From IMG/VR virus record IMGVR_UViG_3300045988_183727: a stretch of DNA of 64,000 nucleotides. One strand, 5' to 3'. Positions 1-64,000 of this stretch are shown in pieces (the first letter of the stretch is position 1; the number at the start of each line of letters is the position of its first letter). Source of the stretch: a virus. The position numbers and the translations under genes are program-made. The notes beneath the pieces are model-generated. The model had not been told where the DNA came from and did not search any database. It saw only the letters and a list, made by a program, of their open reading frames with translations.

Positions 1-3000
1 GAACCTATCAAGGCAGCACACGATTATATCTGGGACATGATTAACCAGCAGGCACAGATTCCAAGTTTCGCTGTTGGCAGACCTACTCAGACATATAACG
101 ATTTCGAGTTGGTATGGGACGGCACTTCTTGGTCGTTGACAAGAACCGACACCAACAGAGTCCTGAGAAATTTTGACGACTTCGAGTTCAGCCTGCCCGG
201 TGTGAGCACCTTCCAGAGTGGAAACAATCTTACGATTACAGCCACGCCGGAAGCCGCTAAGAGTATGTTGAACGGCATTGTATCGTACCCCACCGAGGGC
301 AATGTGATTGACCCTGATAGCGTCAACGCTTACCTTCTCGTCGCGGGTGGCAGCAAGCAGGATTGCGTTGCTCTTAACGGCACCCCCGACCCTGTTACTG
401 CCTACGTCCGCGCCAAGGTCACAAAGACTACCGGCGATTTGAACATTGCCAAGACCTCCGAGGATGGCAAGGTAGGCGGCGTGAGTTTCACGGTCACGGG
501 CCCCAACGGTTACAGCAAGACTGTGACCACTGGTGCAAACGGTAAGATTGCCATTACCGATTTGCAGCCCGGTACTTATACCGTAACGGAGAATACACCC
601 GACAATTACATCCCGACGCAGCCCCAGTCCGTAAACATCGCAATCGGCGATTTTAAGACGGTGAACTTCAGCAACGTGCTGAAGAAGGGCGCCGTAAAGG
701 TGACTAAGACCTCAGAGGATGGTCAGATTGCTGGTCACACCTTCCGGCTGTCCGGCACTTCCGCAGCAGGTACGGCTGTCAATATGACGGCTGTTACGGA
801 TGCCAACGGCGTGGCTACCTTCAATAATGTTCCTGTGGGCAACAACTATAAGCTGGAGGAAATCAACACCGCAGCGAAGTATGTTGTTCCTGCGGTGCAG
901 GCTGGCGTGGTGGTTGAGTACAACACCAGCACCCCCGCTCAGTTTGAGAACAAGCTGGCTCGCGGCAATCTGAAAATCACGAAGACCTCCGAGGATGGCT
1001 TCGTGGCAGGCATGACCTTCCGGCTGACCGGTACGTCTATCTCCGGTGCAGCAGTCAATGAAACTGCTTCTACCGACGAGAACGGTGTCGTCATGTTCAG
1101 AGAAATCCTTATCGGTAATAACTATACCGTACAGGAAATCAACACCGCCGAGCGGTACGTTGTTCCCGCTGTCCAGAGCAATGTGACCGTCACGCTCAAC
1201 AACACCACCAGCTTGAACTTCCATAATAAGCTGGCTCGCGGCGCCGTTGAGGTTAAGAAGACCTCCGAGGACGGCAAGGTCGCTGGTATCACGTTCCGCC
1301 TGTCCGGTACTGCTATCAACGGCGAGACGGTGGATATGACCGCCGTGACCAATGACGCCGGAGTTGCCACCTTCAACAACGTTCTGATTGGCAATAACTA
1401 CAGCGTTGAGGAAGTGAACACGGCTGCCAAGTATATCGTTCCCGCTGTGACAAACGGCGTGAAGGTTACTCTGGATAACACCACCCCCGTGAATGTCTAC
1501 AACAAGCTCAAGCGCGGCGACCTGCGCGTTACCAAGACCTCTGAGGACGGCATGGTCGAGGGCATCACCTTCCGGCTGCATGGCACTGCCATCTCCGGCG
1601 ATGCTGTTGACCTGACTGCTACCACCAACGCTGACGGTATTGCCATCTTCAAGGATGTCCTGATTGGCGACAACTACACGCTGGAGGAAGTCGATACGGC
1701 GGTGAAGTATGTTATTCCTGCCGTGCAGACAGGTCTCGTTGTGGAGTTCCAGAAAGTTACCGACACCGCTGTGACTAACGTACTGAAGAAGTGGAAGGTC
1801 ACTGTGGAAAAGACGGACGCCGAGACTGGCAACATCCCTCGCGGCGATGGTGTCTTTGAGGGTGCTGTGTACGGTCTCTATAAGGGTGACGAACTGGTGA
1901 AGGAGTACGTTATCGGCAGTGATGGCAAGTTCACCACTGACGAGTACATCTGCGGCTATGATTACACCATCCGTGAAATCAAGGCGCCCACTGGCTATCA
2001 GATTGATGAGGGCGTGTATCGCGTTGGCGCCGAGCCGGAGAACTACCGTATCGAACACAACGTTGCTCCCCAGATTACCTCTGTCGAGGTCATCAATCGC
2101 GGCACATTCGCCATCACCAAGTTCATCTCCGACGGAACCTCCGGTCCCGCTAAGTTCGAGGGCGGTGCAGAGTTCAAGTATTGGCTGCAGTCCGCCGGCT
2201 CTTACGAGAACGCTAAGGATGACGAGCGCGGTATCCTGACGACCAACGACTTGGGTTACAGCGGCAAGTCTATCGAGCTGCCCTACGGCACCTATGTGGT
2301 GCATCAGACCAAGGCCGGCGATAAGGGTGCGGGGCTCGCGCCTGAGTTCACCGTTCTGGTTGGCGAGGTTGACCACGACCATCACGACTTGGCTGTCAAC
2401 AACGGACCTATTACCGCGTATCTGCGCGTTGTGAAGGTCGATGAGCTTGACGGCGAGGTCATTCCTTGGGGTGGTGCAAAGTTCCAGATTTACGACCCTG
2501 ACGGGAACAAGGTGTCCCAGAAGGTCACTTACCCCACGGTAACTTATATTGATACATTCGAGACAAATGATGAGGGTTATTTTGTGACCCCGCTGGTTCT
2601 GCCTTACGGCGAGAACTATCATCTGGTCGAAATCGTACCCCCGAAGGGTTATGAGCTGATGGATACCCCGATTACCTTCAGCGTTACGCCCGATACCATT
2701 TCTTTGGATGCCGAGACCGGTCTGGTGACTGTGAATATCATCGCCGAGGACGAGGCGGTGACTCCCAAGGTCAAGACTACTGCAACCGACAAGGAAGGCA
2801 ACAAGGAAATCGTTCCGGCCACCACCGTCACTATCGTCGATAAGGTGGAATGCACCGACGTTATCCCCAACAAGACCTATACGGTCGAGGGATATCTGGT
2901 GGTTAAGTCCACCGGCGAGCCTCTGCTGGACGCCGAGGGTAATCGCATTACCGCCTCTAAGACCTTCAAGGCTGAGGCCGACTTCACTGGCTTTGTGGAG

Positions 3001-4800
3001 CTGGAGTTCACCTTTGATGCGTCTCTGCTGGGTGGCGAGTCCATCGTTGTTTTCGAGGACCTGAAGCGCGGAAACCGTGTCGTTGCTACCCATGCTGACA
3101 TCAACGATGTTGACCAGACCGTTGTAATCCTGAACCCCAAGATTGGCACCACGGCCAAGAACGCTGTTGGCGGTAAGGAGTTCATGCCTCTGGCTGATGT
3201 GATTCTGGTGGATACCATCTCCTACGAGAATATGCCCGTGGGTAAGGAGTTCATCGCTATCGGTACGCTGATGGATAAGGCCACCGGCAAGCCTGTTACC
3301 GATGCCAACGGCGACCCCGTCACCTCTTACAAGGTGTTCACTCCCGAAGCTGCCACTGGTACGGTGGATGTGAAGTTCGTCTTTGACGCTTCTAAGCTGG
3401 CCGGCAAGTCTCTGGTGGTATTCGAGCGTGTGTATCTGGGTAACGAGATTGTTCCCGGCGACTCCAATAAACCCGTGTTTGTGAGTCACGAGGATATCAA
3501 CGATGAGGGGCAGACCGTCACCATCGGCGTTCCCGAAATCGGTACAAAGGCCGTGAACAACGCCACCAACGGCAAGACCCTCGACCCCGAATCCCGCGCT
3601 GAAATCAAGGATACCGTGTCCTATAAGGGCCTGATTGCTGGAGAGAAGTACACTGTCTCCGGTAAGCTGATGAACAAGGCCACCAACGAGCCCCTGAAGG
3701 ATAAGGACGGAAAGGAAATTACCTCCTCCGTTACCTTCACCGCTGAGGCGTCCGATGGCACCGTTGACGTGTTCTTCGTGCTCGATGCATCTCTGCTGCG
3801 TGGCCAGTCTATCGTTGTATTCGAGTCCCTGCAGTACAAGGACATTGAAATCGCAGTTCATGCCGACATCAACGATGTTGACCAGACTGTGACTGTCAAC
3901 AGCCCTGAAATCAAGACCACCGCTAAGAACGCTGCTGATGGCAAGAAGGAATTCTGGGCCTACAGCAAGGTCGAGCTGGTCGATACCGTGTCCTATAAGG
4001 GCCTGATTGCCGGCAATAAGTACACCGTAATCGGTAAGCTGATGGACAAGGCGACAGGTGAGCCTGTTCTGGGCCGCAACAACAAGGAAATCACCGCCAC
4101 TACCGAGTTCGAGGCCAAATCCTCTGACGGTACTGTGGATGTGAGTTTCGTGTTCGATGCATCCATTCTGGGCGGTAAGACGCTGGTCGTGTTCGAGACC
4201 CTGACCCGCAATGGCACTACGGTCGCAACTCACGCCGACATCAACGATGTTGACCAGACTGTGACCATCAAGCGCATCCCGACCTATTCCGGTCCGAGCA
4301 TTTCCACCACCGCTACCTTCGATGGCAAGGAGAAGAAGAACTCCGTTGCTGGTAAGAACGTAAAAATCGTGGACACCGTCAACTATACCGGCCTGACTGT
4401 GGGCAAGACCTACGTACTGGTTGGTACGCTGATGGATAAGGATTCCGGTGTTGCCCTCAAGGACAATAAGGGTAATCTGGTAACTGCTACTACGACCTTT
4501 ACGCCCAAGTCCTCCAACGGTGCTGTGAATGTTACGTTCAAGTTCGACGCATCCAAGCTGAAGGACCATGCGCTCGTGGTGTTCGAGACTCTGTATGAGG
4601 GTCGTGCTGAGGCGGGTAATGTCATTGCTACCCACAACGACCTGATGGACGGTGCTCAGACGGTGTATTTCCGCGACAGTGTCCAGACTGGCGATGAGGG
4701 CATCGGCCTGTGGGCCATGCTGGGTACGTTCAGTGCCATTGCTTGCTGCGGCACTGCGGTGTTCATGTTCCGCCGCAAGAAGGAGTATGGCGCCGAGTAA
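1..4800 (+). CDS. Giant cell-wall-anchored adhesin (5' end outside the window): SpaA/Cna-B-like Ig repeats, then VaFE / Thr-Gln ester-bond repeats, then a C-terminal SVQTG sorting signal
   Basis: Frame 1 is open from base 1. The track M at 37 has no signal peptide, so the N-terminus lies upstream. Repeats carry TKTSEDGxxAGxTFRLxGT...NYxxEExNTAxKYVxPAV, and later repeats end in SLVVFExL...ATHADINDVDQTV (HxDxxDxxQ). The tail is SVQTGDEG, a hydrophobic helix, then RRKKE. Confidence 0.9.
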   Translation, partial: EPIKAAHDYIWDMINQQAQIPSFAVGRPTQTYNDFELVWDGTSWSLTRTDTNRVLRNFDDFEFSLPGVSTFQSGNNLTITATPEAAKSMLNGIVSYPTEGNVIDPDSVNAYLLVAGGSKQDCVALNGTPDPVTAYVRAKVTKTTGDLNIAKTSEDGKVGGVSFTVTGPNGYSKTVTTGANGKIAITDLQPGTYTVTENTPDNYIPTQPQSVNIAIGDFKTVNFSNVLKKGAVKVTKTSEDGQIAGHTFRLSGTSAAGTAVNMTAVTDANGVATFNNVPVGNNYKLEEINTAAKYVVPAVQAGVVVEYNTSTPAQFENKLARGNLKITKTSEDGFVAGMTFRLTGTSISGAAVNETASTDENGVVMFREILIGNNYTVQEINTAERYVVPAVQSNVTVTLNNTTSLNFHNKLARGAVEVKKTSEDGKVAGITFRLSGTAINGETVDMTAVTNDAGVATFNNVLIGNNYSVEEVNTAAKYIVPAVTNGVKVTLDNTTPVNVYNKLKRGDLRVTKTSEDGMVEGITFRLHGTAISGDAVDLTATTNADGIAIFKDVLIGDNYTLEEVDTAVKYVIPAVQTGLVVEFQKVTDTAVTNVLKKWKVTVEKTDAETGNIPRGDGVFEGAVYGLYKGDELVKEYVIGSDGKFTTDEYICGYDYTIREIKAPTGYQIDEGVYRVGAEPENYRIEHNVAPQITSVEVINRGTFAITKFISDGTSGPAKFEGGAEFKYWLQSAGSYENAKDDERGILTTNDLGYSGKSIELPYGTYVVHQTKAGDKGAGLAPEFTVLVGEVDHDHHDLAVNNGPITAYLRVVKVDELDGEVIPWGGAKFQIYDPDGNKVSQKVTYPTVTYIDTFETNDEGYFVTPLVLPYGENYHLVEIVPPKGYELMDTPITFSVTPDTISLDAETGLVTVNIIAEDEAVTPKVKTTATDKEGNKEIVPATTVTIVDKVECTDVIPNKTYTVEGYLVVKSTGEPLLDAEGNRITASKTFKAEADFTGFVELEFTFDASLLGGESIVVFEDLKRGNRVVATHADINDVDQTVVILNPKIGTTAKNAVGGKEFMPLADVILVDTISYENMPVGKEFIAIGTLMDKATGKPVTDANGDPVTSYKVFTPEAATGTVDVKFVFDASKLAGKSLVVFERVYLGNEIVPGDSNKPVFVSHEDINDEGQTVTIGVPEIGTKAVNNATNGKTLDPESRAEIKDTVSYKGLIAGEKYTVSGKLMNKATNEPLKDKDGKEITSSVTFTAEASDGTVDVFFVLDASLLRGQSIVVFESLQYKDIEIAVHADINDVDQTVTVNSPEIKTTAKNAADGKKEFWAYSKVELVDTVSYKGLIAGNKYTVIGKLMDKATGEPVLGRNNKEITATTEFEAKSSDGTVDVSFVFDASILGGKTLVVFETLTRNGTTVATHADINDVDQTVTIKRIPTYSGPSISTTATFDGKEKKNSVAGKNVKIVDTVNYTGLTVGKTYVLVGTLMDKDSGVALKDNKGNLVTATTTFTPKSSNGAVNVTFKFDASKLKDHALVVFETLYEGRAEAGNVIATHNDLMDGAQTVYFRDSVQTGDEGIGLWAMLGTFSAIACCGTAVFMFRRKKEYGAE
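454..1732 (+). repeat. In-frame tandem Ig-like (Cna-B/SpaA-type) domain repeats within the adhesin gene
   Basis: About five ~93-aa units, each opening with (T/K)KTSEDG and containing TFRLxGT, GNNY and NTAxKY(V/I)VPAV. Borders are approximate. Confidence 0.7.
2659..4672 (+). repeat. In-frame tandem VaFE / ester-bond (Cpe0147-like) domain repeats within the adhesin gene
   Basis: About seven ~100-aa units, each with TTA(K/T)..., VDTVSYxGL, GxLMDKATGEP, VxFxFDAS, LVVFE and HxDINDxxQTV. Borders are approximate. Confidence 0.7.
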
Positions 4801-4837
4801 GCAGCTCACCATGTGGTGAGTAAACCCCAAAGTGAAT

Positions 4838-4876
4838 GCAGAGGGCGCAGACCTTGTGCCTGCGCCCTCTGCTTTT
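4838..4876 (+). terminator. Rho-independent terminator after the adhesin gene
   Basis: The 13-bp perfect stem gcagagggcgcag / ctgcgccctctgc has a 9-nt loop and is followed by TTTT. Confidence 0.8.
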
Positions 4877-4926
4877 ACAAATATAACAGTAGGGGAGAGC
4901 ACCTCCCCGGAAAGAGAGAAAAGGAA

Positions 4927-5235
4927 ATGAAATACTGTAATAATTGTGGCAAAGAGGTCTCTGATAACGCTGTTGTCTGTCCTTTCTGCGGCTGCGCCGT
5001 GGCGAGCAAGAATGTCGAGGTGGACAAGCCTTCTACCGGTCTGAACATCCTGTCGTTCCTCATCCCGCTGGTTGGCCTGATTCTGTACCTGTCGTGGCAG
5101 AATTCGACCCCCATTAAGGCGAAGGCGGTGGGGAAGTGGGCACTGATTGGATTCTGTGTGGCAGTCGGTCTGAGCATCCTTGGCACCATCCTTTCCGGCG
5201 CACTGATTTCCAGTGCTATCGGAGCTCTCTATTAA
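4927..5235 (+). CDS. Zinc-ribbon membrane protein
   Basis: The internal ATG at 4927 follows gagaaaaggaa. The N-terminus has CNNCG...CPFCG, followed by two or three hydrophobic helices. The part of the ORF upstream of 4927 overlaps the terminator. Confidence 0.75.
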   Translation: MKYCNNCGKEVSDNAVVCPFCGCAVASKNVEVDKPSTGLNILSFLIPLVGLILYLSWQNSTPIKAKAVGKWALIGFCVAVGLSILGTILSGALISSAIGALY

Positions 5236-5293
5236 GAGTTAAAGAGGAGAAGGGGAAACCCTCTCCTCTTTCGACTTTACAGAAAGGTGAAAA

Positions 5294-6016
5294 ATGGGAA
5301 ATAAAACAAAACAAGACAAGGCGTTGTACGACAACAATGAAAACAAGGTCGAGGATGAAACGAGTGTCCTCCTGCGTTTTTTCGTGCTGGCTGTAGTTGT
5401 TCTCGCTGGAATTTTACTTATCCTTTTGGCCGACTGCTATGGATGGTTTGATTTCTTAGAAAAGCCCATGAATGCGGCAGGTCAGTTCTTGAAGGATAAT
5501 TGGATGAAGGTATGGATAGGGCTTATAATTGTAGCACTTCTGCTTTGTTATCTTTCTTTCGAAATAGGCGGTGCAGTTTTCGCCAAGAAGCGTCGTCTTG
5601 AAATTGAGGCAAATGTAGTGGGAAGTGTTCCAATTTCACGTAAAGACTTTCTGCGTGATTGGGATTCCGCGCCCAGCCGGAGGGGGATGAATGCGTGTTC
5701 CAATGGAGCTTTGTTTGGATATAAATATGTCTTCTGTTCAGGTGTGTATGTGATTGCGGAGGTGGATGAATTGAATCGTTGTCTCAATGCGGTTTTCATT
5801 GGTTCGTCCTCCGTCGGAGCGTGCTGCTCACGGGCGTATGCTCATCTTTCGTGCAAGGCTGCAGCTTCTGTCGCTGTGTGTGACGCTGTTCGGGCAGGAT
5901 GTGAGCTTTATGTTGTGTTCGTTCCGTGTCAAGCAGAGTATGTGAACGAAGTGAAAGGCGCTGTTAAAACATATCTTGAGAGCGCTTCTGAGCTCATAAG
6001 ATTTGAAAATAGGTAG
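5294..6016 (+). CDS. Hypothetical membrane protein
   Basis: ATG preceded by aaaggtga. There are two N-terminal TM helices. The C-terminal part (GVYVIAE-x10-VFIGSS) is only faintly GIY-YIG-like. Confidence 0.6.
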   Translation: MGNKTKQDKALYDNNENKVEDETSVLLRFFVLAVVVLAGILLILLADCYGWFDFLEKPMNAAGQFLKDNWMKVWIGLIIVALLLCYLSFEIGGAVFAKKRRLEIEANVVGSVPISRKDFLRDWDSAPSRRGMNACSNGALFGYKYVFCSGVYVIAEVDELNRCLNAVFIGSSSVGACCSRAYAHLSCKAAASVAVCDAVRAGCELYVVFVPCQAEYVNEVKGAVKTYLESASELIRFENR

Positions 6017-6125
6017 ACTCTTTATCGCGGATGACTTTTGGGATAAAAAAGTTTTCGCAAAACACGCTGGTTTTCCGACTTCTCACATGGTAGAATAATT
6101 AAAAACAAAGAAGAGGAGTTTTCAA

Positions 6126-7637
6126 ATGCCGATGGATGCCGATTACGCGCTCTTGAAAAAGTGGAGCAACTGGTTCGACCGGAAAAACGGCAGCGGTTAT
6201 GGGCCAGCAAACATATTGCAGCGGAGAACAATGAACACTGCAATCGTAACTGTGAGTACACTGCAAAATATTCCTTTTACTGAGTTATCTTCTTCGCTGT
6301 ACTTCTTTTGTAGTGATATAGATAGCAAGGAGTTCTCTCGTCTGTATGAGTCTCAGGTGGAGTTGGCCGGTGCCAACCCTGACAAGTTTATCAAGGGCCT
6401 TCACAGCTTTTTCAATTCCATGGCCAAGAGAATCAAGAACGAATCCGAATACGCCCTGTTCTTTGATTTTCTCATGGCTGCATCTCGCCTTCTTTTTACC
6501 GCAAAGGAAGAAAAACAATCTAACATCAACATTGATGTGGTGTACTGTTACTTCAGTATCCTCCTTCAGCAGACGGAATACCTGCGTCCCGATAAGTTCG
6601 ACTTAACCAAAGTCGTCTGCGGTTTGAAAACGACCGGCGAACTGTTGGTCATGGAAGATACCTACCCCTTCTTGGATAAGCCTGCTTTTGAGTTGGAGCG
6701 CCGGAATCTTGATGGAAAGGTTCGTTCCCCCATGGAGCTGGATGCTCAAATCAAGGAAATTTATAGCAAGTGGGGATATGGCTACATCCAAAATAAGGAG
6801 GATTTGGAGCGCTACACGCAGGTAGACAGGATTTTTTCCAACCAAATAGCGGGTATGGCTGCGCTCATCAATGAATACACCTTCGACATACTTCCACAGC
6901 ATTGCTTTTCTGCCATCGCAAATAAGTTCTTTTCCGTTGTTGCGCTGCCTCCGATGCTGCCTGATGAGATGCATGAGCTGCTGCGGACGAAACGAAGTTC
7001 AACGCTTCCTGCCAACGGCGCAGTGTTTGAGTTTACAAGCGACAAAGACATTATCCGGAAGGTCTTGCTCAAGGAAACTCTATACGGCGATTCCATCTAT
7101 ATGCTTTACCGTCTGGACACCTGTGAGGGAGACTTGAGCGGGTACTATGATACTAAGACAGGGTTCTTCTTTTCGGTTTTCCTCGATTCAGAGGACAGAG
7201 TCATCTACGGGAACATAAGGCGGCTCGTTTTAACTCTCTACGCCTGTGCCGTAACGCGCAAAGGCCCAAAACTGCTGTCGCAACTAAGCAGCCATGTCAA
7301 GTATCTGTCCCTCGACAATAAGGGCGTCCGGAAATTTGATGAGGTATCCATAAGCTACTACGGTCGCGGAGGACGCCTCAGGAACGCCTACGACGGCGCG
7401 GAAGCGGCAGGGAAGGATGGATACACCCGTAAGGGCGACGAAGCCTATGAGGAGGCTCCCAGAGCCATTCAGGGCTTTATCCGAAAGGTGGGCGAGGGGA
7501 GAACGCCGTCCCGTGAGGCGGTGGAGTACGCGGAGGCTCTTGGGTACTCCCTCGCGCCTGACGAAACCTATGTAAAGCCATTCATCCGTAGAGTTCTTCG
7601 CCTGAAGCAAAAGGAAGCTGAGAACACAAATGGATAA
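6126..7637 (+). CDS. Hypothetical protein (503 aa)
   Basis: Long ORF with RBS aagaggag. No family recognised. Confidence 0.7.
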   Translation: MPMDADYALLKKWSNWFDRKNGSGYGPANILQRRTMNTAIVTVSTLQNIPFTELSSSLYFFCSDIDSKEFSRLYESQVELAGANPDKFIKGLHSFFNSMAKRIKNESEYALFFDFLMAASRLLFTAKEEKQSNINIDVVYCYFSILLQQTEYLRPDKFDLTKVVCGLKTTGELLVMEDTYPFLDKPAFELERRNLDGKVRSPMELDAQIKEIYSKWGYGYIQNKEDLERYTQVDRIFSNQIAGMAALINEYTFDILPQHCFSAIANKFFSVVALPPMLPDEMHELLRTKRSSTLPANGAVFEFTSDKDIIRKVLLKETLYGDSIYMLYRLDTCEGDLSGYYDTKTGFFFSVFLDSEDRVIYGNIRRLVLTLYACAVTRKGPKLLSQLSSHVKYLSLDNKGVRKFDEVSISYYGRGGRLRNAYDGAEAAGKDGYTRKGDEAYEEAPRAIQGFIRKVGEGRTPSREAVEYAEALGYSLAPDETYVKPFIRRVLRLKQKEAENTNG

Positions 7638-7643
7638 GCGAAA

Positions 7644-7677
7644 AAGACCGGTGGTGAGCCCATCGGTCTTTTTTTTC
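7644..7677 (+). terminator. Rho-independent terminator; an adjacent second hairpin (7683-7707) serves the convergent gene
   Basis: aagaccg / cggtctt stem followed by T8. It is followed by the ggaagca...tgcttcc hairpin. Confidence 0.7.
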
Positions 7678-7766
7678 AAAAAAGGAAGCAACCCTTGGGC
7701 TGCTTCCTGAGAAATACTGTAAGTATCGAATATTTAATTTTGAAATGTATTTGTCTTTGCAGGTTG

Positions 7767-8333
7767 CTATGCGTCCAGCTCGTACACGATAAGCCCAATA
7801 CTATCAATAAACTGATAGTGGTTCGCATATTCACGCTGGATGAATTCCTCTCCCTTTGCCCTGCCCCACTTATTCTCATCACAGATATCCGTAATCATGT
7901 CGGACATGGATTCGTAGATACTGGCGATAGGGGTAACAATGACATTTTCGCGCCTAAACAACCACATCCGCAGCACCTCGCGGGGAGAGAAAGCCCGACA
8001 GAGACTCTGCTCTTCGGGGACAAGGTCGTGCGGCGCACGGGTGCCGTAAATTTCGTGCTGCTTCACAAGAGTCTTGAGGCGAAGCTCTGCCATGTCGAGA
8101 AGCCGCTTCGCTGTTTCGGGGTCGTCCCCTCCAAACTCCATAATGGATATCATCACATCCATAAGGGAAAGAGGGTCGTTGACTGCCATTTCTACAGACT
8201 TCCGGACAGCGTCGCTTGTGCTGCCTGTGAATTGGCAAACGTCATCAATGAGGTCGTCATTATCTTTCTTGTTCTGTTTTTCTTCGTTGCTGGTTCCGTG
8301 TTCATAGATTCTACTGTTCTGTTTTCGCTGCAT
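7767..8333 (-). CDS. Hypothetical protein (188 aa)
   Basis: ATG with RBS gaaggagg. No family recognised. Confidence 0.7.
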   Translation of the reverse strand: MQRKQNSRIYEHGTSNEEKQNKKDNDDLIDDVCQFTGSTSDAVRKSVEMAVNDPLSLMDVMISIMEFGGDDPETAKRLLDMAELRLKTLVKQHEIYGTRAPHDLVPEEQSLCRAFSPREVLRMWLFRRENVIVTPIASIYESMSDMITDICDENKWGRAKGEEFIQREYANHYQFIDSIGLIVYELDA

Positions 8334-8549
8334 TTCCCGTGACCTCCTTCTACGCTGCTACTTTTTCCTTTCTTCCTTTGAAAACGATGACAGTGGCGTG
8401 TTTTGTTCGCCATTCGAGATATTGCTCCCGCGTATTGGGCTGGCAAGAGTACATGGAAATAGCGCTGACAAGCCGCTGCTTCTATGCCGCAAAAGTGGAG
8501 TAAGTGCTTCCTGCGGCAGTGAAAGTCGTCTGCCAGCGCTTATGTTCCA

Positions 8550-8592
8550 TATTCAATATCACTCTACCACGATTACATAATTTTGTCAAGTT
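8550..8592 (-). promoter_or_regulatory. Sigma-A-type promoter (member of the conserved promoter family)
   Basis: The minus strand reads cTTGACAAAATTATGTAATCGTGGTAGAGT, about 220 nt upstream of the 7767-8333 start. Confidence 0.5.
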
Positions 8593-8839
8593 TACGACTT
8601 GTGAAAATTGGAACAATCATGTCTTTCGTGTTGACATTATTCCTAATATAAGCCGTGTTAATTTGTGGGATGTTACAGTTTCGTGTAACATCTTTTAATC
8701 ATTTGTGAAAGGATTCTGCTCGTTTTTGTGCTAAATGTAGATATTCTTACCAAATTTTACGTTTTTAGGCGTTTTGCTTTTCTCCCTTACGGCTTGAATG
8801 ATTTTGGCGTATGAGCCACCCTTTTTACGCCCTGCGTAC

Positions 8840-8869
8840 TTGACATTATTTTATGTTCGTGCTAATATG
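8840..8869 (+). promoter_or_regulatory. Sigma-A-type promoter of the conserved TTGACAttATTTTATGTTCGTG-TAATAT family
   Basis: TTGACA at 8840-8845, TGcTAATAT at 8861-8869. Nearly identical to the promoters at 17260 and 47961. Confidence 0.7.
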
Positions 8870-8890
8870 AAATCGAAGAAATAAGCCCTT

Positions 8891-11206
8891 TTGGGAGCTT
8901 TTAATGCCTGCTGTGAAAGGTCGTGTTTCCACATTAAACTAATACTGGCTGAAAAGAAACAGCTTGGCGATTTGATTGCCCAAGCTATTCCCGGTACAGC
9001 ACATTATGACCGTGGTGCAACCGTGAAAGGTGAATATGTAATCGTCTGTTCGCAAGGACATCTTCTTTCTCTGAAGGAGCCTGAGGACTATGATGTCGCG
9101 TTTGGAAAATGGGAGTTGTCTGCCTTGCCGATTTATTTTCCGAACTGGCAAACAAAGGTGAAAGAGTATAACGGGAGAGGCGTGAATCCCAACGAGCGCG
9201 TTTCGCGCATTGGGGAGCTTTTGAAGCAGTGTTCCTGTGTAATCCACGCAGGAGACCCTGATGAAGAGGGGCAGCTTCTTATTGACGAGCTGCTTCGCTG
9301 GCACGGTTATCGTGGACCCGTTTACCGTTTGGCGACGGGCGACACCTCTATCCCTGCGCTGCAGCGTGCGCTCAATAACCTCAAGGACAACCGTCTCTTT
9401 GAGAACATGGGGTGGTCTGCTTACGCACGGAGCGTTGCCGACCTTATGGTTGGTGTGAATATGAGCCGATATTATTCGCTGGTCAACAATGCTTCGCTGA
9501 CAGTTGGACGTGTGCAGTCTCCTACTCTTGGGCTTGTGGTCGAGCGTGATATGCTTATCGAAAACCACGTAAAAACTAAATACTATGAGGTCTCAGCGAA
9601 GACTTCTATTGAGGGTAAGGTCGTTGAGACGAAGTACAGGCCGAAGAAAGATGACCCGCATCTGACTGATGGGCTTATCTTGGATAGACCTTACGCGGAG
9701 AGCAAGTCTGTGATGATTTCCGGAAAACAGTTCTCAGGGGCTGCCGTTACAAAAAAGATTTCCAAAGAACAACCGCCTTTGCCGTTTGATATGCTGGAAT
9801 TGCAGGGCTACTGTTTGAAGAGTTTCGGCTACAAGCTGGACGACACCATGGAAATCACGCAGTCTTTACGCGATAACTACAACGCCATTACATATAACCG
9901 TACTCAGGTGCGATATCTCCCCGAAAACTACTTTGCGGAAGCTCCTGCCACCTCCCGTACTGTTATCGCAAACATAAACACGGTAGGAAAGGGAAATTTC
10001 AACCCTATTCTTGGTATGGACTTCAAGACGAAGGGGCGGTGCTTCGACGATTCTAAAATTGAAGCGCATTTTGGTATCATTCCTCAAAATGTGAGTCTCG
10101 ACCTCAACAAGATGACGGAGCGGGAACGAAACGTATATCTTGCCATTTGTAAGTATTATCTTATCCAGTTCTTTCCGCCCGCTGAGAAGGAAACAACAAA
10201 GCTGGTTGTCCCGCTGCCGGACGGCGCCACTTTAGAGGCGTCCAGCACTGGTGTGCTGAAACCCGGTTATCTCGTGATGATGCGCGAAGGTGTAGATACG
10301 CCCACAGCGTTGAGTATGATACCCGCCGGCAGTTACGGTGCTTTTGTTTCCGACGCTCAGGTCTTAGAGAAGGAAACAAATCCCCCTCCTCGTTACACAC
10401 AGTACACACTGGCGAAGGATATGAGCCGTATTGCCAAGTATGTTACCGACCCATTCATCAAGAGCACTCTGCTGAAGAAAGATGCCGACGTGGAAGAGAA
10501 TAACGGGGCTATCGGCACCAGCGCAACACGGGACCAGATAATCTCCGGTCTCATTTCAAGAGGGTTCTTGCAGGAAAAGGGGAAGTCCCTTATTTCCACT
10601 CCACTTGGACGCGAGTTGTATCGCATTCTCCCCGATTCCCTTCGTGGACCGGACCTCACCGCCTTGTGGTGGGTCATTCAAGAGGAGATACATGAGGGGA
10701 AGGCGACGCCGGAGAAGCTGGAACAAAACGTTCTGGCTATGCTCAAAGATTTCCTGCAGCAACCGCATCCTAAAGTGGACCCCAACATTGTCCCGACAAG
10801 GAAGGGATTCACGCCGATAGGAGTCTGTCCTCGCTGTGGTGGGAACATCATAGAGGGGAAAATGGGCTTTGGTTGTTCCAACTGGAAGAGTGGATGTAAG
10901 TTTACCATCTGGAAAAAGCCAAAACCGACTCTGTTCCAGCACATCACATTCACAGAGAAGGATGTCAAAAACTTTCTCGCTGGAAAGCCTGTCCATAAGA
11001 CGAAGCTGACCAAGAAGGACGGCGGTACATTTGCGGCAGACCTTGTGATGGATGACAGTCAGCGCAGTGATTGGGGCCCGAACTTTACGCTTCAGTTCAA
11101 CAGCACCAAACCCGCAGGAGCCTCCTCGCGCTCTGGTGGTGGTCGTTCCGGTAGTCGCAGTACGTCGCGTGGTTCTTCGCGGAGTCGGCGCTCTGGACGT
11201 CGGTGA
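8891..11206 (+). CDS. topB: DNA topoisomerase III (type IA) with a C-terminal zinc ribbon and an RS/RG-rich tail
   Basis: Toprim N-terminus (KLILAEKKQLG, DPDEEG), topoisomerase IA core, then CPRCGG...GCSNWKSGC and SRSGGGRSGSRSTSRGSSRSRRSGRR. The start is uncertain: the track uses TTG at 8891. Confidence 0.9.
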   Translation: MGAFNACCERSCFHIKLILAEKKQLGDLIAQAIPGTAHYDRGATVKGEYVIVCSQGHLLSLKEPEDYDVAFGKWELSALPIYFPNWQTKVKEYNGRGVNPNERVSRIGELLKQCSCVIHAGDPDEEGQLLIDELLRWHGYRGPVYRLATGDTSIPALQRALNNLKDNRLFENMGWSAYARSVADLMVGVNMSRYYSLVNNASLTVGRVQSPTLGLVVERDMLIENHVKTKYYEVSAKTSIEGKVVETKYRPKKDDPHLTDGLILDRPYAESKSVMISGKQFSGAAVTKKISKEQPPLPFDMLELQGYCLKSFGYKLDDTMEITQSLRDNYNAITYNRTQVRYLPENYFAEAPATSRTVIANINTVGKGNFNPILGMDFKTKGRCFDDSKIEAHFGIIPQNVSLDLNKMTERERNVYLAICKYYLIQFFPPAEKETTKLVVPLPDGATLEASSTGVLKPGYLVMMREGVDTPTALSMIPAGSYGAFVSDAQVLEKETNPPPRYTQYTLAKDMSRIAKYVTDPFIKSTLLKKDADVEENNGAIGTSATRDQIISGLISRGFLQEKGKSLISTPLGRELYRILPDSLRGPDLTALWWVIQEEIHEGKATPEKLEQNVLAMLKDFLQQPHPKVDPNIVPTRKGFTPIGVCPRCGGNIIEGKMGFGCSNWKSGCKFTIWKKPKPTLFQHITFTEKDVKNFLAGKPVHKTKLTKKDGGTFAADLVMDDSQRSDWGPNFTLQFNSTKPAGASSRSGGGRSGSRSTSRGSSRSRRSGRR

Positions 11207-11219
11207 TGGTGCATCATAG

Positions 11220-11249
11220 TTGACATTTTAACATAGTCTATGGTATAGT
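11220..11249 (+). promoter_or_regulatory. Sigma-A-type promoter upstream of the YdjM-like gene
   Basis: TTGACA at 11220-11225, and TGGTATAGT with TATAGT at 11244-11249. Confidence 0.6.
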
Positions 11250-11279
11250 ACAAGTGTTCTATTTAACAAAGATGTACCA

Positions 11280-11291
11280 GAACATTTGTTC
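11280..11291. promoter_or_regulatory. LexA (Cheo/SOS) box GAAC-N4-GTTC
   Basis: aGAACATTTGTTCa is a perfect Gram-positive SOS-box core, lying between the promoter and the YdjM-like start. Confidence 0.6.
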
Positions 11292-11384
11292 AAGATGCTT
11301 GTTATTTACCTGTGATTTCCGAGATAAATAACAAGAATCTTGTTATTGTGCTATACCCCGTTCAAAACATTAGGAGGTGAACCA

Positions 11385-11933
11385 TTGGACGGGCGAACCC
11401 ATACTTTTGCCGGATACACGGCAGGATTACTTCTTGTGCAGGCACAAATCTTCGGAGCATTTGGACTTCCGGCGCCGGACGGCATTCTTCCGTGTGTCGG
11501 AATGGTTGGACTGTCCATGGCGGGCTCCCTCGCGCCTGACATAGACCTTCCGCGTAGCAGAGCAGGACGACGCAATAGACCCGTGTCCGCTGCCGTAAAC
11601 GCTCTTTTTGGGCATAGGGGGATTACCCATGCGCCCTTCATTTGGGCGGCGCTGTACGCGGCTTTGAAGCTGCTTTTGGGTGCTGAATGGTTGACCTATA
11701 TCCTTGCGTTTGTTATTGGTGGAGCAACTCATATTTTGCTCGACCTTTTCAATAAAGCCGGCGTTCCTTTGCTTTGGCCGATATCCCATCGCTTCTGGAT
11801 ATTCGGTATAAGGACGGACAGTGCTGCTGGTCACGCATTTTCTTTTGTCTTGGCGTGTGTCGCAGTTCTTTGTACCATCAATTTTTTCTACGAAGCCGGC
11901 GACTACTTAAAGGAGGCGATTTGGTTTGTTTGA
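11385..11933 (+). CDS. YdjM-family membrane-bound metal-dependent hydrolase
   Basis: TTG start at 11385, 7 nt after AGGAGG. Multi-TM protein with DIDLPRS and GHRGITHAP motifs. Confidence 0.7.
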   Translation: MDGRTHTFAGYTAGLLLVQAQIFGAFGLPAPDGILPCVGMVGLSMAGSLAPDIDLPRSRAGRRNRPVSAAVNALFGHRGITHAPFIWAALYAALKLLLGAEWLTYILAFVIGGATHILLDLFNKAGVPLLWPISHRFWIFGIRTDSAAGHAFSFVLACVAVLCTINFFYEAGDYLKEAIWFV

Positions 11934-11976
11934 CGCTACAACAACAAAGTCTGAAAACGCACAATGGGGTGAGCGC

Positions 11977-12636
11977 ATGGCGACATATATTGCGCTGATG
12001 CGGTGGAACGGCTACTCTGTGCAGGAAATTGCTGATACCTTTGGCATTTCCCGGCAGCAGGTGTATCTGCATCTGCAGAAGATTCCTTTTCCTAATGATA
12101 AGGCCAAAAGGTATCCTCGTCCCGCACTGAATGAAGAGCAGGTGAGGGCTGTGGTCGGTTTTTTTGTCGCGAATAAGGACGCGCCCATATCCGCTGCTTC
12201 AGAGACAACGGGCATTCCTGTTGCGGATGTTGTGATGCTTTGCAACAATATCCGTGGCGCTCATTCGTGGTATTTCAGCGAGGGTTATCCTCTCATTGCG
12301 GATTATCTGAACAGGGAGGGAGTTACGCTTGATTATCTGGAACAGATGGCTGGCGTTCAGGGACTCGCACAGTATATTTTTTCCACATACCCCTACAAGG
12401 AGATGCCGAAGGCTCGTGCTGCTGCGGTAGCCGCAGTAATTGACGTTCCCGCAGACAAGCTGATGGAGGTGGCTGTTGCGTCCGGAAATATGGCCACAGG
12501 TGTGGCAACATCGGATGAAATGGCATTGGTCATCGGCTCAGTAACCGGACGCGAAGCGAACTCGCGGCTCTTTTTCCGTGGACGCCGTATCAAACCTTCT
12601 TTCTCTGCAACTGGAGGTGGTTCTTGTGGTGAATAA
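11977..12636 (+). CDS. Hypothetical HTH protein
   Basis: The ATG at 11977 is in frame with the TTG at 11926. The N-terminal YSVQEIADTFGISRQQVYLHL is helix-turn-helix-like. Confidence 0.6.
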   Translation: MATYIALMRWNGYSVQEIADTFGISRQQVYLHLQKIPFPNDKAKRYPRPALNEEQVRAVVGFFVANKDAPISAASETTGIPVADVVMLCNNIRGAHSWYFSEGYPLIADYLNREGVTLDYLEQMAGVQGLAQYIFSTYPYKEMPKARAAAVAAVIDVPADKLMEVAVASGNMATGVATSDEMALVIGSVTGREANSRLFFRGRRIKPSFSATGGGSCGE

Positions 12637-13159
12637 ATCTGGACCTGACCTCCAGAGCGATATCGTCGTCGATACTCGCGATTATCCTGAAGCTCTGCAG
12701 CGCCTCACGATGAAGGGCATCTTGATGGCCGGTGCCATTGTGGTTATCCTCATTGCAACGCTTTGCCTGCAGAAGTCCGAATTGAAGGCAATGCTTCCCT
12801 TTGCCGGCGTTATCCTCTTGCTGGCAGGATATGTTGTCTATTCTGCCCTACACTTGCGAACAGAATGGCAGAATGGGGACATCGTGTGTCATATTGCTTT
12901 GTGCCGCTCTGTGCGGTCTCGGTCATGGCCACGGGACAGCAAAGAGGTGGTTTTTGTAACAGGGGAAGACGAAGGTCAAGAGGCCCATGTGTTTAATCTT
13001 CCTGACCGCAAGAACAAAGACCTGTATCCCGGCTTTAAGTACACCATCTATGTTCGTGCAAGAGATAATACGCATCTCTTGGCCTACAAAGAAATCTATG
13101 TGCCTTCCGATGCGAAGGACACCGAAGAAGTCAAGTCGGAGCTTTCTTCAGAAAAGTGA
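12626..13159 (+). CDS. Hypothetical membrane protein
   Basis: GTG at 12626 lies 5 nt after GGAGGTGG and overlaps the upstream stop. An alternative ATG is at 12710. Two TM helices. Confidence 0.6.
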   Translation: MVNKSGPDLQSDIVVDTRDYPEALQRLTMKGILMAGAIVVILIATLCLQKSELKAMLPFAGVILLLAGYVVYSALHLRTEWQNGDIVCHIALCRSVRSRSWPRDSKEVVFVTGEDEGQEAHVFNLPDRKNKDLYPGFKYTIYVRARDNTHLLAYKEIYVPSDAKDTEEVKSELSSEK

Positions 13160-13188
13160 AAAAAGCCGGCCTACGGGCCGGTTTTTTT
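13160..13188 (+). terminator. Rho-independent terminator
   Basis: aaaagccggcc tac gggccgg followed by T7. A second hairpin at about 13196-13230 serves the convergent gene. Confidence 0.75.
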
Positions 13189-13240
13189 GCGTTAAGAAGA
13201 GGCCTTGCCTTGTGGCAAGACCTCTTTCGTGTTGTGAAAG

Positions 13241-13687
13241 TTAATTGAAAAAGAAGGGCCTTCCGATTTCTGCATCCTCCTGAGGTTCAGACTCTTCCGG
13301 AGTAAAGCCGTTTTCCGGCGTATTGGCCTCGTTCACAAGGCCATCATCGCTGTCCTCGTCTTCCGTGGCTTCCGCTGCAACAGGGGATACACCCCAGTTG
13401 AGAATAGCCTCATCCTCCTCGGACAGTGCAATACGCTGCCTTTCAGCGGTATCGCGGATTTTCTTGACCATTTTTTCGCGGAAGTTTTTCATGGCGGACT
13501 GGATGCGTGTCGCGGCCTGTTCATCTACAACGATAGCAGGCTTTTTACGGCTTTTTGCCGATACCGTAAAGGCGTTATCCTTTGCAGCGATATCTAACAT
13601 CGTATTGATGTCTGCGACTGCTTTCAGTCCGTCTGAGACCTGCTGGAGTGCCTGCTGCTGCTTGGAATCACTGATAATTGCGGGCAT
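13241..13687 (-). CDS. Hypothetical acidic protein (148 aa)
   Basis: ATG with RBS aaaggagag. Acidic C-terminus. Confidence 0.7.
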   Translation of the reverse strand: MPAIISDSKQQQALQQVSDGLKAVADINTMLDIAAKDNAFTVSAKSRKKPAIVVDEQAATRIQSAMKNFREKMVKKIRDTAERQRIALSEEDEAILNWGVSPVAAEATEDEDSDDGLVNEANTPENGFTPEESEPQEDAEIGRPFFFN

Positions 13688-13711
13688 GATTTATCTCTCC
13701 TTTTCTTTTTT

Positions 13712-14398
13712 TTAGTTAGCGGGTGAGGTATCTGTCTCAGTATCGGCGCCTTCAATGACCGCGCTCATATCTGCGAGGTAGTAAACATCCGCTGCCTTGT
13801 CGTAGTTGATGTGTGCGATAAAGCTGCCAAGGTCTTCGCCCGTAGCCTTATCACATACGCGGATTGTCAGCGTTTCATTGCCGTTATATCCATCCACAAG
13901 AATGGAGTCCTGCCACGCAACACCGAATTTGTTTACATCGCGGTAGGTCGCGTCAATTCCCAGCACATCGTCATACCAAGTAAAGGCTGCAATACTGTTG
14001 GTATCCATTGTGTAAAAATCTTGCCGCTTGACCGTTGCGTATTCTTCCGGCATAAAGTATAGGGGATATGTCGTACGCTCACACTTGATATAGAACGCCG
14101 CACCGTTGGGGTCGTTGCAGGTGGGGTTCAAGTAGATGGCGTTGACGCCGGCATCCTTATCGCCCATACCCAGCGTGACCTCATAGCCGGATTCCAGCGT
14201 ACAGCTCAACTTGATGTCGTTGCGGTACTTGCCATCCCCGATATATCCTTGGGAGTCCTCTTCACCGTCGGGGATGGGTTCGGGATTTTCGAGGTTGTAC
14301 TGAGGTTCGCCGGTGTCCTCATCTTTATCTTTCTTTCCACATCCCACAATGGTCAGAGCCATAAGCACGGCCAGAGTCAATGCGATGAACTTCTTCAT
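13712..14398 (-). CDS. Lipoprotein
   Basis: Signal peptide MKKFIALTLAVLMALTIVGC with a lipobox. RBS aaggagg. Confidence 0.8.
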   Translation of the reverse strand: MKKFIALTLAVLMALTIVGCGKKDKDEDTGEPQYNLENPEPIPDGEEDSQGYIGDGKYRNDIKLSCTLESGYEVTLGMGDKDAGVNAIYLNPTCNDPNGAAFYIKCERTTYPLYFMPEEYATVKRQDFYTMDTNSIAAFTWYDDVLGIDATYRDVNKFGVAWQDSILVDGYNGNETLTIRVCDKATGEDLGSFIAHINYDKAADVYYLADMSAVIEGADTETDTSPAN

Positions 14399-14421
14399 AC
14401 GGGATTCCTCCTTACTGATTT

Positions 14422-15915
14422 TTACTGTACGGGGCTTGCGTTCTGAGGTGTGGTATCGCCGCAGAGCACACGGTCTACAAATTGGCAGATGTTGAGCTGT
14501 GCGGCGCGTTCGGGAGTGTTGGCTTCCAGCTCCTCCAGCAGCTCCACGGTCGTAACCGTACCGCTTGTAAGTGTTGCATCTGCACCAGTGACCATGGTCG
14601 CGTCATACACGGTTGCAGCCTTTTCTGTCATGCGGAATCTTACGATGGAGGGAACCATTTTTGCGATGCTAACATGGTTCTTCACATACTGTGTCAACTC
14701 GCCCTGCGGGATTGCTCCCAGCTTGGCATAGACATCAAACAGCAGCGTTCCGTCGGCGTTCAGGAGGTCGCTTACCACCGCATTCAGCTTAATGGTTTCA
14801 TGCCTCCGGTTATGCTCGTCCTTATCGCTGATGGTGTACTCGATAGTGGGGTCATCCGCATAGAGTTCCTCGCGCAACGCGGGGTTGTTGTCGTCCACTG
14901 TGCGATTGATGGTAATGACAGCCTCGCGTCCAAACATGAGGAAGCTGGTATCCGTTTCCCACAGATAATCTCGCACATCTTCCTCATCAGCGGCCAGCCA
15001 AGGGTTGACGGCAACTGATGTTCCTCCTGTGCTGTTTACACTAAACTGGTCGATGCGGAGAATTTGACCGGCGCCGATATATTCAGTCGCGTATTTCCCC
15101 ACCACAGTGGATACCATGTCCACATTACACAGCTTGGAGCCAATGGCCACAGCGCAGTTGTAGACGTCGGCGGGAATGGTTGCTACGGCAAGATTATCCT
15201 TAGAGAACTGCGTTCCCGGCAGTATATCGTCTGTGACCTGAATCACCTGTACGCTATCTCCATGAACGTAGGACGTGGAAACTGTCGTTCCATCAGAACG
15301 CTGGAGCGTCGTGGGGTACTGAAACCCGATAGGTGCAGAGCGGTTGGCCAGCGTGGTGTAGACGCAGAAGACAACAGCGGCACCGGCAATGATAGCTGCA
15401 GCAGGATAAACGACCTTTTTCAGAAACCGCTTCCCTTTACTTACAGGGACCATGCTCGTTCCTGCCGCATCACTTGCGGATACGTTCTTTTCCGCCGGTT
15501 TGCGCTTCTGCTGCTTTTTCTGCTCCTTTTCCCGCAGCCTCTCGGCCTTCAGCCGTTCTTCCTCCTGCCGCTTGAGCTCGCGCCAGTCGGGGGTTTCTGC
15601 CGTGCCTGAGCTGGGCGTGTCGGTGCTGTGAGTGGGGGATTCCGTGCTCCGAGAGGCTTCCTTTTTCTCAGGTGCGGAAGGGGGCGCGTCATCGCCGCCG
15701 TTTGCAGCGGGAACAACGATAGTCGTCTGCTTCTTTGCGCTACCAACGCGGCCAGTCAGCTCTCCGTCCTCCCTGCACTCGTAGAAGCGACTATTGGCGT
15801 CATCGAAATATCCGGTACAGATATTCCCAGCACCCAGCTTAAACTGGCGCTTAGGCAGCTTTTTGATTTGTGCGACTTCCTCAGCAGTGAAAGTCCATGT
15901 GTTATCTCTCGCCAT
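14422..15915 (-). CDS. Hypothetical single-pass membrane protein with a K/E-rich linker; the extracytoplasmic part is possibly SAF/CpaB-like
   Basis: 497-aa ORF with a TM segment (VVYPAAAIIAGAAVVFCVYTTLA). The family call is weak. Confidence 0.6.
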   Translation of the reverse strand: MARDNTWTFTAEEVAQIKKLPKRQFKLGAGNICTGYFDDANSRFYECREDGELTGRVGSAKKQTTIVVPAANGGDDAPPSAPEKKEASRSTESPTHSTDTPSSGTAETPDWRELKRQEEERLKAERLREKEQKKQQKRKPAEKNVSASDAAGTSMVPVSKGKRFLKKVVYPAAAIIAGAAVVFCVYTTLANRSAPIGFQYPTTLQRSDGTTVSTSYVHGDSVQVIQVTDDILPGTQFSKDNLAVATIPADVYNCAVAIGSKLCNVDMVSTVVGKYATEYIGAGQILRIDQFSVNSTGGTSVAVNPWLAADEEDVRDYLWETDTSFLMFGREAVITINRTVDDNNPALREELYADDPTIEYTISDKDEHNRRHETIKLNAVVSDLLNADGTLLFDVYAKLGAIPQGELTQYVKNHVSIAKMVPSIVRFRMTEKAATVYDATMVTGADATLTSGTVTTVELLEELEANTPERAAQLNICQFVDRVLCGDTTPQNASPVQ

Positions 15916-15937
15916 AGGGCATCATCTTCCTTTCTGT

Positions 15938-16393
15938 TTAGCCCTCAAATCCCAATGCTTTCATCACCGCTATTGCAGCGATAATTGGGATAATATACAT
16001 AAGAAGTTTTGATGGGCTTGAACTTACATCAGCCTCCGAAAAAACTCTGCCGTTATCGTGGTAAAGAGTGATTTTCAAAGGTGGCATACTATTTGAGGTT
16101 ACAACCTTTTTTGTGTGCAATCCATTAAGCTCATATTCGTATGTGGCTACATAATTTCTTGCACCAGAGCTTTTTTCATAATAACGACATTTTACCTGTG
16201 TTGCAGAAAGCATATGCCCGCTTTCTTTTGCCTTCGCTATTTTTTTCTCGCCGCTCGAAAAAATGATTCCCTTTTTGTATAAAACGATTTCAATAGCAAA
16301 AACAACGATAGCAGTAAAAACTCCTATCCAGACAGCAGGGTCATACGCCAGCAACTGTTCCCACGCTTCTTTGAGTCCAATTTGATTGTTCAT
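15938..16393 (-). CDS. Hypothetical membrane protein (TM, beta-rich domain, TM; DUF3592-like architecture)
   Basis: 151-aa ORF with terminal TM helices. Confidence 0.6.
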   Translation of the reverse strand: MNNQIGLKEAWEQLLAYDPAVWIGVFTAIVVFAIEIVLYKKGIIFSSGEKKIAKAKESGHMLSATQVKCRYYEKSSGARNYVATYEYELNGLHTKKVVTSNSMPPLKITLYHDNGRVFSEADVSSSPSKLLMYIIPIIAAIAVMKALGFEG

Positions 16394-16411
16394 ACAACTC
16401 TCCCAATTCTA

Positions 16412-16843
16412 TCAACCTACAGTCTCATCAGCCTTGGCTGAAACAGGTTTTTTTAAGAATGGGTTCGGTCCGGGAAATTCGCCCTTGTACTCTGTGGCGT
16501 CAAAAGCCAGAATTGCAAGGACGATGAGCTGGAAGAAAATCATCCAAATAAAAAGTTTAGGGGTGTGGTAGCTGGTGCGACCTTGATATTCGACGCCAAG
16601 CATAGGTATGAACTTCACCCATATGATAATCCACATGATGAGGTTTACACCCGGTATGAGCATCAGCCATATATAGCGAAGGTTCCCAAAAACGGAATAG
16701 AATAGGCAAATGATGTTATACACGGGGATAAGCCCCGCCCAAATGGGATACTTGGCCTTTTTAAGAATAAAGGCAAGAAGTATGCAGGTGGCAACGGTTC
16801 GGCCTACAATCCAAAGCAGGCGAAGAGTTTCATAGTGATTCAT
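16412..16843 (-). CDS. Small multi-pass membrane protein (DUF5684-like motif)
   Basis: KAKYPIWAGLIPVYNIICLF resembles the K-x-G-x-x-x-W-x-x-LIP-x-YN signature. Four hydrophobic helices. Confidence 0.6.
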   Translation of the reverse strand: MNHYETLRLLWIVGRTVATCILLAFILKKAKYPIWAGLIPVYNIICLFYSVFGNLRYIWLMLIPGVNLIMWIIIWVKFIPMLGVEYQGRTSYHTPKLFIWMIFFQLIVLAILAFDATEYKGEFPGPNPFLKKPVSAKADETVG

Positions 16844-16898
16844 AGTTTTGTCCTTTCAGTGTGGAGGCGTAGTTGATAGCCTCAGTGGGTTTAGTAGG

Positions 16899-17132
16899 TT
16901 AAATGATGCTCGTGAGCCAACCGAGAACAGTGTAGAAGATGTTCGGTACGAGGAAATAGAGTCCGGCCAGAACAGCCAGAATGGTCAATACAACAGACAG
17001 TCCCTTTTTCACTACTTTCCGCGCCGCATACAGTGCGGCAATGAGAATCAGCAGACTCGCGATTTGTGCGGGGGTAAGGGTCAATACCCAAACTTTGATA
17101 CGTTCAAAAATATTGACAAGTTTTTCAAGCAT
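16899..17132 (-). CDS. Small membrane protein (77 aa)
   Basis: The internal ATG at 17132 is preceded by ggaggtatttt. Two TM helices. Confidence 0.55.
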   Translation of the reverse strand: MLEKLVNIFERIKVWVLTLTPAQIASLLILIAALYAARKVVKKGLSVVLTILAVLAGLYFLVPNIFYTVLGWLTSII

Positions 17133-17259
17133 AAAATACCTCCGTTGGCAGGTTCCCGCCACAGCCACATTCCCTAAAGACCGTGGCGGGACTTGCTTTT
17201 CTACATTTTCTATATTACCATATTCGAACATAATGTCAAGCGAAAAGCACCATGTAGAC

Positions 17260-17288
17260 TTGACATTATTTTATATTCGTGTTATAGT
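17260..17288 (+). promoter_or_regulatory. Sigma-A-type promoter of the conserved family
   Basis: cTTGACATTATTTTATATTCGTGTTATAGT, about 40 nt upstream of the nuclease gene. Confidence 0.7.
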
Positions 17289-17330
17289 CGAATTACGATA
17301 GAAACATAAAAGACTCGAAAGGAAAGCGTT

Positions 17331-18122
17331 ATGGTAAAGAATAATAACAAGAAAAACAACGGCACGAATGCCTTGCGAGGGCTCCTCGCTTTCCTTGTTG
17401 CCCTTGCTGTGTTTCTCGGAGTAGAGCTCATTCCGCAGCTCACAGAGAACCTTGGCCCCGACAACCATCCGTCGTATACAGAAGCGTCTGACGTCTACGA
17501 GGAGAGTTATAAGAGCTGGTTTTCGTTAGATGACATTGTTCCGTTTGAAGGGGAGCCATATGTCGTTGTAAACGGTAATGTTCCTTTCTTTACAGAAGTT
17601 GATATGACCACAGAGCCGTTCGAATTGTTTTCCGAGTTGGATGACCTTGGACGCTGCGGGACTGCCTACGCAAATGTGTGCCAAGAGCTGATGCCTACGG
17701 AAGAACGAGGGTCTATCGGTTCCGTGAAGCCGTCAGGCTGGCACCTGAACAAATACGACTGCGTGGATGGCAAGTACCTCTACAATCGTTGTCATCTGCT
17801 GGGCTATCAGCTTACAGGCGAGAACGCCAATGTCAAGAACCTCATCACCGGAACTCGCTACCTCAATGTAACTGGTATGCTGCCGTTTGAGAACGAGATT
17901 GCTGATTATGTTCACGAGACAAACAACCACGTTCTGTATCGTGTGACTCCCGTTTTTGAAGGCGACAACCTTGTAGCGAACGGTGTCTTGATGGAAGCCC
18001 TTTCTGTGGAAGATGATACCATTGAGTTCTGTGTGTTTTGCTATAATGTGCAGCCCGGTGTCAAGATTGATTACGGCACCGGCCTCAACTGGGCGGACGC
18101 GGAATACTCCGCTGAAAACTAA
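17331..18122 (+). CDS. Membrane-anchored or secreted DNA/RNA non-specific endonuclease (EndA/NucA-like)
   Basis: N-terminal TM or signal segment. NRCHLLGYQLTGENANVKNLITGTRYLNV...MLPFENEIADYV matches the DNA-entry-nuclease family signature. Confidence 0.85.
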   Translation: MVKNNNKKNNGTNALRGLLAFLVALAVFLGVELIPQLTENLGPDNHPSYTEASDVYEESYKSWFSLDDIVPFEGEPYVVVNGNVPFFTEVDMTTEPFELFSELDDLGRCGTAYANVCQELMPTEERGSIGSVKPSGWHLNKYDCVDGKYLYNRCHLLGYQLTGENANVKNLITGTRYLNVTGMLPFENEIADYVHETNNHVLYRVTPVFEGDNLVANGVLMEALSVEDDTIEFCVFCYNVQPGVKIDYGTGLNWADAEYSAEN

Positions 18123-18149
18123 ATTAGAAAGAATAAAGGAGAAAGAACT

Positions 18150-19586
18150 ATGTTTGACCTGCTCTTTGGGAACAAGGCCGTTCTCGTCCCCGCAATTATC
18201 GTGATTGCGGTCCTCATCATCTGTATTTTGGGGTATATCAAGGCGCCGCCCGATATGGCGTATATCATCTCCGGTCTTCGCAAGAAGCCCAAAATCCTCA
18301 TTGGTCGTGCCGGCGTTCGCGTTCCGTTTCTGGAGCGCGTCGATAAGCTAATTGTCCGTCAGATTTCCGTGGACATCAAATCCGATGGCTACATTCCCAC
18401 ACTGGACTTCATCGGCGTTGATGTGGATGCCGTTGCCAAGGTCCGTGTCAGGACAGATGACGAGGGCATTAAGCTGGCTATGCGGAACTTCCTGAACATC
18501 ACTGATGCCCGTGGCTTTGAGCAGGCGATTTCGGACTCTCTGCAGGGAAACATGAGAGAGATTATCGGGACTATAACGCTCAAGGAAATCTGCAATGACC
18601 GTAAGAAATTCGGTGATGAAATCCAGTCAAAGGCGCAGGTTGACATGAATGCGTTGGGTATCGAGATTATCTCCTGTAATATCCAGCGCGTGACCGACGA
18701 GAAGGGCCTTATCAATGCTCTGGGTCAGGATAATATGAGTCAAATCCAGAAAAATGCTTCTATCGCCAAGGCCGAAGCGGAGCGCGATATCCAGATTGCT
18801 CAGGCGGAGGCGGCTCGTCAGGCGAACGAGGCTCAGGTCGCATCCGATACACAGATTTCTATTCGTAAGACCGAACTGGCCGTGAAGCAGGCCGAGCTGA
18901 AGGAAACCTCCGACATCAAGAAGGCTGCTGCCGATGCTGCCTATAAGATTGAGGAACAGAAGCAGCGCCGGAGCCTCGATATTGCATCTACCGATGCCGA
19001 CATTGCGAAGCGCGAGAAGGAAGCAGAACTGGCAGAGCGTGAAATCACGCTGCAGGAGCGTCGGTTGGATGCTGATATTCGCAAGAAGGCAGATGCCGAT
19101 AAGTACGCTGCCGAAAAGAAGGCCGAAGCAGAGCTGTACGCCCGCAAGCAGGAAGCCGAGGCCAAGCGCTTCGAGCAGGAGCAGATTGCCGAAGGTATCA
19201 AGGCCGTCGGTGCCGCAGAAGCCGAGGCTATCAAGGCCAAGGCTCTGGCCGAAGCGGAAGGTATCGACCGTAAGGCTGAGGCCATGAAAAAGTACGGTGA
19301 AGCCGCAGTGGTCGAGATGATTATGAACGCACTGCCCGAAATTGCCAAGAACGTGGCCGCGCCTCTCACTAATGTGGATTCCATCACCATGTACGGCGAG
19401 GGTAACAGTACGAAGCTGATTGAGGACATCGTTTCTTCTACCACTCAGGTTTCCAACGGTATGCTGAACGGTTTGGGTATCGACCTGCGGAGCCTGCTGG
19501 CCGGCTTTGTCGGAGGCAAGGTCGCAGTTCCCGCATCTGCTCCCAGTGTTGAGCCTACCGCCGTCACTGAGGGCGAAGCCGAGTAA
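18150..19586 (+). CDS. Flotillin (SPFH domain, FloT/YuaG-like)
   Basis: N-terminal hairpin helix, SPFH domain, and a long A/E/K-rich coiled coil (AEAERDIQIAQAEAARQANEAQ...). Confidence 0.9.
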   Translation: MFDLLFGNKAVLVPAIIVIAVLIICILGYIKAPPDMAYIISGLRKKPKILIGRAGVRVPFLERVDKLIVRQISVDIKSDGYIPTLDFIGVDVDAVAKVRVRTDDEGIKLAMRNFLNITDARGFEQAISDSLQGNMREIIGTITLKEICNDRKKFGDEIQSKAQVDMNALGIEIISCNIQRVTDEKGLINALGQDNMSQIQKNASIAKAEAERDIQIAQAEAARQANEAQVASDTQISIRKTELAVKQAELKETSDIKKAAADAAYKIEEQKQRRSLDIASTDADIAKREKEAELAEREITLQERRLDADIRKKADADKYAAEKKAEAELYARKQEAEAKRFEQEQIAEGIKAVGAAEAEAIKAKALAEAEGIDRKAEAMKKYGEAAVVEMIMNALPEIAKNVAAPLTNVDSITMYGEGNSTKLIEDIVSSTTQVSNGMLNGLGIDLRSLLAGFVGGKVAVPASAPSVEPTAVTEGEAE

Positions 19587-19629
19587 AAACAATTACCCCA
19601 CCGTAGGCACTCCCTGCGGCGGGGAATAC

Positions 19630-19717
19630 GGAGAGGTGGCCGAGTGGTTGAAGGCACCGGTCTTGAAAACCGGCGATGCGAAAGCATCCGTGGGTTTGAA
19701 TCCCACTCTCTCCGCCA
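19630..19717 (+). tRNA. tRNA-Ser (anticodon TGA), CCA encoded
   Basis: Acceptor GGAGAGG/TCTCTCC, D-arm GTGGCCGAGTGG, anticodon loop CTTGAAA, long variable arm, T-loop GGTTTGAATCC. Confidence 0.9.
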
Positions 19718-19728
19718 AAAAAAAACAA

Positions 19729-19859
19729 GTACGGACGGTATAACCGGAATTAACGCCTGTGGAGATGCATGGTCGTCGCGGAAGCAGGAATACTCTGTTG
19801 GCTGGCAATCACGTGAGAGGTGACGACCAGCACCTTGGGGGAACTGAATACCTGTGCTG
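19729..19859 (+). ncRNA. Omega-RNA-like scaffold, copy A (structured RNA family, 5 copies)
   Basis: GTACGGACGGTATAACCGGAATTAACGCCTGTGGAGATGCATGG...GCTGG-CAA-TCAC-GTGAGAG-GTGA-CGA-CCAGC...GGGGGAAC plus the linker TGAATACCTGTGCTGG. The central hairpin covaries among copies. Confidence 0.7.
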
Positions 19860-20053
19860 GGTATACACCACCCAGAAATAGCAGGGTACTATACCACAAG
19901 ATGCCGCACGTTGAATTTGAGTGGCGGTATACACCACCCAGAAAAAAACAGGGTACTATACCATCTCATTGCACACTGGCATATACCCGTTATCGTAAAG
20001 GATATGTCACGGTTAGGGGTATACACCACCCCGAAATAACAGGGTTGTATACC
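19860..20053 (+). repeat. Hairpin-repeat mini-array A (3 repeats; CRISPR-like layout)
   Basis: Repeats at 19860-19895, 19926-19962 and 20018-20053 (GGTATACACCACCCnGAAATAACAGGGTTGTATACC). The spacers are 30 and 55 nt, and the latter contains a degenerate repeat. Confidence 0.7.
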
Positions 20054-20098
20054 TCGGTATGACGATTATATCCGAAGGAAGCTCATTATCCAAGGAAA

Positions 20099-20117
20099 GT
20101 GTGCAATGATTGCACAC
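20099..20117. repeat. Perfect palindrome GTGTGCAATGATTGCACAC preceding scaffold B (the same palindrome is at 50304-50322)
   Basis: Identical 19-nt palindrome upstream of scaffolds B and C. Confidence 0.8.
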
Positions 20118-20125
20118 TTAAAGAC

Positions 20126-20250
20126 GTACGGATGGTACAGCCGGAATTTACGCCTGTGGAGACGAACTCCGTCGTAGAAGCAGGAACTTCCCATGGCTGA
20201 ACACCGCGTGAGAGGCGGTACAGCACCGAGGTGAGAGCACCTTGGGGAAC
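20126..20250 (+). ncRNA. Omega-RNA-like scaffold, copy B (divergent, no hairpin array)
   Basis: GTACGGATGGTACAGCCGGAATTTACGCCTGTGGAGACG...GCT-GAACA-CCGC-GTGAGAG-GCGG-TAC-AGC...TTGGGGAAC. It ends 30 nt before the ATG at 20281. Confidence 0.65.
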
Positions 20251-20280
20251 AGCTTGAGTATCAAAATCGGTGGAAGGGCG

Positions 20281-20691
20281 ATGATTGTTTGTATGGCTGA
20301 TTACTTCAAAGTCGTATATTCGCGGGAGCTCTCCTCAGAATATGAACCGCGTTACATTGTCATACAGCCCAAGACTGGTGCGGTATTGGATGATGCCCAA
20401 GGTTTCGGCTACACGAGCCGCGAGAAGGCGGCAAAGGCATACACCTACAAGAAGATGCCGCATCCCGAACAGCGGTCTCTGGCGGCCCGCAAACGCCGCG
20501 TTGAGAAGTGGTGTCTGGAACACCTTGATGTGGTAGATGGTTATGCTGACATCTGCTTACAGCATATGAAGGCATCGGGAGATGGACGTATCAGTATGAG
20601 TTCTGCTGTTGTCTCCCGTTATTTGAAGGACTGCGGATACGATAATCTGCCGTTCTCGGCACAGGACTTTATCCGCTACTGTAAAACTTGA
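20281..20691 (+). CDS. Hypothetical protein (136 aa)
   Basis: The ATG at 20281 follows ggtggaaggg. The track ORF starts at an upstream TTG inside the RNA scaffold. Confidence 0.65.
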   Translation: MIVCMADYFKVVYSRELSSEYEPRYIVIQPKTGAVLDDAQGFGYTSREKAAKAYTYKKMPHPEQRSLAARKRRVEKWCLEHLDVVDGYADICLQHMKASGDGRISMSSAVVSRYLKDCGYDNLPFSAQDFIRYCKT

Positions 20692-20713
20692 ATTTTGGGC
20701 GAGGTGAAAGGAC

Positions 20714-22903
20714 ATGAAGAACACCATATTGGGGACGGTGCGCTTTAATGACATCGAGGCATACAAGAATGAGTGGGCGGCGAGAAGCCGTGAATGGCGC
20801 TTTGAAAAAGCCCGACAGGAGGAAACCCACATTATCAGGGAGAATGACAGAGACGATGCAACGCTCTTTTCTGGACTCACAGACCTGTCCAGTCTCTCGC
20901 GAGATAATAGTGACACCAATGAGAGATGGTGGCGGAAACGCATTGAGGACTACCTCAAGAACCTTTCTGAGTTCATCGACTACTGTAAGACCTATGAGCA
21001 GCCTGCCAACGTATATAGCATTTATGAGGGCATTGGTATGGTCGTCGGCCTCGGCAGTCGTAGGTTCTTTCTCTACCAGCCGGACTCTCTGGTGGCGGAG
21101 TATGTGCCGGTCAAGGACTATTCCGCAATGTCCGTGGGCGAGATGCGAGCCCTCGCAACGCACGGCGCTTCATCGACGCTGCCGGCATCCGTGCCTGAGT
21201 CTCTATCGGTCTCTCAGGTGCGCGAAGGTCTGTCCGACCGTGAGGCGGAGCTGAACGCCCTCAAAGCCAATATCGAAGATACCAAGAACGGAACCAGTGA
21301 TGAACTCCGCGCCCTCAAGGAAGAGGTCGAGCGTGCCATGGCCGCCTTGGAGAAGAAAAAGGACAAACTGATGGCAGAGCTGTCCGCCAAACGCGAGGCT
21401 CTGGAGGAACAGGTAGAAATGATGAACAATCAGATTTACCTGTTGGAATCTCAGATTTATGCTATCCGCTGCTACATGGGTGAGACAATCAACTTTACCC
21501 GTATCCGCACTGGCCGGAACGCACCGGAAAAGGAGCCGGTTGTCCTGTTCCAGAAGCTCCGTTTTCTCGATGAAGAGATGGGGCGTCTTGCTTCCATTTA
21601 CAACATGAAAGAAAGCAAGCTGAAGTATTTCGAGGAGTTTCTCGCAGCGTCTCCTGTTGCGCTGGATACCTTTGCTCCCAGTGAGAAGTGCGTGGCACTG
21701 GTTCGTCTCAGCAAGACCGGCAAACATTTCTTTGGGCATGAGATGTGGAGCAATATGCTGGACAGCTATAATATCTACCACGGGAACACCATTGGTATCA
21801 TTATCCGAAACGGAGAAAATGTCTATATCGGTTGGACTGACCCGGAGGAAGTCCATGTGACAGATGACTTCATTATGGAAGTAAATCCCAAGGATTTCCG
21901 CGTCAATACGGAGTATATCGGGCAGGAGGATGAATACCAGCGGAAGCAGCGTGTCAAAGAGGAGCGTTCACAGGCGCGAAGTATGGTCGTGGAAATGGTT
22001 TCCAGAATTTTCCTGTTCAATATCCTGCAGGGTGTGGTGGATAGCTCCAACATCCTTTCTCTGCCGGATGGTGTCAAAATCTCCAAGTCCTCCGAATATG
22101 TCGTGTTTTCCATGGCTGACCGCTGGTTGACCGACAACCGTTATGGCAGCTTTGTAGACATCGTGAAGCGATGCAATAAGCCTGATGCAAAGAAAGGTGA
22201 TAGTATCTTGACCGTCCTTTCTTTGACTCCGGGGAGAGAATACAGGTATAGGCCTTACTGGAATGACCGTGGCAGGGGAGACCGCAACCGTACCCATGAC
22301 TGTTCCGTTGATGACTGCGCCATCTATCCCATCAATCTGGTGGAGTATGACGCACCGGAGCAGCGCACCTATTATCTCTTTAATGGCATTCGCTACTCCA
22401 CATATGGCGATGGCAGTAATCTCGGCGATGACGCTGAAATCATCGAAACCGTTATGGAGACTAAGCCGCATTTCTTCGTATCTGTGGAGAAAGGCGAGTC
22501 CATAAACCGCCGTTGGTATGCTGACGAGGGCAAGAAATGCGCCCGTTCCAACTTCGAGGTGTTCCGCGACGAATATATCAACCTCGCTTTTATGAACTCC
22601 GAGTGGCTGACTTACGCCATCAATACCAAGAACCTCGGTGGATGGATTATCGGCGGTAAGTGCGTGGATTACGCCTACGGTATCAAGTACCTGAATGTGG
22701 CACTGCAGCACATCCGCCAGCGCGAGGCATCCGAGAAAGAGCACCTTGACCGCTCTTGCCCCGGCTTTACGGAGAAGTACCCTTCTTGGATGGTAGACCT
22801 GTCAGAATGGAAGCTCGCCGAAGATGTCCATAGCCTCCATTCCCGCAATGTATCGAGATTCTTAAAATGGTTTGCTGAGAAAGCGGAAAGAGGTGAGGTG
22901 TAA
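20714..22903 (+). CDS. Hypothetical large protein with a central coiled coil (729 aa)
   Basis: RBS gaggtgaaagg. Coiled-coil segment around EAELNALKANIEDTK...LLESQIYAIRCY. No family recognised. Confidence 0.75.
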   Translation: MKNTILGTVRFNDIEAYKNEWAARSREWRFEKARQEETHIIRENDRDDATLFSGLTDLSSLSRDNSDTNERWWRKRIEDYLKNLSEFIDYCKTYEQPANVYSIYEGIGMVVGLGSRRFFLYQPDSLVAEYVPVKDYSAMSVGEMRALATHGASSTLPASVPESLSVSQVREGLSDREAELNALKANIEDTKNGTSDELRALKEEVERAMAALEKKKDKLMAELSAKREALEEQVEMMNNQIYLLESQIYAIRCYMGETINFTRIRTGRNAPEKEPVVLFQKLRFLDEEMGRLASIYNMKESKLKYFEEFLAASPVALDTFAPSEKCVALVRLSKTGKHFFGHEMWSNMLDSYNIYHGNTIGIIIRNGENVYIGWTDPEEVHVTDDFIMEVNPKDFRVNTEYIGQEDEYQRKQRVKEERSQARSMVVEMVSRIFLFNILQGVVDSSNILSLPDGVKISKSSEYVVFSMADRWLTDNRYGSFVDIVKRCNKPDAKKGDSILTVLSLTPGREYRYRPYWNDRGRGDRNRTHDCSVDDCAIYPINLVEYDAPEQRTYYLFNGIRYSTYGDGSNLGDDAEIIETVMETKPHFFVSVEKGESINRRWYADEGKKCARSNFEVFRDEYINLAFMNSEWLTYAINTKNLGGWIIGGKCVDYAYGIKYLNVALQHIRQREASEKEHLDRSCPGFTEKYPSWMVDLSEWKLAEDVHSLHSRNVSRFLKWFAEKAERGEV

Positions 22904-23113
22904 ATGTCTGCGGTAAAGAAGAACAGTTCCGGAATTCTCAAATACGTCGTGTTTTGCAGTGCCTGCGGGCAGACTGCTCCCTTAACTGACAAGGTTGATG
23001 TTGACGGCCATCTTATGTACGATTGGCACCGCCCTTGTCCGCGCTGTGGTAAGGAAGACTGGGCAACTCGCTTCATTGAACCTCTCGGAGCTGCAAAGAA
23101 AACGCAAACTTGA
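22904..23113 (+). CDS. Small zinc-ribbon protein (69 aa)
   Basis: The start overlaps the upstream stop (TAAATG). Contains CSACG...CPRCG. Confidence 0.6.
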   Translation: MSAVKKNSSGILKYVVFCSACGQTAPLTDKVDVDGHLMYDWHRPCPRCGKEDWATRFIEPLGAAKKTQT

Positions 23114-23211
23114 GTTTGCTTATCTCTTTGCTTATTCACCCAATCTCTTAGCTTTTTCCTTGAAATTTAGTTTGGTTTGTCGCAAGTTGGTTGCAACCTT
23201 GAAAAATAAGC

Positions 23212-23245
23212 AAAAAGCACCTCTCAAGAGAGAGGTGCTTTTGTG
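23212..23245. terminator. Bidirectional rho-independent terminator
   Basis: agcacctctc aaga gagaggtgct, flanked by an A-run and a T-run. Confidence 0.8.
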
Positions 23246-23246
23246 T

Positions 23247-24611
23247 TTAGAATTTGAGTTGCTCTTCAGTTATTTTTGCGATTTGCGGCAACTTGCGAGC
23301 TTCTTCGGTACGGAGCTGGAACATATCCAGCTCATAATTGCCGAGCCGAACGCGGTCAAGCCCATCAGCGTCTTTGAAAATATCAAAGAGTGCTTTGACG
23401 CGCAGCGCATCCTGCCTATCCCTCCAGTGTTCCGAGATGAAGTCGTAGCCTTCCTTATCGGGGCGGCAGTGATACTCCATCAGAAACAGAGTGATGGGGT
23501 CCGTATCAGGATATGCTTCCTGCAGCATCCTTGCGCTCTCGCCACCGTGGGTATTATCCTCGGAATCGCTACGCCTGCCTGTGTCGTGATACAGTGCAGC
23601 CTCAATCAGAATTTCCTTGTCTTCCAAGTCCAGACCCTTCATATATGCCAGCAGCATACACATGAATAGGACACGGCCAGCGTGAGCCTTTCCATGCAGT
23701 TTGCCTGCCATCTGGAATGGAACGGCGTCATAGTCAGCAGTCTTCTGATAGAGCCAGAAGTCGTCTATCGCACCGTCATCCGCTGCCTCGTTGAGCCAGT
23801 CGATACCATAGAAGGGGAAGTCTTCAACCTCCTTGATGTCATCGGGAGATACAATAACTTCAGCCTCCACGCCTTCGAAATACTCAATGACAGAGGCTTT
23901 TTCGACTGTAGCCCGATATACCTTTGCATGGTCAGACGGAAAGCGCGTGGCGAAGAACACGGCTACGGCAGGGTCCAGCGTCCAAGAGAACGCTTCCTCC
24001 AGACTTGCGCTTTCATCGCCGGTGCCACGGTAAACCGTCAGTGTGTCAGGATACTTCCTGAGCCCCTTCTCCGTTGCCTGAACCTGTTCCGGCGTTTTCA
24101 TGCTTTTGAGCTTCAGTATACCATCCCGTCCGAGTGCGGAGCATCCGTAATCGGAAAAGGGGTAGACATTGTAGAACAGTTTGTAAGCACCATCAAAGCC
24201 CTCATCAACGAGTTTCTTCAGATACTCTATCCGCATCCGGTCGTTGAGTGCCGTGATGATGAAGTTACAGTTGCCGGAGGCAATTTTCTCCTTCAGTTGC
24301 TCAACAGCCCCTCGGATTTCAGGCGTTTTATCTTCACCGTCGGCTGCCATTGTAAGACTGTTGCAGGGGAATATGACCTTATCCTTATCCCAGTAATAAA
24401 ACGGGGTAAAGCCGCAGCCGTAGTAGAGGTTCTCAATGATGTCGTCGGTTAGATGAAACTTCTTCCGCAGTTCATCGGCTGTATAGGGCGCCATATATCC
24501 GTTCCGACTGGCAACTGCCTTTGATTTCTCTGATGTGACAGATGTAACAGGGAGGAGGTTGTTGAACGATTCAACATTGCGGGACTTCATCACCACATCA
24601 GTGATGTTCAT
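23247..24611 (-). CDS. Fusion protein: ADP-ribosyltransferase-like central domain plus a C-terminal HD phosphohydrolase domain
   Basis: An R-S-E-like triad is present: TVYRGT, FSWTLD, EAEVIV. The C-terminus has HGKAHAGRV...ALYHDTGR (HD motif). ATG at 24611; the track TTG at 24620 sits too close to the RBS. Confidence 0.6.
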   Translation of the reverse strand: MNITDVVMKSRNVESFNNLLPVTSVTSEKSKAVASRNGYMAPYTADELRKKFHLTDDIIENLYYGCGFTPFYYWDKDKVIFPCNSLTMAADGEDKTPEIRGAVEQLKEKIASGNCNFIITALNDRMRIEYLKKLVDEGFDGAYKLFYNVYPFSDYGCSALGRDGILKLKSMKTPEQVQATEKGLRKYPDTLTVYRGTGDESASLEEAFSWTLDPAVAVFFATRFPSDHAKVYRATVEKASVIEYFEGVEAEVIVSPDDIKEVEDFPFYGIDWLNEAADDGAIDDFWLYQKTADYDAVPFQMAGKLHGKAHAGRVLFMCMLLAYMKGLDLEDKEILIEAALYHDTGRRSDSEDNTHGGESARMLQEAYPDTDPITLFLMEYHCRPDKEGYDFISEHWRDRQDALRVKALFDIFKDADGLDRVRLGNYELDMFQLRTEEARKLPQIAKITEEQLKF

Positions 24612-24807
24612 ACTTCTCAATCTCCTTCAATAATTTTTCTATCACATCGGCAGCATCCGCTTCAATGTCGTTGATGTTACAGGCACCGTCCACATCACGG
24701 TACTTGCACCGCTTATCGCCGCAGCCAAGGTTGTCTTCAGCGTCCGTGCCGTAGCAGCGGAGCTTCTTGATAACTCTCAGCGCATCGCTTTTCAGCTTTG
24801 CAGTCAT
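24598..24807 (-). CDS. Small Cys-containing hypothetical protein (69 aa)
   Basis: RBS aaaggagaaaac. Overlaps the downstream start. Confidence 0.6.
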   Translation of the reverse strand: MTAKLKSDALRVIKKLRCYGTDAEDNLGCGDKRCKYRDVDGACNINDIEADAADVIEKLLKEIEKYEHH

Positions 24808-24895
24808 TATGTTTTCTCCTTTCTACGGGTTCTTTTTGCATATCATTATATATTCTTATATGCAGAAACTCAACTCCTTTCTGCAGCAAACAGAA

Positions 24896-25132
24896 TCAAA
24901 GGGTCTCATCGGCAATGACTTCCTTGGAAACCGTGTTATTCCACATCCGCACACTCTTCCTGATACTGCTGGCATAGATTTTTGTGCCGGCATAGGTCTT
25001 CAGGTTTGCGTGGAACGGAAACCCCTTTTTGCAACTCTGACATACAGCCTTACAATCGGGCTTGCCACAGTGGGAATACAGCTTGATTTTGCCACCACAC
25101 ACGGGGCAGGGAGCAATGTAACCTAAATCCAT
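24896..25132 (-). CDS. Lar-family-like restriction-alleviation zinc-ribbon protein
   Basis: CPVCGG...CQSC followed by SIRKSVRMWNN, resembling Lar CPFCGG...AWNRR. ATG at 25132 follows AAAGGAG; the track TTG start lies inside the RBS. Confidence 0.5.
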   Translation of the reverse strand: MDLGYIAPCPVCGGKIKLYSHCGKPDCKAVCQSCKKGFPFHANLKTYAGTKIYASSIRKSVRMWNNTVSKEVIADETL

Positions 25133-25152
25133 AGCATTATCTCCTTTCAAAG

Positions 25153-25179
25153 AGAGCCACCCCGAAAGGTGGCTCTTTA
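25153..25179. terminator. Bidirectional terminator hairpin
   Basis: agagccacc ccgaaa ggtggctct, followed by TTTAA. Confidence 0.6.
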
Positions 25180-25186
25180 ATTGTTG

Positions 25187-27409
25187 TTAGACCTTCAACC
25201 GCTTCTTGACGATTTTGACCATTGCCTTGGGGAAGGTGGACAGGTCAGTAATGTCAAGGAACTGGTCGCCGTAAATCTTCTTGAGGTACTCTTTGTCGTC
25301 GCCAATAGCTGCTGCGACAATCTCAACACCGCGCCGGCGATTGCGGGCTACGATGTCTTTGATGTCCTTCGCCGCAGAATCTCCACCATAGGAATCATCA
25401 TTCGGCTTACCATCCGAAATGATAATGAGGAGCTTCGTGCGCTCAGGTCTCGCATTCAGCAGGTTCGCAACGACCTCCAGTGCTGCACCGTCACGGTTAC
25501 AGCCGCCAGTGGAGAGCTTGGCAAGACGGTACTTGTCACGCTTACCGGCCTTCAGGAAGTCTGTGTAGACGAACAGGTTGACCCTACCATGCATGGTCAC
25601 ATTGTGACCGTACACAGCGACAGGAACATGAACACGCTCTGCAAAGTCATGCAGGAGCATGGTAGCCTTCATAGCGGCGCCCATGCGCTGTCCGTACATC
25701 GAGCCAGACTGGTCAACCAGCACGGAAACTGCCATATCGGGCAGGTCCTGCGGCAACTTTGTGTCGCTGAAGAACCGGCAATCCGGACGCCACATTTCGC
25801 TTGCAACGATATCTCTACCGTACATTCGGTTTCTGCGGACATCGCCGTCCTGCAGGTCCTTCAACTCCTGCTGCATCAACTTTGCCAGACGCTTGGAATA
25901 CTGCGACACATCCTCCATCATTTCACCGTAGAGCTTGATGTTGGAAGGTGTTACTTCAACCTCGCGTTTGACGTCGATGCTATGGCCCTTGTGCGTAGAG
26001 CTACGGTCCATGATGTCAACATCAGCGATGATTTGAGACTTCAAATCCTGCTCCATCTGTGCTTCGGCCATGTTTCCGGCAACGGAGGAAATAATGGTCT
26101 GCAGGACATTCGCCAACATACTGTCGGCTTGCTCCTGCTTTCCGTTTTTATCCTGTCCATCGCCGCTCTTGCCGGCCACAGCAGCGGGGATGTTGCCCTT
26201 ATTGGCATCATTCCCGCCGGAACCACTACCGCTGTCGTTTTTCTTACCCTTCTTCTTGTCGGCAGACTGGGCATCCTTGGTAGCTTGCTTGGCTACGTTG
26301 GATGCCTTCTGGTTCTGAGGCATCTGAGAACCACCTCCATTCTGTGCGCCCTGAGCAATTTGCTGGAGCACCTGCTGAATGGCATTGGCGCTGGGCTGGG
26401 AGATACCTCCGCCGCCCTGCTGGTTCTGACTGCCTTGACCACCGCTGGAAGCGGGCTGTCCTTGCTGCCCGCCCTGACCGTTCTGGTCGGAGCCGGACTG
26501 CTGACCTTGCCCCTGCTGGCCTTGGCCTGCCTGAGAGCTCTGCTGCTTGTCACACTTCTCAATCGCGTCCTTAATGTAAGGCCACATAAAGAGAAGCATC
26601 ACATTGATTTGGGAATACAGCTCCTTCGGGTTATCCGTGTTGGTGGCAAGCTCAATGGTCTGCGAGATGTCTGTCAGCTTTTTGGCGTACTCATTGGTAT
26701 AGAGCGTCTGCTCATCCGCAACGAGAATTTCACCAAATCGTGCGAACTGGAGAACGAGGCTTGTCATAATAGACAGCGGCTCCTTCTTGTTGTTCGTATA
26801 GCCTTCCAGCGTGTGAAGCTGCCCCTGAAGGGAAGATGCTGCCATCTCAATACCACGAGCGACAATGCCGCCGTAGTAGTCGCTCATACGTTCCTCGTCG
26901 TGTGCGTCGATGATGCAGTTGACGAGTTCGTCTCGCAGCGACTTGAACACCTTGCGGTATTCAGGATGCTTCAGCGCCTCCTTCATCTCATCCAGCTCTG
27001 TCTCATCGTCCGGTTCAGGCATCCGTCCATAGAGTGTGCCGTTCTCTTCCAGTTCCTTGTCTGCCAGCGCATCGGCGCGAAAGTCGTGGAATCGGATGTG
27101 GGCCAACTCGTGATAGACAATACCCATGACCGTTGCGAATCGGGAGGAGGGGAGCTTATACCATGTGATGACACTGTTTGCCGTATTCTGACAAAGACTA
27201 TTCCCGTCAGTACAGGCGGTGATGTCGGATTTGGGGTTATGCATCAGAGAAACGGAGATGTGCTTGTCAAGGTCTTTCGTCATCGAATCGACCGTTGCCT
27301 GCACATGACTCCGAAACGCTTCACTGGTGTAGATGTCAGCATCTGTGAGTTTTTCGCTCATTTCCTTGGCGCCTACGCGGATTTGCCTCCAGATAGATTT
27401 CTGGTCCAT
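25187..27409 (-). CDS. CobT-like VWA-domain protein with an N-terminal HExxH motif and a Q/G-rich linker
   Basis: C-terminal MIDAS motif VLVDQSGSM...GGCNRDGAAL...IIISDGKPND. N-terminal YHELAHIRF. Low-complexity GQGQQGQGQQSGSDQNGQGGQQGQ. Confidence 0.8.
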   Translation of the reverse strand: MDQKSIWRQIRVGAKEMSEKLTDADIYTSEAFRSHVQATVDSMTKDLDKHISVSLMHNPKSDITACTDGNSLCQNTANSVITWYKLPSSRFATVMGIVYHELAHIRFHDFRADALADKELEENGTLYGRMPEPDDETELDEMKEALKHPEYRKVFKSLRDELVNCIIDAHDEERMSDYYGGIVARGIEMAASSLQGQLHTLEGYTNNKKEPLSIMTSLVLQFARFGEILVADEQTLYTNEYAKKLTDISQTIELATNTDNPKELYSQINVMLLFMWPYIKDAIEKCDKQQSSQAGQGQQGQGQQSGSDQNGQGGQQGQPASSGGQGSQNQQGGGGISQPSANAIQQVLQQIAQGAQNGGGSQMPQNQKASNVAKQATKDAQSADKKKGKKNDSGSGSGGNDANKGNIPAAVAGKSGDGQDKNGKQEQADSMLANVLQTIISSVAGNMAEAQMEQDLKSQIIADVDIMDRSSTHKGHSIDVKREVEVTPSNIKLYGEMMEDVSQYSKRLAKLMQQELKDLQDGDVRRNRMYGRDIVASEMWRPDCRFFSDTKLPQDLPDMAVSVLVDQSGSMYGQRMGAAMKATMLLHDFAERVHVPVAVYGHNVTMHGRVNLFVYTDFLKAGKRDKYRLAKLSTGGCNRDGAALEVVANLLNARPERTKLLIIISDGKPNDDSYGGDSAAKDIKDIVARNRRRGVEIVAAAIGDDKEYLKKIYGDQFLDITDLSTFPKAMVKIVKKRLKV

Positions 27410-27426
27410 GCGTCAACTCTCCTTTC

Positions 27427-27846
27427 TTACTTTTTCCGGTTCTTGAAAATTTCAACGGTAAATTCAAGGCAGAAGTCTGCCACCTGCAGGCGGTCGGTGG
27501 AATCTCCGGTAAAAATCGGACTGATTCCGTTTGCTGCCGCCATCCGGTTAATGACATTGCAGCTATTGCAAGCAACGTCATGGTAGCATTTACGGAGCCT
27601 GTCGATGGTCTGCAATGCGTCGCGGAGGTCTTCGCCCTCAAGACGGTTGTGAGCAATGATGATGCGGGTCTCACCCATATCAACTGTGTTCACATAGTCG
27701 AGGAAGGCAGAGCATCGCTCTTCAAGGCTCTCAAGCAGCTTATCTGCATTGGGAATACCCTTCTTGACGCATTCGCCGACCTTGGCGCAGAGCGCGTTGT
27801 AATTTTCACGATTGAAAAAGTTGATGTTGTTATAGTTCTGAGTCAT
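27427..27846 (-). CDS. Hypothetical protein (139 aa)
   Basis: The internal ATG at 27846 follows aaggagaaaaaaacacc. The upstream part of the track ORF crosses a hairpin. Confidence 0.65.
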   Translation of the reverse strand: MTQNYNNINFFNRENYNALCAKVGECVKKGIPNADKLLESLEERCSAFLDYVNTVDMGETRIIIAHNRLEGEDLRDALQTIDRLRKCYHDVACNSCNVINRMAAANGISPIFTGDSTDRLQVADFCLEFTVEIFKNRKK

Positions 27847-27922
27847 GGTGTTTTTTTCTCCTTTCTTTCTTATCCGAAAAGAAAGAAAAGAGGCACCATG
27901 CCTCTTTTCTCCTTTCGGACCC

Positions 27923-29788
27923 TTATGCCACCTTGCTGATGACTTGTGCTGCGTTGGAACGAATTTCGTTCTGTTCAACGGGGTCGTTCGTGCATTTCGA
28001 GATGAGGCACGTGTCAATATACTTTTCAAGATTCGCCAGATAGCGGTCATCACACTGCACGCAGCACACGAGGGATTCGAGCTCACAGATGGTGCAAGAA
28101 CCCTCGGTGATTTCCTTGTCCGCACAGTAGCTGCGAATCTGCTCGTACACATCGTAGAGCGCGTACAGGGTTCTGTCATCGCGACTCCAGCCGGTGTTGT
28201 ATTTGATGCGCTCCAGCATGGCTTTCTTCTCGATTTCCGTACTGTCGAAAATCATGCGGCAGCGACGGAGAACCGACTGGTCAATGGGACGGCAGGAAGC
28301 ATATCCGACGTTATCTGTGAATACCACAACGGCGTCCTTCTGCCGATAGGTAAATCCACCATCTACCAGAGGAATCATAGCTCCCGGCAAATCGTACTGG
28401 TTCAGCGCGACCATAACACCGGAATCCTTGATTCGGCTGACCTCCTGAATCTCGCAGATGTATCCGCGAGAAACAGCCTTCACAAAAGCGGATTCAACCA
28501 CTTTCACGGGGGAAGTGCAGCCGGCACGTGCAACCAACAGCTCGGAATACTTTGCAAAGCACTCCTCGGAGGTAATGCCCGTGCCATCTTCTCCTGTCAT
28601 GTTGTTCCACGCGGATTCGGGGTCGAAGGAAATTTCCTCAAAGGAGGGGAGTTCTCCTCGTGCCGCATCCACAGGATTGCAGGGAACGAACTCGGAAATC
28701 AAGTCCTTTGCCAACATATCAGTATGACAGGTCAGCTCCAAACGGGGGGTGTGCAGGATGCACGCCAACACCTTCGTACCGGTAGACTTGCCGTAACCGG
28801 TAATGCCGCGCCACAGGAAGTTGCGGAACGGAACGCGCATATTAGACGTTGCGACGATTTTATCTGCGATTTCGATTACCTCCGGCTGGACCTTGAAGTC
28901 GTCGTCAAAGGTGGGAATCAGCAGTTCTTCGTCTTGCGTCCACGTATGTGTTTTTGTCCATGCAGCATATCTGAGTTTGGCATCCTTCACGGTCATGCTC
29001 TTTTCAGACGAGCCGGTGCTTGAGGCCATGGTTCCACCGATAATGGTCGGGGAGCCAACGATGACGGTGCCATTAAAGGCTCCACTGTTTACCTTCTGCC
29101 GGGTCAGGGTATCCAGATTGCCGTTCTGGATGTTGAGAGGGATTTTTCCGTCTTCACAACCGTAGTAGAGAATGTCGCTGAATGTGTAGAGGAAGTCTCT
29201 TGCATCAGGAATCTCATCCATATGGTTGCCCCAGTCGGCGGGGTACTTGGCACTCAGGTCAAGGATGTCCGTCTGTACCTGCTTGAGCTCCACATTGTTT
29301 GCGACAACAGCCAGTTCAGGTGCGCCGTAATACGTTGCGAGGGTGAACGGGGTCATCGCAAGGAGAGCACCGCTCAGGTCGAGAGTGTCCGACTCCGAGC
29401 CAATAGACGGGGTTCCCGCCCACTGTCCGGAAGGTGCCGCTGACGCAGCCGCCAGCTTACCTACTGCCGGCGCATTCGTTTGAATGACCGTCTTGTAGGT
29501 GAAAAGATACGTCCTCGATTCCGTGGCGTCTCGATATTCCGCGCTCCACAGGTTATCAGAAACCTGCAAAAGAGCGTAGTCATCGACAAAATTGGGAATT
29601 CCCAGATACGCCAAAAGAGCTCTGGTCGCATAGTTGTGAAGGGTAGAATACCCCTTTGCAGAGGGGCGCTTGGGAGCACTCCATTTGGACACCGTACTTG
29701 TGTTTCTATTGGGAAGCGAGTTCAGCCCGTACGGAAGGGTGCTGATATCGAACCCTTTCTTCCCTCGGAAGAGTACACAGTTTGCCAT
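27923..29788 (-). CDS. AAA+ ATPase (CobS/MoxR/AAA_5-like), partner of the VWA protein
   Basis: Walker A RGITGYGKSTG, Walker B YICEIQE. The ~330-aa N-terminal domain is unknown. Confidence 0.75.
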   Translation of the reverse strand: MANCVLFRGKKGFDISTLPYGLNSLPNRNTSTVSKWSAPKRPSAKGYSTLHNYATRALLAYLGIPNFVDDYALLQVSDNLWSAEYRDATESRTYLFTYKTVIQTNAPAVGKLAAASAAPSGQWAGTPSIGSESDTLDLSGALLAMTPFTLATYYGAPELAVVANNVELKQVQTDILDLSAKYPADWGNHMDEIPDARDFLYTFSDILYYGCEDGKIPLNIQNGNLDTLTRQKVNSGAFNGTVIVGSPTIIGGTMASSTGSSEKSMTVKDAKLRYAAWTKTHTWTQDEELLIPTFDDDFKVQPEVIEIADKIVATSNMRVPFRNFLWRGITGYGKSTGTKVLACILHTPRLELTCHTDMLAKDLISEFVPCNPVDAARGELPSFEEISFDPESAWNNMTGEDGTGITSEECFAKYSELLVARAGCTSPVKVVESAFVKAVSRGYICEIQEVSRIKDSGVMVALNQYDLPGAMIPLVDGGFTYRQKDAVVVFTDNVGYASCRPIDQSVLRRCRMIFDSTEIEKKAMLERIKYNTGWSRDDRTLYALYDVYEQIRSYCADKEITEGSCTICELESLVCCVQCDDRYLANLEKYIDTCLISKCTNDPVEQNEIRSNAAQVISKVA

Positions 29789-29855
29789 GATGTTTTCTCC
29801 TTTCTCCCAGCCTGTGATAAGGACTTACGGGAAACCAAAATAAAATGTATATATA

Positions 29856-29992
29856 GAAAAAGACAATCACTGCCCGAAAAGGGAAGTGATTGTCTGAATT
29901 TATGATGTGACTTGAAAAACGGAGATAAAACTCCTTATAAAAATATCTTCGTAATTATACTATTATACTACCACGTTTCGCTATTTTGTCAA
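29856..29992 (-). promoter_or_regulatory. Promoter-leader-terminator cassette 1
   Basis: Minus strand: TTGACA (29992-29987), 16 nt, TAGTAT (29970-29965), then TATAAT-like (29959-29954), GGAG-n6-CTCC GTTTTT, and the terminator AGACAATCACTTCCC/GGGCAGTGATTGTCT + T5 (29895-29856). Confidence 0.75.
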
Positions 29993-30004
29993 CAGCAGCA
30001 ACGT

Positions 30005-30035
30005 AAAAAAAGAAGCTCCCGAAGGAGCTTCTTTT
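30005..30035. terminator. Bidirectional terminator ending the upstream (-) operon
   Basis: A6 agaagctcc cgaa ggagcttct TTT. Confidence 0.75.
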
Positions 30036-30061
30036 GAAATTTAGTTTTTTTTATCTTGCTT

Positions 30062-30703
30062 TTAGCATTCCCTTTTAACCATGCGCTCCTGATACTCCTT
30101 CAGAACCCTTTGGCCGCACCCATCAGCGTCGTTGCGATAATCCAAGGAAAACGCTGCGAAGGCGTCTCGCAGTACGGCGGCGCTTCTGGAAATGGTCTGG
30201 AGCAGTTCATCTTCCTGATGGCTCATTGCGGAGAGCGTGTTGTCGAAATCATCATGGTACTGAGCCGTCCAAGCGGTCGTAAATGTACCATCATCATCCC
30301 AAATCCACAAAGGGTCATTATGCTGCCCTTTTGCCTTGTAGAGTATATCCGTGCAATGTGACACATGGACGATATACTCGCACAGCGCAAAGTACAACTC
30401 GTGGTACGCTTTGATGGATTTCTGCTTACTCTCACAGTCGCTGTGGAACAGAATACCGGAAATCAGGAGATGGGCGTAGTTCTGTTCAACGAAGCCGTAT
30501 AACTCAGCCAGTTCGCGCTTCCGCAGAACCAGTTCCGCCGCGTCTTGCGGCAGGTCAGACAGCTTCGGACGAACCTGTAAGGACGCACCCATCCCGACGA
30601 TTGCGGCAATGGCTTCAGCCGCTTTCTCATAGCGGTTGATATACAGAATGGTCTCTCTTATCTTCGGTATAACAAAATGGCGAATGTCGGAAGTATCCAG
30701 CAT
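30062..30703 (-). CDS. Hypothetical protein (213 aa)
   Basis: The internal ATG at 30703 follows aaggagggacaaacgaaa. The track N-terminal extension overlaps the upstream gene. Confidence 0.65.
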   Translation of the reverse strand: MLDTSDIRHFVIPKIRETILYINRYEKAAEAIAAIVGMGASLQVRPKLSDLPQDAAELVLRKRELAELYGFVEQNYAHLLISGILFHSDCESKQKSIKAYHELYFALCEYIVHVSHCTDILYKAKGQHNDPLWIWDDDGTFTTAWTAQYHDDFDNTLSAMSHQEDELLQTISRSAAVLRDAFAAFSLDYRNDADGCGQRVLKEYQERMVKREC

Positions 30704-30728
30704 TTTCGTTTGTCCCTCCTTTCGTGGC

Positions 30729-31775
30729 TTAAATGGCGCAAGTAAATGTGTCATTGCAGCCAGACTTTTCCGTCTCTTTTTCCCATGCCTCAGTAATCTT
30801 GTTGCTGGGAGCGCCGGATGCCTTCTTCCATACAATAGCATCACCGCTGACTTCCAGCGCATCATCGCAAAAGACAAGCGAATTAAAGGTATGCTCGTCT
30901 TCATAGAGTGCCAAATGCATCGGGTTCAGCATGACTGCGCCTTCCGTCAGCAGCATACGGGCCCAGAGCTGGTATTCAAGCGACCAGCGGGACGTTTCTG
31001 TCGGCAGGTCGCCATACAGCTCGTCCAGCTTTCGCAGGATGGAGGCGCAAATCACGCAGCCTGCGGGAGTTCCGTGATGCGTACCGAGATACGGCAGCTT
31101 GGCGAAGAATAGGGGACTCTCAGCATACTCGTCTTCCGCATAGGCGTAAAACGTTAGCTCCATGTCCGCTGCTGCGAAGAACCGGTCGGGAAGGATATCC
31201 TTCACTTTACAGTTGCTCCAGACAACATCATCCGAAAGGAATCTGAAGCCAAGAGGCTCCGTCCTATCAGGTGTGAGGTACTTCCGTGCCATATGTCGGA
31301 CGAGGGCAACGAAACCCAGCTCATGCCGCAGCGTCGGCACATCGTCAAAGATTCTGTGAATGTTTGCCCACAGCTTCTCTTCGCTTCGTTCCACGCACTC
31401 GAAAAAGAGTTTGCAGGACGACCCGTGTGTGAAAGCGACACTCAGGGTCACGAGCCAAGGTGCGAAATCATCAGGCTTCAGAACATACTCTTTCTGCCCA
31501 GTACAGGCGACCGGCACAAACCAACCACCCGCACGAGCTTCGCTATACGAAGCGTCCTCCGCAGCATAGGCGGTTGTTCTGAAGGCATCGTCGGTGTCCT
31601 TATCAGGAATATCAATGGCATCGCCCTTGCAGATATACTTGAAGGGGACATACATTTCCACCTCTCTAATGCCGTCGCCATCTGCATCATCCGTATCACG
31701 GCAGTAACGCACGATATGGACCAATACGTTCTCGTCGCAATGCAGCTTTCGCTTGTTCGAAATCAGATTATCCAT
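30729..31775 (-). CDS. Hypothetical protein, paralogue of 31793-32830
   Basis: ATG at 31775 follows AAAGGAGAA; the track TTG lies inside the RBS. Both paralogues contain the FFAKLP motif and share a near-identical EYQLWARMLL(T/A)EGAVMLNP block. Confidence 0.7.
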   Translation of the reverse strand: MDNLISNKRKLHCDENVLVHIVRYCRDTDDADGDGIREVEMYVPFKYICKGDAIDIPDKDTDDAFRTTAYAAEDASYSEARAGGWFVPVACTGQKEYVLKPDDFAPWLVTLSVAFTHGSSCKLFFECVERSEEKLWANIHRIFDDVPTLRHELGFVALVRHMARKYLTPDRTEPLGFRFLSDDVVWSNCKVKDILPDRFFAAADMELTFYAYAEDEYAESPLFFAKLPYLGTHHGTPAGCVICASILRKLDELYGDLPTETSRWSLEYQLWARMLLTEGAVMLNPMHLALYEDEHTFNSLVFCDDALEVSGDAIVWKKASGAPSNKITEAWEKETEKSGCNDTFTCAI

Positions 31776-31792
31776 GTTTTCTCCTTTCAACG

Positions 31793-32830
31793 TCAGCCAG
31801 TTACGATGCAGGTAAAAGCCTCATCGCCGGACTCACTCATGTCATTCTCCCACGCCTCGGCGATTACGCTGATAGGTGTTTTGACAGCCTTTGCCCACGC
31901 AATACCGTCACCGCTGTCTTTCAGCATTTTATTACCGAAAGCCAGCGTTTTGAATTCGTAGGCGCAGTCGGGGAGGTCGAGGTGCTTCGGATTCAGCATG
32001 ACCGCACCTTCTGCCAGCAGCATACGAGCCCAAAGCTGATACTCCAGAGCCCATTTTGTTGTGTCTTCAGGCAGGTCGCCGTACATCTCATCCAGCTTCT
32101 GCAGCAGTTCTGCGATTGCAGCACGTCCCTCAGGCTTGTTGTACCGTTCGCCCAAATCGGGCAGTTTGGCAAAGAACAGGGGGGACGCTGAATACTCGCC
32201 GTCGGAATAGGCGAAGAACGTCAGCTCCATGGCAGGGGAATTGAAGAACTTCTCAGAGAGAATGTCCTTCACACCGCACTGGGTGAAGTTTACGCTGTCC
32301 GAAATGAGGCGGAAGCCGAACTGCTCCGTCCACTCGCGGGTAAGGTCTCTCTTCGCCATGGCCGCAACCGTGTCAGAATGCCGCCCGCAGGTGTTTTCCG
32401 GAGCCACACGCGGCTCGAATCTCGCCCGCATATTGTTGACGATAGCTTCAGTATCGTTGAGGACACTCTCAAAAAGCAGCCGGCAGCCGCGCCAATCTCC
32501 TTCGTCGGTGACGGAAAGGCTGATGATATAGGGCGCAAAATCTGCAGGATGGAGAATCAATACCGTCTTGCCAGCATCCTCAGTGACCTTAACAGACCAG
32601 CCGCACTCATTCCCGTATCGCTCGTCCTTCTCGAAAGAAGCATTTGTGAGAACGGAAAAGTGCAGTTCGTGACCGTCGCTGAAGACGCTCACAGAATCGC
32701 TCTTGCGGATGTCCTTGAAAGGAACGAATGTGGTCTCGAATCTGTCGTGCTTAGGGTTGTTGCGGGAGACCTTAACCAGCGTGTTCTCGTCGCAGAAAGC
32801 TGCGGCGGCTTTGATAGATACATTGTTCAT
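31793..32830 (-). CDS. Hypothetical protein, paralogue of 30729-31775
   Basis: The internal ATG at 32830 follows aaaggagaaaaat. Collinear similarity to the downstream gene. Confidence 0.7.
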   Translation of the reverse strand: MNNVSIKAAAAFCDENTLVKVSRNNPKHDRFETTFVPFKDIRKSDSVSVFSDGHELHFSVLTNASFEKDERYGNECGWSVKVTEDAGKTVLILHPADFAPYIISLSVTDEGDWRGCRLLFESVLNDTEAIVNNMRARFEPRVAPENTCGRHSDTVAAMAKRDLTREWTEQFGFRLISDSVNFTQCGVKDILSEKFFNSPAMELTFFAYSDGEYSASPLFFAKLPDLGERYNKPEGRAAIAELLQKLDEMYGDLPEDTTKWALEYQLWARMLLAEGAVMLNPKHLDLPDCAYEFKTLAFGNKMLKDSGDGIAWAKAVKTPISVIAEAWENDMSESGDEAFTCIVTG

Positions 32831-32895
32831 ATTTTTCTCCTTTCTTTTTTGGGAAAGCAGGGGAGAGGCAGAGTGCCTCTCCCGCTGGCTTTGAT

Positions 32896-33063
32896 TTAAC
32901 CGGTTATGACCGCCACAATAACCAAAACAATGGTGAGCGCAATAGTACCAAAGGCAGCCGGAAGCATTTCTGGCTGGTCTGATTTTTTTGCGGCTATGAC
33001 TGAGACGACCATTGCGGCGATGATGAGAACGACATAGGCTATAAACAAGGGGTTCGTCAGCAT
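32896..33063 (-). CDS. Small two-TM membrane protein (55 aa)
   Basis: MLTNPLFIAYVVLIIAAMVVSVIAAKK...IALTIVLVIVAVITG. Confidence 0.5.
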   Translation of the reverse strand: MLTNPLFIAYVVLIIAAMVVSVIAAKKSDQPEMLPAAFGTIALTIVLVIVAVITG

Positions 33064-33083
33064 TTTGAACACGTCCTTCTCCG

Positions 33084-33245
33084 TTAATACCACCGAACAA
33101 GTGCGAACAGTTCCACCATAATAACGCCCACAGAAACGCTGCAGACGATTGGCGGCAAGAGGTCCTGTGTGTCCAGTCTCCTTATGCCAAGGAATATGCC
33201 GCACATCACGAGAATGGTCAGAGCGAAGTAAAGAATAATCGACAT
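33084..33245 (-). CDS. Small two-TM membrane protein (53 aa)
   Basis: MSIILYFALTILVMCGIFLGIRR...VSVGVIMVELFALVRWY. Confidence 0.5.
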   Translation of the reverse strand: MSIILYFALTILVMCGIFLGIRRLDTQDLLPPIVCSVSVGVIMVELFALVRWY

Positions 33246-33250
33246 TAGAG

Positions 33251-33892
33251 TTACTCCACCTCGCTCTTTTCCAGCTCGGAAAGGTTGTCGCATTCAAATC
33301 CGCAGGTCATGCAGTGATATGGACCGTAGGGGTCAGACGACTCGTAGATGTTAGATTCGATTTCGTCGTTGATATTTCCGAGGAAATCTCCCGTTTCGAT
33401 GTCAACCAACACATCAATGTGGAGGACCTGATGACCAGAGAAAGATACGCCACCACAGTTGGGGCAGCAGCGGGTATACACCTTCTGCTCCCGCTCTGAT
33501 GCACCAGATTCGATGTCTTCAAACGCTTCGGCGAGTGTGAGAAGCATCTCATTGATTTCCTTGGCGTCCTCGACAAGCACTGACAGTTTCGGAACGCCTG
33601 ACGTGCCCTTTACGGAAGCCTCCGCAAACAGAGCGACGTGCTCGTCAACGTCGAAGTCCTCGTAGACGCGGCGCACAGCAGCGGCTACTCCATCGCCGAA
33701 ATCATCGTCGGCGTACAGGTCGAAGGAGTAGTCCTCGCCGGCAGGCGACCCCTGTCTGAACGTGAACACACCACAGACCTTGTCCTCGTCGATGACCCAG
33801 CCCAACGCTTCTGCCTTTTCGCGGTAGTTGGCCGGAAGCAGGTCAGGAACACTGGTCTGGACCTCCGCAGCGTTTTTTTGGTTATTCTCCAT
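33251..33892 (-). CDS. Hypothetical acidic protein with a C-terminal zinc ribbon (213 aa)
   Basis: The internal ATG at 33892 follows aaaggagaaaatc. Contains CCPNCGG...CMTCGFEC. Confidence 0.65.
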   Translation of the reverse strand: MENNQKNAAEVQTSVPDLLPANYREKAEALGWVIDEDKVCGVFTFRQGSPAGEDYSFDLYADDDFGDGVAAAVRRVYEDFDVDEHVALFAEASVKGTSGVPKLSVLVEDAKEINEMLLTLAEAFEDIESGASEREQKVYTRCCPNCGGVSFSGHQVLHIDVLVDIETGDFLGNINDEIESNIYESSDPYGPYHCMTCGFECDNLSELEKSEVE

Positions 33893-33914
33893 GATTTTCT
33901 CCTTTCTTTTTTCG

Positions 33915-34694
33915 TTAGGCTTCGGCGCCGAACACCTTTTTGCAGATAGAGTGAATAGCCACGAACTGTTCCTGAAGCTGTGCCGGCACAAGGGAGATGG
34001 AGAGACCGGCATCACGCCATACACTATGGCCTGCGAATGCTTTGTCCCACAGTTCTCCACGTTCGTGCTGGGCCTCCAAGAGCCTCTCATAGCGTTCTTC
34101 TTCCGTCTTTGCAGCGCCAATGTACTGCCGTGTGTACTCGTTGAAGTCTGAAATATTCATCTCCGTCTGGTCGGTGTACTCAAAGCGGGGATATTGGGAG
34201 TCGATGAAAGGGGCCGCTTCTCTGGTGAGATTGAACCCTTTCATGTAGGTACTGCCATTATCGCCCCTGAGGAACAGCAGTGACGCCTGCCAATCACGGG
34301 AGACGATTTCGTAGATTTCAGTGATAACGTCGAGCAGATTTCTCTTCTGCTCTACTGTCAATGAAATCTTCCGTTTCTGCGCCTCCTTCTGCAGAATCTG
34401 TTCCGCAGAGCTTTTGGCGCTATCCGTCATCGTAAAAGACGGCGTCCAGTCGTACATCAGAACACACTTATGGACGACGTTTGCGGCGATTGAAGCAAAA
34501 ACAGGTCTGAGCTCCTCAATATCCTCTACAGACTTCTTGGCGAAGATGATGGCGAGCTGGCAGAAATCGAGCGAGTTGTAGACAGCGTCCACAAAGGACT
34601 TCTGCTGCACTTCCCGAATCTCACTGCCGAGCTTGACCAACTCCCCGATGTCGGTAGAGTTGATGCGCCAAGCATCAAAGATTTTTGTGCTCAT
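33915..34694 (-). CDS. Hypothetical protein (259 aa)
   Basis: ATG at 34694 overlaps the upstream stop (ATGA). RBS aaggaagg. Confidence 0.65.
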   Translation of the reverse strand: MSTKIFDAWRINSTDIGELVKLGSEIREVQQKSFVDAVYNSLDFCQLAIIFAKKSVEDIEELRPVFASIAANVVHKCVLMYDWTPSFTMTDSAKSSAEQILQKEAQKRKISLTVEQKRNLLDVITEIYEIVSRDWQASLLFLRGDNGSTYMKGFNLTREAAPFIDSQYPRFEYTDQTEMNISDFNEYTRQYIGAAKTEEERYERLLEAQHERGELWDKAFAGHSVWRDAGLSISLVPAQLQEQFVAIHSICKKVFGAEA

Positions 34695-35059
34695 TTCAGG
34701 CACCCGCCTTCCTTGAGAATGTCCATGACCTTCTCCAACACGGTCAACGGGGCGTTGAAGCCGAAGTCGCCAACGGCTCTGCGAAGAGCCATGAGCAATT
34801 CCGCCTGCCGGTGATAGTCCTTGGCAGCCTGTTCCGTCTGATACAGCCGGTAATCTGTACTCCAGTACATGGAGTTTTGCTGGAAGTAGGGATTTCTGTT
34901 CGCATCTTCGGAAGGAGCCTTGTAGTATCGACAGTCTCTATTGTCTGTCAGCCACTTGGTTCCAACCTTGACCGTGACCTCATCCACCACCTTTCCGTGC
35001 CGCCGTTCGGCATTACTACCGATAATAGGTACGCGGTAGAGTCTCATCTCAGTGGCCAT
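34691..35059 (-). CDS. Hypothetical protein, tandem paralogue Y2 (122 aa)
   Basis: About 75% identical to the N-terminal 105 aa of 35049-35501. Confidence 0.65.
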   Translation of the reverse strand: MATEMRLYRVPIIGSNAERRHGKVVDEVTVKVGTKWLTDNRDCRYYKAPSEDANRNPYFQQNSMYWSTDYRLYQTEQAAKDYHRQAELLMALRRAVGDFGFNAPLTVLEKVMDILKEGGCLK

Positions 35060-35501
35060 TGTTCTTACTCCTTTCTTCGTCTGTCAGCCCACCATCCACA
35101 GCCATGTCCATCAGCGTATTGAAGACGCTGGTGAGACGCTGTGCGAACGGGGTGTATTTCAGCGTATCCATGACCTTCTCCAGCACAGGCAGGGGAGCGT
35201 TGAAGCCGAAATTGCTCACCGCCCTGCAAAGCGCCACACGCAGTTCCGCTTGCCGAAGGTAATCCTTGGCGGTCTGCTCTGTCTGATACAGTCGGTAGTC
35301 CATGCAGTACATGGTGTTGAGCTGGAAGTAAAGGTTTCGGTTTGCGTCCTCAAGCGGCACCTTGTAGTAGCGACGACCGTTATCGTCCGTCAGCCACTTG
35401 GTTCCGACCTTGACTGTGACCTCATCCACCACTTTTCCACGCTGCCTCTCGGCATTGCTGCCGACAACCGTTACGCGGTAAAGTCTCATCTCAACAGCCA
35501 T
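35049..35501 (-). CDS. Hypothetical protein, tandem paralogue Y1 fused to an X-like C-terminus (150 aa)
   Basis: The N-terminus resembles 34691-35059. The C-terminal YTPFAQRLTSVFNTLMDMAVDGGLTDEERSKNNGH nearly equals the C-terminus of 35491-35700. Confidence 0.65.
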   Translation of the reverse strand: MAVEMRLYRVTVVGSNAERQRGKVVDEVTVKVGTKWLTDDNGRRYYKVPLEDANRNLYFQLNTMYCMDYRLYQTEQTAKDYLRQAELRVALCRAVSNFGFNAPLPVLEKVMDTLKYTPFAQRLTSVFNTLMDMAVDGGLTDEERSKNNGH

Positions 35502-35700
35502 TGTTCTTGCTCCTTTCTTCGTCCGTCAGCCCGCCATCCACAGCCATGTCCATCAGTGTATTGATGACGCTGGTTAGACGCTGTGCGAACGGGGTGTAGG
35601 GGTTCGACAACTCACTGCGGCGCTCCATCAGAATCGCCATAGCAAACTTAGCGTCATTGACGCTCTTCAGCTCTTCGATTGTCCAGCGATGCTTACTCAT
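35491..35700 (-). CDS. Hypothetical small protein X (69 aa)
   Basis: ATG with overlapping operon organisation. Its C-terminus is duplicated in the downstream gene. Confidence 0.6.
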   Translation of the reverse strand: MSKHRWTIEELKSVNDAKFAMAILMERRSELSNPYTPFAQRLTSVINTLMDMAVDGGLTDEERSKNNGC

Positions 35701-36005
35701 GCTCTTTCACCCCCTTCCATAACAGGCCGGTCGGCATAAGCCGACTGCAACGCGAACTCCATAGCGGAGATGACCTGTGCGATTGAGGGCGTAGGCTTAC
35801 TCAAATCGCGGGCATATCCGCACCTGTCGTTCAGGTGGGTAGTCAGGGTGTCCCTGACCTTTCCCTGTATTCCCGTTATTTCCAGCAGCCGCCTCAGAGC
35901 GTCGTTGACGTCTTTTGCGGGCAACTTCTTGCGGGGGTGGAACAACAACTCGTTCCGATACTGAGACAATGTGCTGTCAATAAAGTGCAGCGAAGATGTA
36001 TCCAT
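35697..36005 (-). CDS. Hypothetical protein (102 aa)
   Basis: ATG with RBS agaaaggagaataaa. Confidence 0.6.
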   Translation of the reverse strand: MDTSSLHFIDSTLSQYRNELLFHPRKKLPAKDVNDALRRLLEITGIQGKVRDTLTTHLNDRCGYARDLSKPTPSIAQVISAMEFALQSAYADRPVMEGGERA

Positions 36006-36020
36006 TTTATTCTCCTTTCT

Positions 36021-36197
36021 CTAAATCTGCTTGTAAGGCCCAAGTGTGATAGACAGGTTGTAGATATAATTACCACAACGCACACATTCGTCGTTCTTTC
36101 CCCACAAGCCGCTTGCTTTCATACCGCGCACGCTGCCTGTATAATGGATAGACGGGTGTGTATCGCACTCGTGCTGGGTAAGCTCCTTTTGTTTCAT
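36021..36197 (-). CDS. Small hypothetical protein (58 aa; below the ORF-track cutoff)
   Basis: My own translation is MKQKELTQHECDTHPSIHYTGSVRGMKASGLWGKNDECVRCGNYIYNLSITLGPYKQI. RBS aaaggagtaaacgc. It is the first gene after cassette 2. Confidence 0.5.
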   Translation of the reverse strand: MKQKELTQHECDTHPSIHYTGSVRGMKASGLWGKNDECVRCGNYIYNLSITLGPYKQI

Positions 36198-36235
36198 GCG
36201 TTTACTCCTTTCGTTTTTACTTGTTCTGAATATAT

Positions 36236-36368
36236 AAAAAGACAGTCGTTCCCAAATGAGAACAACTGTCTTGAATATGATGATGTGACTGAAAACGGAG
36301 ATAAATCTCCTTATAAAAATATCTTCGTAATTATACTACTATACTACCACAATTCTTTATAATGTCAA
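36236..36368 (-). promoter_or_regulatory. Promoter-leader-terminator cassette 2
   Basis: TTGACA (36368-36363), 16 nt, TAGTAT (36346-36341), TATAAT-like (36335-30), GGAGATTTATCTCC GTTTTC, and the terminator AAGACAGTTGTTCTC/GGGAACGACTGTCTT + T5 (36272-36236). Confidence 0.75.
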
Positions 36369-36380
36369 CGGAAACGGTAC

Positions 36381-36413
36381 AAAAAAAGAAGCCCCCGAAA
36401 GAGCTTCTTTTTA
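36381..36413. terminator. Bidirectional terminator ending the upstream (-) operon
   Basis: A7 gaagccc ccgaaa gagcttc T5. Confidence 0.65.
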
Positions 36414-36421
36414 AGTTAAGG

Positions 36422-36925
36422 TTATTCGTTCTTTGCAGTCTTATCGGCGATACCATCGAAGATGTTGCCAACAACACGGATTTCGGTGCCGAGCAGCTTA
36501 CAAAACGGAACAAAATGTCCGTTGTCGTAAGCCTCGTCCATCAGCTCTGCTGCCGTTTTTGTTTTCAAAGACTCACTAACCAGCAGGCCAAAAGAACCAT
36601 TTCGGAACACAACCGTGTTCTCGTTGAAGAGAGGAGTGGGGCGGAATCCTTCAAAGGTCTCCACGATGTCTCCTTCGAACACCTTTGCGCCGTCCTTGTC
36701 GATGATGCCGGTGTACTGCGTTACGGTATCCGCGTAGACACCGCAAACGTCGCGGCTTTCAGCCGTGTCGGACAAGTACGTGTAGATGATGGCGAAGTCC
36801 TTCGGGCTATTATGGGGACGTGCGGCGCCCCCGTAGACCCAAATTCCCGGCAGGGGTGCTCCGGTTGCCATGCGAACTTTCTCGCCATGCCGCCGAACCT
36901 GACCACGAAACAGGATTTCTTTCAT
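36422..36925 (-). CDS. YopX-family protein
   Basis: ILFRGQ...GIWVYGG...DTVTQYTGIIDKDGAKVFEGDIVE is the typical YopX signature. Confidence 0.8.
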   Translation of the reverse strand: MKEILFRGQVRRHGEKVRMATGAPLPGIWVYGGAARPHNSPKDFAIIYTYLSDTAESRDVCGVYADTVTQYTGIIDKDGAKVFEGDIVETFEGFRPTPLFNENTVVFRNGSFGLLVSESLKTKTAAELMDEAYDNGHFVPFCKLLGTEIRVVGNIFDGIADKTAKNE

Positions 36926-36946
36926 TGTTTTTTTCTCCTTTCATTT

Positions 36947-37246
36947 TCAATGCAGTCCGTGGAGCTTTTTCCACTGGGCCTTGTCCATCCAAGGTCCGTC
37001 AAAGCTGTCGTCCACACACTCTGTTCTGAGACAGTTAGGGCAGACGAGACAGTCCACAGCCCGCCGGACACGACCGGTCTTGAACCGCACACCATGTTGG
37101 ATGATTTCTTCCTCCTCCACGAAGTAGCTCGGTTCAAGCTCGCAGCCACAGGTGCCGCAGATGCCAAACGGGTTTGCATTGGACTCGTAGGTGCCGTTCT
37201 GTTTTTGGATATTCTCCTGAATCACTGCATGGTAATCCGTCGCCAT
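36947..37246 (-). CDS. Small zinc-ribbon protein (99 aa)
   Basis: Contains CGTCGC...CLVCPNC. Confidence 0.6.
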   Translation of the reverse strand: MATDYHAVIQENIQKQNGTYESNANPFGICGTCGCELEPSYFVEEEEIIQHGVRFKTGRVRRAVDCLVCPNCLRTECVDDSFDGPWMDKAQWKKLHGLH

Positions 37247-37983
37247 CAGAACTTCACCTCCTCAAATTCAATGACCCATACCCACGGGTTTCCGGCCCAC
37301 TTTGACAGGGCCTTGTGTTCGGGAATCGTGCTGTCCCACAGCTCGATAAACTTCTCCTGAAGGGACATGGTGTTCTCGCCGGAGGTACTGTCACAGGTGA
37401 TGCCCTCCTTAGTGAAGTCCTCGTCCTTCATGTCATTCAAATGTTCCAACCGCACATCCGTCACACGCAGGAAAATGCGTGCCGCCTCTTTGGGCATATG
37501 AATGGACGGTGTCCAGTGAATGAGGGAACTCACCTCAGGGGAGTTTTTCAAATCCTCATCCGAATAATCGGCCTTATAGAGCCAGCGGTTCTCGGCGCAG
37601 GCACAGGTCGTTTCGCGAACATACAGGACGTCTCCCTTGTCAAACGGAGCACAGAAGCTGCGAATGACGGTGTTCTCATCAGCGAAAGCGGCCACGAGAC
37701 GTCCGTCTCCGTCGCGATACAGTCCATCCACTTTCTTTCCCGCGAAGTGAAACGCACCACGGCGTGTTACCATCTTGCGCCCCTCGCGGATGGCACGTAC
37801 CATCTCGCCGTTGAACAGGATAGGCTTCGGCTTCTTGTCCTTGAAGATGTCGGGGTCAAAATGGATGCCGGCTTTCTCGCGCAGTTCCTTGCAACGAGAG
37901 CCACGATAGATGTCTGTGTCGCACTCTTTGACAGGACAATGTGAGAGGCAGATTCGCCGCTCATAAGGTTCCTTTCTGGGCAT
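37246..37983 (-). CDS. Hypothetical protein, ASCH-like N-terminal core
   Basis: KPILFNGEMVRAIREGRKMVTRR resembles the ASCH / phage morphogenetic-protein motif. The family call is tentative. Confidence 0.55.
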   Translation of the reverse strand: MPRKEPYERRICLSHCPVKECDTDIYRGSRCKELREKAGIHFDPDIFKDKKPKPILFNGEMVRAIREGRKMVTRRGAFHFAGKKVDGLYRDGDGRLVAAFADENTVIRSFCAPFDKGDVLYVRETTCACAENRWLYKADYSDEDLKNSPEVSSLIHWTPSIHMPKEAARIFLRVTDVRLEHLNDMKDEDFTKEGITCDSTSGENTMSLQEKFIELWDSTIPEHKALSKWAGNPWVWVIEFEEVKF

Positions 37984-38011
37984 ATGTTTTTTCTCCTTTC
38001 TTTTCCGGGGG

Positions 38012-38464
38012 TCACTCGTATTCCTGACAACAAAGGTCGTAGACCTTATGCAGCGCAGCTAACGCCGCCTCAGGAATATCCTGAGTGTCCATATCAAACC
38101 ATTCGCCGAGCAATCCGGTAACATCTCCAAGAAACAGGAACTCGTCGAACACTTCCGACGGCGTACCGGAACCTTTTTTGCTTACCTTGCGCCGCTTATG
38201 TGGTGCAGTTCCGCGACAGGCATCCAGTGCGTCCTGCAGGAGCGATATCGCACCCTTGGGAATTTCACCGGTATCCATTTTCAGCCAATTCGCCAGAGTC
38301 TCGATAACATCATCGAGGAACACATAATTGCACTCGCAGATAATTCTCGCCATCTGCAAGTGTCGAATTGCGTCCGTTGGGATGTCGTTAATGTCACACT
38401 CGGTGAGTTGTCTCTTCAGGTTCTTTACAACCTCATCGCGGGACAAAACCTTGTTTCTTCCCAT
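38012..38464 (-). CDS. Hypothetical protein with three internal repeats (150 aa)
   Basis: The repeating unit is (D/T)xxDIPxxA(I/L)xxLxxA. Confidence 0.6.
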   Translation of the reverse strand: MGRNKVLSRDEVVKNLKRQLTECDINDIPTDAIRHLQMARIICECNYVFLDDVIETLANWLKMDTGEIPKGAISLLQDALDACRGTAPHKRRKVSKKGSGTPSEVFDEFLFLGDVTGLLGEWFDMDTQDIPEAALAALHKVYDLCCQEYE

Positions 38465-38491
38465 GTTGTCTCCTTTCTTTTTTTGCGGATT

Positions 38492-39010
38492 TCAACTGCT
38501 CTGCCTCAGCGTATCAGGCACGGCACCGAAGCTCTGCGCGGCTGGGTAGGCGGGAGGGAAGGGGATAGCCCCTCCTCTCGCTACCTGAGCCACCACGAGG
38601 GTGCTAATGCCGCCAGAGGGCGTTTTGTATTGCTGAACGCTTGGCGTGTAGAGAAACCCATCTACCGCTTGTCTCACGGTCATTGTGGGGTATTTTGGCG
38701 CCCGCCAACGATGCTCCTTAGAATAGTAGATTTCCCTGACCCGACACGTTGCAACTGTGACGGGAATGAGGGGATTGTCTACCGTATGTTCACACACGAT
38801 GGCGATAGATGTCTTTCCAATTCTGGAAGCATCCTCCACCATGCGCTGGAGCGCGAGTCTCTGACCATAAGGCATTGCGGCATTACGATGCTTCACCTCA
38901 AAGAAAACATACCCCTTGTCGTGATACTCAATGAGTCCGTCGATGTCGGTAGGATAACAGTTACCCTTGTTTTCAATAGTCATGCCCGTGAAGCTGACGA
39001 GCTGTTTCAT
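38492..39010 (-). CDS. Hypothetical protein, possible PD-(D/E)xK fold (172 aa)
   Basis: The internal ATG is at 39010. TDIDGLIEY...VFFEVKH suggests a D...ExK motif. Tentative. Confidence 0.5.
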   Translation of the reverse strand: MKQLVSFTGMTIENKGNCYPTDIDGLIEYHDKGYVFFEVKHRNAAMPYGQRLALQRMVEDASRIGKTSIAIVCEHTVDNPLIPVTVATCRVREIYYSKEHRWRAPKYPTMTVRQAVDGFLYTPSVQQYKTPSGGISTLVVAQVARGGAIPFPPAYPAAQSFGAVPDTLRQSS

Positions 39011-39071
39011 CCTTGCGGGAAATCTAATGTAGTCCTTCCTCACGGGAGCCTCCTTTCTGCAGGCATCCCCC

Positions 39072-39404
39072 TCAGCGGGGGATGCCTTTGCCGTTTTTGA
39101 GCATGGAAATGACTTTTGCGGCCAAGAAATCGTCGGCCACAAACTGGTTATAGCCGTTTTTCAGACCGTTGCTGGAGAAATCCTCTGTGTCCTTGGCATA
39201 GCGGCACATGGATTTGTCGGAAATAGGTCCATAGCAAGAGTGCTCGGTGGTTACATAGACGCAACTCTCTCTGCAAGTCACGAAGCCAGAGCAGCCGCGC
39301 TTCTGTCCGTTGACTGTGATGTTCTTCAGGTGCGTGGTAATGTCCATGCCCATCTGTTCTGCCAAAGAGGTAAGTCCGTTTTTCAGCTTTACAGAAAGCA
39401 ACAT
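39072..39404 (-). CDS. Hypothetical protein (110 aa)
   Basis: The internal ATG at 39404 follows aaaggcggtgtaaga. Confidence 0.55.
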   Translation of the reverse strand: MLLSVKLKNGLTSLAEQMGMDITTHLKNITVNGQKRGCSGFVTCRESCVYVTTEHSCYGPISDKSMCRYAKDTEDFSSNGLKNGYNQFVADDFLAAKVISMLKNGKGIPR

Positions 39405-39406
39405 TC

Positions 39407-40159
39407 TTACACCGCCTTTCTTTCTACCCAGACATCGCCCAACTTGGCGCACTCGCCGTGGTAAGGGCAGTCGTGATAGGTTTCGCAACCCTCATCAACG
39501 AAGGTCTGGCAGGTGCCACAGTCCAAATTGTGATGCAGAAGACGCTGGATAACATCCCGCGCATTTTCGGTCTCTACCGCGAGGTAGGAAAAAGCTCTCG
39601 CCTTGACGCTTGCATCGTACTCATCCGTGTAGTAGAGGGAAGACGCACAGAGAACCTTTGCGCCGAACACACGGCGGCACTCCTCATCGGAGAGCATTTC
39701 ACCGGCAAACGGGAAAAGACCGCGTCTGCCTCTGAGCTGGTTGCTGACGTGTGTGTGCGCGTTCTTTGCCAACTTAACGCCCTCACGAGCCTCATCCAGT
39801 GTGTCGAAGGACAACGCACACACATCCACAAGAGAACCTTCGCCGATAGGGGAGTGGTTCACAAAAAGCATCGCGTATCTTCTGCTGGGAAGGGTTGCAG
39901 TTCTCGCTGCATCCTCGCCTTCGAGACACACGTAACGCGCCACTTTGTCGTCCCACACATACTTCTCACAGGAGGTGCAGGTGTTCTCTGCCTTATCACA
40001 TCCGGATTTCGACGCAACGACCTTCAGCTCGGCTGCTTTTTTTTCTGCCTCGCACTTATCCACAGCGGCAAAGCACACTTTTCGTCCCTTTTCCTCATCG
40101 AAACGATAGTGCTCACATAACGCACAGGAACCAGCAGGCTTTTCACAGATATATGCCAT
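39407..40159 (-). CDS. Cys-rich hypothetical protein (250 aa)
   Basis: The internal ATG at 40159 follows gagaaaggagaaaaat. It has multiple CxxC pairs at both termini and is the first gene after cassette 3. Confidence 0.65.
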   Translation of the reverse strand: MAYICEKPAGSCALCEHYRFDEEKGRKVCFAAVDKCEAEKKAAELKVVASKSGCDKAENTCTSCEKYVWDDKVARYVCLEGEDAARTATLPSRRYAMLFVNHSPIGEGSLVDVCALSFDTLDEAREGVKLAKNAHTHVSNQLRGRRGLFPFAGEMLSDEECRRVFGAKVLCASSLYYTDEYDASVKARAFSYLAVETENARDVIQRLLHHNLDCGTCQTFVDEGCETYHDCPYHGECAKLGDVWVERKAV

Positions 40160-40222
40160 ATTTTTCTCCTTTCTCCCAGCCTGTGTTAAGGTCTTATGGG
40201 AACAAAAATGTAGTGAATATAT

Positions 40223-40355
40223 AAAAAGACAGTCGTTCTCAAAAGAGAACAACTGTCTTGAATGTGATGATGTGACTGAAAACGGAGACAAAGCTCCTTA
40301 TAAAAATATCTTCGTAATTATACTACTATACTACCACATTTCCTTATAATGTCAA
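40223..40355 (-). promoter_or_regulatory. Promoter-leader-terminator cassette 3
   Basis: TTGACA (40355-40350), 16 nt, TAGTAT (40333-28), TATAAT-like, GGAGCTTTGTCTCC GTTTTC, and the terminator AAGACAGTTGTTCTC/GAGAACGACTGTCTT + T5 (40259-40223). The post-terminator 5'UTR is shared with cassette 1. Confidence 0.75.
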
Positions 40356-40367
40356 CGGTTTCGACGC

Positions 40368-40400
40368 AAAAGAAAAGAGCCGCACAGCGGCTCTTTTCTT
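40368..40400. terminator. Bidirectional terminator ending the upstream (-) operon
   Basis: aaaagagccgc aca gcggctctttt. Confidence 0.75.
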
Positions 40401-40412
40401 TAGGCTTGTTGT

Positions 40413-41372
40413 TCACGCTTCTACGTAAACTGGTTTAAGATACTGTGCGCTGAGAAATTTGCCTCGCAAGGAAGAAATCTTTGCCTCAGCGTCTTTCTCA
40501 CTGATAAACCTCTGAGCATCATCCACGGAGGACGTGTACTGGAGGTTGTTCTTCACGGATTTCTTCACATACTTCCCTGCGTATGCCTTTTCCGTACACA
40601 TAACGACATAGGGCCGAGGCGCCGTCATCTTGCGCGTTACGGTCTTGAACTCAAGTCCCATTACGCTGATAACCTCTCCCATTGCTGCCGTAGCTGCTTC
40701 CGCAGACGGGTAGTGAATGGCATCTCTGACATCCTTTGTGAAATGCACAGTTATTCTTCCAATCACATTATCAAATGCACGCACATAGCCCGCGTTGCGC
40801 TTTTGAACTACAAGCGGACCCTTTACATCCCGCGCTCTGGCAGGTCGCAGGCGCTCGCCGCGCTGTGTTCCGCTGAACGACATGAAGATGTAGTGGTCCT
40901 TGTGTTCTTTTACCAGTTCCCGTGCCTCATCCAGCCAGACTTCCAGCTCATCCGTTGTTCTGACATACCTCCACAGCAGATGGTCGCCGGACGTATAGGG
41001 CATCAGCCCTACATTCAGGTCGTTGACGCCGGGATTGGCGGCGAGGATGTCCTCCAGCGTGGCGGCATCCTTTGCGGCGCGAGCAAACCATTTCCGTGCC
41101 TGAGAGCAAGTGACCCACTTGCTGTTCATCTTCCAGCACTCATCATCGGTGTCGGGGAAGGTGGTATTCACCTTCGCCACAAATTCGTCCTCAGGAAGTT
41201 CCAGAAGATTGATTCCTCCCAGCAAGAACCAGTGGCGCTCGCGAACCTCTCGCGGCTTGAAATTCCTGTCGTAGATGAACTCGGAGCAGTTGTTGCTGCC
41301 ACCCAAGGCAAGGGGAATGATACCACGAGTTGTCTTGATGAAAGAGCGGGCATCAATGATAGTGTATCCCAT
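40413..41372 (-). CDS. Hypothetical protein (319 aa)
   Basis: ATG at 41372 follows aaaggagatgtaaaa. Confidence 0.65.
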   Translation of the reverse strand: MGYTIIDARSFIKTTRGIIPLALGGSNNCSEFIYDRNFKPREVRERHWFLLGGINLLELPEDEFVAKVNTTFPDTDDECWKMNSKWVTCSQARKWFARAAKDAATLEDILAANPGVNDLNVGLMPYTSGDHLLWRYVRTTDELEVWLDEARELVKEHKDHYIFMSFSGTQRGERLRPARARDVKGPLVVQKRNAGYVRAFDNVIGRITVHFTKDVRDAIHYPSAEAATAAMGEVISVMGLEFKTVTRKMTAPRPYVVMCTEKAYAGKYVKKSVKNNLQYTSSVDDAQRFISEKDAEAKISSLRGKFLSAQYLKPVYVEA

Positions 41373-41388
41373 TTTTACATCTCCTTTC

Positions 41389-41658
41389 TTACATCTCGCC
41401 ATCCTCGGCAGCGGTTATAATACCGAATCTGAGGTTGTTGTTGATGTCGTAGATACTTAATCCGCTATCAAAGTCCTTGCGGAGCTGCGTCGCAGCGGCC
41501 TCTACGGAGTCTTCGCCGTACTCAAACGTCTCGGACTCGACGCAGGTTGCCACAAGCTCCTTCAGCTTTGCGCGGGAAGTCGTCGCAGAAACCAGACGCA
41601 TAGAGTCTGTTGCTTTCCAAGCGTCACAGGCAAACACGATGAAGATAGGATTACTCAT
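41389..41658 (-). CDS. Hypothetical protein (89 aa)
   Basis: The internal ATG at 41658 overlaps the end of the upstream gene. Confidence 0.55.
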   Translation of the reverse strand: MSNPIFIVFACDAWKATDSMRLVSATTSRAKLKELVATCVESETFEYGEDSVEAAATQLRKDFDSGLSIYDINNNLRFGIITAAEDGEM

Positions 41659-42229
41659 TTTCGGCTTGCTCCTTTCTTCTTCCAACGGTGGCTGCGGGGT
41701 ACGGTGTGGCCCGCTTGTTGTTGCTGTCCATGATTCGCATAACATGGACAAGCATCTCGGAATATGCCCTGTGCATGGTTTCATACCGCGCACGCCATGT
41801 ATTATCATCATTGTCGTTCACGCGAGCACTCAGCCCCATGCTGTAGTACAGCGCGGCGTCGATGTCTACCAGCTCCGCTTCAGTCAGGTGGCAGATATAG
41901 GCTCCCAGCTCATTGACAGAAACTGCCATCGGCTGCTCGCACAGTGCTGTGCTGGGGCGGCTCGTGCTCGTGATGAGTACATGGGAGGGCTGCTGCATCT
42001 TTGGAGATGATGTCGTAAATACGACCTCCACTACACTGCTGTAGCGGTTCAGGTCATCCGAAGATACAACGATTGCGGGACGATGCCCTCTGATAACAGA
42101 GCTATTGGAAGGATGTCCGTCTTTATCGCGGAACTGGCTTCCTTCCGGGGCCCAAGGGGAAAAGATTTCGATTTCTTTCGCATTGACCCAAAAAACATCG
42201 CCCCTGCGGATGTTTCCATTTCTACCCAT
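41651..42229 (-). CDS. PemK/MazF-family toxin-like protein with a ~70-aa C-terminal extension
   Basis: RRGDVFWV...GHRPAIVVSSDDLN...VVEVVFTTSS...PSHVLI...STALCEQPMAVSVNELG matches the MazF/PemK pattern. Confidence 0.7.
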   Translation of the reverse strand: MGRNGNIRRGDVFWVNAKEIEIFSPWAPEGSQFRDKDGHPSNSSVIRGHRPAIVVSSDDLNRYSSVVEVVFTTSSPKMQQPSHVLITSTSRPSTALCEQPMAVSVNELGAYICHLTEAELVDIDAALYYSMGLSARVNDNDDNTWRARYETMHRAYSEMLVHVMRIMDSNNKRATPYPAATVGRRKEQAENE

Positions 42230-42437
42230 AGATTCTTGTCTCCTTTCCTTCAGAATTGGTTACACACGACGGAATGCCGAAAAAAGACAGAACCGCTTTA
42301 AGCGGCTCTGTCTCCATGCAGTCGATATGACACTGTTTGTTTTCGTAGGGTGCCTCGACAAATTCTTCGCCAACCTCAATGGGTTCGTGGCAAATGCAGC
42401 ATTCGCCGGCGTAACGAATTTCCTTTTTTGCTTTCAC
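42222..42437 (-). CDS. Small Cys-containing protein (71 aa), candidate cognate antitoxin by position only
   Basis: GTG start after aaaggag. Overlaps the MazF-like start by 8 nt. Confidence 0.5.
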   Translation of the reverse strand: MKAKKEIRYAGECCICHEPIEVGEEFVEAPYENKQCHIDCMETEPLKAVLSFFGIPSCVTNSEGKETRIYG

Positions 42438-42458
42438 AATGAATTTACTCCTTTCTTT

Positions 42459-42662
42459 TCAAAGTTGCCGAGACAGTGTTACGGCTGCCTGCTGGCGTCG
42501 TCTTTCGCAGTTTCTTCGCTGCACTTCGATAGCTTCGCGAGCCTCCGCAATACACTGCTTCGCACGCCTATCCTGTTCAGAAGAGAAAGATGCGTAGCGC
42601 TCAGAGTAGACGGAATCCATACGCTCGGCTCTCTCAATTAACTCATACAGCGGTGTAGACAT
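42459..42662 (-). CDS. Small hypothetical protein (67 aa)
   Basis: ATG with RBS gaggaggag. Confidence 0.55.
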   Translation of the reverse strand: MSTPLYELIERAERMDSVYSERYASFSSEQDRRAKQCIAEAREAIEVQRRNCERRRQQAAVTLSRQL

Positions 42663-42678
42663 AGCTTCTCCTCCTCGT

Positions 42679-42951
42679 TTATTGAATGTTCATGCCTACG
42701 GCGCGAGGACCTTCTTTGGACCAAGTTTCCTTGAGCCAGTGATAGGTGATTGTGCTATCTTCGGGACTCTTGTCTGGGTAGCAGGGAAGGTATGCTGCGG
42801 AGTACAAGTCTCTGCACTGACTGAAGTACACATGATTCCAGTCAGCCCACACATCACCAAGAGAACGGATAGCTCGCTTGAACGACCGAAAGCTCTGTGG
42901 CGTGTGAACTACGATGGCATTTGCTCCGTTCCACTTTCCATTCCACATCAT
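42679..42951 (-). CDS. Hypothetical protein (90 aa)
   Basis: ATG overlapping the upstream stop. Confidence 0.55.
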   Translation of the reverse strand: MMWNGKWNGANAIVVHTPQSFRSFKRAIRSLGDVWADWNHVYFSQCRDLYSAAYLPCYPDKSPEDSTITYHWLKETWSKEGPRAVGMNIQ

Positions 42952-43217
42952 TGCACTTCACCTCCCTGATACGTCGGGCGGCTGCGTCTGTTACGGAACG
43001 GAGGCATCACCGGTGCGGTGTAGCTGGTCAGCTCACCCGTCATTTTGACAGGCACACACTGGAGCAATCCGCGCTGTTTTCGATACTGGTGAGCCAAGTT
43101 GTTGCGAGCCTGTTTCTCAGAAACCGCCATAGTCGTCCCGCCCCACTTATTTGTGGTAATGTCGTCATAGACACGAACGGGTCCGAGATAGCTGAAAACC
43201 ATTTTTGCCTGTGCCAT
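42948..43217 (-). CDS. Hypothetical protein (89 aa)
   Basis: ATG follows aagaaaggagaaaacaca. It is the first gene after cassette 4. Confidence 0.6.
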   Translation of the reverse strand: MAQAKMVFSYLGPVRVYDDITTNKWGGTTMAVSEKQARNNLAHQYRKQRGLLQCVPVKMTGELTSYTAPVMPPFRNRRSRPTYQGGEVQ

Positions 43218-43262
43218 TGTGTTTTCTCCTTTCTTATTGTGTTGTAATGTAAAAAAATATAT

Positions 43263-43394
43263 AAAAAGACAGCTATCCCTGTCTTGGGATAACTGTCTTG
43301 AATACTTGGTGTGACTGGAAGCGGAGATAAGTCTCCTTATAAAAATATCTTCGTAATTATACTATTATACTACCACAATTATTTATAATGTCAA
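43263..43394 (-). promoter_or_regulatory. Promoter-leader-terminator cassette 4
   Basis: TTGACA (43394-43389), 16 nt, TAGTAT (43372-67), TATAAT-like, GGAGACTTATCTCC, and the terminator AAGACAGTTATCCC/GGGATAGCTGTCTT + T5 (43299-43263). Confidence 0.75.
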
Positions 43395-43404
43395 CAATGG
43401 CAGA

Positions 43405-43439
43405 GAAAAAAGAGGCGGCTTTCGCCTGCCTCTTTTTTT
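43405..43439. terminator. Bidirectional terminator ending the RecG operon
   Basis: A6 gaggcgg ctttcg cctgcctc T7. Confidence 0.7.
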
Positions 43440-44610
43440 ACCTTATTTCCTCGGAGTATTGTGCCATCCAGCAGTCGCAAAGGGCTTCCGCTACGACCTC
43501 ACTTCTATCGTTATCGTCAGAAATCATCAGGATTGAAGAAAGGGCTGACCGCATACCTTCATCGAGCGTAAACTCCCTCTCGTTTCCACTTTTATCTGGG
43601 ACATTTGTTCGAGCAAGCAGCGTCGAATATTTCGTATAATCGGGGGAAATGAAATAGTCCACAGCCGTGTCGAGTCCAATACTCAGCATCATAAGATTGC
43701 CGGTCGTTCCCATTGGTTCTTTCTTTCCGGACTTCTTCTCCGGTCTCATAAGAGTTCCGTTCTTGTCAAAGAATATTGCCCTATCTGACTTTTCAAATGT
43801 GTCTACAGGAACGCTAAAGCATCTGATTGCCATGTTCTTAAAAGGAGCACTGGCGTCTTCGCCGAACAGTGAGGAAGCATTACAGCAGTCATTTTCCATC
43901 TTCTCGTTAAGCCGCTTTATATAAAGCTCCTGAAAATCAATGGGAGCACCTGCGCTGTCCGCGTATACGTAGTTTTCTGGCTTTTTGCCGTCTGCCGTTT
44001 CCCTTACCATGTACTGCTCGTACTGCTTGCACATTTCTTTAATCTTAACTTGTATCCGCAAGGAATCGGAAAACGGAACTGCTGAGATTTGGGAGAAAAG
44101 GGAGGAGTAGTTGTGAGGGAGGTGGATGGGCGCACACTCATCTCCGAATAAGACTTTTTCGCAGGACTTGTCAAGGAAAAAGTATGAGGTTTTGTAAAGA
44201 CCTTCAACAGACGCATAAAACCCTTCAGGCAGCCGTCGCGTCTGCTTGCCGTCTGCTGGAGGCGAAATGCGTAACTCAAACGGGCCCACAGAGGTAAGCG
44301 CACCGTCCTCAGGCTCCTTGAGGCGCGACATTTTAGTTGCGTCCATGCCGATTTCTGCGCCAATTTGCTTCACATTCCATTCTCCATAGACACGTGGCAT
44401 TTTGGTAATGGCAAACAGCTCTTCGTACACTCTCGCGGAAACAAGCCTGCGTACCAAAGTGAGCTCATCGCTGAATTCGGCATATATTCCGAGCATTTCC
44501 TTGTAATTCAATTTTTCCGACTTCTCGGCGGAAGAGAACCGCGTATTGAGTTTTGTCGCCCATTTATTGCAGTCGATATATGCGTTGACTGCACTATCCT
44601 TTTTTCTCAT
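43438..44610 (-). CDS. Hypothetical protein (390 aa) with a possible HTH
   Basis: ATG with translational coupling to the upstream gene. VKQIGAEIGMDATKMSRL is HTH-like. The stretch is visibly AT-richer. Confidence 0.65.
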   Translation of the reverse strand: MRKKDSAVNAYIDCNKWATKLNTRFSSAEKSEKLNYKEMLGIYAEFSDELTLVRRLVSARVYEELFAITKMPRVYGEWNVKQIGAEIGMDATKMSRLKEPEDGALTSVGPFELRISPPADGKQTRRLPEGFYASVEGLYKTSYFFLDKSCEKVLFGDECAPIHLPHNYSSLFSQISAVPFSDSLRIQVKIKEMCKQYEQYMVRETADGKKPENYVYADSAGAPIDFQELYIKRLNEKMENDCCNASSLFGEDASAPFKNMAIRCFSVPVDTFEKSDRAIFFDKNGTLMRPEKKSGKKEPMGTTGNLMMLSIGLDTAVDYFISPDYTKYSTLLARTNVPDKSGNEREFTLDEGMRSALSSILMISDDNDRSEVVAEALCDCWMAQYSEEIR

Positions 44611-45575
44611 TTGTTTTCCTCCTTAAAGTGTTCAAGTCTTTCGGAAAACTTTTGCAGCGCTTTTCTAAACTCAATTTTGCAGGTGGTTGACATGAAATAA
44701 TAGGCGGAAACAATATCTTCTGTCGTAGAGTTTTTCGCATAAAGTCGCATTGTGCTTGGCATCCCCATGAGCCAGTGTAAAGAGACGCCAAAGGCAGCCG
44801 CTATATGCGGCAGAATTCTTTCGTTGCTTGTGGAGCAGGAGGGTCTCACCAACATGATATTCGCCAACTCGTGAATGACATCCTTTTGTTTATCATCTAA
44901 TTCAAAATTGCCTTTTCCGGACTGAATCAATTCATCCAAATCGAGAATATCCTGTCGCTTAAATGAACATCTGTGGGAAAAAACGTACTGTACTCGCGCA
45001 GAAGGGCGCAGCAATAAGCTGCGTTTTTTATCATCCCAGAATTGATGTATCCACATCGTATCAATCATGCCGAGAGCGGACTCTCTTATGCATCCGTCTC
45101 TTATCGTTTCTGGAAAGCTATCTACAAGATTATAGACTTCTTGAACATCTGGCGGTAGGCTGCTGAAAGCTGGAAAGTTTTTATCTCCGAATCGAATCAT
45201 TTCCTCGTAAGATATGTCCAACTCGGCAAGAATCCGAAAAACGATTTGCCAGTTAAATCCCTGCCAGCCTATAAATCGCTGTGTTTCTCCGTTTGTAACG
45301 GGAGTTTTATCAAATAAAAGGGCTGGCAGCTTTTCTTCTGGACAATTAAGCTGTTCGGCTAACCGCAGCTTTTTCATTTCTGCCCTGTATGGCGTGGTGT
45401 CTGTGATAATGTTGTTTACTCTTGCCATGTTGCCTGCATCCTCCGCAATTCTTAATTTGCGGAGGAGCAGGACTATAGAGGTATAGACAGTTGTTGAGAC
45501 GTTTTCTCCGTACCTTATATCGTCTCCAGCTCGTGCCGGCTTTGTAGGATTTGTTCTTTTATAAATAGCACTCAT
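44607..45575 (-). CDS. Hypothetical protein (322 aa) with XRE-like HTH segments
   Basis: ILPHIAAAFGVSLHWLMG and FRILAELDISYEEMIRFG are HTH-like. Overlaps the recG stop. Confidence 0.65.
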   Translation of the reverse strand: MSAIYKRTNPTKPARAGDDIRYGENVSTTVYTSIVLLLRKLRIAEDAGNMARVNNIITDTTPYRAEMKKLRLAEQLNCPEEKLPALLFDKTPVTNGETQRFIGWQGFNWQIVFRILAELDISYEEMIRFGDKNFPAFSSLPPDVQEVYNLVDSFPETIRDGCIRESALGMIDTMWIHQFWDDKKRSLLLRPSARVQYVFSHRCSFKRQDILDLDELIQSGKGNFELDDKQKDVIHELANIMLVRPSCSTSNERILPHIAAAFGVSLHWLMGMPSTMRLYAKNSTTEDIVSAYYFMSTTCKIEFRKALQKFSERLEHFKEENK

Positions 45576-47647
45576 TTTCTTGATGCCTCCTTTGCGGTAT
45601 TGTCGGTCTCCTGACCTCCCGCGATTATGGAATCGACCATTTTGCAGGAACCTTTTCCTCTGTTCAAAAGTGTCTTTGCGTCCTCCTTTGCCTGTTCGTA
45701 CTCAGCGGGGTATGCCATCATAAGGGTCATATATCGGTTCCATCCGGATTGTTCTGTGCCGAGGAAATCTCCGGCACCTCTAATGCGGAGGTCCGCCTCT
45801 GCAATTTCAAACCCGTTATTGGTCTGTACCATGGCGTTCAGTCTCTCCATCGCAGCCGGCGTGGGCGACGCGCCTGCTTCCAGCACACAATAGGACTGTA
45901 CGCTGCTCCGCCCTACACGCCCTCTCAACTGGTGCAGACTGGAAAGCCCGAAACGGTCCGCGTTTACAATGACCATCATTGTCGCGGTAGGGACATTTAC
46001 GCCAACCTCCACAACGGTTGTACTGACAAGCACATCTACTTGACCATCCTTGAATCGCGAGAGAATGTCCTCCGTTTCTGTCTTTCCCATCTTGCCTGTT
46101 ACTGTTTCGATGCGGACGCCATACGGCTCCAGAACAGAACGGTATTCTGCGCTGACCTCCTCGACAGACTGTACGCCTTCCAGTTTTTCGCTTCTATCAA
46201 TAAGCGGACAGACAACATAGGTTTGATACCCCTTTTGTTTCTGCAGCAGAATGAAGCGAAAGATTTTTTCTTTACTTGTGGCAATACCGGTAATAACTGG
46301 AAGACGTCCGTCCGGCATCGTTTTAATGGTGTGGAGCTGCACGGTATCCCCATAAATTACCTGAGCCAGACTGCGGGGGATGGGGGTGGCAGACATAGTA
46401 ATAGAATGAACACCGCCTGAAGCCTTTTCGATGAGCGCTGTACGCTGGTCAACGCCAAACTTGTGTTCCTCATCCGTTACGGTTAAGGCGAGATTTTTAT
46501 ACTCCACATCTTCTCCAATGATGGACTGTGTTCCAACAATGAGCTGTGCCTTGCCTTCCTTGATGGCGGCCAAGGCTTTTTTCTTTTCGCTCGTCTTCAA
46601 ATCGCTGCCAAGCCAAACAACACTTACGTCAAACGGTTCCGCCAGAGCAGAGAGGTCCTCGTAGTGCTGACGCGCCAACACCAGCGTTGGAGCCATCACC
46701 GCTGCCTGATACCCATTCTCAGCCATGGTCATCATAAGGCAAAAGGCAACGATGCTCTTTCCACAACCGACATCACCCTGCACAAGCGCGTTGATGCGAT
46801 GCCCGTCTGCTGCAAATTGAGTCATGCTCTCAATCGCGTCCATCTGGTCTTTTGTGAGAGAATAGGGCAGGGACTTCTTAATCTTTTCAATCCAGCCGTT
46901 TGTTTTGACGGAGAATTGGCTACCTTTAGAAATCTTTCGTGCGGCCCATTCGTTAGCCATAGCAAAATATACGAGGTCTTCCTGAAGGAGTCGGGATTGA
47001 CCATCCTTAATATCCTGCTCGGAAACGGGGAAGTGCAGCTTCTTGAGTGAAGTCCAAAGGCTTGAAAGACCTTTTTTGTCGAGGAAATCATTGGGAAGCG
47101 TTTCAATAAGTCCGATAGTTCTGTCGGAAGCCTCCTGAATCTTTTCTCTCAGGTAGGCATCGCTCACGCCTCCGATTTGAGCGTACACAGGACGAATGCC
47201 CGGTGCCTGCCCATAGGCAGGCTCGAAAATCTCCGGTGCCGTCATGGTGTAGTTGTTGTATTTCTCGCTGTATCCGACCTTTCCAGCCACATAAACCTCC
47301 TGCCCTGTGCAAGTGGAAATCTTGCGGAAGAGGTAGTTTTGCCGGAACCATGTAATAACGAGTTTTTCTCCGCTTGGAAGCACCGTGCAGTGTGCGATAA
47401 TCATAGGGACATGAGAGGAAGTCTGCACATAAGAACCCTTATAGCGCAGTTCTTGGCCGAAGGACTTCACTTCGTCTACACGTACAAGACAAGCCTGCTC
47501 CGCACCATCTATGAGATGCGTTGCAAGCTGCCGGTAGTCCTTATAGCTTTTTGGGATATAACGCAGAAGGTCTTCTGCTGAGTGGATACCTTTTTTCTCG
47601 AAACGCTTTTCCTTTTGTGCGTTTACTCCAATGACGGATAGCTTCAT
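45572..47647 (-). CDS. recG: ATP-dependent DNA helicase RecG
   Basis: Wedge domain plus SF2 helicase: GDVGCGKS (Walker A), VTDEEHKFGV (DEEH), QLRGRVGR. The internal ATG at 47647 follows ggaggtgagaacatat. Confidence 0.9.
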   Translation of the reverse strand: MKLSVIGVNAQKEKRFEKKGIHSAEDLLRYIPKSYKDYRQLATHLIDGAEQACLVRVDEVKSFGQELRYKGSYVQTSSHVPMIIAHCTVLPSGEKLVITWFRQNYLFRKISTCTGQEVYVAGKVGYSEKYNNYTMTAPEIFEPAYGQAPGIRPVYAQIGGVSDAYLREKIQEASDRTIGLIETLPNDFLDKKGLSSLWTSLKKLHFPVSEQDIKDGQSRLLQEDLVYFAMANEWAARKISKGSQFSVKTNGWIEKIKKSLPYSLTKDQMDAIESMTQFAADGHRINALVQGDVGCGKSIVAFCLMMTMAENGYQAAVMAPTLVLARQHYEDLSALAEPFDVSVVWLGSDLKTSEKKKALAAIKEGKAQLIVGTQSIIGEDVEYKNLALTVTDEEHKFGVDQRTALIEKASGGVHSITMSATPIPRSLAQVIYGDTVQLHTIKTMPDGRLPVITGIATSKEKIFRFILLQKQKGYQTYVVCPLIDRSEKLEGVQSVEEVSAEYRSVLEPYGVRIETVTGKMGKTETEDILSRFKDGQVDVLVSTTVVEVGVNVPTATMMVIVNADRFGLSSLHQLRGRVGRSSVQSYCVLEAGASPTPAAMERLNAMVQTNNGFEIAEADLRIRGAGDFLGTEQSGWNRYMTLMMAYPAEYEQAKEDAKTLLNRGKGSCKMVDSIIAGGQETDNTAKEASRK

Positions 47648-47770
47648 ATATGTTCTCACCTCCGTGTGGTGGGAAAATGTTAGGGTGTCGGGGTGCTTTT
47701 CGTGAACTACTCGGCAATAAATCACCGAGGATTCTTGCTTACTTCTTATAAAGAGGGCTTACACACCCTT

Positions 47771-47800
47771 ATTATAAACACGAACATAAAATTTTGTCAA
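47771..47800 (-). promoter_or_regulatory. Promoter of the recG operon (conserved family)
   Basis: The minus strand reads cTTGACAAAATTTTATGTTCGTGTTTATAAT. Confidence 0.7.
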
Positions 47801-47960
47801 GTGTGTTAGAGAGAAAATTTACTGGATGTCAACCTTTTTTCTTTTGCATATTCGTTATTATTGCCAACTATTTTTCCGTAAAATACAGCTTGCTTTAGTT
47901 TGCGCGGCACGCTTTGCGGCGTATAAACTCGCGGTATAGCTTTTTTTTCTGATAATTAGA

Positions 47961-47989
47961 CTTGACATTTTTATATGTTCGTGTTAGTA
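47961..47989 (+). promoter_or_regulatory. Promoter of the conserved family driving the leader and tRNA cluster
   Basis: cTTGACATTTTTATATGTTCGTGTTAGTAT. Divergent from the recG promoter. Confidence 0.7.
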
Positions 47990-48300
47990 TAACAGCGTGG
48001 ACAGGGCAAGAAAGGCTCGTTCGAAGGGCTCGTGCCTAAAATGACAATATTCTTGCGATTGTAAGAATAAGCGCCTAAATTGCCCGTCCCGTTTTCTTCT
48101 TTCTTTAATTACACTCATAAGCACAATAAAGTCAGCTCCCTGAGGGAAGTGTGCGGGAGTTGCTTCGACTTTCGCGTTGTTCTCCATGCGGGGAGGTTCT
48201 GGCGGTTCGAGTCCGCACGACGCGCCTTCTGTTTTCGCTGCTTCTATCTTCACCTCCGTCTTTTTAACGAGCAGCGGACACAGAAACATCTCTCAATATG

Positions 48301-48379
48301 ATAGCGTAGCATAACTGGTAATGCCGTACCTCTCTCACAGGTAACGATATGTTGGTTCAACTCCAGCCGCTATTGCCAG
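48301..48379 (+). tRNA. Atypical tRNA-like gene, probable anticodon CTC (Glu), CCA encoded
   Basis: Acceptor GATAGCG/CGCTATT, D-arm GCAT-AACTGGTA-ATGC, anticodon stem TACCT/AGGTA with loop CTCTCAC, T-arm GTTGG-TTCAACT-CCAGC. There is one extra nt between the D and anticodon stems and a 7-nt variable loop. Confidence 0.5.
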
Positions 48380-48484
48380 CCGGCGTTCTACCCACCCCGC
48401 CGACATCAACTCTCTTCGGCGCTGGCGGCCTCCGTGCAGACGGGATTACACGTGATAAGCGGAGGCTGCCAGCACCACCAAAAT

Positions 48485-48560
48485 GCTGGTGTAGCTCAGT
48501 AGGCAGAGCGGCGCACTCGTAACGCGCAGGTCGTGGGTTCGACCCCCACCGTCAGCTCCA
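48485..48560 (+). tRNA. tRNA-Thr (anticodon CGT), CCA encoded
   Basis: GCTGGTG...TAGCTCAGTAGG...anticodon loop CTCGTAA...GGTTCGACCCC...CGTCAGC-T-CCA. Confidence 0.85.
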
Positions 48561-48652
48561 TTCCATACTCATTCTCCTTCAAGTGAAGCCCCCGTGTAAC
48601 AGGTCTTTTGAAAAGTGCTTTCAGCCTCGTTGTGCGGGGGCTTCACGACTAT

Positions 48653-48728
48653 GCTGATGTAGCTCAGTTGGCAGAGCGGCGGATTTGTAAACCGCAGGTC
48701 GGGGGTTCAAGGCCCTCCATCAGCTCCA
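48653..48728 (+). tRNA. tRNA-Thr (anticodon TGT), CCA encoded
   Basis: GCTGATG TAGCTCAGTTGG...anticodon loop TTTGTAA...GGTTCAAGGCC...CATCAGC-T-CCA. Confidence 0.85.
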
Positions 48729-48763
48729 TTAAAACCATGTGCTTTTGTGGTGTTTTTATATGC

Positions 48764-48840
48764 GCGGATGTCGTCTAATTTGGTGAGACACCAGCCTTCC
48801 AAGCTGGTCATTGCGGGTTCGAGTCCCGTCGTCCGCTCCA
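48764..48840 (+). tRNA. tRNA-Gly (anticodon TCC), CCA encoded
   Basis: GCGGATG...anticodon stem CCAGC/GCTGG with loop CTTCCAA...GGTTCGAGTCC...CGTCCGC-T-CCA. Confidence 0.85.
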
Positions 48841-48867
48841 AGGACACCGTAAAGTGTGTCCTTTTTT
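48841..48867 (+). terminator. Rho-independent terminator after the tRNA cluster
   Basis: aggacac cgtaaagt gtgtcct followed by T6. Confidence 0.8.
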
Positions 48868-49229
48868 CTTTATCTGCTTATTTGTCCTGTGTTTTTCGGA
48901 CAACATCGGTGAGCGCAAAAGTCGCCTGAAGCGTGAGAAGCGAGCTGCCTGCATCTGTTTTGCGGGCGGTGGCGTGATAAGGGTGAAACTCTGCGCTTTC
49001 AGTAGCCGTAAGCAGGTGAGCAAAAGTCTCTGCGAACGCCTGCATGGTTCGCGGGACAAGGGAAGCCGGAAAAATAAGTAAACGCGGGCCGAGCGCAGAG
49101 GTTGTTGGCGTATTCCAGACGTGGGTGCTGCCTTTTATGCTGTGCTTGTTTGCGTGGGGTCCGGTGTTCTCGCAGTCTGGATGGTTGCTGCGAGAGGTGC
49201 CAAAACTTATTGCGAAAGGACGGAGTTCT

Positions 49230-50288
49230 ATGCCAACTACATTTCAAGCGTTTAAGTATCGCATTTACCCGACTGATGAGCAGGTCGAAATCATTGAAAA
49301 GACTTTCAAGTGCTGCCGGTTTGTGTGGAACCATTTCCTTGAGCGAACCTCCAAAATCTATGACCGTCGGCAGGAAAAGATGACGACCTTCGACTGTATG
49401 AAGGTTCTCACGGAGATGCGGGAGCGCTGGCCTTGGCTTGCGGACTGCGGCTGTACGGCAGAGAGATATGCCATCATTGATTTGTTTGAGGCGCGAAAGG
49501 CGTTCTTCCGCCGCATTAAAGCGGGGGAGAAGCCCGGTTATCCCAAATTTAAGGGCGCGTCCCATCCGACACAGAGTTTTACGACCGCTGGTACTATCTA
49601 TGTGACGGACGATTACATTCAGGTTCCGTTTGGAGGACAGTATCAGAAAATCAACAAGCTCAGGCGAGGGACGGGGCGCCCCATCGAAGGGTCTCCCCGC
49701 GAGGTCACTATTTCTCGGTCTGCTACCGGAAAATACTGGGCATCTGTCTGCTGTAAAGTAGAGCGAGACACGCTGCCTATTGTGGACGGCGAGGTGGGAA
49801 TCAGTCTCGGCCTGAAGGAGTTGGCTATTGACAGCAACGGCGTTCACTATGAGAACCCGAAGCATCTGAGCAAGTCTGCAAAGCGGTTGGCACGTGAGCA
49901 GCGGCGTCTATCCCGCAAGAAGAAGGGCTCTGTCAACTACGAGAAGCAGCGGCGCAAGGTAGCCGGCGTCCATGAGCATATTGCCAATCAGCGCAATGAC
50001 TACCGGCATAAAATCAGCCGTGAACTTGTCAACGCAAACCAGCTTATTGCCGTTGAGAAGGTGGCCGTTAAGCCCTTAGTTGAGGGCAATGAGCAGGCTA
50101 AAAGCATCCTCGATGCCGGCTGGTCTGAACTTACCGGTATGATAAAGTATAAGGCGGACTGGGCTGGACGCACTCTGGTGGACGTAGATACCGCCACCGT
50201 AGCACCGGAAGCCAAGCATGATGAGGCACTGGCACAGGTCGTGCTGTCCGAAGGTCAGCGCATGGCTTCCGAGCAGAAGCCTGCCTAA
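49230..50288 (+). CDS. TnpB-like protein, predicted nuclease-dead and C-terminally truncated (TldR-like); could alternatively be a decaying tnpB
   Basis: N-terminal FKYRIYPTDEQ (OrfB/TnpB). RuvC-I reads VGISLGLK where the family consensus has GIDLG (D to S). RuvC-II has IAVEKV. The ORF stops after KADWAGRTLVDVD, before the zinc finger and RuvC-III. ATG at 49230 follows aaaggacgg. Confidence 0.8.
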   Translation: MPTTFQAFKYRIYPTDEQVEIIEKTFKCCRFVWNHFLERTSKIYDRRQEKMTTFDCMKVLTEMRERWPWLADCGCTAERYAIIDLFEARKAFFRRIKAGEKPGYPKFKGASHPTQSFTTAGTIYVTDDYIQVPFGGQYQKINKLRRGTGRPIEGSPREVTISRSATGKYWASVCCKVERDTLPIVDGEVGISLGLKELAIDSNGVHYENPKHLSKSAKRLAREQRRLSRKKKGSVNYEKQRRKVAGVHEHIANQRNDYRHKISRELVNANQLIAVEKVAVKPLVEGNEQAKSILDAGWSELTGMIKYKADWAGRTLVDVDTATVAPEAKHDEALAQVVLSEGQRMASEQKPA

Positions 50289-50303
50289 AGCCGAGCGAGG
50301 AAA

Positions 50304-50322
50304 GTGTGCAATGATTGCACAC
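50304..50322. repeat. Palindrome GTGTGCAATGATTGCACAC (second copy)
   Basis: Identical to 20099-20117. It lies between the tnpB-like stop and scaffold C. Confidence 0.8.
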
Positions 50323-50344
50323 ATTGCCAAGGAAATAAAAACGA

Positions 50345-50473
50345 GTACGGACGGTATAGCCGGAATTAACGCCTGTGGAGATGCATGGTCGTCGTGGAAG
50401 CAGGAATACTCTGTTGGCTGGTAGTCACGTGAGAGGTGGCACCAGCGCTTTGGGGAACTGAATACCTGTGCTG
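50345..50473 (+). ncRNA. Omega-RNA-like scaffold, copy C (cognate position 57 nt downstream of the TnpB-like gene)
   Basis: Same family as A, B, D and E. Central hairpin GCTGG-TAG-TCAC-GTGAGAG-GTGG-CA-CCAGC, ending GGGGAAC plus TGAATACCTGTGCTGG. Confidence 0.75.
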
Positions 50474-50563
50474 GGTATACACCACCCGGAAATAACAGGG
50501 TTGTATACCAATTCATGGCGTCTCCTTTTGGTATACACCACCCGGAAATAACAGGGTTTTACC
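50474..50563 (+). repeat. Hairpin-repeat mini-array C (2 repeats, 20-nt spacer)
   Basis: Repeats at 50474-50509 and 50530-50563. The spacer is AATTCATGGCGTCTCCTTTT. Confidence 0.7.
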
Positions 50564-50663
50564 ATTCGTAATTATAGTTCTTCCCTCCGCTGTGTGGAGC
50601 GTTTTGTCGAAATGACAAAACATTCCTCTTAAATTCTTAAAAACAAGAAAGGAAATAAAGAAT

Positions 50664-51242
50664 ATGGAACCTTCTATCAACAGAACTCTCACCGTCAGCG
50701 TCGTCAGCTATGGCGTCGTATCTGTCGTCAATGGAGTCATCAACGTTGACAACCAGAACCCCATCGAGTTTCCCGCCGTGCTGGACGAGGCATCCGCTGC
50801 CAAGCTGCTGAAGAGCAGATACGGCGGCAAGCTGTTCCCCGTGGATGCAAATATCGTCGTGTCTTCCATCCGGCATGAGAAGTGGAAGTTCTCTATGGAC
50901 CTGAGCCAGTTCGTCGCTACCGCTGCCCGCAGCCGTGTGGACGGCACCGCATCCGAGGCCGACGATGCCCCCGCAGAGGACATCCCCGCCACTGAACCTG
51001 CTGTTCCCGCGCCTGAGACGACTCCCGCTGCTTCTCCTACTATCCCCATGCCTCTGGTCTCTGAGCCTGAGGAGGATTTTGCGCCTGCTACTCCCGAAGC
51101 GCCTGCTCCCACCGGTGGTTTCGCTCCTGAGACTCCCACTCCTGCACCTGATGCTCCCGCCAAGGAAGTTCCCTATGGTGGTAACTTCAATTTCCCCTCT
51201 GACTTCGGTGGCGACTTCGGTTCCGGCTTTTTCGGCGGTTAA
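50664..51242 (+). CDS. Hypothetical protein with a Pro/Ala/Glu-rich disordered tail (192 aa)
   Basis: ATG follows agaaaggaaataaagaat. The tail ends ...GGNFNFPSDFGGDFGSGFFGG. Confidence 0.65.
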   Translation: MEPSINRTLTVSVVSYGVVSVVNGVINVDNQNPIEFPAVLDEASAAKLLKSRYGGKLFPVDANIVVSSIRHEKWKFSMDLSQFVATAARSRVDGTASEADDAPAEDIPATEPAVPAPETTPAASPTIPMPLVSEPEEDFAPATPEAPAPTGGFAPETPTPAPDAPAKEVPYGGNFNFPSDFGGDFGSGFFGG

Positions 51243-51248
51243 TAACCG

Positions 51249-51416
51249 ATGGATGTCGTGAACGTTGGACGTGGATGCCTTGATTGCATCAATAAGGAAA
51301 CTCCGACGAATAAAGAACCCTGTAAGAGCTGTTCCCGCTGGAATAGGTGGGAACCTGACGAAAAGTGTAAGGAAAAGATGGCGGTCAAAGCCGCACGTGA
51401 AAGGACGAAGAAATGA
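51249..51416 (+). CDS. Small Cys-rich protein (55 aa; below the ORF-track cutoff)
   Basis: My own translation is MDVVNVGRGCLDCINKETPTNKEPCKSCSRWNRWEPDEKCKEKMAVKAARERTKK. Its stop overlaps the next ATG (ATGA). Confidence 0.4.
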   Translation: MDVVNVGRGCLDCINKETPTNKEPCKSCSRWNRWEPDEKCKEKMAVKAARERTKK

Positions 51417-51730
51417 GCAACACCAATACACCTGAAAAGCCCGTCGTCGTATTCATCAGTAATGACCACGATACCGTCATTGGTGTGATGGTCATTAAGA
51501 ACGACGATGAAAACCTGCAGAACAATCTCGAAATCATTGAGAAAAACTGGGTTGCTGCTCGTAACGAGTTGCTCCAGCGGGCTCGTGAGGACGATAGCAT
51601 TGAAGCAGACGAGGACGAGCTTCACATCGCATTCATCGCACACGAGTTGGGGATGTTCGACGAGCCCTATGAGACTATCGACATCTCCGGCGTTTACTCC
51701 GTCTCCAATGGGAATGTGGACCGCATCTAA
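51413..51730 (+). CDS. Hypothetical acidic protein (105 aa)
   Basis: ATG coupled to the upstream small ORF. Confidence 0.6.
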   Translation: MSNTNTPEKPVVVFISNDHDTVIGVMVIKNDDENLQNNLEIIEKNWVAARNELLQRAREDDSIEADEDELHIAFIAHELGMFDEPYETIDISGVYSVSNGNVDRI

Positions 51731-51754
51731 GTTGGTCTTGGCAGCAGACACACA

Positions 51755-51791
51755 GCGGCGCAGGCCCTACTCCGGCGGCTGCGCCGCTTTT
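51755..51791 (+). terminator. Rho-independent terminator
   Basis: gcggcgcag ... ctgcgccgc followed by TTTT. Confidence 0.7.
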
Positions 51792-51811
51792 CGCTAAATA
51801 CCTAAAAGCAA

Positions 51812-51942
51812 GTACGGACGGTATAACCGGAATTAACGCCTGTGGAGATGCATGGTCATCGTGGAAGCAGGAATGCTCTGTTAGCTGGTTTTCATGTGAG
51901 AGATGATGCCAGCAGCTAAGGGAACTGAATATGCCTGTGTTG
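51812..51942 (+). ncRNA. Omega-RNA-like scaffold, copy D
   Basis: Central hairpin GCTGG-TTT-TCAT-GTGAGAG-ATGA-TG-CCAGC (TCAT/ATGA covaries with TCAC/GTGA). Linker TGAATATGCCTGTGTTGG. Confidence 0.7.
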
Positions 51943-52155
51943 GGTGTATGAGGCCCTGAAATGACAGGGGTGTATACCATATAATCTGTCGCTTGAGGAG
52001 ACAGGCGTATAGAGCCCAGAAATAACAGGGTTGTATACCCCTTAACCGCGCTCCAACTTTCAATCCTAAGGTGTATAAGGGCCTGAAATAACGGGGTGAT
52101 ACCTCAGTTATTCCTTTTAGGTACATAACGGGCTAAAACAACAGGGTAGTGTACC
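51943..52155 (+). repeat. Hairpin-repeat mini-array D (4 repeats)
   Basis: Repeats at 51943-51978, 52005-52039, 52071-52103 and 52121-52155. Spacers are 26, 31 and 17 nt. The 3' arm CAGGGTTGTATACC is conserved while the 5' arm varies but keeps pairing. Confidence 0.7.
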
Positions 52156-52221
52156 AGATTATATATGATATGGGTGTAGGTATTCGTTTAGGACAACTTG
52201 AAGTTGAAAGGAGGTCTCTGG

Positions 52222-52743
52222 ATGGCCTCAAAAAAGATATATAGTTCCCCTGAACTCTATGAGGACAAGTTGGTGCGCGTAATGGCGCGGCTTGGTATCG
52301 AAGAAGGCGACTACAACTACGACTGGAGTCGTCAGGAGTGTTGGGTTGAGTTCAGGTACAAGGGTGAGCTTTACCGCTTCTCCCATAGCGTGAAGAACGC
52401 CCAAGAGCACGGCATCTCCCTGCAGTACGGCTCCGATGCCTTCGCACAGGTCGTGCTTTCTTTGGAAGACCTCGCCCGTATGGTCGAACGTGGCATCTAC
52501 GACCTGTCCACATGGGTGGCCGGAATGAGAGCTCTGCCGGAGCGCTCAAAGTCCTTGGATGCCTGTTTCATTGCTCTCGGCTTTGTAGAGCCGCCCACAT
52601 CCAAAGAAGAAATCACACTCCACTACCGCCGGTTGGCGAAGGTGTATCACCCTGATGCCGGTGGCGATAGCTCCTCATTTGATGCGCTGTCTAACAACTA
52701 TGCGAAATGTATGGAGATTTTCGAGGAGGTTGCCAACAAATAA
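52222..52743 (+). CDS. J-domain (DnaJ-like) protein
   Basis: ATG at 52222 follows aaaggagg. The C-terminal LHYRRLAKVYHPDAGGD carries the HPD motif. Confidence 0.75.
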   Translation: MASKKIYSSPELYEDKLVRVMARLGIEEGDYNYDWSRQECWVEFRYKGELYRFSHSVKNAQEHGISLQYGSDAFAQVVLSLEDLARMVERGIYDLSTWVAGMRALPERSKSLDACFIALGFVEPPTSKEEITLHYRRLAKVYHPDAGGDSSSFDALSNNYAKCMEIFEEVANK

Positions 52744-53252
52744 TGTATATGTCTCAGAAAGAGTTCAACGCTATGATGAAGAAAAACCCCCGCCTCCGTG
52801 TTCACGGTGCAAATAACAATACCCGCGAACATCGCTCCAAAGCGAATAAGGCGGCAAAATATAGAAATGTAAAGGTCTACGAGTATGCCGATGGGCTGGC
52901 TTTTTTCGGTAAGCCCCGCAATAATGGTGAAATCCCTATCGCTGTCTTTGACAGCAAGAAGGAGTACCACCGCTGGAAAGAGCTTCAGATTTTGGAGCGC
53001 GGCGGACATATCCACGACCTTCGCCGGCAGGTGCCTTTGACCATCATTACCGAGTTCGAGTATCGTGGTCAGAAGGTCTCCGGTATTACTTACAAAGCCG
53101 ACGCCGTCTATGTGCGCGACGGCAAGTGTGTGGTAGAGGACGTGAAGCCCTTCGATACCACAACGCAGAAGTATCGAACTACAAAGGATTTCAACCTCAA
53201 GTGGAAGCTGCTCAAGGCTGAATATCCTACTTGGTCTTTTGAAATCTATTAA
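52743..53252 (+). CDS. DUF1064-family protein (phage-type, nuclease-fold)
   Basis: KYRNVKVYEYADGLAFFGKPRN..., FDSKKEYHRWKELQILERGGHI..., ITYKADAVYVRDGKCVVEDVKP... follows the DUF1064 pattern. The start overlaps the upstream stop (TAATG). Confidence 0.65.
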   Translation: MYMSQKEFNAMMKKNPRLRVHGANNNTREHRSKANKAAKYRNVKVYEYADGLAFFGKPRNNGEIPIAVFDSKKEYHRWKELQILERGGHIHDLRRQVPLTIITEFEYRGQKVSGITYKADAVYVRDGKCVVEDVKPFDTTTQKYRTTKDFNLKWKLLKAEYPTWSFEIY

Positions 53253-53258
53253 AAACGA

Positions 53259-53390
53259 GTACGGATGGTATAACCGGAATTAACGCCTGTGGAGATGCAT
53301 GGTCGTCGTGGAAGCAGGAATACTCTGTTGGCTGGTAATCATGTGAGAGATGATACCGGCACCTTTGGGGAACTGAATATGCCTGTGTCG
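53259..53390 (+). ncRNA. Omega-RNA-like scaffold, copy E
   Basis: Central hairpin GCTGG-TAA-TCAT-GTGAGAG-ATGA-TA-CCGGC, whose U-G pair is only allowed on the + strand RNA. Linker TGAATATGCCTGTGTCGG. Confidence 0.7.
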
Positions 53391-53533
53391 GGTATATAGA
53401 ACCCTGAAACGACAGGGTTGTGTATCACAGAATAACTGCGGCAGCGGCATATATGGCTCTGAAACAACAGGGTTGTATACCGCATAAAAAAGGCTATGGT
53501 GTGTAATACCCTGAAATAACAAGGTTGTGTACC
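53391..53533 (+). repeat. Hairpin-repeat mini-array E (3 repeats)
   Basis: Repeats at 53391-53426, 53447-53481 and 53499-53533. Spacers are 20 and 17 nt. Confidence 0.7.
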
Positions 53534-53718
53534 CCATAACATATTGTTTCTGAAAGTGGTGGACGGCAAGTGGAAAATCTGAGCAACATCCGGTGGCGAG
53601 TTCATCTGTAAGACCTGCTACGGTGGAGGGAGCGGTATTTTCCTTGCCTACTTCGACCTCGTGCAGTGAGTGATTGCAGGGCTTTCGACGGTTCCGCAAA
53701 TTTGTTCGTTCCAAGAAC

Positions 53719-53796
53719 TTGACAAAATATCGAATTATAGTAGTATAGAATTATAAGGAAGGACAGTCTAACACAGACTGTCCTTCCGCTTTTTTA
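53719..53796 (+). promoter_or_regulatory. Promoter immediately followed by an intrinsic terminator (cassette 5, + strand, short leader)
   Basis: TTGACA (53719-24), 16 nt, TAGTAT (53741-46), then GGAAGGACAGTCT-AACAC-AGACTGTCCTTCC GCTTTTTT (53757-53796), 25 nt before the TTG start at 53821. Confidence 0.7.
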
Positions 53797-53820
53797 TGCT
53801 CAGAAAGGGGATGACAATTT

Positions 53821-54615
53821 TTGGGAAACACAAGCAAAAAGCACGTAAAATGGGGGATTTTCAAGACTGCACTTTTTACGTTCCTGTTCGTCGCAGTATC
53901 CGTTTTCTACTTTCTCTCCACCAACGTGACACTCGCACAGGCCGAAGAACGCTCGAACCACGAATCACCTCCTGCAGCAGAGGTTGCCGCCCAGATGGAC
54001 GACACCAAGCTGTCAGAAGAAGCGCAGCAAGATGTTTTGGTGCTGAAGGAAGGAATCCTCGACCCGCTTTCCGACATCACGGAAGCAGAGAACTCTGAAG
54101 ATGACCCCGACGCCGTGGAGGAAGTACAGGAAGTCGTTCCGACAGTCTGTTCCTACTGCGGCTCTGAGAACCATAGTTCCTCAATCTGTGCAAAGAGGTC
54201 TATCGCCAATGGTGCCTATGGGCGCTGGGTGATTCCGTCTGTTGGCTGTAATGTAGCGGCCTACTCGTGTAACTGGGATGCAGACCAATCCTATGTTCAG
54301 GAAATTACTGACAGTTCCGACAGTGCAGCTTTCTTGACTTGCGGCGGCGTTGGTGTTCTTGCGGACCACAATAACCAAGGTTTCTGTGGACTTTCCAATA
54401 TTTCTGTTGGCGCAAAAGCCTACATGGATTTTGGTGATGGTGCAACTTACTACGAGTGCTATCAGGTTGAATATGGACACAATACCGGCGAAAAGATGCT
54501 CGATGGAAATGGAAACATAATGAGCTACAGCAACTATTCTTCCGGCACCGTGATTTGCTACACCTGCCTTGACCACTGGACCAACATTTACATCACTTAC
54601 TGGACGCCGGTATAA
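53821..54615 (+). CDS. Sortase-like membrane-anchored protein, paralogue 1
   Basis: N-terminal TM, acidic linker, CSYCGSENHSSSIC. Sortase-type strands are WVIPSVGCNVAAY, LADHNNQGF and VICYTC. No obvious catalytic Arg. TTG start follows aaagggga. Confidence 0.55.
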   Translation: MGNTSKKHVKWGIFKTALFTFLFVAVSVFYFLSTNVTLAQAEERSNHESPPAAEVAAQMDDTKLSEEAQQDVLVLKEGILDPLSDITEAENSEDDPDAVEEVQEVVPTVCSYCGSENHSSSICAKRSIANGAYGRWVIPSVGCNVAAYSCNWDADQSYVQEITDSSDSAAFLTCGGVGVLADHNNQGFCGLSNISVGAKAYMDFGDGATYYECYQVEYGHNTGEKMLDGNGNIMSYSNYSSGTVICYTCLDHWTNIYITYWTPV

Positions 54616-54654
54616 GCGCCAGACACCCACTCTACTCTAAGAAAGGACAAAACC

Positions 54655-55455
54655 GTGAAAACGAAATTCAAAATCCCTCGGTGGGCACTCTTCACCGTTA
54701 TCATTCTGTCCTTTATCGGTGGTCTCTTTGCCATCTCCATGCTGCCTGCTTTCGCATCACGTGAAAGCTCTCCGCCTTTGGCAGTAGCAGAAGCCGCGCA
54801 GAACGAGGAAAAGGACGCAAATTCTGATGCTCAGACTCCCGAAGCAAACGAGACATCCGATGAGCATGGAAGCACTGAAACTCCCGTAGAGGACGAGCCT
54901 CAGGCAGACGATGCTGTCGTCGTTGAAGTGACTCCCTCCGAAGAGCCTGTTCAGGAAACTCCAACCACCTGTTCCTACTGCGGCAGCGTAGAACACACCA
55001 AAGACTACTGTGCCGTCCGTGCCGTGGACAATGGCGCCATTGGACGGCTCCGGATTCCCTCTGTCGGTGTTGACGTGGCTGTTTACGACGTCACTTGGTA
55101 CTCTCTGCAGCACACCACCGAAGGCGATAACTACGCGCAGGCCGTTACAGATGCATGGGACAGCGCCGCACAAATCGTCTATCTCGGCCAGACCGTTATT
55201 GGCGACCATAATAATCAGGGCTTCTCCGCCATCAACAACTGTGCCGAGGGCACTTACTCCTACATCGACATAGGCGACTCTGTCCTGACCTATGTTTGTA
55301 CCGGCATCCAGCATGGTCGCAACCCCGGTGGCTATCTTACCGGAGCCGATGGCGATAGCATCTATACCTCTTACTTCAATCCCAATGGTCTGACGCTGTA
55401 TACCTGTCTCGACCACAACTTCAATGTTGCCCTTGTGACATTCCAGCCTGCTTAG
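54655..55455 (+). CDS. Sortase-like membrane-anchored protein, paralogue 2
   Basis: GTG start follows aagaaagga. Contains CSYCGSVEHTKDYC, LRIPSVGVDVAVY, IGDHNNQGF and LTLYTC. Confidence 0.55.
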   Translation: MKTKFKIPRWALFTVIILSFIGGLFAISMLPAFASRESSPPLAVAEAAQNEEKDANSDAQTPEANETSDEHGSTETPVEDEPQADDAVVVEVTPSEEPVQETPTTCSYCGSVEHTKDYCAVRAVDNGAIGRLRIPSVGVDVAVYDVTWYSLQHTTEGDNYAQAVTDAWDSAAQIVYLGQTVIGDHNNQGFSAINNCAEGTYSYIDIGDSVLTYVCTGIQHGRNPGGYLTGADGDSIYTSYFNPNGLTLYTCLDHNFNVALVTFQPA

Positions 55456-55457
55456 GC

Positions 55458-55489
55458 TATTTAAGATTTGATGTGGGAAACCCACAAAA
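55458..55489. repeat. Left terminal inverted repeat (contains the GTGGG-AAA-CCCAC hairpin)
   Basis: Perfect 32/32 match to the reverse complement of 57153-57184. Confidence 0.9.
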
Positions 55490-55659
55490 AGTCTTATAGC
55501 CACAGCCACACCGACGTGTGTAAGTCTTCTCTCAGGTAGAGGCGACGGATGCACCTGCGGGTTTTCCCAGCTCGCAGCTCTGCCAAGCATACGCCGAGGT
55601 AAGGGAGACATTACCGCCTCCTCCGGAGGCGAGACACTACTGAAAGGAGATGAGCGCAC
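55490..55659 (+). ncRNA. Candidate IscB omega-RNA (HEARO-like) scaffold
   Basis: Non-coding, GC-rich and hairpin-rich (CACAC-CGAC-GTGTG; CGCCTCC-TCC-GGAGGCG) stretch directly upstream of iscB, which is the canonical omega-RNA position. The exact ends are unknown. Confidence 0.5.
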
Positions 55660-57144
55660 ATGACGATGGTCTATGTGCAAAATAAAGACGGTAAACCTTT
55701 GATGCCGACAACTCGCTATTGTTATGTGCGCCTTCTCCTGAAGGAGAAGAAAGCACGAGTTGTTTGCACTACCCCGTTTACCATCCAGTTGAACTATGAT
55801 ACCCCAGACATCACCCAAGACTTGATTCTTGGCATCGACCCCGGCAGAACGAACATTGGTGTCGCTGTCGTCAAGGAGGACGGCCAATGCGTGTTCTCCG
55901 CACATCTGGAGACGCGCAATAAGGACGTACCTCTTCTGATGCAGAAGCGTGCCGGTTTCCGTAAGCAGCATCGCACGTTGGACCGGCGCCGCAAGCGCCA
56001 GCGTCGTGCGAAGGCTGCTGGGACCACCGTTGCCGGGGGTTCTGTCGAGAGATTGCTCCCCGGCTATGAGAAGCCCATTGTGTGCCACCATATCCGCAAT
56101 AAGGAGGCGCGGTTCAATAACCGTAGCCGCCCTGTGGGATGGTTGACACCTACAGCAAATCACCTGCTGCAAACCCACATCAACCTGATTGCAAAGGTTG
56201 CGAAGTTCTTACCTATCACGAAAGTGGTGGTGGAGCTGAACCGCTTTGCATTCATGGCGATGGATAATCCCAATATCCGTCGGTGGGAGTACCAGCAGGG
56301 GCCGTTGTACGGACTGGGTTCCGTGGAGGATGCGGTGTACGCACAGCAGGATGGACATTGCCTGTTCTGCAAGAAGCCCATTGACCATTACCATCATGTT
56401 GTTCCACGCCACAAGGGTGGAAGTGAGACGCTGGCTAACCGGTGTGGGCTTTGTGCGAAGCATCACGACCTCGTCCATAAGGACAAGGCGTGGGCGGATA
56501 AGCTGGTCACACGCAAGGAAGGTATGAATAAAAAGTACCACGCCTTGAGTGTTCTGAACCAGATTATCCCGCATCTCATGGAGTATCTCGGAGGCGAGAC
56601 TCTCTACGATGTCTATGCCACGGATGGTAAGTCCACCAAGGGCTTCCGCGTTGCCAAGAACGTGCCGAAAGAACATTACACGGATGCCTACTGTATCGCC
56701 TGTTCCATTTTGGATGCGAATACGAAGGTCTCCACACCTGCCGAACCCTTTAAGCTGAAGCAGTTCCGTCGGCACGACCGGCAATCCTGCATCCGCCAAA
56801 TGGTTGACCGGAAGTACCTTCTGGATGGCAAGGTCGTTGCAGCAAACCGGCATAAGGCCATTGAGCAAAAGTCCGATAGCCTGCAGGAGTTCCGTGAGGC
56901 TTACGGCGATGCTGCGGTATCGCAGCTCACCGTGAAACCTCACTCGCCCCAGTACAAGGACATGACTCGTATCATGCCGGGGGCGGTGATGGATTTCGGT
57001 GGCGCTGTCGGGATTCTTCAGGGGTCGGAAGGCTTCCATAACGGCAAGCCGGACTACTATAAATCTACGAAAGGAGAACGGGTTTTAACGAGGAGATGTG
57101 CGCTTCTCGCACAGAACGCAGGCATGGTTTTCATTCCCGCCTGA
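55660..57144 (+). CDS. iscB: IscB RNA-guided nuclease (PLMP, RuvC, bridge helix and HNH)
   Basis: DGKPLMPT (PLMP), [14 protein letters not shown] (RuvC-I), Arg-rich [25 protein letters not shown]...[38 protein letters not shown] (RuvC-III). 494 aa. Confidence 0.9.
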
Positions 57145-57152
57145 AAACAAAG

Positions 57153-57184
57153 TTTTGTGGGTTTCCCACATCAAATCTTAAATA
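57153..57184. repeat. Right terminal inverted repeat (contains the GTGGG-TTT-CCCAC hairpin)
   Basis: Perfect reverse complement of 55458-55489. Confidence 0.9.
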
Positions 57185-57199
57185 TCCGGTGCAGCTTTA

Positions 57200-57973
57200 A
57201 TGAAAACAAAGAAAATTTCCCGCCGCGCCGTTACGCTGGCTGCCTTTTTGCTGGTAAGTGCATCATCTTTACATATGGCTTGTGCAGAGGCTTCGGTGCC
57301 TTTCGATTACTTTACTGATGACCTCTCTGTGTCCACTGACGCCGTTGCGAAGGAAGATAAATACCGGCCTCCTGAGTGGTTCACAAAAGAAAATGTTGTA
57401 AGTGAAGTGGACTCAGACACGCCTCCGGGGGAGACTCCTACCCCTGCGGGCGAACCTTCTGTGGCGACCCCCGTGCCTGAGCCCGCACCGGAAACCGCAG
57501 CAGCCTGCAGCTATTGCGGCAGCGCAGGGCACTCGCAGAATAGGTGTGCCGTTTACGCTGTCGAACAGCGAGGTGCCGTTGGGCGTTGGTCTATCCCTTC
57601 TATTGGAATAGATGTCGCTTGCTTCACCTATGTGCTTGGAAGCGATTCCTTCGAGTACGGACAGGCAATTTGTGACGCTGCCGATAGTGCCGGCTACAGT
57701 GCGTATGGGAGCCAGTATCTCATTGCAGACCACAACTATCAGGGCTTTTCTGCCATAGCCAACTGCGCGGTCGGTGCGGTGGGATATATGGATTACGGAA
57801 ACAGTCGAACAGAATATGTTTGTACTGGGGTGGAGTATGGGCACAATGAAGGCACGGAACTGACTGATAATGACGGAAACGATGTTGCGTACAACAACAG
57901 TGGAGGAATTACCCTTTACACCTGTTACAACGGCTGGCAAAACGTCGTCATAGCGTATTTTACTCCGGTTTAA
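57200..57973 (+). CDS. Sortase-like membrane-anchored protein, paralogue 3
   Basis: CSYCGSAGHSQNRC, WSIPSIGIDVACF, IADHNYQGF, ITLYTC. There is no convincing RBS; the IscB element abuts its 5' end. Confidence 0.5.
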   Translation: MKTKKISRRAVTLAAFLLVSASSLHMACAEASVPFDYFTDDLSVSTDAVAKEDKYRPPEWFTKENVVSEVDSDTPPGETPTPAGEPSVATPVPEPAPETAAACSYCGSAGHSQNRCAVYAVEQRGAVGRWSIPSIGIDVACFTYVLGSDSFEYGQAICDAADSAGYSAYGSQYLIADHNYQGFSAIANCAVGAVGYMDYGNSRTEYVCTGVEYGHNEGTELTDNDGNDVAYNNSGGITLYTCYNGWQNVVIAYFTPV

Positions 57974-58066
57974 CCGCTGGCCGCTGATGCTGAAGGATAT
58001 TTGAGGTTGGTTGTGCGGCGGCGCATCCAATCTTACATATCCCAGTTCTGAAAGGAAATGATAAAA

Positions 58067-58255
58067 ATGGCACGTCCCGTTGAAACCATAGACCCCAAGT
58101 TAGAAACGAGCAGATATATAACTGTTGATGGGGAGTATGAAGAACGAGAATCCTTTGCCGGAATGGTTTACAGCGACTCTTTACTGCAATCATTCTTCAG
58201 GAGGACTTGGAAGCGGCTTGAAGACGCCGCAAATGCCCATCAGGATACTCCCTGA
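58067..58255 (+). CDS. Small hypothetical protein upstream of the recombinase (possible directionality factor, by position only)
   Basis: ATG at 58067, 9 nt after gaaagga. The track start at 58058 is too close to the RBS. Confidence 0.45.
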   Translation: MARPVETIDPKLETSRYITVDGEYEERESFAGMVYSDSLLQSFFRRTWKRLEDAANAHQDTP

Positions 58256-58282
58256 TGGGCATTTTTCCCAAGAACTTACGAC

Positions 58283-58311
58283 TTGTCATTTTTTTATGTG
58301 GGTTGTATAAT
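58283..58311 (+). promoter_or_regulatory. Sigma-A-type promoter of the recombinase gene
   Basis: TTGTCA (58283-88), 17 nt, TGTATAAT (58304-11). Confidence 0.6.
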
Positions 58312-58359
58312 ATAGGTGAACGTCTTTGCAGAGGGCGTAACTTATAGGAAAGGGGACTT

Positions 58360-59937
58360 ATGCCTACAGAAAGAAAGAAGAAAACAACAAAAGAAGAAAA
58401 CGCAAAAAATAACTCAACAAAAAACACAATAAAAAAACCAAGAAACTCAACAAGTAACACGAAAAGCAAGAAAGAAAGCAAGTCTCTTTTGGGGTTAAAG
58501 GACCTGATGGAAGATACGTCTCCAGAAAAAGTCGTCGGCTGTTATGTTCGTGTATCTACCGATGCACAGGCGGAGCAGGGATATTCTATACCTGACCAAA
58601 CAGCCAAATTGCAGGCCTTTTGTACCGTAAAAGGCTGGGAGAACGCGAAATTCTACACGGACCCCGGATTCAGCGGCAGCAACTTAAATCGACCGGCAAT
58701 GCAGGAAATGATATCCGATGCGATGGAAGGGAAGCTGAAGGCGGTTGTCGTCTTCAAGCTGGACCGTCTCTCCAGAAGTCAGAAGGATACTCTTTATTTA
58801 ATTGAGGATGTGTTTCTTCCGAACGAAGTGGATTTTGTAAGCATTTCCGAGGCCCTTGACACTACCACTCCATATGGACGAGCGATGATAGGTATTTTGA
58901 GCGTCTTCGCCCAGTTGGAACGCGAGAATATCTATATGCGAACCCGTATTGGAATGATGGGTCGTGTAAGCGCGGGGTATTGGCGTGGCGGCGGAAACGT
59001 TCCGTTTGGCTATGATTATGACAAGACAAGCAAATCCCTTATCCCAAATGCTGACGCGCCAAAAGTGCCACAGGCTTACGACCTCTACATCAAGGGCTAT
59101 AGTTGCCAGAAAATTGCGGATATGCTCGGACTAAGTAGCGAACAGCTCGTGAGGAATATTCTCACCAAGCGCACATATTGCGGCTACATCAACTACAAAG
59201 GCAAAGACTACAAGGGTTTCCACGAGCCTTTGATTGATGAAGAGCGGTTCATGCTCGTGGCTGCAGAAATGGAACGCCGTGGGAAGGAAAACCTCGCAGT
59301 CTGCGGCAACAATAAATATTATCTTCTTACCGGGCTTGTTTTCTGCGGAGATTGTGGCGCCAGAATGCGGTACATGAAGTGGGGGAAGTATATCCGTATC
59401 GTCTGCTACTCGCACACGTGTAAAAAGAACATGGTTAAGGACCCCGATTGTCCAAACAAGGGCGTTCGCGCAGATGAACTTGAGAAGGTTGTTATCTCAA
59501 AACTTTTTGACATTGGTACTGACATTTCTCTCGACGATTTTGACGACACCCACGTGCCTGCAAGTGCAGCAGAAATCCTGACGAACCGGATAGATGAGCT
59601 GAAGGAGTCTCTCAGGCGCCTATATGGGCTCTATGCCGACATCGGAGACCCCATGGTGTACGAGCGCATTGAGGATGTGCGAGGACAGCTCCACGTATTG
59701 CAGAGACAGCTTGCAAGCGAGGAAACGCAGAAACTCAAGGAAGAGCACATCAACTACGTCCGTGAGAAAATTCAGACTATTGGAGACCTCTGGCCCCATC
59801 TTACTCCTATGGAGCGCCAAACTCTTGTTCGTGATTGTGTTGAGAAGGTTATTTTGCATCACAACGGACGTGTTGAGGTTTACTACACTTTCCATACTGA
59901 GAAAGATAGTAAAATTCTCAAAAGGAAAGGCGCATAA
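58360..59937 (+). CDS. Large serine recombinase with a Lys-rich N-terminal extension
   Basis: Resolvase catalytic CYVRVSTDAQAEQGYSIPDQ, recombinase domain, zinc ribbon CGDCGARM...CYSHTC, and a coiled-coil C-terminus. An alternative start is at 58507. Confidence 0.9.
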   Translation: MPTERKKKTTKEENAKNNSTKNTIKKPRNSTSNTKSKKESKSLLGLKDLMEDTSPEKVVGCYVRVSTDAQAEQGYSIPDQTAKLQAFCTVKGWENAKFYTDPGFSGSNLNRPAMQEMISDAMEGKLKAVVVFKLDRLSRSQKDTLYLIEDVFLPNEVDFVSISEALDTTTPYGRAMIGILSVFAQLERENIYMRTRIGMMGRVSAGYWRGGGNVPFGYDYDKTSKSLIPNADAPKVPQAYDLYIKGYSCQKIADMLGLSSEQLVRNILTKRTYCGYINYKGKDYKGFHEPLIDEERFMLVAAEMERRGKENLAVCGNNKYYLLTGLVFCGDCGARMRYMKWGKYIRIVCYSHTCKKNMVKDPDCPNKGVRADELEKVVISKLFDIGTDISLDDFDDTHVPASAAEILTNRIDELKESLRRLYGLYADIGDPMVYERIEDVRGQLHVLQRQLASEETQKLKEEHINYVREKIQTIGDLWPHLTPMERQTLVRDCVEKVILHHNGRVEVYYTFHTEKDSKILKRKGA

Positions 59938-59944
59938 AAATTAG

Positions 59945-59976
59945 AAACGCGCCTCTTCTGAGGCGCGTTTGCTTTT
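59945..59976 (+). terminator. Rho-independent terminator
   Basis: aaacgcgcctc ttct gaggcgcgttt gctttt. Confidence 0.8.
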
Positions 59977-60094
59977 CTAAAAACTAAAATCCAATTCCAG
60001 CAAAAGGGTCGTTTTTTCTCCTTTCCAACACTATGCCGATGGTGTTGTGAAGATGAAAAAACTCTGAGGCTGGTATTCCGAGGAGCGTGTTTTC

Positions 60095-61186
60095 GTGAAA
60101 ACCAAACTCTACCTCCTACAAAACGAAGCATTTGACGTAATTCTTGATTATTTCAAGAACAATTCTAACTCATGTTCTATGAGCGACGACCTCTGCCTTG
60201 CTTTGAAAAAATTGGAGGAAATCAAGCAAAATAACCAGTCCCTTACGTGGAAGCAGCTCGGTATAATTGCTTCTGTTGAGAGCTACCTCGCAAACAGTGG
60301 AGGTAAACCTCTAACGAGGCAAAGTTTCCTTGAAAACCATTCACTTCCGTCTGCGGACGTTTTTAAGAACTCGTTCGATAAGACATCTTTCAAATGGCTA
60401 TTGGAAAGATATCCTTATCATACGAAAAAATCTTCCACAGATTTAATTTATGGTGGAAAGGCGTATGACGATGTGGATGAAGTAAAGGATGCTTTTATAA
60501 AAGAGTATTACAGAATAAGGCCTGCAACGCAGCACGAGTTCAACTCAAAGAAAAGTAAAACTATCCCATACTGGGAGTCCTTAGCCGCACGATTTGGCGT
60601 TGTGTCATGGATAGCCCTTATCGACCTCTTGGAGCTGCCGAGGTACAACAAGCGTGGTGACAATCCACTGAGAGTTATAGAAACTAATTTGTGCATAACG
60701 GACGATAGGGTGTCCTTCGCAGGGAGGAAAAGACCTCATGTGTTTAGACGAACATTTTGGACAAAAGAGCTTATTCGTCAGCGTGTCGAAGGGTTCATTA
60801 TTCAAAATGGACGTATCCCAAGCAGGGAAGACCTCCTTGGCACCCCTGAGTTGCCTTCGCCGGAGACATTCAATAATGTTGTGAAGATGAATTGGCGGCT
60901 TTGGATTAAAGAAACATTTCCTGACTGTGTTCCCGATAACTGGCGATATGACCTGTTATCCAGCAAGAAAATAGACAAAAAGAAGTGGCTGGAACTATTC
61001 AAAAAGGAATACAAGAGAATTAAGCCGTCAACGGGCAATCAATACAATCAGCAACGCACTCAAGGAACGCCAACATGGAACACAATCGCAAAACTCATAG
61101 GAGAAAGCGAACACAAATGGAGCAACATGAAAAAGGTTGCAGGGGTAGAGGATGTTCCCATTTCCAGCAAAAAGCCGTCCACGTAA
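60095..61186 (+). CDS. Hypothetical protein with four homing-endonuclease-associated-type repeats
   Basis: GTG start follows gaggag. The repeated pattern (P/T)xxx(F/Y)...(L/I)PSxxT(F/I)...W... resembles the HNH-associated repeat. AT-rich gene. Confidence 0.6.
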   Translation: MKTKLYLLQNEAFDVILDYFKNNSNSCSMSDDLCLALKKLEEIKQNNQSLTWKQLGIIASVESYLANSGGKPLTRQSFLENHSLPSADVFKNSFDKTSFKWLLERYPYHTKKSSTDLIYGGKAYDDVDEVKDAFIKEYYRIRPATQHEFNSKKSKTIPYWESLAARFGVVSWIALIDLLELPRYNKRGDNPLRVIETNLCITDDRVSFAGRKRPHVFRRTFWTKELIRQRVEGFIIQNGRIPSREDLLGTPELPSPETFNNVVKMNWRLWIKETFPDCVPDNWRYDLLSSKKIDKKKWLELFKKEYKRIKPSTGNQYNQQRTQGTPTWNTIAKLIGESEHKWSNMKKVAGVEDVPISSKKPST

Positions 61187-61218
61187 AAAAAGACCACCGT
61201 AAGGTGGTCTTTTTTTTG
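61185..61218. terminator. Bidirectional terminator
   Basis: A6 agaccacc gtaa ggtggtct T8. Confidence 0.85.
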
Positions 61219-61230
61219 TATTTTGTGGTT

Positions 61231-61782
61231 CTAAATTGACTCGTCCTCCGTCTCATCCAAACGTTTGATGCGTTGAAAGCCATTTGCAGAGACCTTCTTT
61301 CGACTGCCATCTGCTCTATGGAAAAAATCGCCGATAATAATGCCTTCTTCAACGTATCGTTTTGAACTGGGATGGTTTCGAGTTCCGCCCCACACCAAGA
61401 AAGAACAAAGCCATCTTTCAGGAACGGTTCGGTTGTTCTTCACCTGAGACTGTTCCTTCCTGCATTTTTCAACGTCCTCATTGATTCTCTTGTCTGTAAG
61501 AGAAGCAAGATAATCAATATCTAAAGAGTAGAAGTCGGTTCCGTTGAAATACTTGCTCGTATGGTGCCATGACGCATACTGCAGAACCTTTGTCCGCAAG
61601 AAAGAAAGCGGGGCCTGCTTGAGCTTTTCAATGTTGCATTGAAGAGACAGCGTTCCGTTCAAAATCTCGGCCTCGATTGCGTTCAGTATGGCTGCTTTCG
61701 TCCACTTTGAACGCGGTTTTTCGCCGGATTCATAAGCATCCACAGCGTTGTTGCTCATCGAGTAGCCGGAATACCCGGCCAT
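61231..61782 (-). CDS. Hypothetical protein (183 aa)
   Basis: ATG overlaps the upstream stop. Confidence 0.65.
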   Translation of the reverse strand: MAGYSGYSMSNNAVDAYESGEKPRSKWTKAAILNAIEAEILNGTLSLQCNIEKLKQAPLSFLRTKVLQYASWHHTSKYFNGTDFYSLDIDYLASLTDKRINEDVEKCRKEQSQVKNNRTVPERWLCSFLVWGGTRNHPSSKRYVEEGIIIGDFFHRADGSRKKVSANGFQRIKRLDETEDESI

Positions 61783-62717
61783 TACACATTCCCTCCGTCA
61801 TCGGAGATACCCTGCAGAAGCAGGTTCTCGTCGATATATGTAGCTGTTTCATCTGCGCGATGCAGAAGAAAAGCCAGAGGATAGCGCGTAAAGGCCGCTG
61901 AGGTATTCTTATCTGTGGAATACTCTCCCATGTGGAAACGGATTGCAAAAGCCTCCGGCATCGTCAGGCGAATATAGCGTTCTGCAAGAAACACAGATTT
62001 ATCGCCGTGGCTGCCGAACGGGAGCTTCTCGTCATAGGAAATCCAAGGCACCTTCTTCCACTGTCCGGTTTTGGGGTCCTTCACATTTCTGCTGTCCCAT
62101 TTATAGAAATCGGCCTTGCAGATATCGTGAAGAAGTGCGGAGATGGCAATGCTATCATTGACCATCTTCCTCTCCCCCTCGGAAAGCGTCTTTCCATTCC
62201 GCTCAATTTCCGTGAAGTATGTGTCGTTCAGACGCATAAATACGTTGACTGAGTGGTCCAGAAGCCCGCCGCAGTAGCTTGAGTGATACTTAGCACTTGC
62301 GGGCGCCGTGAAGAAATCCGTCTTCTCCAGCAGCCACAGCACAAGGTCTCTGATGCCTTTGCGTCCCGTACTGACAAGTGCGCCAATGAACGCGATGGCT
62401 TTAGATTCATACTCCTTATCGGGAGTTGTGCCGGCAGGGTCCTCTACCGTAGGGCGGTAGTCCCCGCCGTGCGCCGTGTACTTTGCGAGCGCCTGAGCTG
62501 CTGCCCATTTAATGAAGTCTTCCAATCTGTCGGGGTCGCCATTGTTAGACTGCTCGACAGTGCGGGAGAAGGCGTCATAGTCATCGAGGGCAGCTTGGCA
62601 GACGTCATCGTGACAAGCTCCCTTTTCAAACTGTCCGGAAATAGCTATCAACGCAGCTTCAGCACGCTCGTGCAGCTTTTGAATCCTCTCGAATTCAGGG
62701 GGGTAGTTGTAACCCAT
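61782..62717 (-). CDS. HD-domain phosphohydrolase
   Basis: AKYHSSYCGGLLDHSVNV...LLHDICK...HGDKSV (HD superfamily motifs). Confidence 0.7.
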   Translation of the reverse strand: MGYNYPPEFERIQKLHERAEAALIAISGQFEKGACHDDVCQAALDDYDAFSRTVEQSNNGDPDRLEDFIKWAAAQALAKYTAHGGDYRPTVEDPAGTTPDKEYESKAIAFIGALVSTGRKGIRDLVLWLLEKTDFFTAPASAKYHSSYCGGLLDHSVNVFMRLNDTYFTEIERNGKTLSEGERKMVNDSIAISALLHDICKADFYKWDSRNVKDPKTGQWKKVPWISYDEKLPFGSHGDKSVFLAERYIRLTMPEAFAIRFHMGEYSTDKNTSAAFTRYPLAFLLHRADETATYIDENLLLQGISDDGGNV

Positions 62718-62719
62718 AG

Positions 62720-63259
62720 TTATTCTCCTTTCTTGATGAAGTCCTCAGCCCTGATAGTACCGGAAGTCCATGCGCTTGTAGGGAAGCTGATTTCGGGGAC
62801 TCTCTCCAGCATAGCATCCCTCAAAGCGTCTCTATAACGCTCGAAATGCCGTTTCTGGAAGCCGAGAATTCTTTCGTCATACTTTACTTCCTTCTGAAGA
62901 AGTTCAACGGCAAGAGAGTTCTCGTTGTCCTCGACCGCGATGGCGAAAAGCTCGTTTTCCATAATCACCCGCTGTGTTCTGGAAACCCACTTTTCGCCCA
63001 ACACAGGCGTCATGCTGCGGAAGCGGTGTCCCAGTGTATCAACGATACACTCCAACACATCGGCCTCCTCATTCATAGAGCCCTCCTCATCGAATAGCCA
63101 CCGGCAGGTGTCCAGTTCAAAGTAGGGGATGTCGTTCAGCAGACGAACTTCCGGTTCCTCTTTATAGGGCTCATCTTCTCGATAGACATGAAGGAAGCTG
63201 TTGGAAATGTAGTAGACGGCCTCGTAAGGTCCATGAACAGAAACATTACCTTTGCCCAT
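62720..63259 (-). CDS. Hypothetical protein (179 aa)
   Basis: ATG follows aaaaagaaaggagaaacgaatc. Confidence 0.65.
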   Translation of the reverse strand: MGKGNVSVHGPYEAVYYISNSFLHVYREDEPYKEEPEVRLLNDIPYFELDTCRWLFDEEGSMNEEADVLECIVDTLGHRFRSMTPVLGEKWVSRTQRVIMENELFAIAVEDNENSLAVELLQKEVKYDERILGFQKRHFERYRDALRDAMLERVPEISFPTSAWTSGTIRAEDFIKKGE

Positions 63260-63291
63260 GATTCGTTTCTCCTTTCTTTTTTTGCGACCTT

Positions 63292-63483
63292 TCAGGTGCG
63301 GCTGACGGTGTGGAGCTTCTGCTCCAGCAGCTCTGCCTTCTCACGGGTCGCTCCACAGGTACACATCTGCGGACAAACAAGAGGGTCGTAGTAGTCCTCG
63401 TTCTTCTCAGGGAAGAATGGCTTTCCGCCCTCATTTACACGCACCACATTAGGGCGCGGGCAGTTGTGACAGGGGTTATACAT
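63292..63483 (-). CDS. Small Cys-rich protein (63 aa)
   Basis: ATG follows aaaggagaacctacag. Contains CHNC...CPQMCTC. Confidence 0.55.
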   Translation of the reverse strand: MYNPCHNCPRPNVVRVNEGGKPFFPEKNEDYYDPLVCPQMCTCGATREKAELLEQKLHTVSRT

Positions 63484-63498
63484 CTGTAGGTTCTCCTT

Positions 63499-63759
63499 TC
63501 AAATGAGTGTTTTGTGGCGTCCTGTTTCTTTGCGAAAGCGCAAAATACTGAAGTATGCATCAGCAGGGTGCTGTGGCAAATCAGCAACTGCCTTAAACAC
63601 CTCATCAATGCAATGTACGGCGAGTTCACGCTCACGAAGCAGGAAAGAAAGCATCTCCGCTGCGGCCAGCAGTTCAGTGCTGCCGGAGGCAGCACCGGAC
63701 CGCTGAAGGCGGACGACCATTGATTTTACGTCTTCGCTTGGAATGTAGGTCTTTTCCAT
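63499..63759 (-). CDS. Hypothetical protein (86 aa)
   Basis: ATG at 63759 lies 6 nt after GGTGGAGGA. The track GTG at 63789 lacks an RBS. Confidence 0.55.
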   Translation of the reverse strand: MEKTYIPSEDVKSMVVRLQRSGAASGSTELLAAAEMLSFLLRERELAVHCIDEVFKAVADLPQHPADAYFSILRFRKETGRHKTLI

Positions 63760-63776
63760 GTCGTCCTCCACCGCAA

Positions 63777-64000
63777 TTACGGTCTCCACGGTGAATTGTG
63801 GAGTTCTTCATTGATTTGCTTTATTGTTTTTTCCTGCCACCGGTTGACGTGCTTCGTCCTTGTGAGATTAAGCTCACCAACCTTGTGAAGAGTGATACCA
63901 ACTGAGCCAAAGTGCAGCCACGTACCCTCGGAAACGGATACTGTGCAGCCTTTTTTCGCACCCTTCAGCCGCTTCTTCACCGACGCGACCATTGCTTGCG
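63777..64000 (-). CDS. Hypothetical protein, possibly 5'-truncated by the window edge
   Basis: The ORF is open to the window end. The ATG at 63992 has no clear RBS. Confidence 0.4.
   Translation of the reverse strand, partial: QAMVASVKKRLKGAKKGCTVSVSEGTWLHFGSVGITLHKVGELNLTRTKHVNRWQEKTIKQINEELHNSPWRP

Follow-up and report, generated by a model that had tools for sequence, protein, structure and literature searches.

An iscB gene lying between long, perfect inverted repeats raises the question of what kind of element carries it and how that element moves. In the literature searched, IscB is presented as a passenger of IS200/IS605, its mobility being supplied by the Y1 transposase TnpA, and no other kind of IscB element is described there. 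The ISC and IS200/IS605 IscB elements are said to lack both terminal inverted repeats (TIRs) and target duplications, to use specific 4-5-nt sites and to be moved by Y1 TnpA (Kapitonov 2016; Meers 2023; a review). An earlier note on this DNA had called long TIRs unexpected for an IS200/IS605-type element, in agreement with these descriptions.

In the window, that is, the whole 64-kb stretch of viral DNA analysed, the 32-nt repeat TATTTAAGATTTGATGTGGGAAACCCACAAAA is found at 55458-55489 and its exact reverse complement at 57153-57184. A search of the window for further copies, which the note had proposed, returned just these two element ends; the number expected from shuffles was 0. Between them lies an intact iscB gene (55660-57144, plus strand) of 494 aa, as the note had stated. 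Its product matches Pfam RRXRR (E=2e-49) and aligns over its full length with OgeuIscB (PDB 7xht/7utn; 62% identity, E=1e-196), the domains following one another in the same order. Its catalytic-type residues are all present, in invariant alignment columns (D60, E192, H246, H339 and D342), and the hallmark features claimed for iscB are thereby confirmed. Judged from its sequence, the element is an intact copy and encodes a close relative of OgeuIscB, the RNA-guided nuclease used for genome editing. It has moved recently, since the identical 494-aa protein has at least three different flanks; a frameshifted copy is also widespread.

The repeat lengthens to 35 nt with a single mismatch (34/35), at 55455-55489 and 57153-57187. 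Similarity to about 40 other copies starts and stops exactly at 55455 and 57187, and the flanks differ. The bounds first proposed, 55458 and 57184, were therefore right as repeat coordinates, but the true ends are those of a 1733-bp IscB/omega-RNA element (55455-57187, plus strand) reading GGCTATTT...AAATATCC. Its left TIR occupies 55455-55489 on the plus strand (35 nt, 34/35 against the right end, perfect over 55458-55489) and its right TIR 57153-57187 on the minus strand. TIRs of 21-35 nt are present in every subfamily, at the exact element ends. Significant folding is limited to the left end, the right TIR forming no significant extended hairpin (z=-1.1 to -1.8), and IS605-like hairpins at both ends were rejected on this ground.

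The perfection of the 32-nt repeat is itself secondary. It depends on a 5-nt patch in the right end (57162-57166, plus strand) that reads TTTCC, compared to AAAA in most copies. A contig with the same insertion site and about 95% identity (L029) reads ...GTGGGAAAACACATCG..., imperfect at its right end as is usual. Among 41 distinct full copies the 32-nt perfect run occurs once, the other 40 having perfect runs of 9-21 nt. Conversion would have made the patch mirror the left end. This bears on the suggestion, also made in the note, of an invertible segment, in which a recombinase would flip the 1.7-kb unit between its perfect inverted repeats. Such repeats, and a serine recombinase gene 1.2 kb downstream, are what an invertible segment might show. 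However, that gene encodes a 525-aa large serine recombinase (Recombinase and zinc-ribbon domains) and not a Hin-type small invertase, the unit has one orientation in all four assemblies of the site (window, L029, L167, L168), and the long perfect repeat is missing from 40 of the 41 copies; the repeats are the ends of a transposon that has duplicated its target at other sites. We regard inversion as extremely unlikely.

What the ends are was clarified by comparing sites. In related human-gut phage-like contigs the element was found at more than 25 different sites, with the same left and right ends and differing flanks. When filled and empty sites were compared, a 9-mer that is single in the empty site was duplicated in the filled one at five sites. 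In a junction census (47 junction-pair records, both-strand duplicates included), the duplication was 9/9 at seven independent sites and 7-8/9 at six more, the chance of a perfect 9-mer being about 4e-6 per site. Sister subfamilies (54-64% protein identity) have TIRs of 22-24 nt and perfect 8-bp duplications at all seven sites examined; the native locus of OgeuIscB itself (L236/L237, 100% protein identity) is among the loci with 22-24-nt TIRs and 8-bp duplications. The left flanks end variously (GAG, AAG, TGA, ATG, TCG, TTG, TAA and others), with a purine bias alone. The element thus inserts at many differing sequences with a 9-bp target duplication, 8 bp in the sister subfamilies. Duplications of 8-9 bp at varied targets are the signature of a staggered double-strand cut.

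Three vacant targets lie in the window, all on the plus strand: GCTTCCGAG at 50265-50273, in the 3' end of a tnpB gene, is filled with a 9-bp duplication in L019, L020, L025, L031 and L206; CCGTCGTCG at 51441-51449 is filled in L018 and L021; and ATGTATATG at 52743-52751 is filled in L026. The occupied site of the window is flanked by tandem paralogues, and the search for an empty site in relatives that the note had called for succeeded at L026:7022-7426. This allele reads ...CCTGCTTA-AAGGG-GGTGTAGC... and has no palindrome. Paralogue 3 has lost its ribosome-binding site, the empty allele reading TTAAAGGGGGTGTAGCTTTAATG and the filled one ATATCCGGTGCAGCTTTAATG, in agreement with the earlier claim that insertion between the paralogues had left the third without such a site.

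The empty allele also bears on another proposal of the note, namely that an IS200/IS605-type IscB element had inserted into, or was mobilised through, a palindromic intergenic site, the 32-bp repeats being halves of a pre-existing hairpin. The outer repeat halves, once joined, do form a perfect hairpin, and related contigs contain solo hairpins, 47-55 nt long, that are similar to the left end. Yet the site is not palindromic when empty, the same ends surround the element at more than 25 unrelated sites, and the left flanks share no specific 4-5-nt target. The 8-9-bp duplications are, moreover, incompatible with Y1 peel-and-paste transposition (Kapitonov 2016; a review). As for the solo hairpins, they look like remnants and not targets, because they correspond to the first 47-55 nt of the element itself and are not accompanied by duplications. 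There is very little chance that this proposal is correct.

About half of the insertion sites, the window's included, have no duplication, and the window copy also misses 5 bp of its target. We tentatively attribute the duplication-less sites to recombination between copies, which the hybrid flanks in L032 and L184 would suggest. These same observations could be taken to mean that transposition is extinct, the element being passed on between related phage genomes by homologous recombination or homing alone, with the flanking repeats as relics. Near-identical copies (0-4 mismatches in 1.7 kb) at three unrelated flanks, and the perfect 9-bp duplications at the seven independent sites, make this unlikely.

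We therefore favour, with a probability of roughly 0.68, a non-autonomous OMEGA transposon with TIRs and target-site duplications, moved in trans by a DDE-type transposase and assisted by IscB/omega-RNA homing. The putative staggered-cutting enzyme would recognise the TIRs. Wherever TIR pairs occur in about 1.6 Mb of related DNA, the 1.7-1.8-kb IscB unit is what lies between them, and no other cargo. A transposase partner was found neither in the window, nor adjoining its relatives, nor by TIR scans of viral and genome collections, for which exact 17-22-mers were used. Pfam searches of the large ORFs of the window, together with precomputed Pfam assignments of the called genes, revealed no DDE or Y1 transposase; Y1_Tnp is absent among called genes and large ORFs, the small ORFs at 1-10.7 kb and 33-45.6 kb falling outside the exhaustive scan. 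The GenBank phage collection held nothing matching the element or 25 kb of its context. With the 17-nt TIR core, genome contigs gave 93 hits, essentially all by chance; a 22-nt TIR match in Dysosmobacter segnis (L117) was discarded, there being no element or transposase beside it. The OgeuIscB-type left end gave chance matches only in the plasmid collection, and a viral scan with the GGGTATTTGCG... TIR yielded just IscB elements or solo ends.

The leader upstream of iscB was analysed as a possible omega-RNA. It folds with z=-4.8, and its first 47 nt form a hairpin (55455-55501, plus strand; z=-5.0) that matches stem-loop 1, the guide-adaptor hairpin, of OgeuIscB from G1:A43 to U14:A30, with compensatory changes at the hairpin base. 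For the whole leader, the published cryo-EM-derived OgeuIscB pairs were mapped onto an alignment of 22 leaders (A2). In this alignment 89% of cells were paired, compared to 26-42% when partners were slid; compensatory changes occurred in 28 omega-RNA pairs, and the pseudoknot was kept in 100%. Rfam scans gave no HEARO or omega-RNA match, either at E<=1 over 54000-58500 or at gathering thresholds over the whole window, the only hits being four tRNAs and a sub-threshold ctRNA. On this comparative evidence, the leader is a genuine OgeuIscB-type omega-RNA that the Rfam HEARO model misses. Of the check proposed earlier, comparison with omega-RNA models, the Rfam part thus failed and the part based on the OgeuIscB structure succeeded, with strong covariation.

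The scaffold spans about 206 nt (55455-55660, plus strand). The note's leader of about 170 nt was correct as to its nature; its size and place were not, as the scaffold is longer and takes in the left repeat. Like that of OgeuIscB, with which it shares its length, it has a guide-adaptor hairpin, a nexus stem, a central stem, a nexus pseudoknot hairpin (loop UUUUCCCAG pairing with GGGA) and a terminal hairpin; unlike OgeuIscB, it has no stem-loop 3. The left TIR also serves as 5' arm in the first omega-RNA hairpin, and therefore the transposon end is the guide/scaffold junction as well.

In OgeuIscB the guide lies directly 5' of scaffold nucleotide G1 (Kato 2022). Here G1 aligns to 55455, the first base of the element, and the predicted guide consists of 16 nt of left flank, CATTCCAGCCTGCTTA (55439-55454, plus strand). 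In the empty allele of L026, AAGG comes after the same 16-mer, in keeping with the published NNRR target-adjacent motif (TAM) of OgeuIscB, whose cleavage needs a guide match of about 14 nt. The TAM of the window IscB may differ, as the TAM-contacting R462 of OgeuIscB is F in this protein. Of 20 sites, 17 have NNRR after the duplication, compared to about 25% at distant offsets, and this enrichment is real. The purine-rich patch is not sharply phased, being equal at offsets -1, 0 and +1, and it overlaps ribosome-binding sites; it may show where insertion is tolerated rather than selection for a TAM.

By analogy with OgeuIscB and OMEGA homing, we infer homing fed by read-through transcription of the omega-RNA. 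Transcripts from the upstream gene would read into the element, and their guide would be the 16-nt left flank, in which the duplicated target lies. IscB with this omega-RNA would cut element-free alleles in which the same 16 nt precede a purine-rich TAM, and recombination with a filled genome would then copy the element into the cut allele. The filled site would be spared, since GGCT comes after its guide match, and at the right-hand copy of the duplication only 9 nt match.

A more radical possibility is that no transposase is involved, and that IscB/omega-RNA and host repair make the staggered break or otherwise drive insertion, the TIRs being the omega-RNA hairpin in DNA form. No transposase was found near, or paired with, these TIRs, and only about 1.5% of iscB genes lie near tnpA (Meers preprint). 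From one IscB subfamily to another the TIR sequence changes together with omega-RNA stem-loop 1, which sits uneasily with a host-encoded transposase that acts in trans. The duplicated bases are, in addition, the TAM-proximal part of the future guide, with the TAM-like patch next to them. On the other hand, IscB cuts at guide matches and its guide is taken from the old flank, but no sequence relationship links the new sites. The HNH cut falls 3 nt from the TAM, and 3 nt would accordingly be expected between duplication and TAM, but the purine patch is strongest at -1 to +1 and not at +3. We know of no precedent for such self-mobilisation, and rate it as quite improbable.

Known systems resemble the proposed trans-mobilised transposon in part. 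OgeuIscB, whose source is human gut metagenomes as for the related contigs, has another TIR sequence at its locus, where the duplication is 8 bp compared to 9 bp in the window family. The ISC and IS200/IS605 IscB elements (Kapitonov 2016; G. stearothermophilus, Meers 2023) are likewise short and IscB-only, with the omega-RNA at the guide-giving end and presumed homing; the window family differs from them in its TIRs of 21-35 nt, its 8-9-bp duplications, its varied targets, and in that no Y1 TnpA was found. DDE-associated TnpB elements (IS630, ISL2 and IS1031 branches; Altae-Tran 2023 PNAS) also have an OMEGA nuclease within symmetrical inverted-repeat ends, and solo nuclease copies of TnpB have ends like those of transposase-bearing copies. 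These elements carry TnpB and have a known transposase partner, whereas the window element carries IscB and none was found. As regards duplication length, the ISfinder figures are TA for IS630 and 2-3 bp for ISL2/IS1031, which the 8-9 bp seen here do not fit. Bacterial MITE-like non-autonomous elements share with the IscB elements TIRs that start with GG, 8-9-bp duplications, many copies and the lack of a transposase in cis; they differ in cargo, since the IscB elements carry an RNA-guided nuclease, and the RNA of this nuclease overlaps the TIR. Among GG-ended families duplicating 8-9 bp in the ISfinder tables, IS1, IS5/IS903, IS6, IS256, ISL3 and IS1595 may be the kin. The TIR scans of genome contigs and plasmids revealed no MITE-like or IS member with matching TIRs.

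Whether these conclusions extend to the whole OgeuIscB clade, native locus included, we consider evenly balanced. The clade would then be a previously unrecognised kind of OMEGA transposon, with TIRs and 8-9-bp duplications and not of the peel-and-paste type, whose end is also the first hairpin of its guide RNA, and which is moved by a putative transposase or, at the extreme, by an IscB-dependent route.

The data indicate that the best-studied IscB lineage has another kind of transposon end, which would explain the missing TnpA. They point to an undiscovered transposase partner, and hence to an RNA-guided nuclease naturally combined with a transposon of the cut-and-paste type. That omega-RNA stem-loop 1 is a transposon end too bears on why this hairpin is conserved. 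Finally, the more than 25 filled and empty sites in co-circulating gut phage-like genomes, three of them empty in the window, offer a tractable case for RNA-guided homing.

The 32-nt sequence TATTTAAGATTTGATGTGGGAAACCCACAAAA occurs in exactly two copies in the 64-kb window, at 55458-55489 (+) and 57153-57184 (-), where none is expected by chance. These are the two end copies; when a single mismatch is included, complementarity of the element's ends reaches 55455-55489 and 57153-57187. The ORF that they enclose (55660-57144, 494 aa) hits Pfam RRXRR (E = 2e-49). Over its full length it aligns with OgeuIscB, an IscB of solved structure (PDB 7xht, 7utn; E = 1e-196, about 62% identity). Residues D60, E192, H246, H339 and D342 are present, in columns that are invariant in an alignment of ten relatives. 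The earlier note had described inverted repeats around an intact iscB between tandem paralogous genes, and on this it was correct; the paralogues are at 53821-54615, 54655-55455 and 57200-57973. Each of the three encodes a product with a signal-peptide-like N-terminus, matches the Sortase domain weakly and below threshold (E about 4e-3), and contains a zinc-knuckle-like motif of the form CX2CX4HX4C (CSYCGSxxHxxxxC).

The window corresponds to positions 1-64000 of a 118-kb human-gut contig in ENA. Scans of IMG/VR, first for exact matches to 21 nt of the repeat and then by protein, placed the same 1.7-kb unit at about 30 loci (85-96% protein identity), and a metagenome scan of human-gut assemblies added about 40. 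At all of them likeness to the window begins at GGCTATTTAAG and ends at CTTAAATA(T/C)CC, and the flanks differ. The 494-aa protein recurs unchanged between two further sets of flanks, where the whole element differs by 0-4 mismatches, so its movement was recent. The empty allele of the window's own site, in the related contig L026 (7022-7426), reads ...CCAGCCTGCTTA-AAGGG-GGTGTAGCTTTAATG... and holds no palindrome; insertion into a palindromic intergenic site, as had been proposed, is therefore refuted. By these comparisons, the repeats are the ends of a mobile element and not a split target palindrome.

Several filled sites could be matched to an unoccupied allele, either at another locus or within the window; each time, a 9-mer present once in the unoccupied allele stood on both sides of the element in the filled one. 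The 9-mers were GCYTCCGAG (unoccupied in the window at 50265-50273), CCGTCGTCG (likewise at 51441-51449), ATGTATATG (likewise at 52743-52751), TGCTCAGAA and GATTTCAGG; for the last, 7 extra nt separate the right end from the repeat (L002:5469-5510, which is also the L008 right junction). These seven bases, GATTTCC, are a partial copy of the duplicated target, possibly the footprint of an earlier event. In a census of 47 junction-pair records, some insertions being counted on both strands, direct repeats at independent sites were perfect (9/9) in seven cases, 8/9 in three more and 7/9 in a further three; about half of the sites, the window's included, had no duplication. Some of the non-duplicated sites clearly have hybrid flanks: L032 has its left flank from L017 and its right from L012, and L184 shares only the right flank with the window. 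Such flanks fit recombination between copies. In the window copy, besides the duplication, the 5-bp AAGGG present in the empty allele is missing. Comparison of the two alleles bears out the claim that paralogue 3 has no RBS, since the loss of AAGGG removed it. At the site 50265-50273, related contigs carry the IscB element about 15 nt upstream of the stop codon of a TnpB (OrfB_IS605) gene (window 49044-50288), so that one OMEGA element sits within another.

In relatives whose protein is 54-64% identical, the TIR sequences are different (GGCTCTTCCAACTT..., GGGTATTTGCGAAAATAGGTGG..., GGCTGTCCGA..., GGGTATTGAAG...) and the layout is common, with TIRs of 22-24 nt at the exact ends and perfect 8-bp direct repeats at 7/7 clean sites. 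OgeuIscB itself is included: its native locus (L236/L237; 100% identity over 491 residues) carries TIRs that are perfect over 22 nt, with AATCAAGT as its 8-bp repeat. Across about 1.6 Mb of related DNA, every inverted TIR pair was 1.7-1.8 kb apart and enclosed iscB only. The architecture of TIRs and duplications thus appears common to the wider OgeuIscB clade. What the earlier note had picked out is real, the explanations it proposed are wrong, and the underlying phenomenon is more general than was supposed.

The perfect 32-nt repeat, by comparison with other copies, is secondary. The longest perfect inverted run was 9-21 nt in 40 of 41 distinct full copies, and reached 32 nt in the window's sequence only. 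L029, which carries the same insertion at the same site (about 95% identity), has a right end of the common type, ...GTGGGAAAACACATCG..., and the window's right end differs by a 5-nt patch (57162-57166, TTTCC versus AAAA) that mirrors the left end. The patch probably derives from short-patch conversion between the ends, or from replacement by a sister copy with the variant (L001/L170). Another right-end variant, with an outward-facing AAAGGAGAAATACAATG, was seen in L015, L016, L018, L021, L027, L035 and L037 (for example L018:4460-4517). In L018 the element lies inside a gene. There the outward start is joined in frame with the disrupted ORF (MKNTSNLKSPVVVF... replacing MSNTNTPEKPVVVF...), apparently allowing the part downstream of the element to be expressed again.

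The leader had been proposed as an omega-RNA; the Rfam HEARO model gave no match to it, but the published OgeuIscB structure did fit. The OgeuIscB omega-RNA consists of a guide followed by a 206-nt scaffold, whose first element is a 'guide adaptor hairpin' from G1:A43 to U14:A30 (Kato et al. 2022, PMC9640706). Placed on L236, all listed canonical and non-canonical pairs were reproduced, with G1 falling on the TIR's first G. Across 22 aligned leaders, the window's included, the structure was kept in 89% of cells (26-42% with partners slid), 28 pairs had changes on both sides, the covariation score was 0.47 versus about 0.09 for slid controls, and the four pseudoknot pairs were kept throughout. 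The window's scaffold (55455-55660) differs from that of OgeuIscB in having no stem-loop 3, like several other subfamilies. Stem-loop 1 (55455-55501) has the left TIR as its 5' arm and folds with z = -5.0 as DNA; the folding test gave no significant extended hairpin at the right end. By these comparisons the leader is a genuine omega-RNA, and it includes the left TIR. A sigma-70-like promoter lies upstream of the paralogue cluster (53719-53746), and the promoter search found none between paralogue 2 and the omega-RNA, a placement compatible with read-through transcription into it.

With TIRs at the exact ends, 8-9 bp duplications at varied targets and many copies, a staggered-cutting, DDE-type transposase most likely acts on the element in trans. 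No DDE or Y1 transposase was found among the called genes and large ORFs of the window, none beside the relatives, and TIR scans of viral and genome collections with exact 17-22-mers found no autonomous partner with matching TIRs. A possible lead is offered by the GG-ended ISfinder families with 8-9-bp duplications, which include IS1, IS5/IS903, IS6, IS256, ISL3 and IS1595. The first base of the element is the start of the omega-RNA scaffold, and the guide would be the 16 nt of left flank (in this copy CATTCCAGCCTGCTTA, 55439-55454). The published OgeuIscB TAM is NNRR, and about 14 nt of match are needed for cleavage. NNRR follows the duplicated target at 17/20 sites versus about 25% at distant offsets (the patch being equal at -1, 0 and +1), AAGG comes directly after the 16-mer in the empty allele of the window's site, the element itself begins with GGCT, which does not fit NNRR, and the right-hand duplicate matches the guide over 9 nt only. 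These observations suggest that IscB would cut empty alleles and that recombination would then copy the element in. The purine patch often coincides with a ribosome-binding site, and may reflect tolerated insertion positions instead of TAM selection. There is a small chance that insertion itself depends on IscB, given that TIRs co-vary with stem-loop 1 across subfamilies; the main objection is that new sites are unlike old flanks.

Solo left-end hairpins of 47-55 nt were seen in L003:454-500, L069, L070, L169:1689-1743 and L263 (about 8090-8143). They reproduce the element's first bases exactly, without target duplications or the rest of the element, and look like deletion remnants or aborted copying rather than miniature transposons. 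In L003:454-500, L041, L065 and L072 a solo 47-nt hairpin stands where the window has a segment of about 430 nt (53254-53690) containing three 45-nt direct repeats (53391-53435, 53446-53490 and 53498-53542; spacing 52-55 nt, core CCCTGAAAyrACAGGGTTGTGTA). An isolated, intergenic, exact 22-nt match to the left terminus, GGCTATTTAAGATTTGATGTGG, was found in Dysosmobacter segnis BX15 (L117:7043-7064, NZ_JACOQI010000012.1). Neither IscB nor a transposase lies close to it, and the match may be due to chance or to a remnant hinting at the host group. A frameshifted IscB (ORFs of 175 and 334 aa) is conserved at a single site shared by 24 contigs or more (L268-L271, up to 333 kb), so decayed copies persist in large phage-like genomes. 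The window also encodes an adhesin of 1587 aa that carries TQ ester-bond and SpaA domains (37-4800), four tRNA genes (context regions 19630-19714 and 48485-48837) and a large serine recombinase (58360-59937). GenBank phages gave no match; the replicon resembles a phage (its IMG/VR relatives span 40-330 kb), though it may be a mobile element of another type.

In the description by Kapitonov et al. 2016, ISC/IscB elements have no TIRs, do not duplicate their target and are mobilised by Y1 transposases; the OgeuIscB-type family seen here has TIRs and 8-9 bp duplications. A 2026 review gives the same account of IscB, with TIR/DDE associations for TnpB and Fanzor only; inverted ends are documented for DDE-linked TnpB (2023 TnpB survey), and no more than about 1.5% of iscB genes have a tnpA in their vicinity (Meers et al.). 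A full-text literature search returned no description of IscB with TIRs, TSDs or inverted repeats; Altae-Tran 2021 and its supplements fell outside it, and an earlier description is possible. We conclude from the sequence comparisons that the element is best read as intact, as recently mobile, and as belonging to a non-autonomous TIR/TSD family of the OgeuIscB type in human-gut phage-like genomes.
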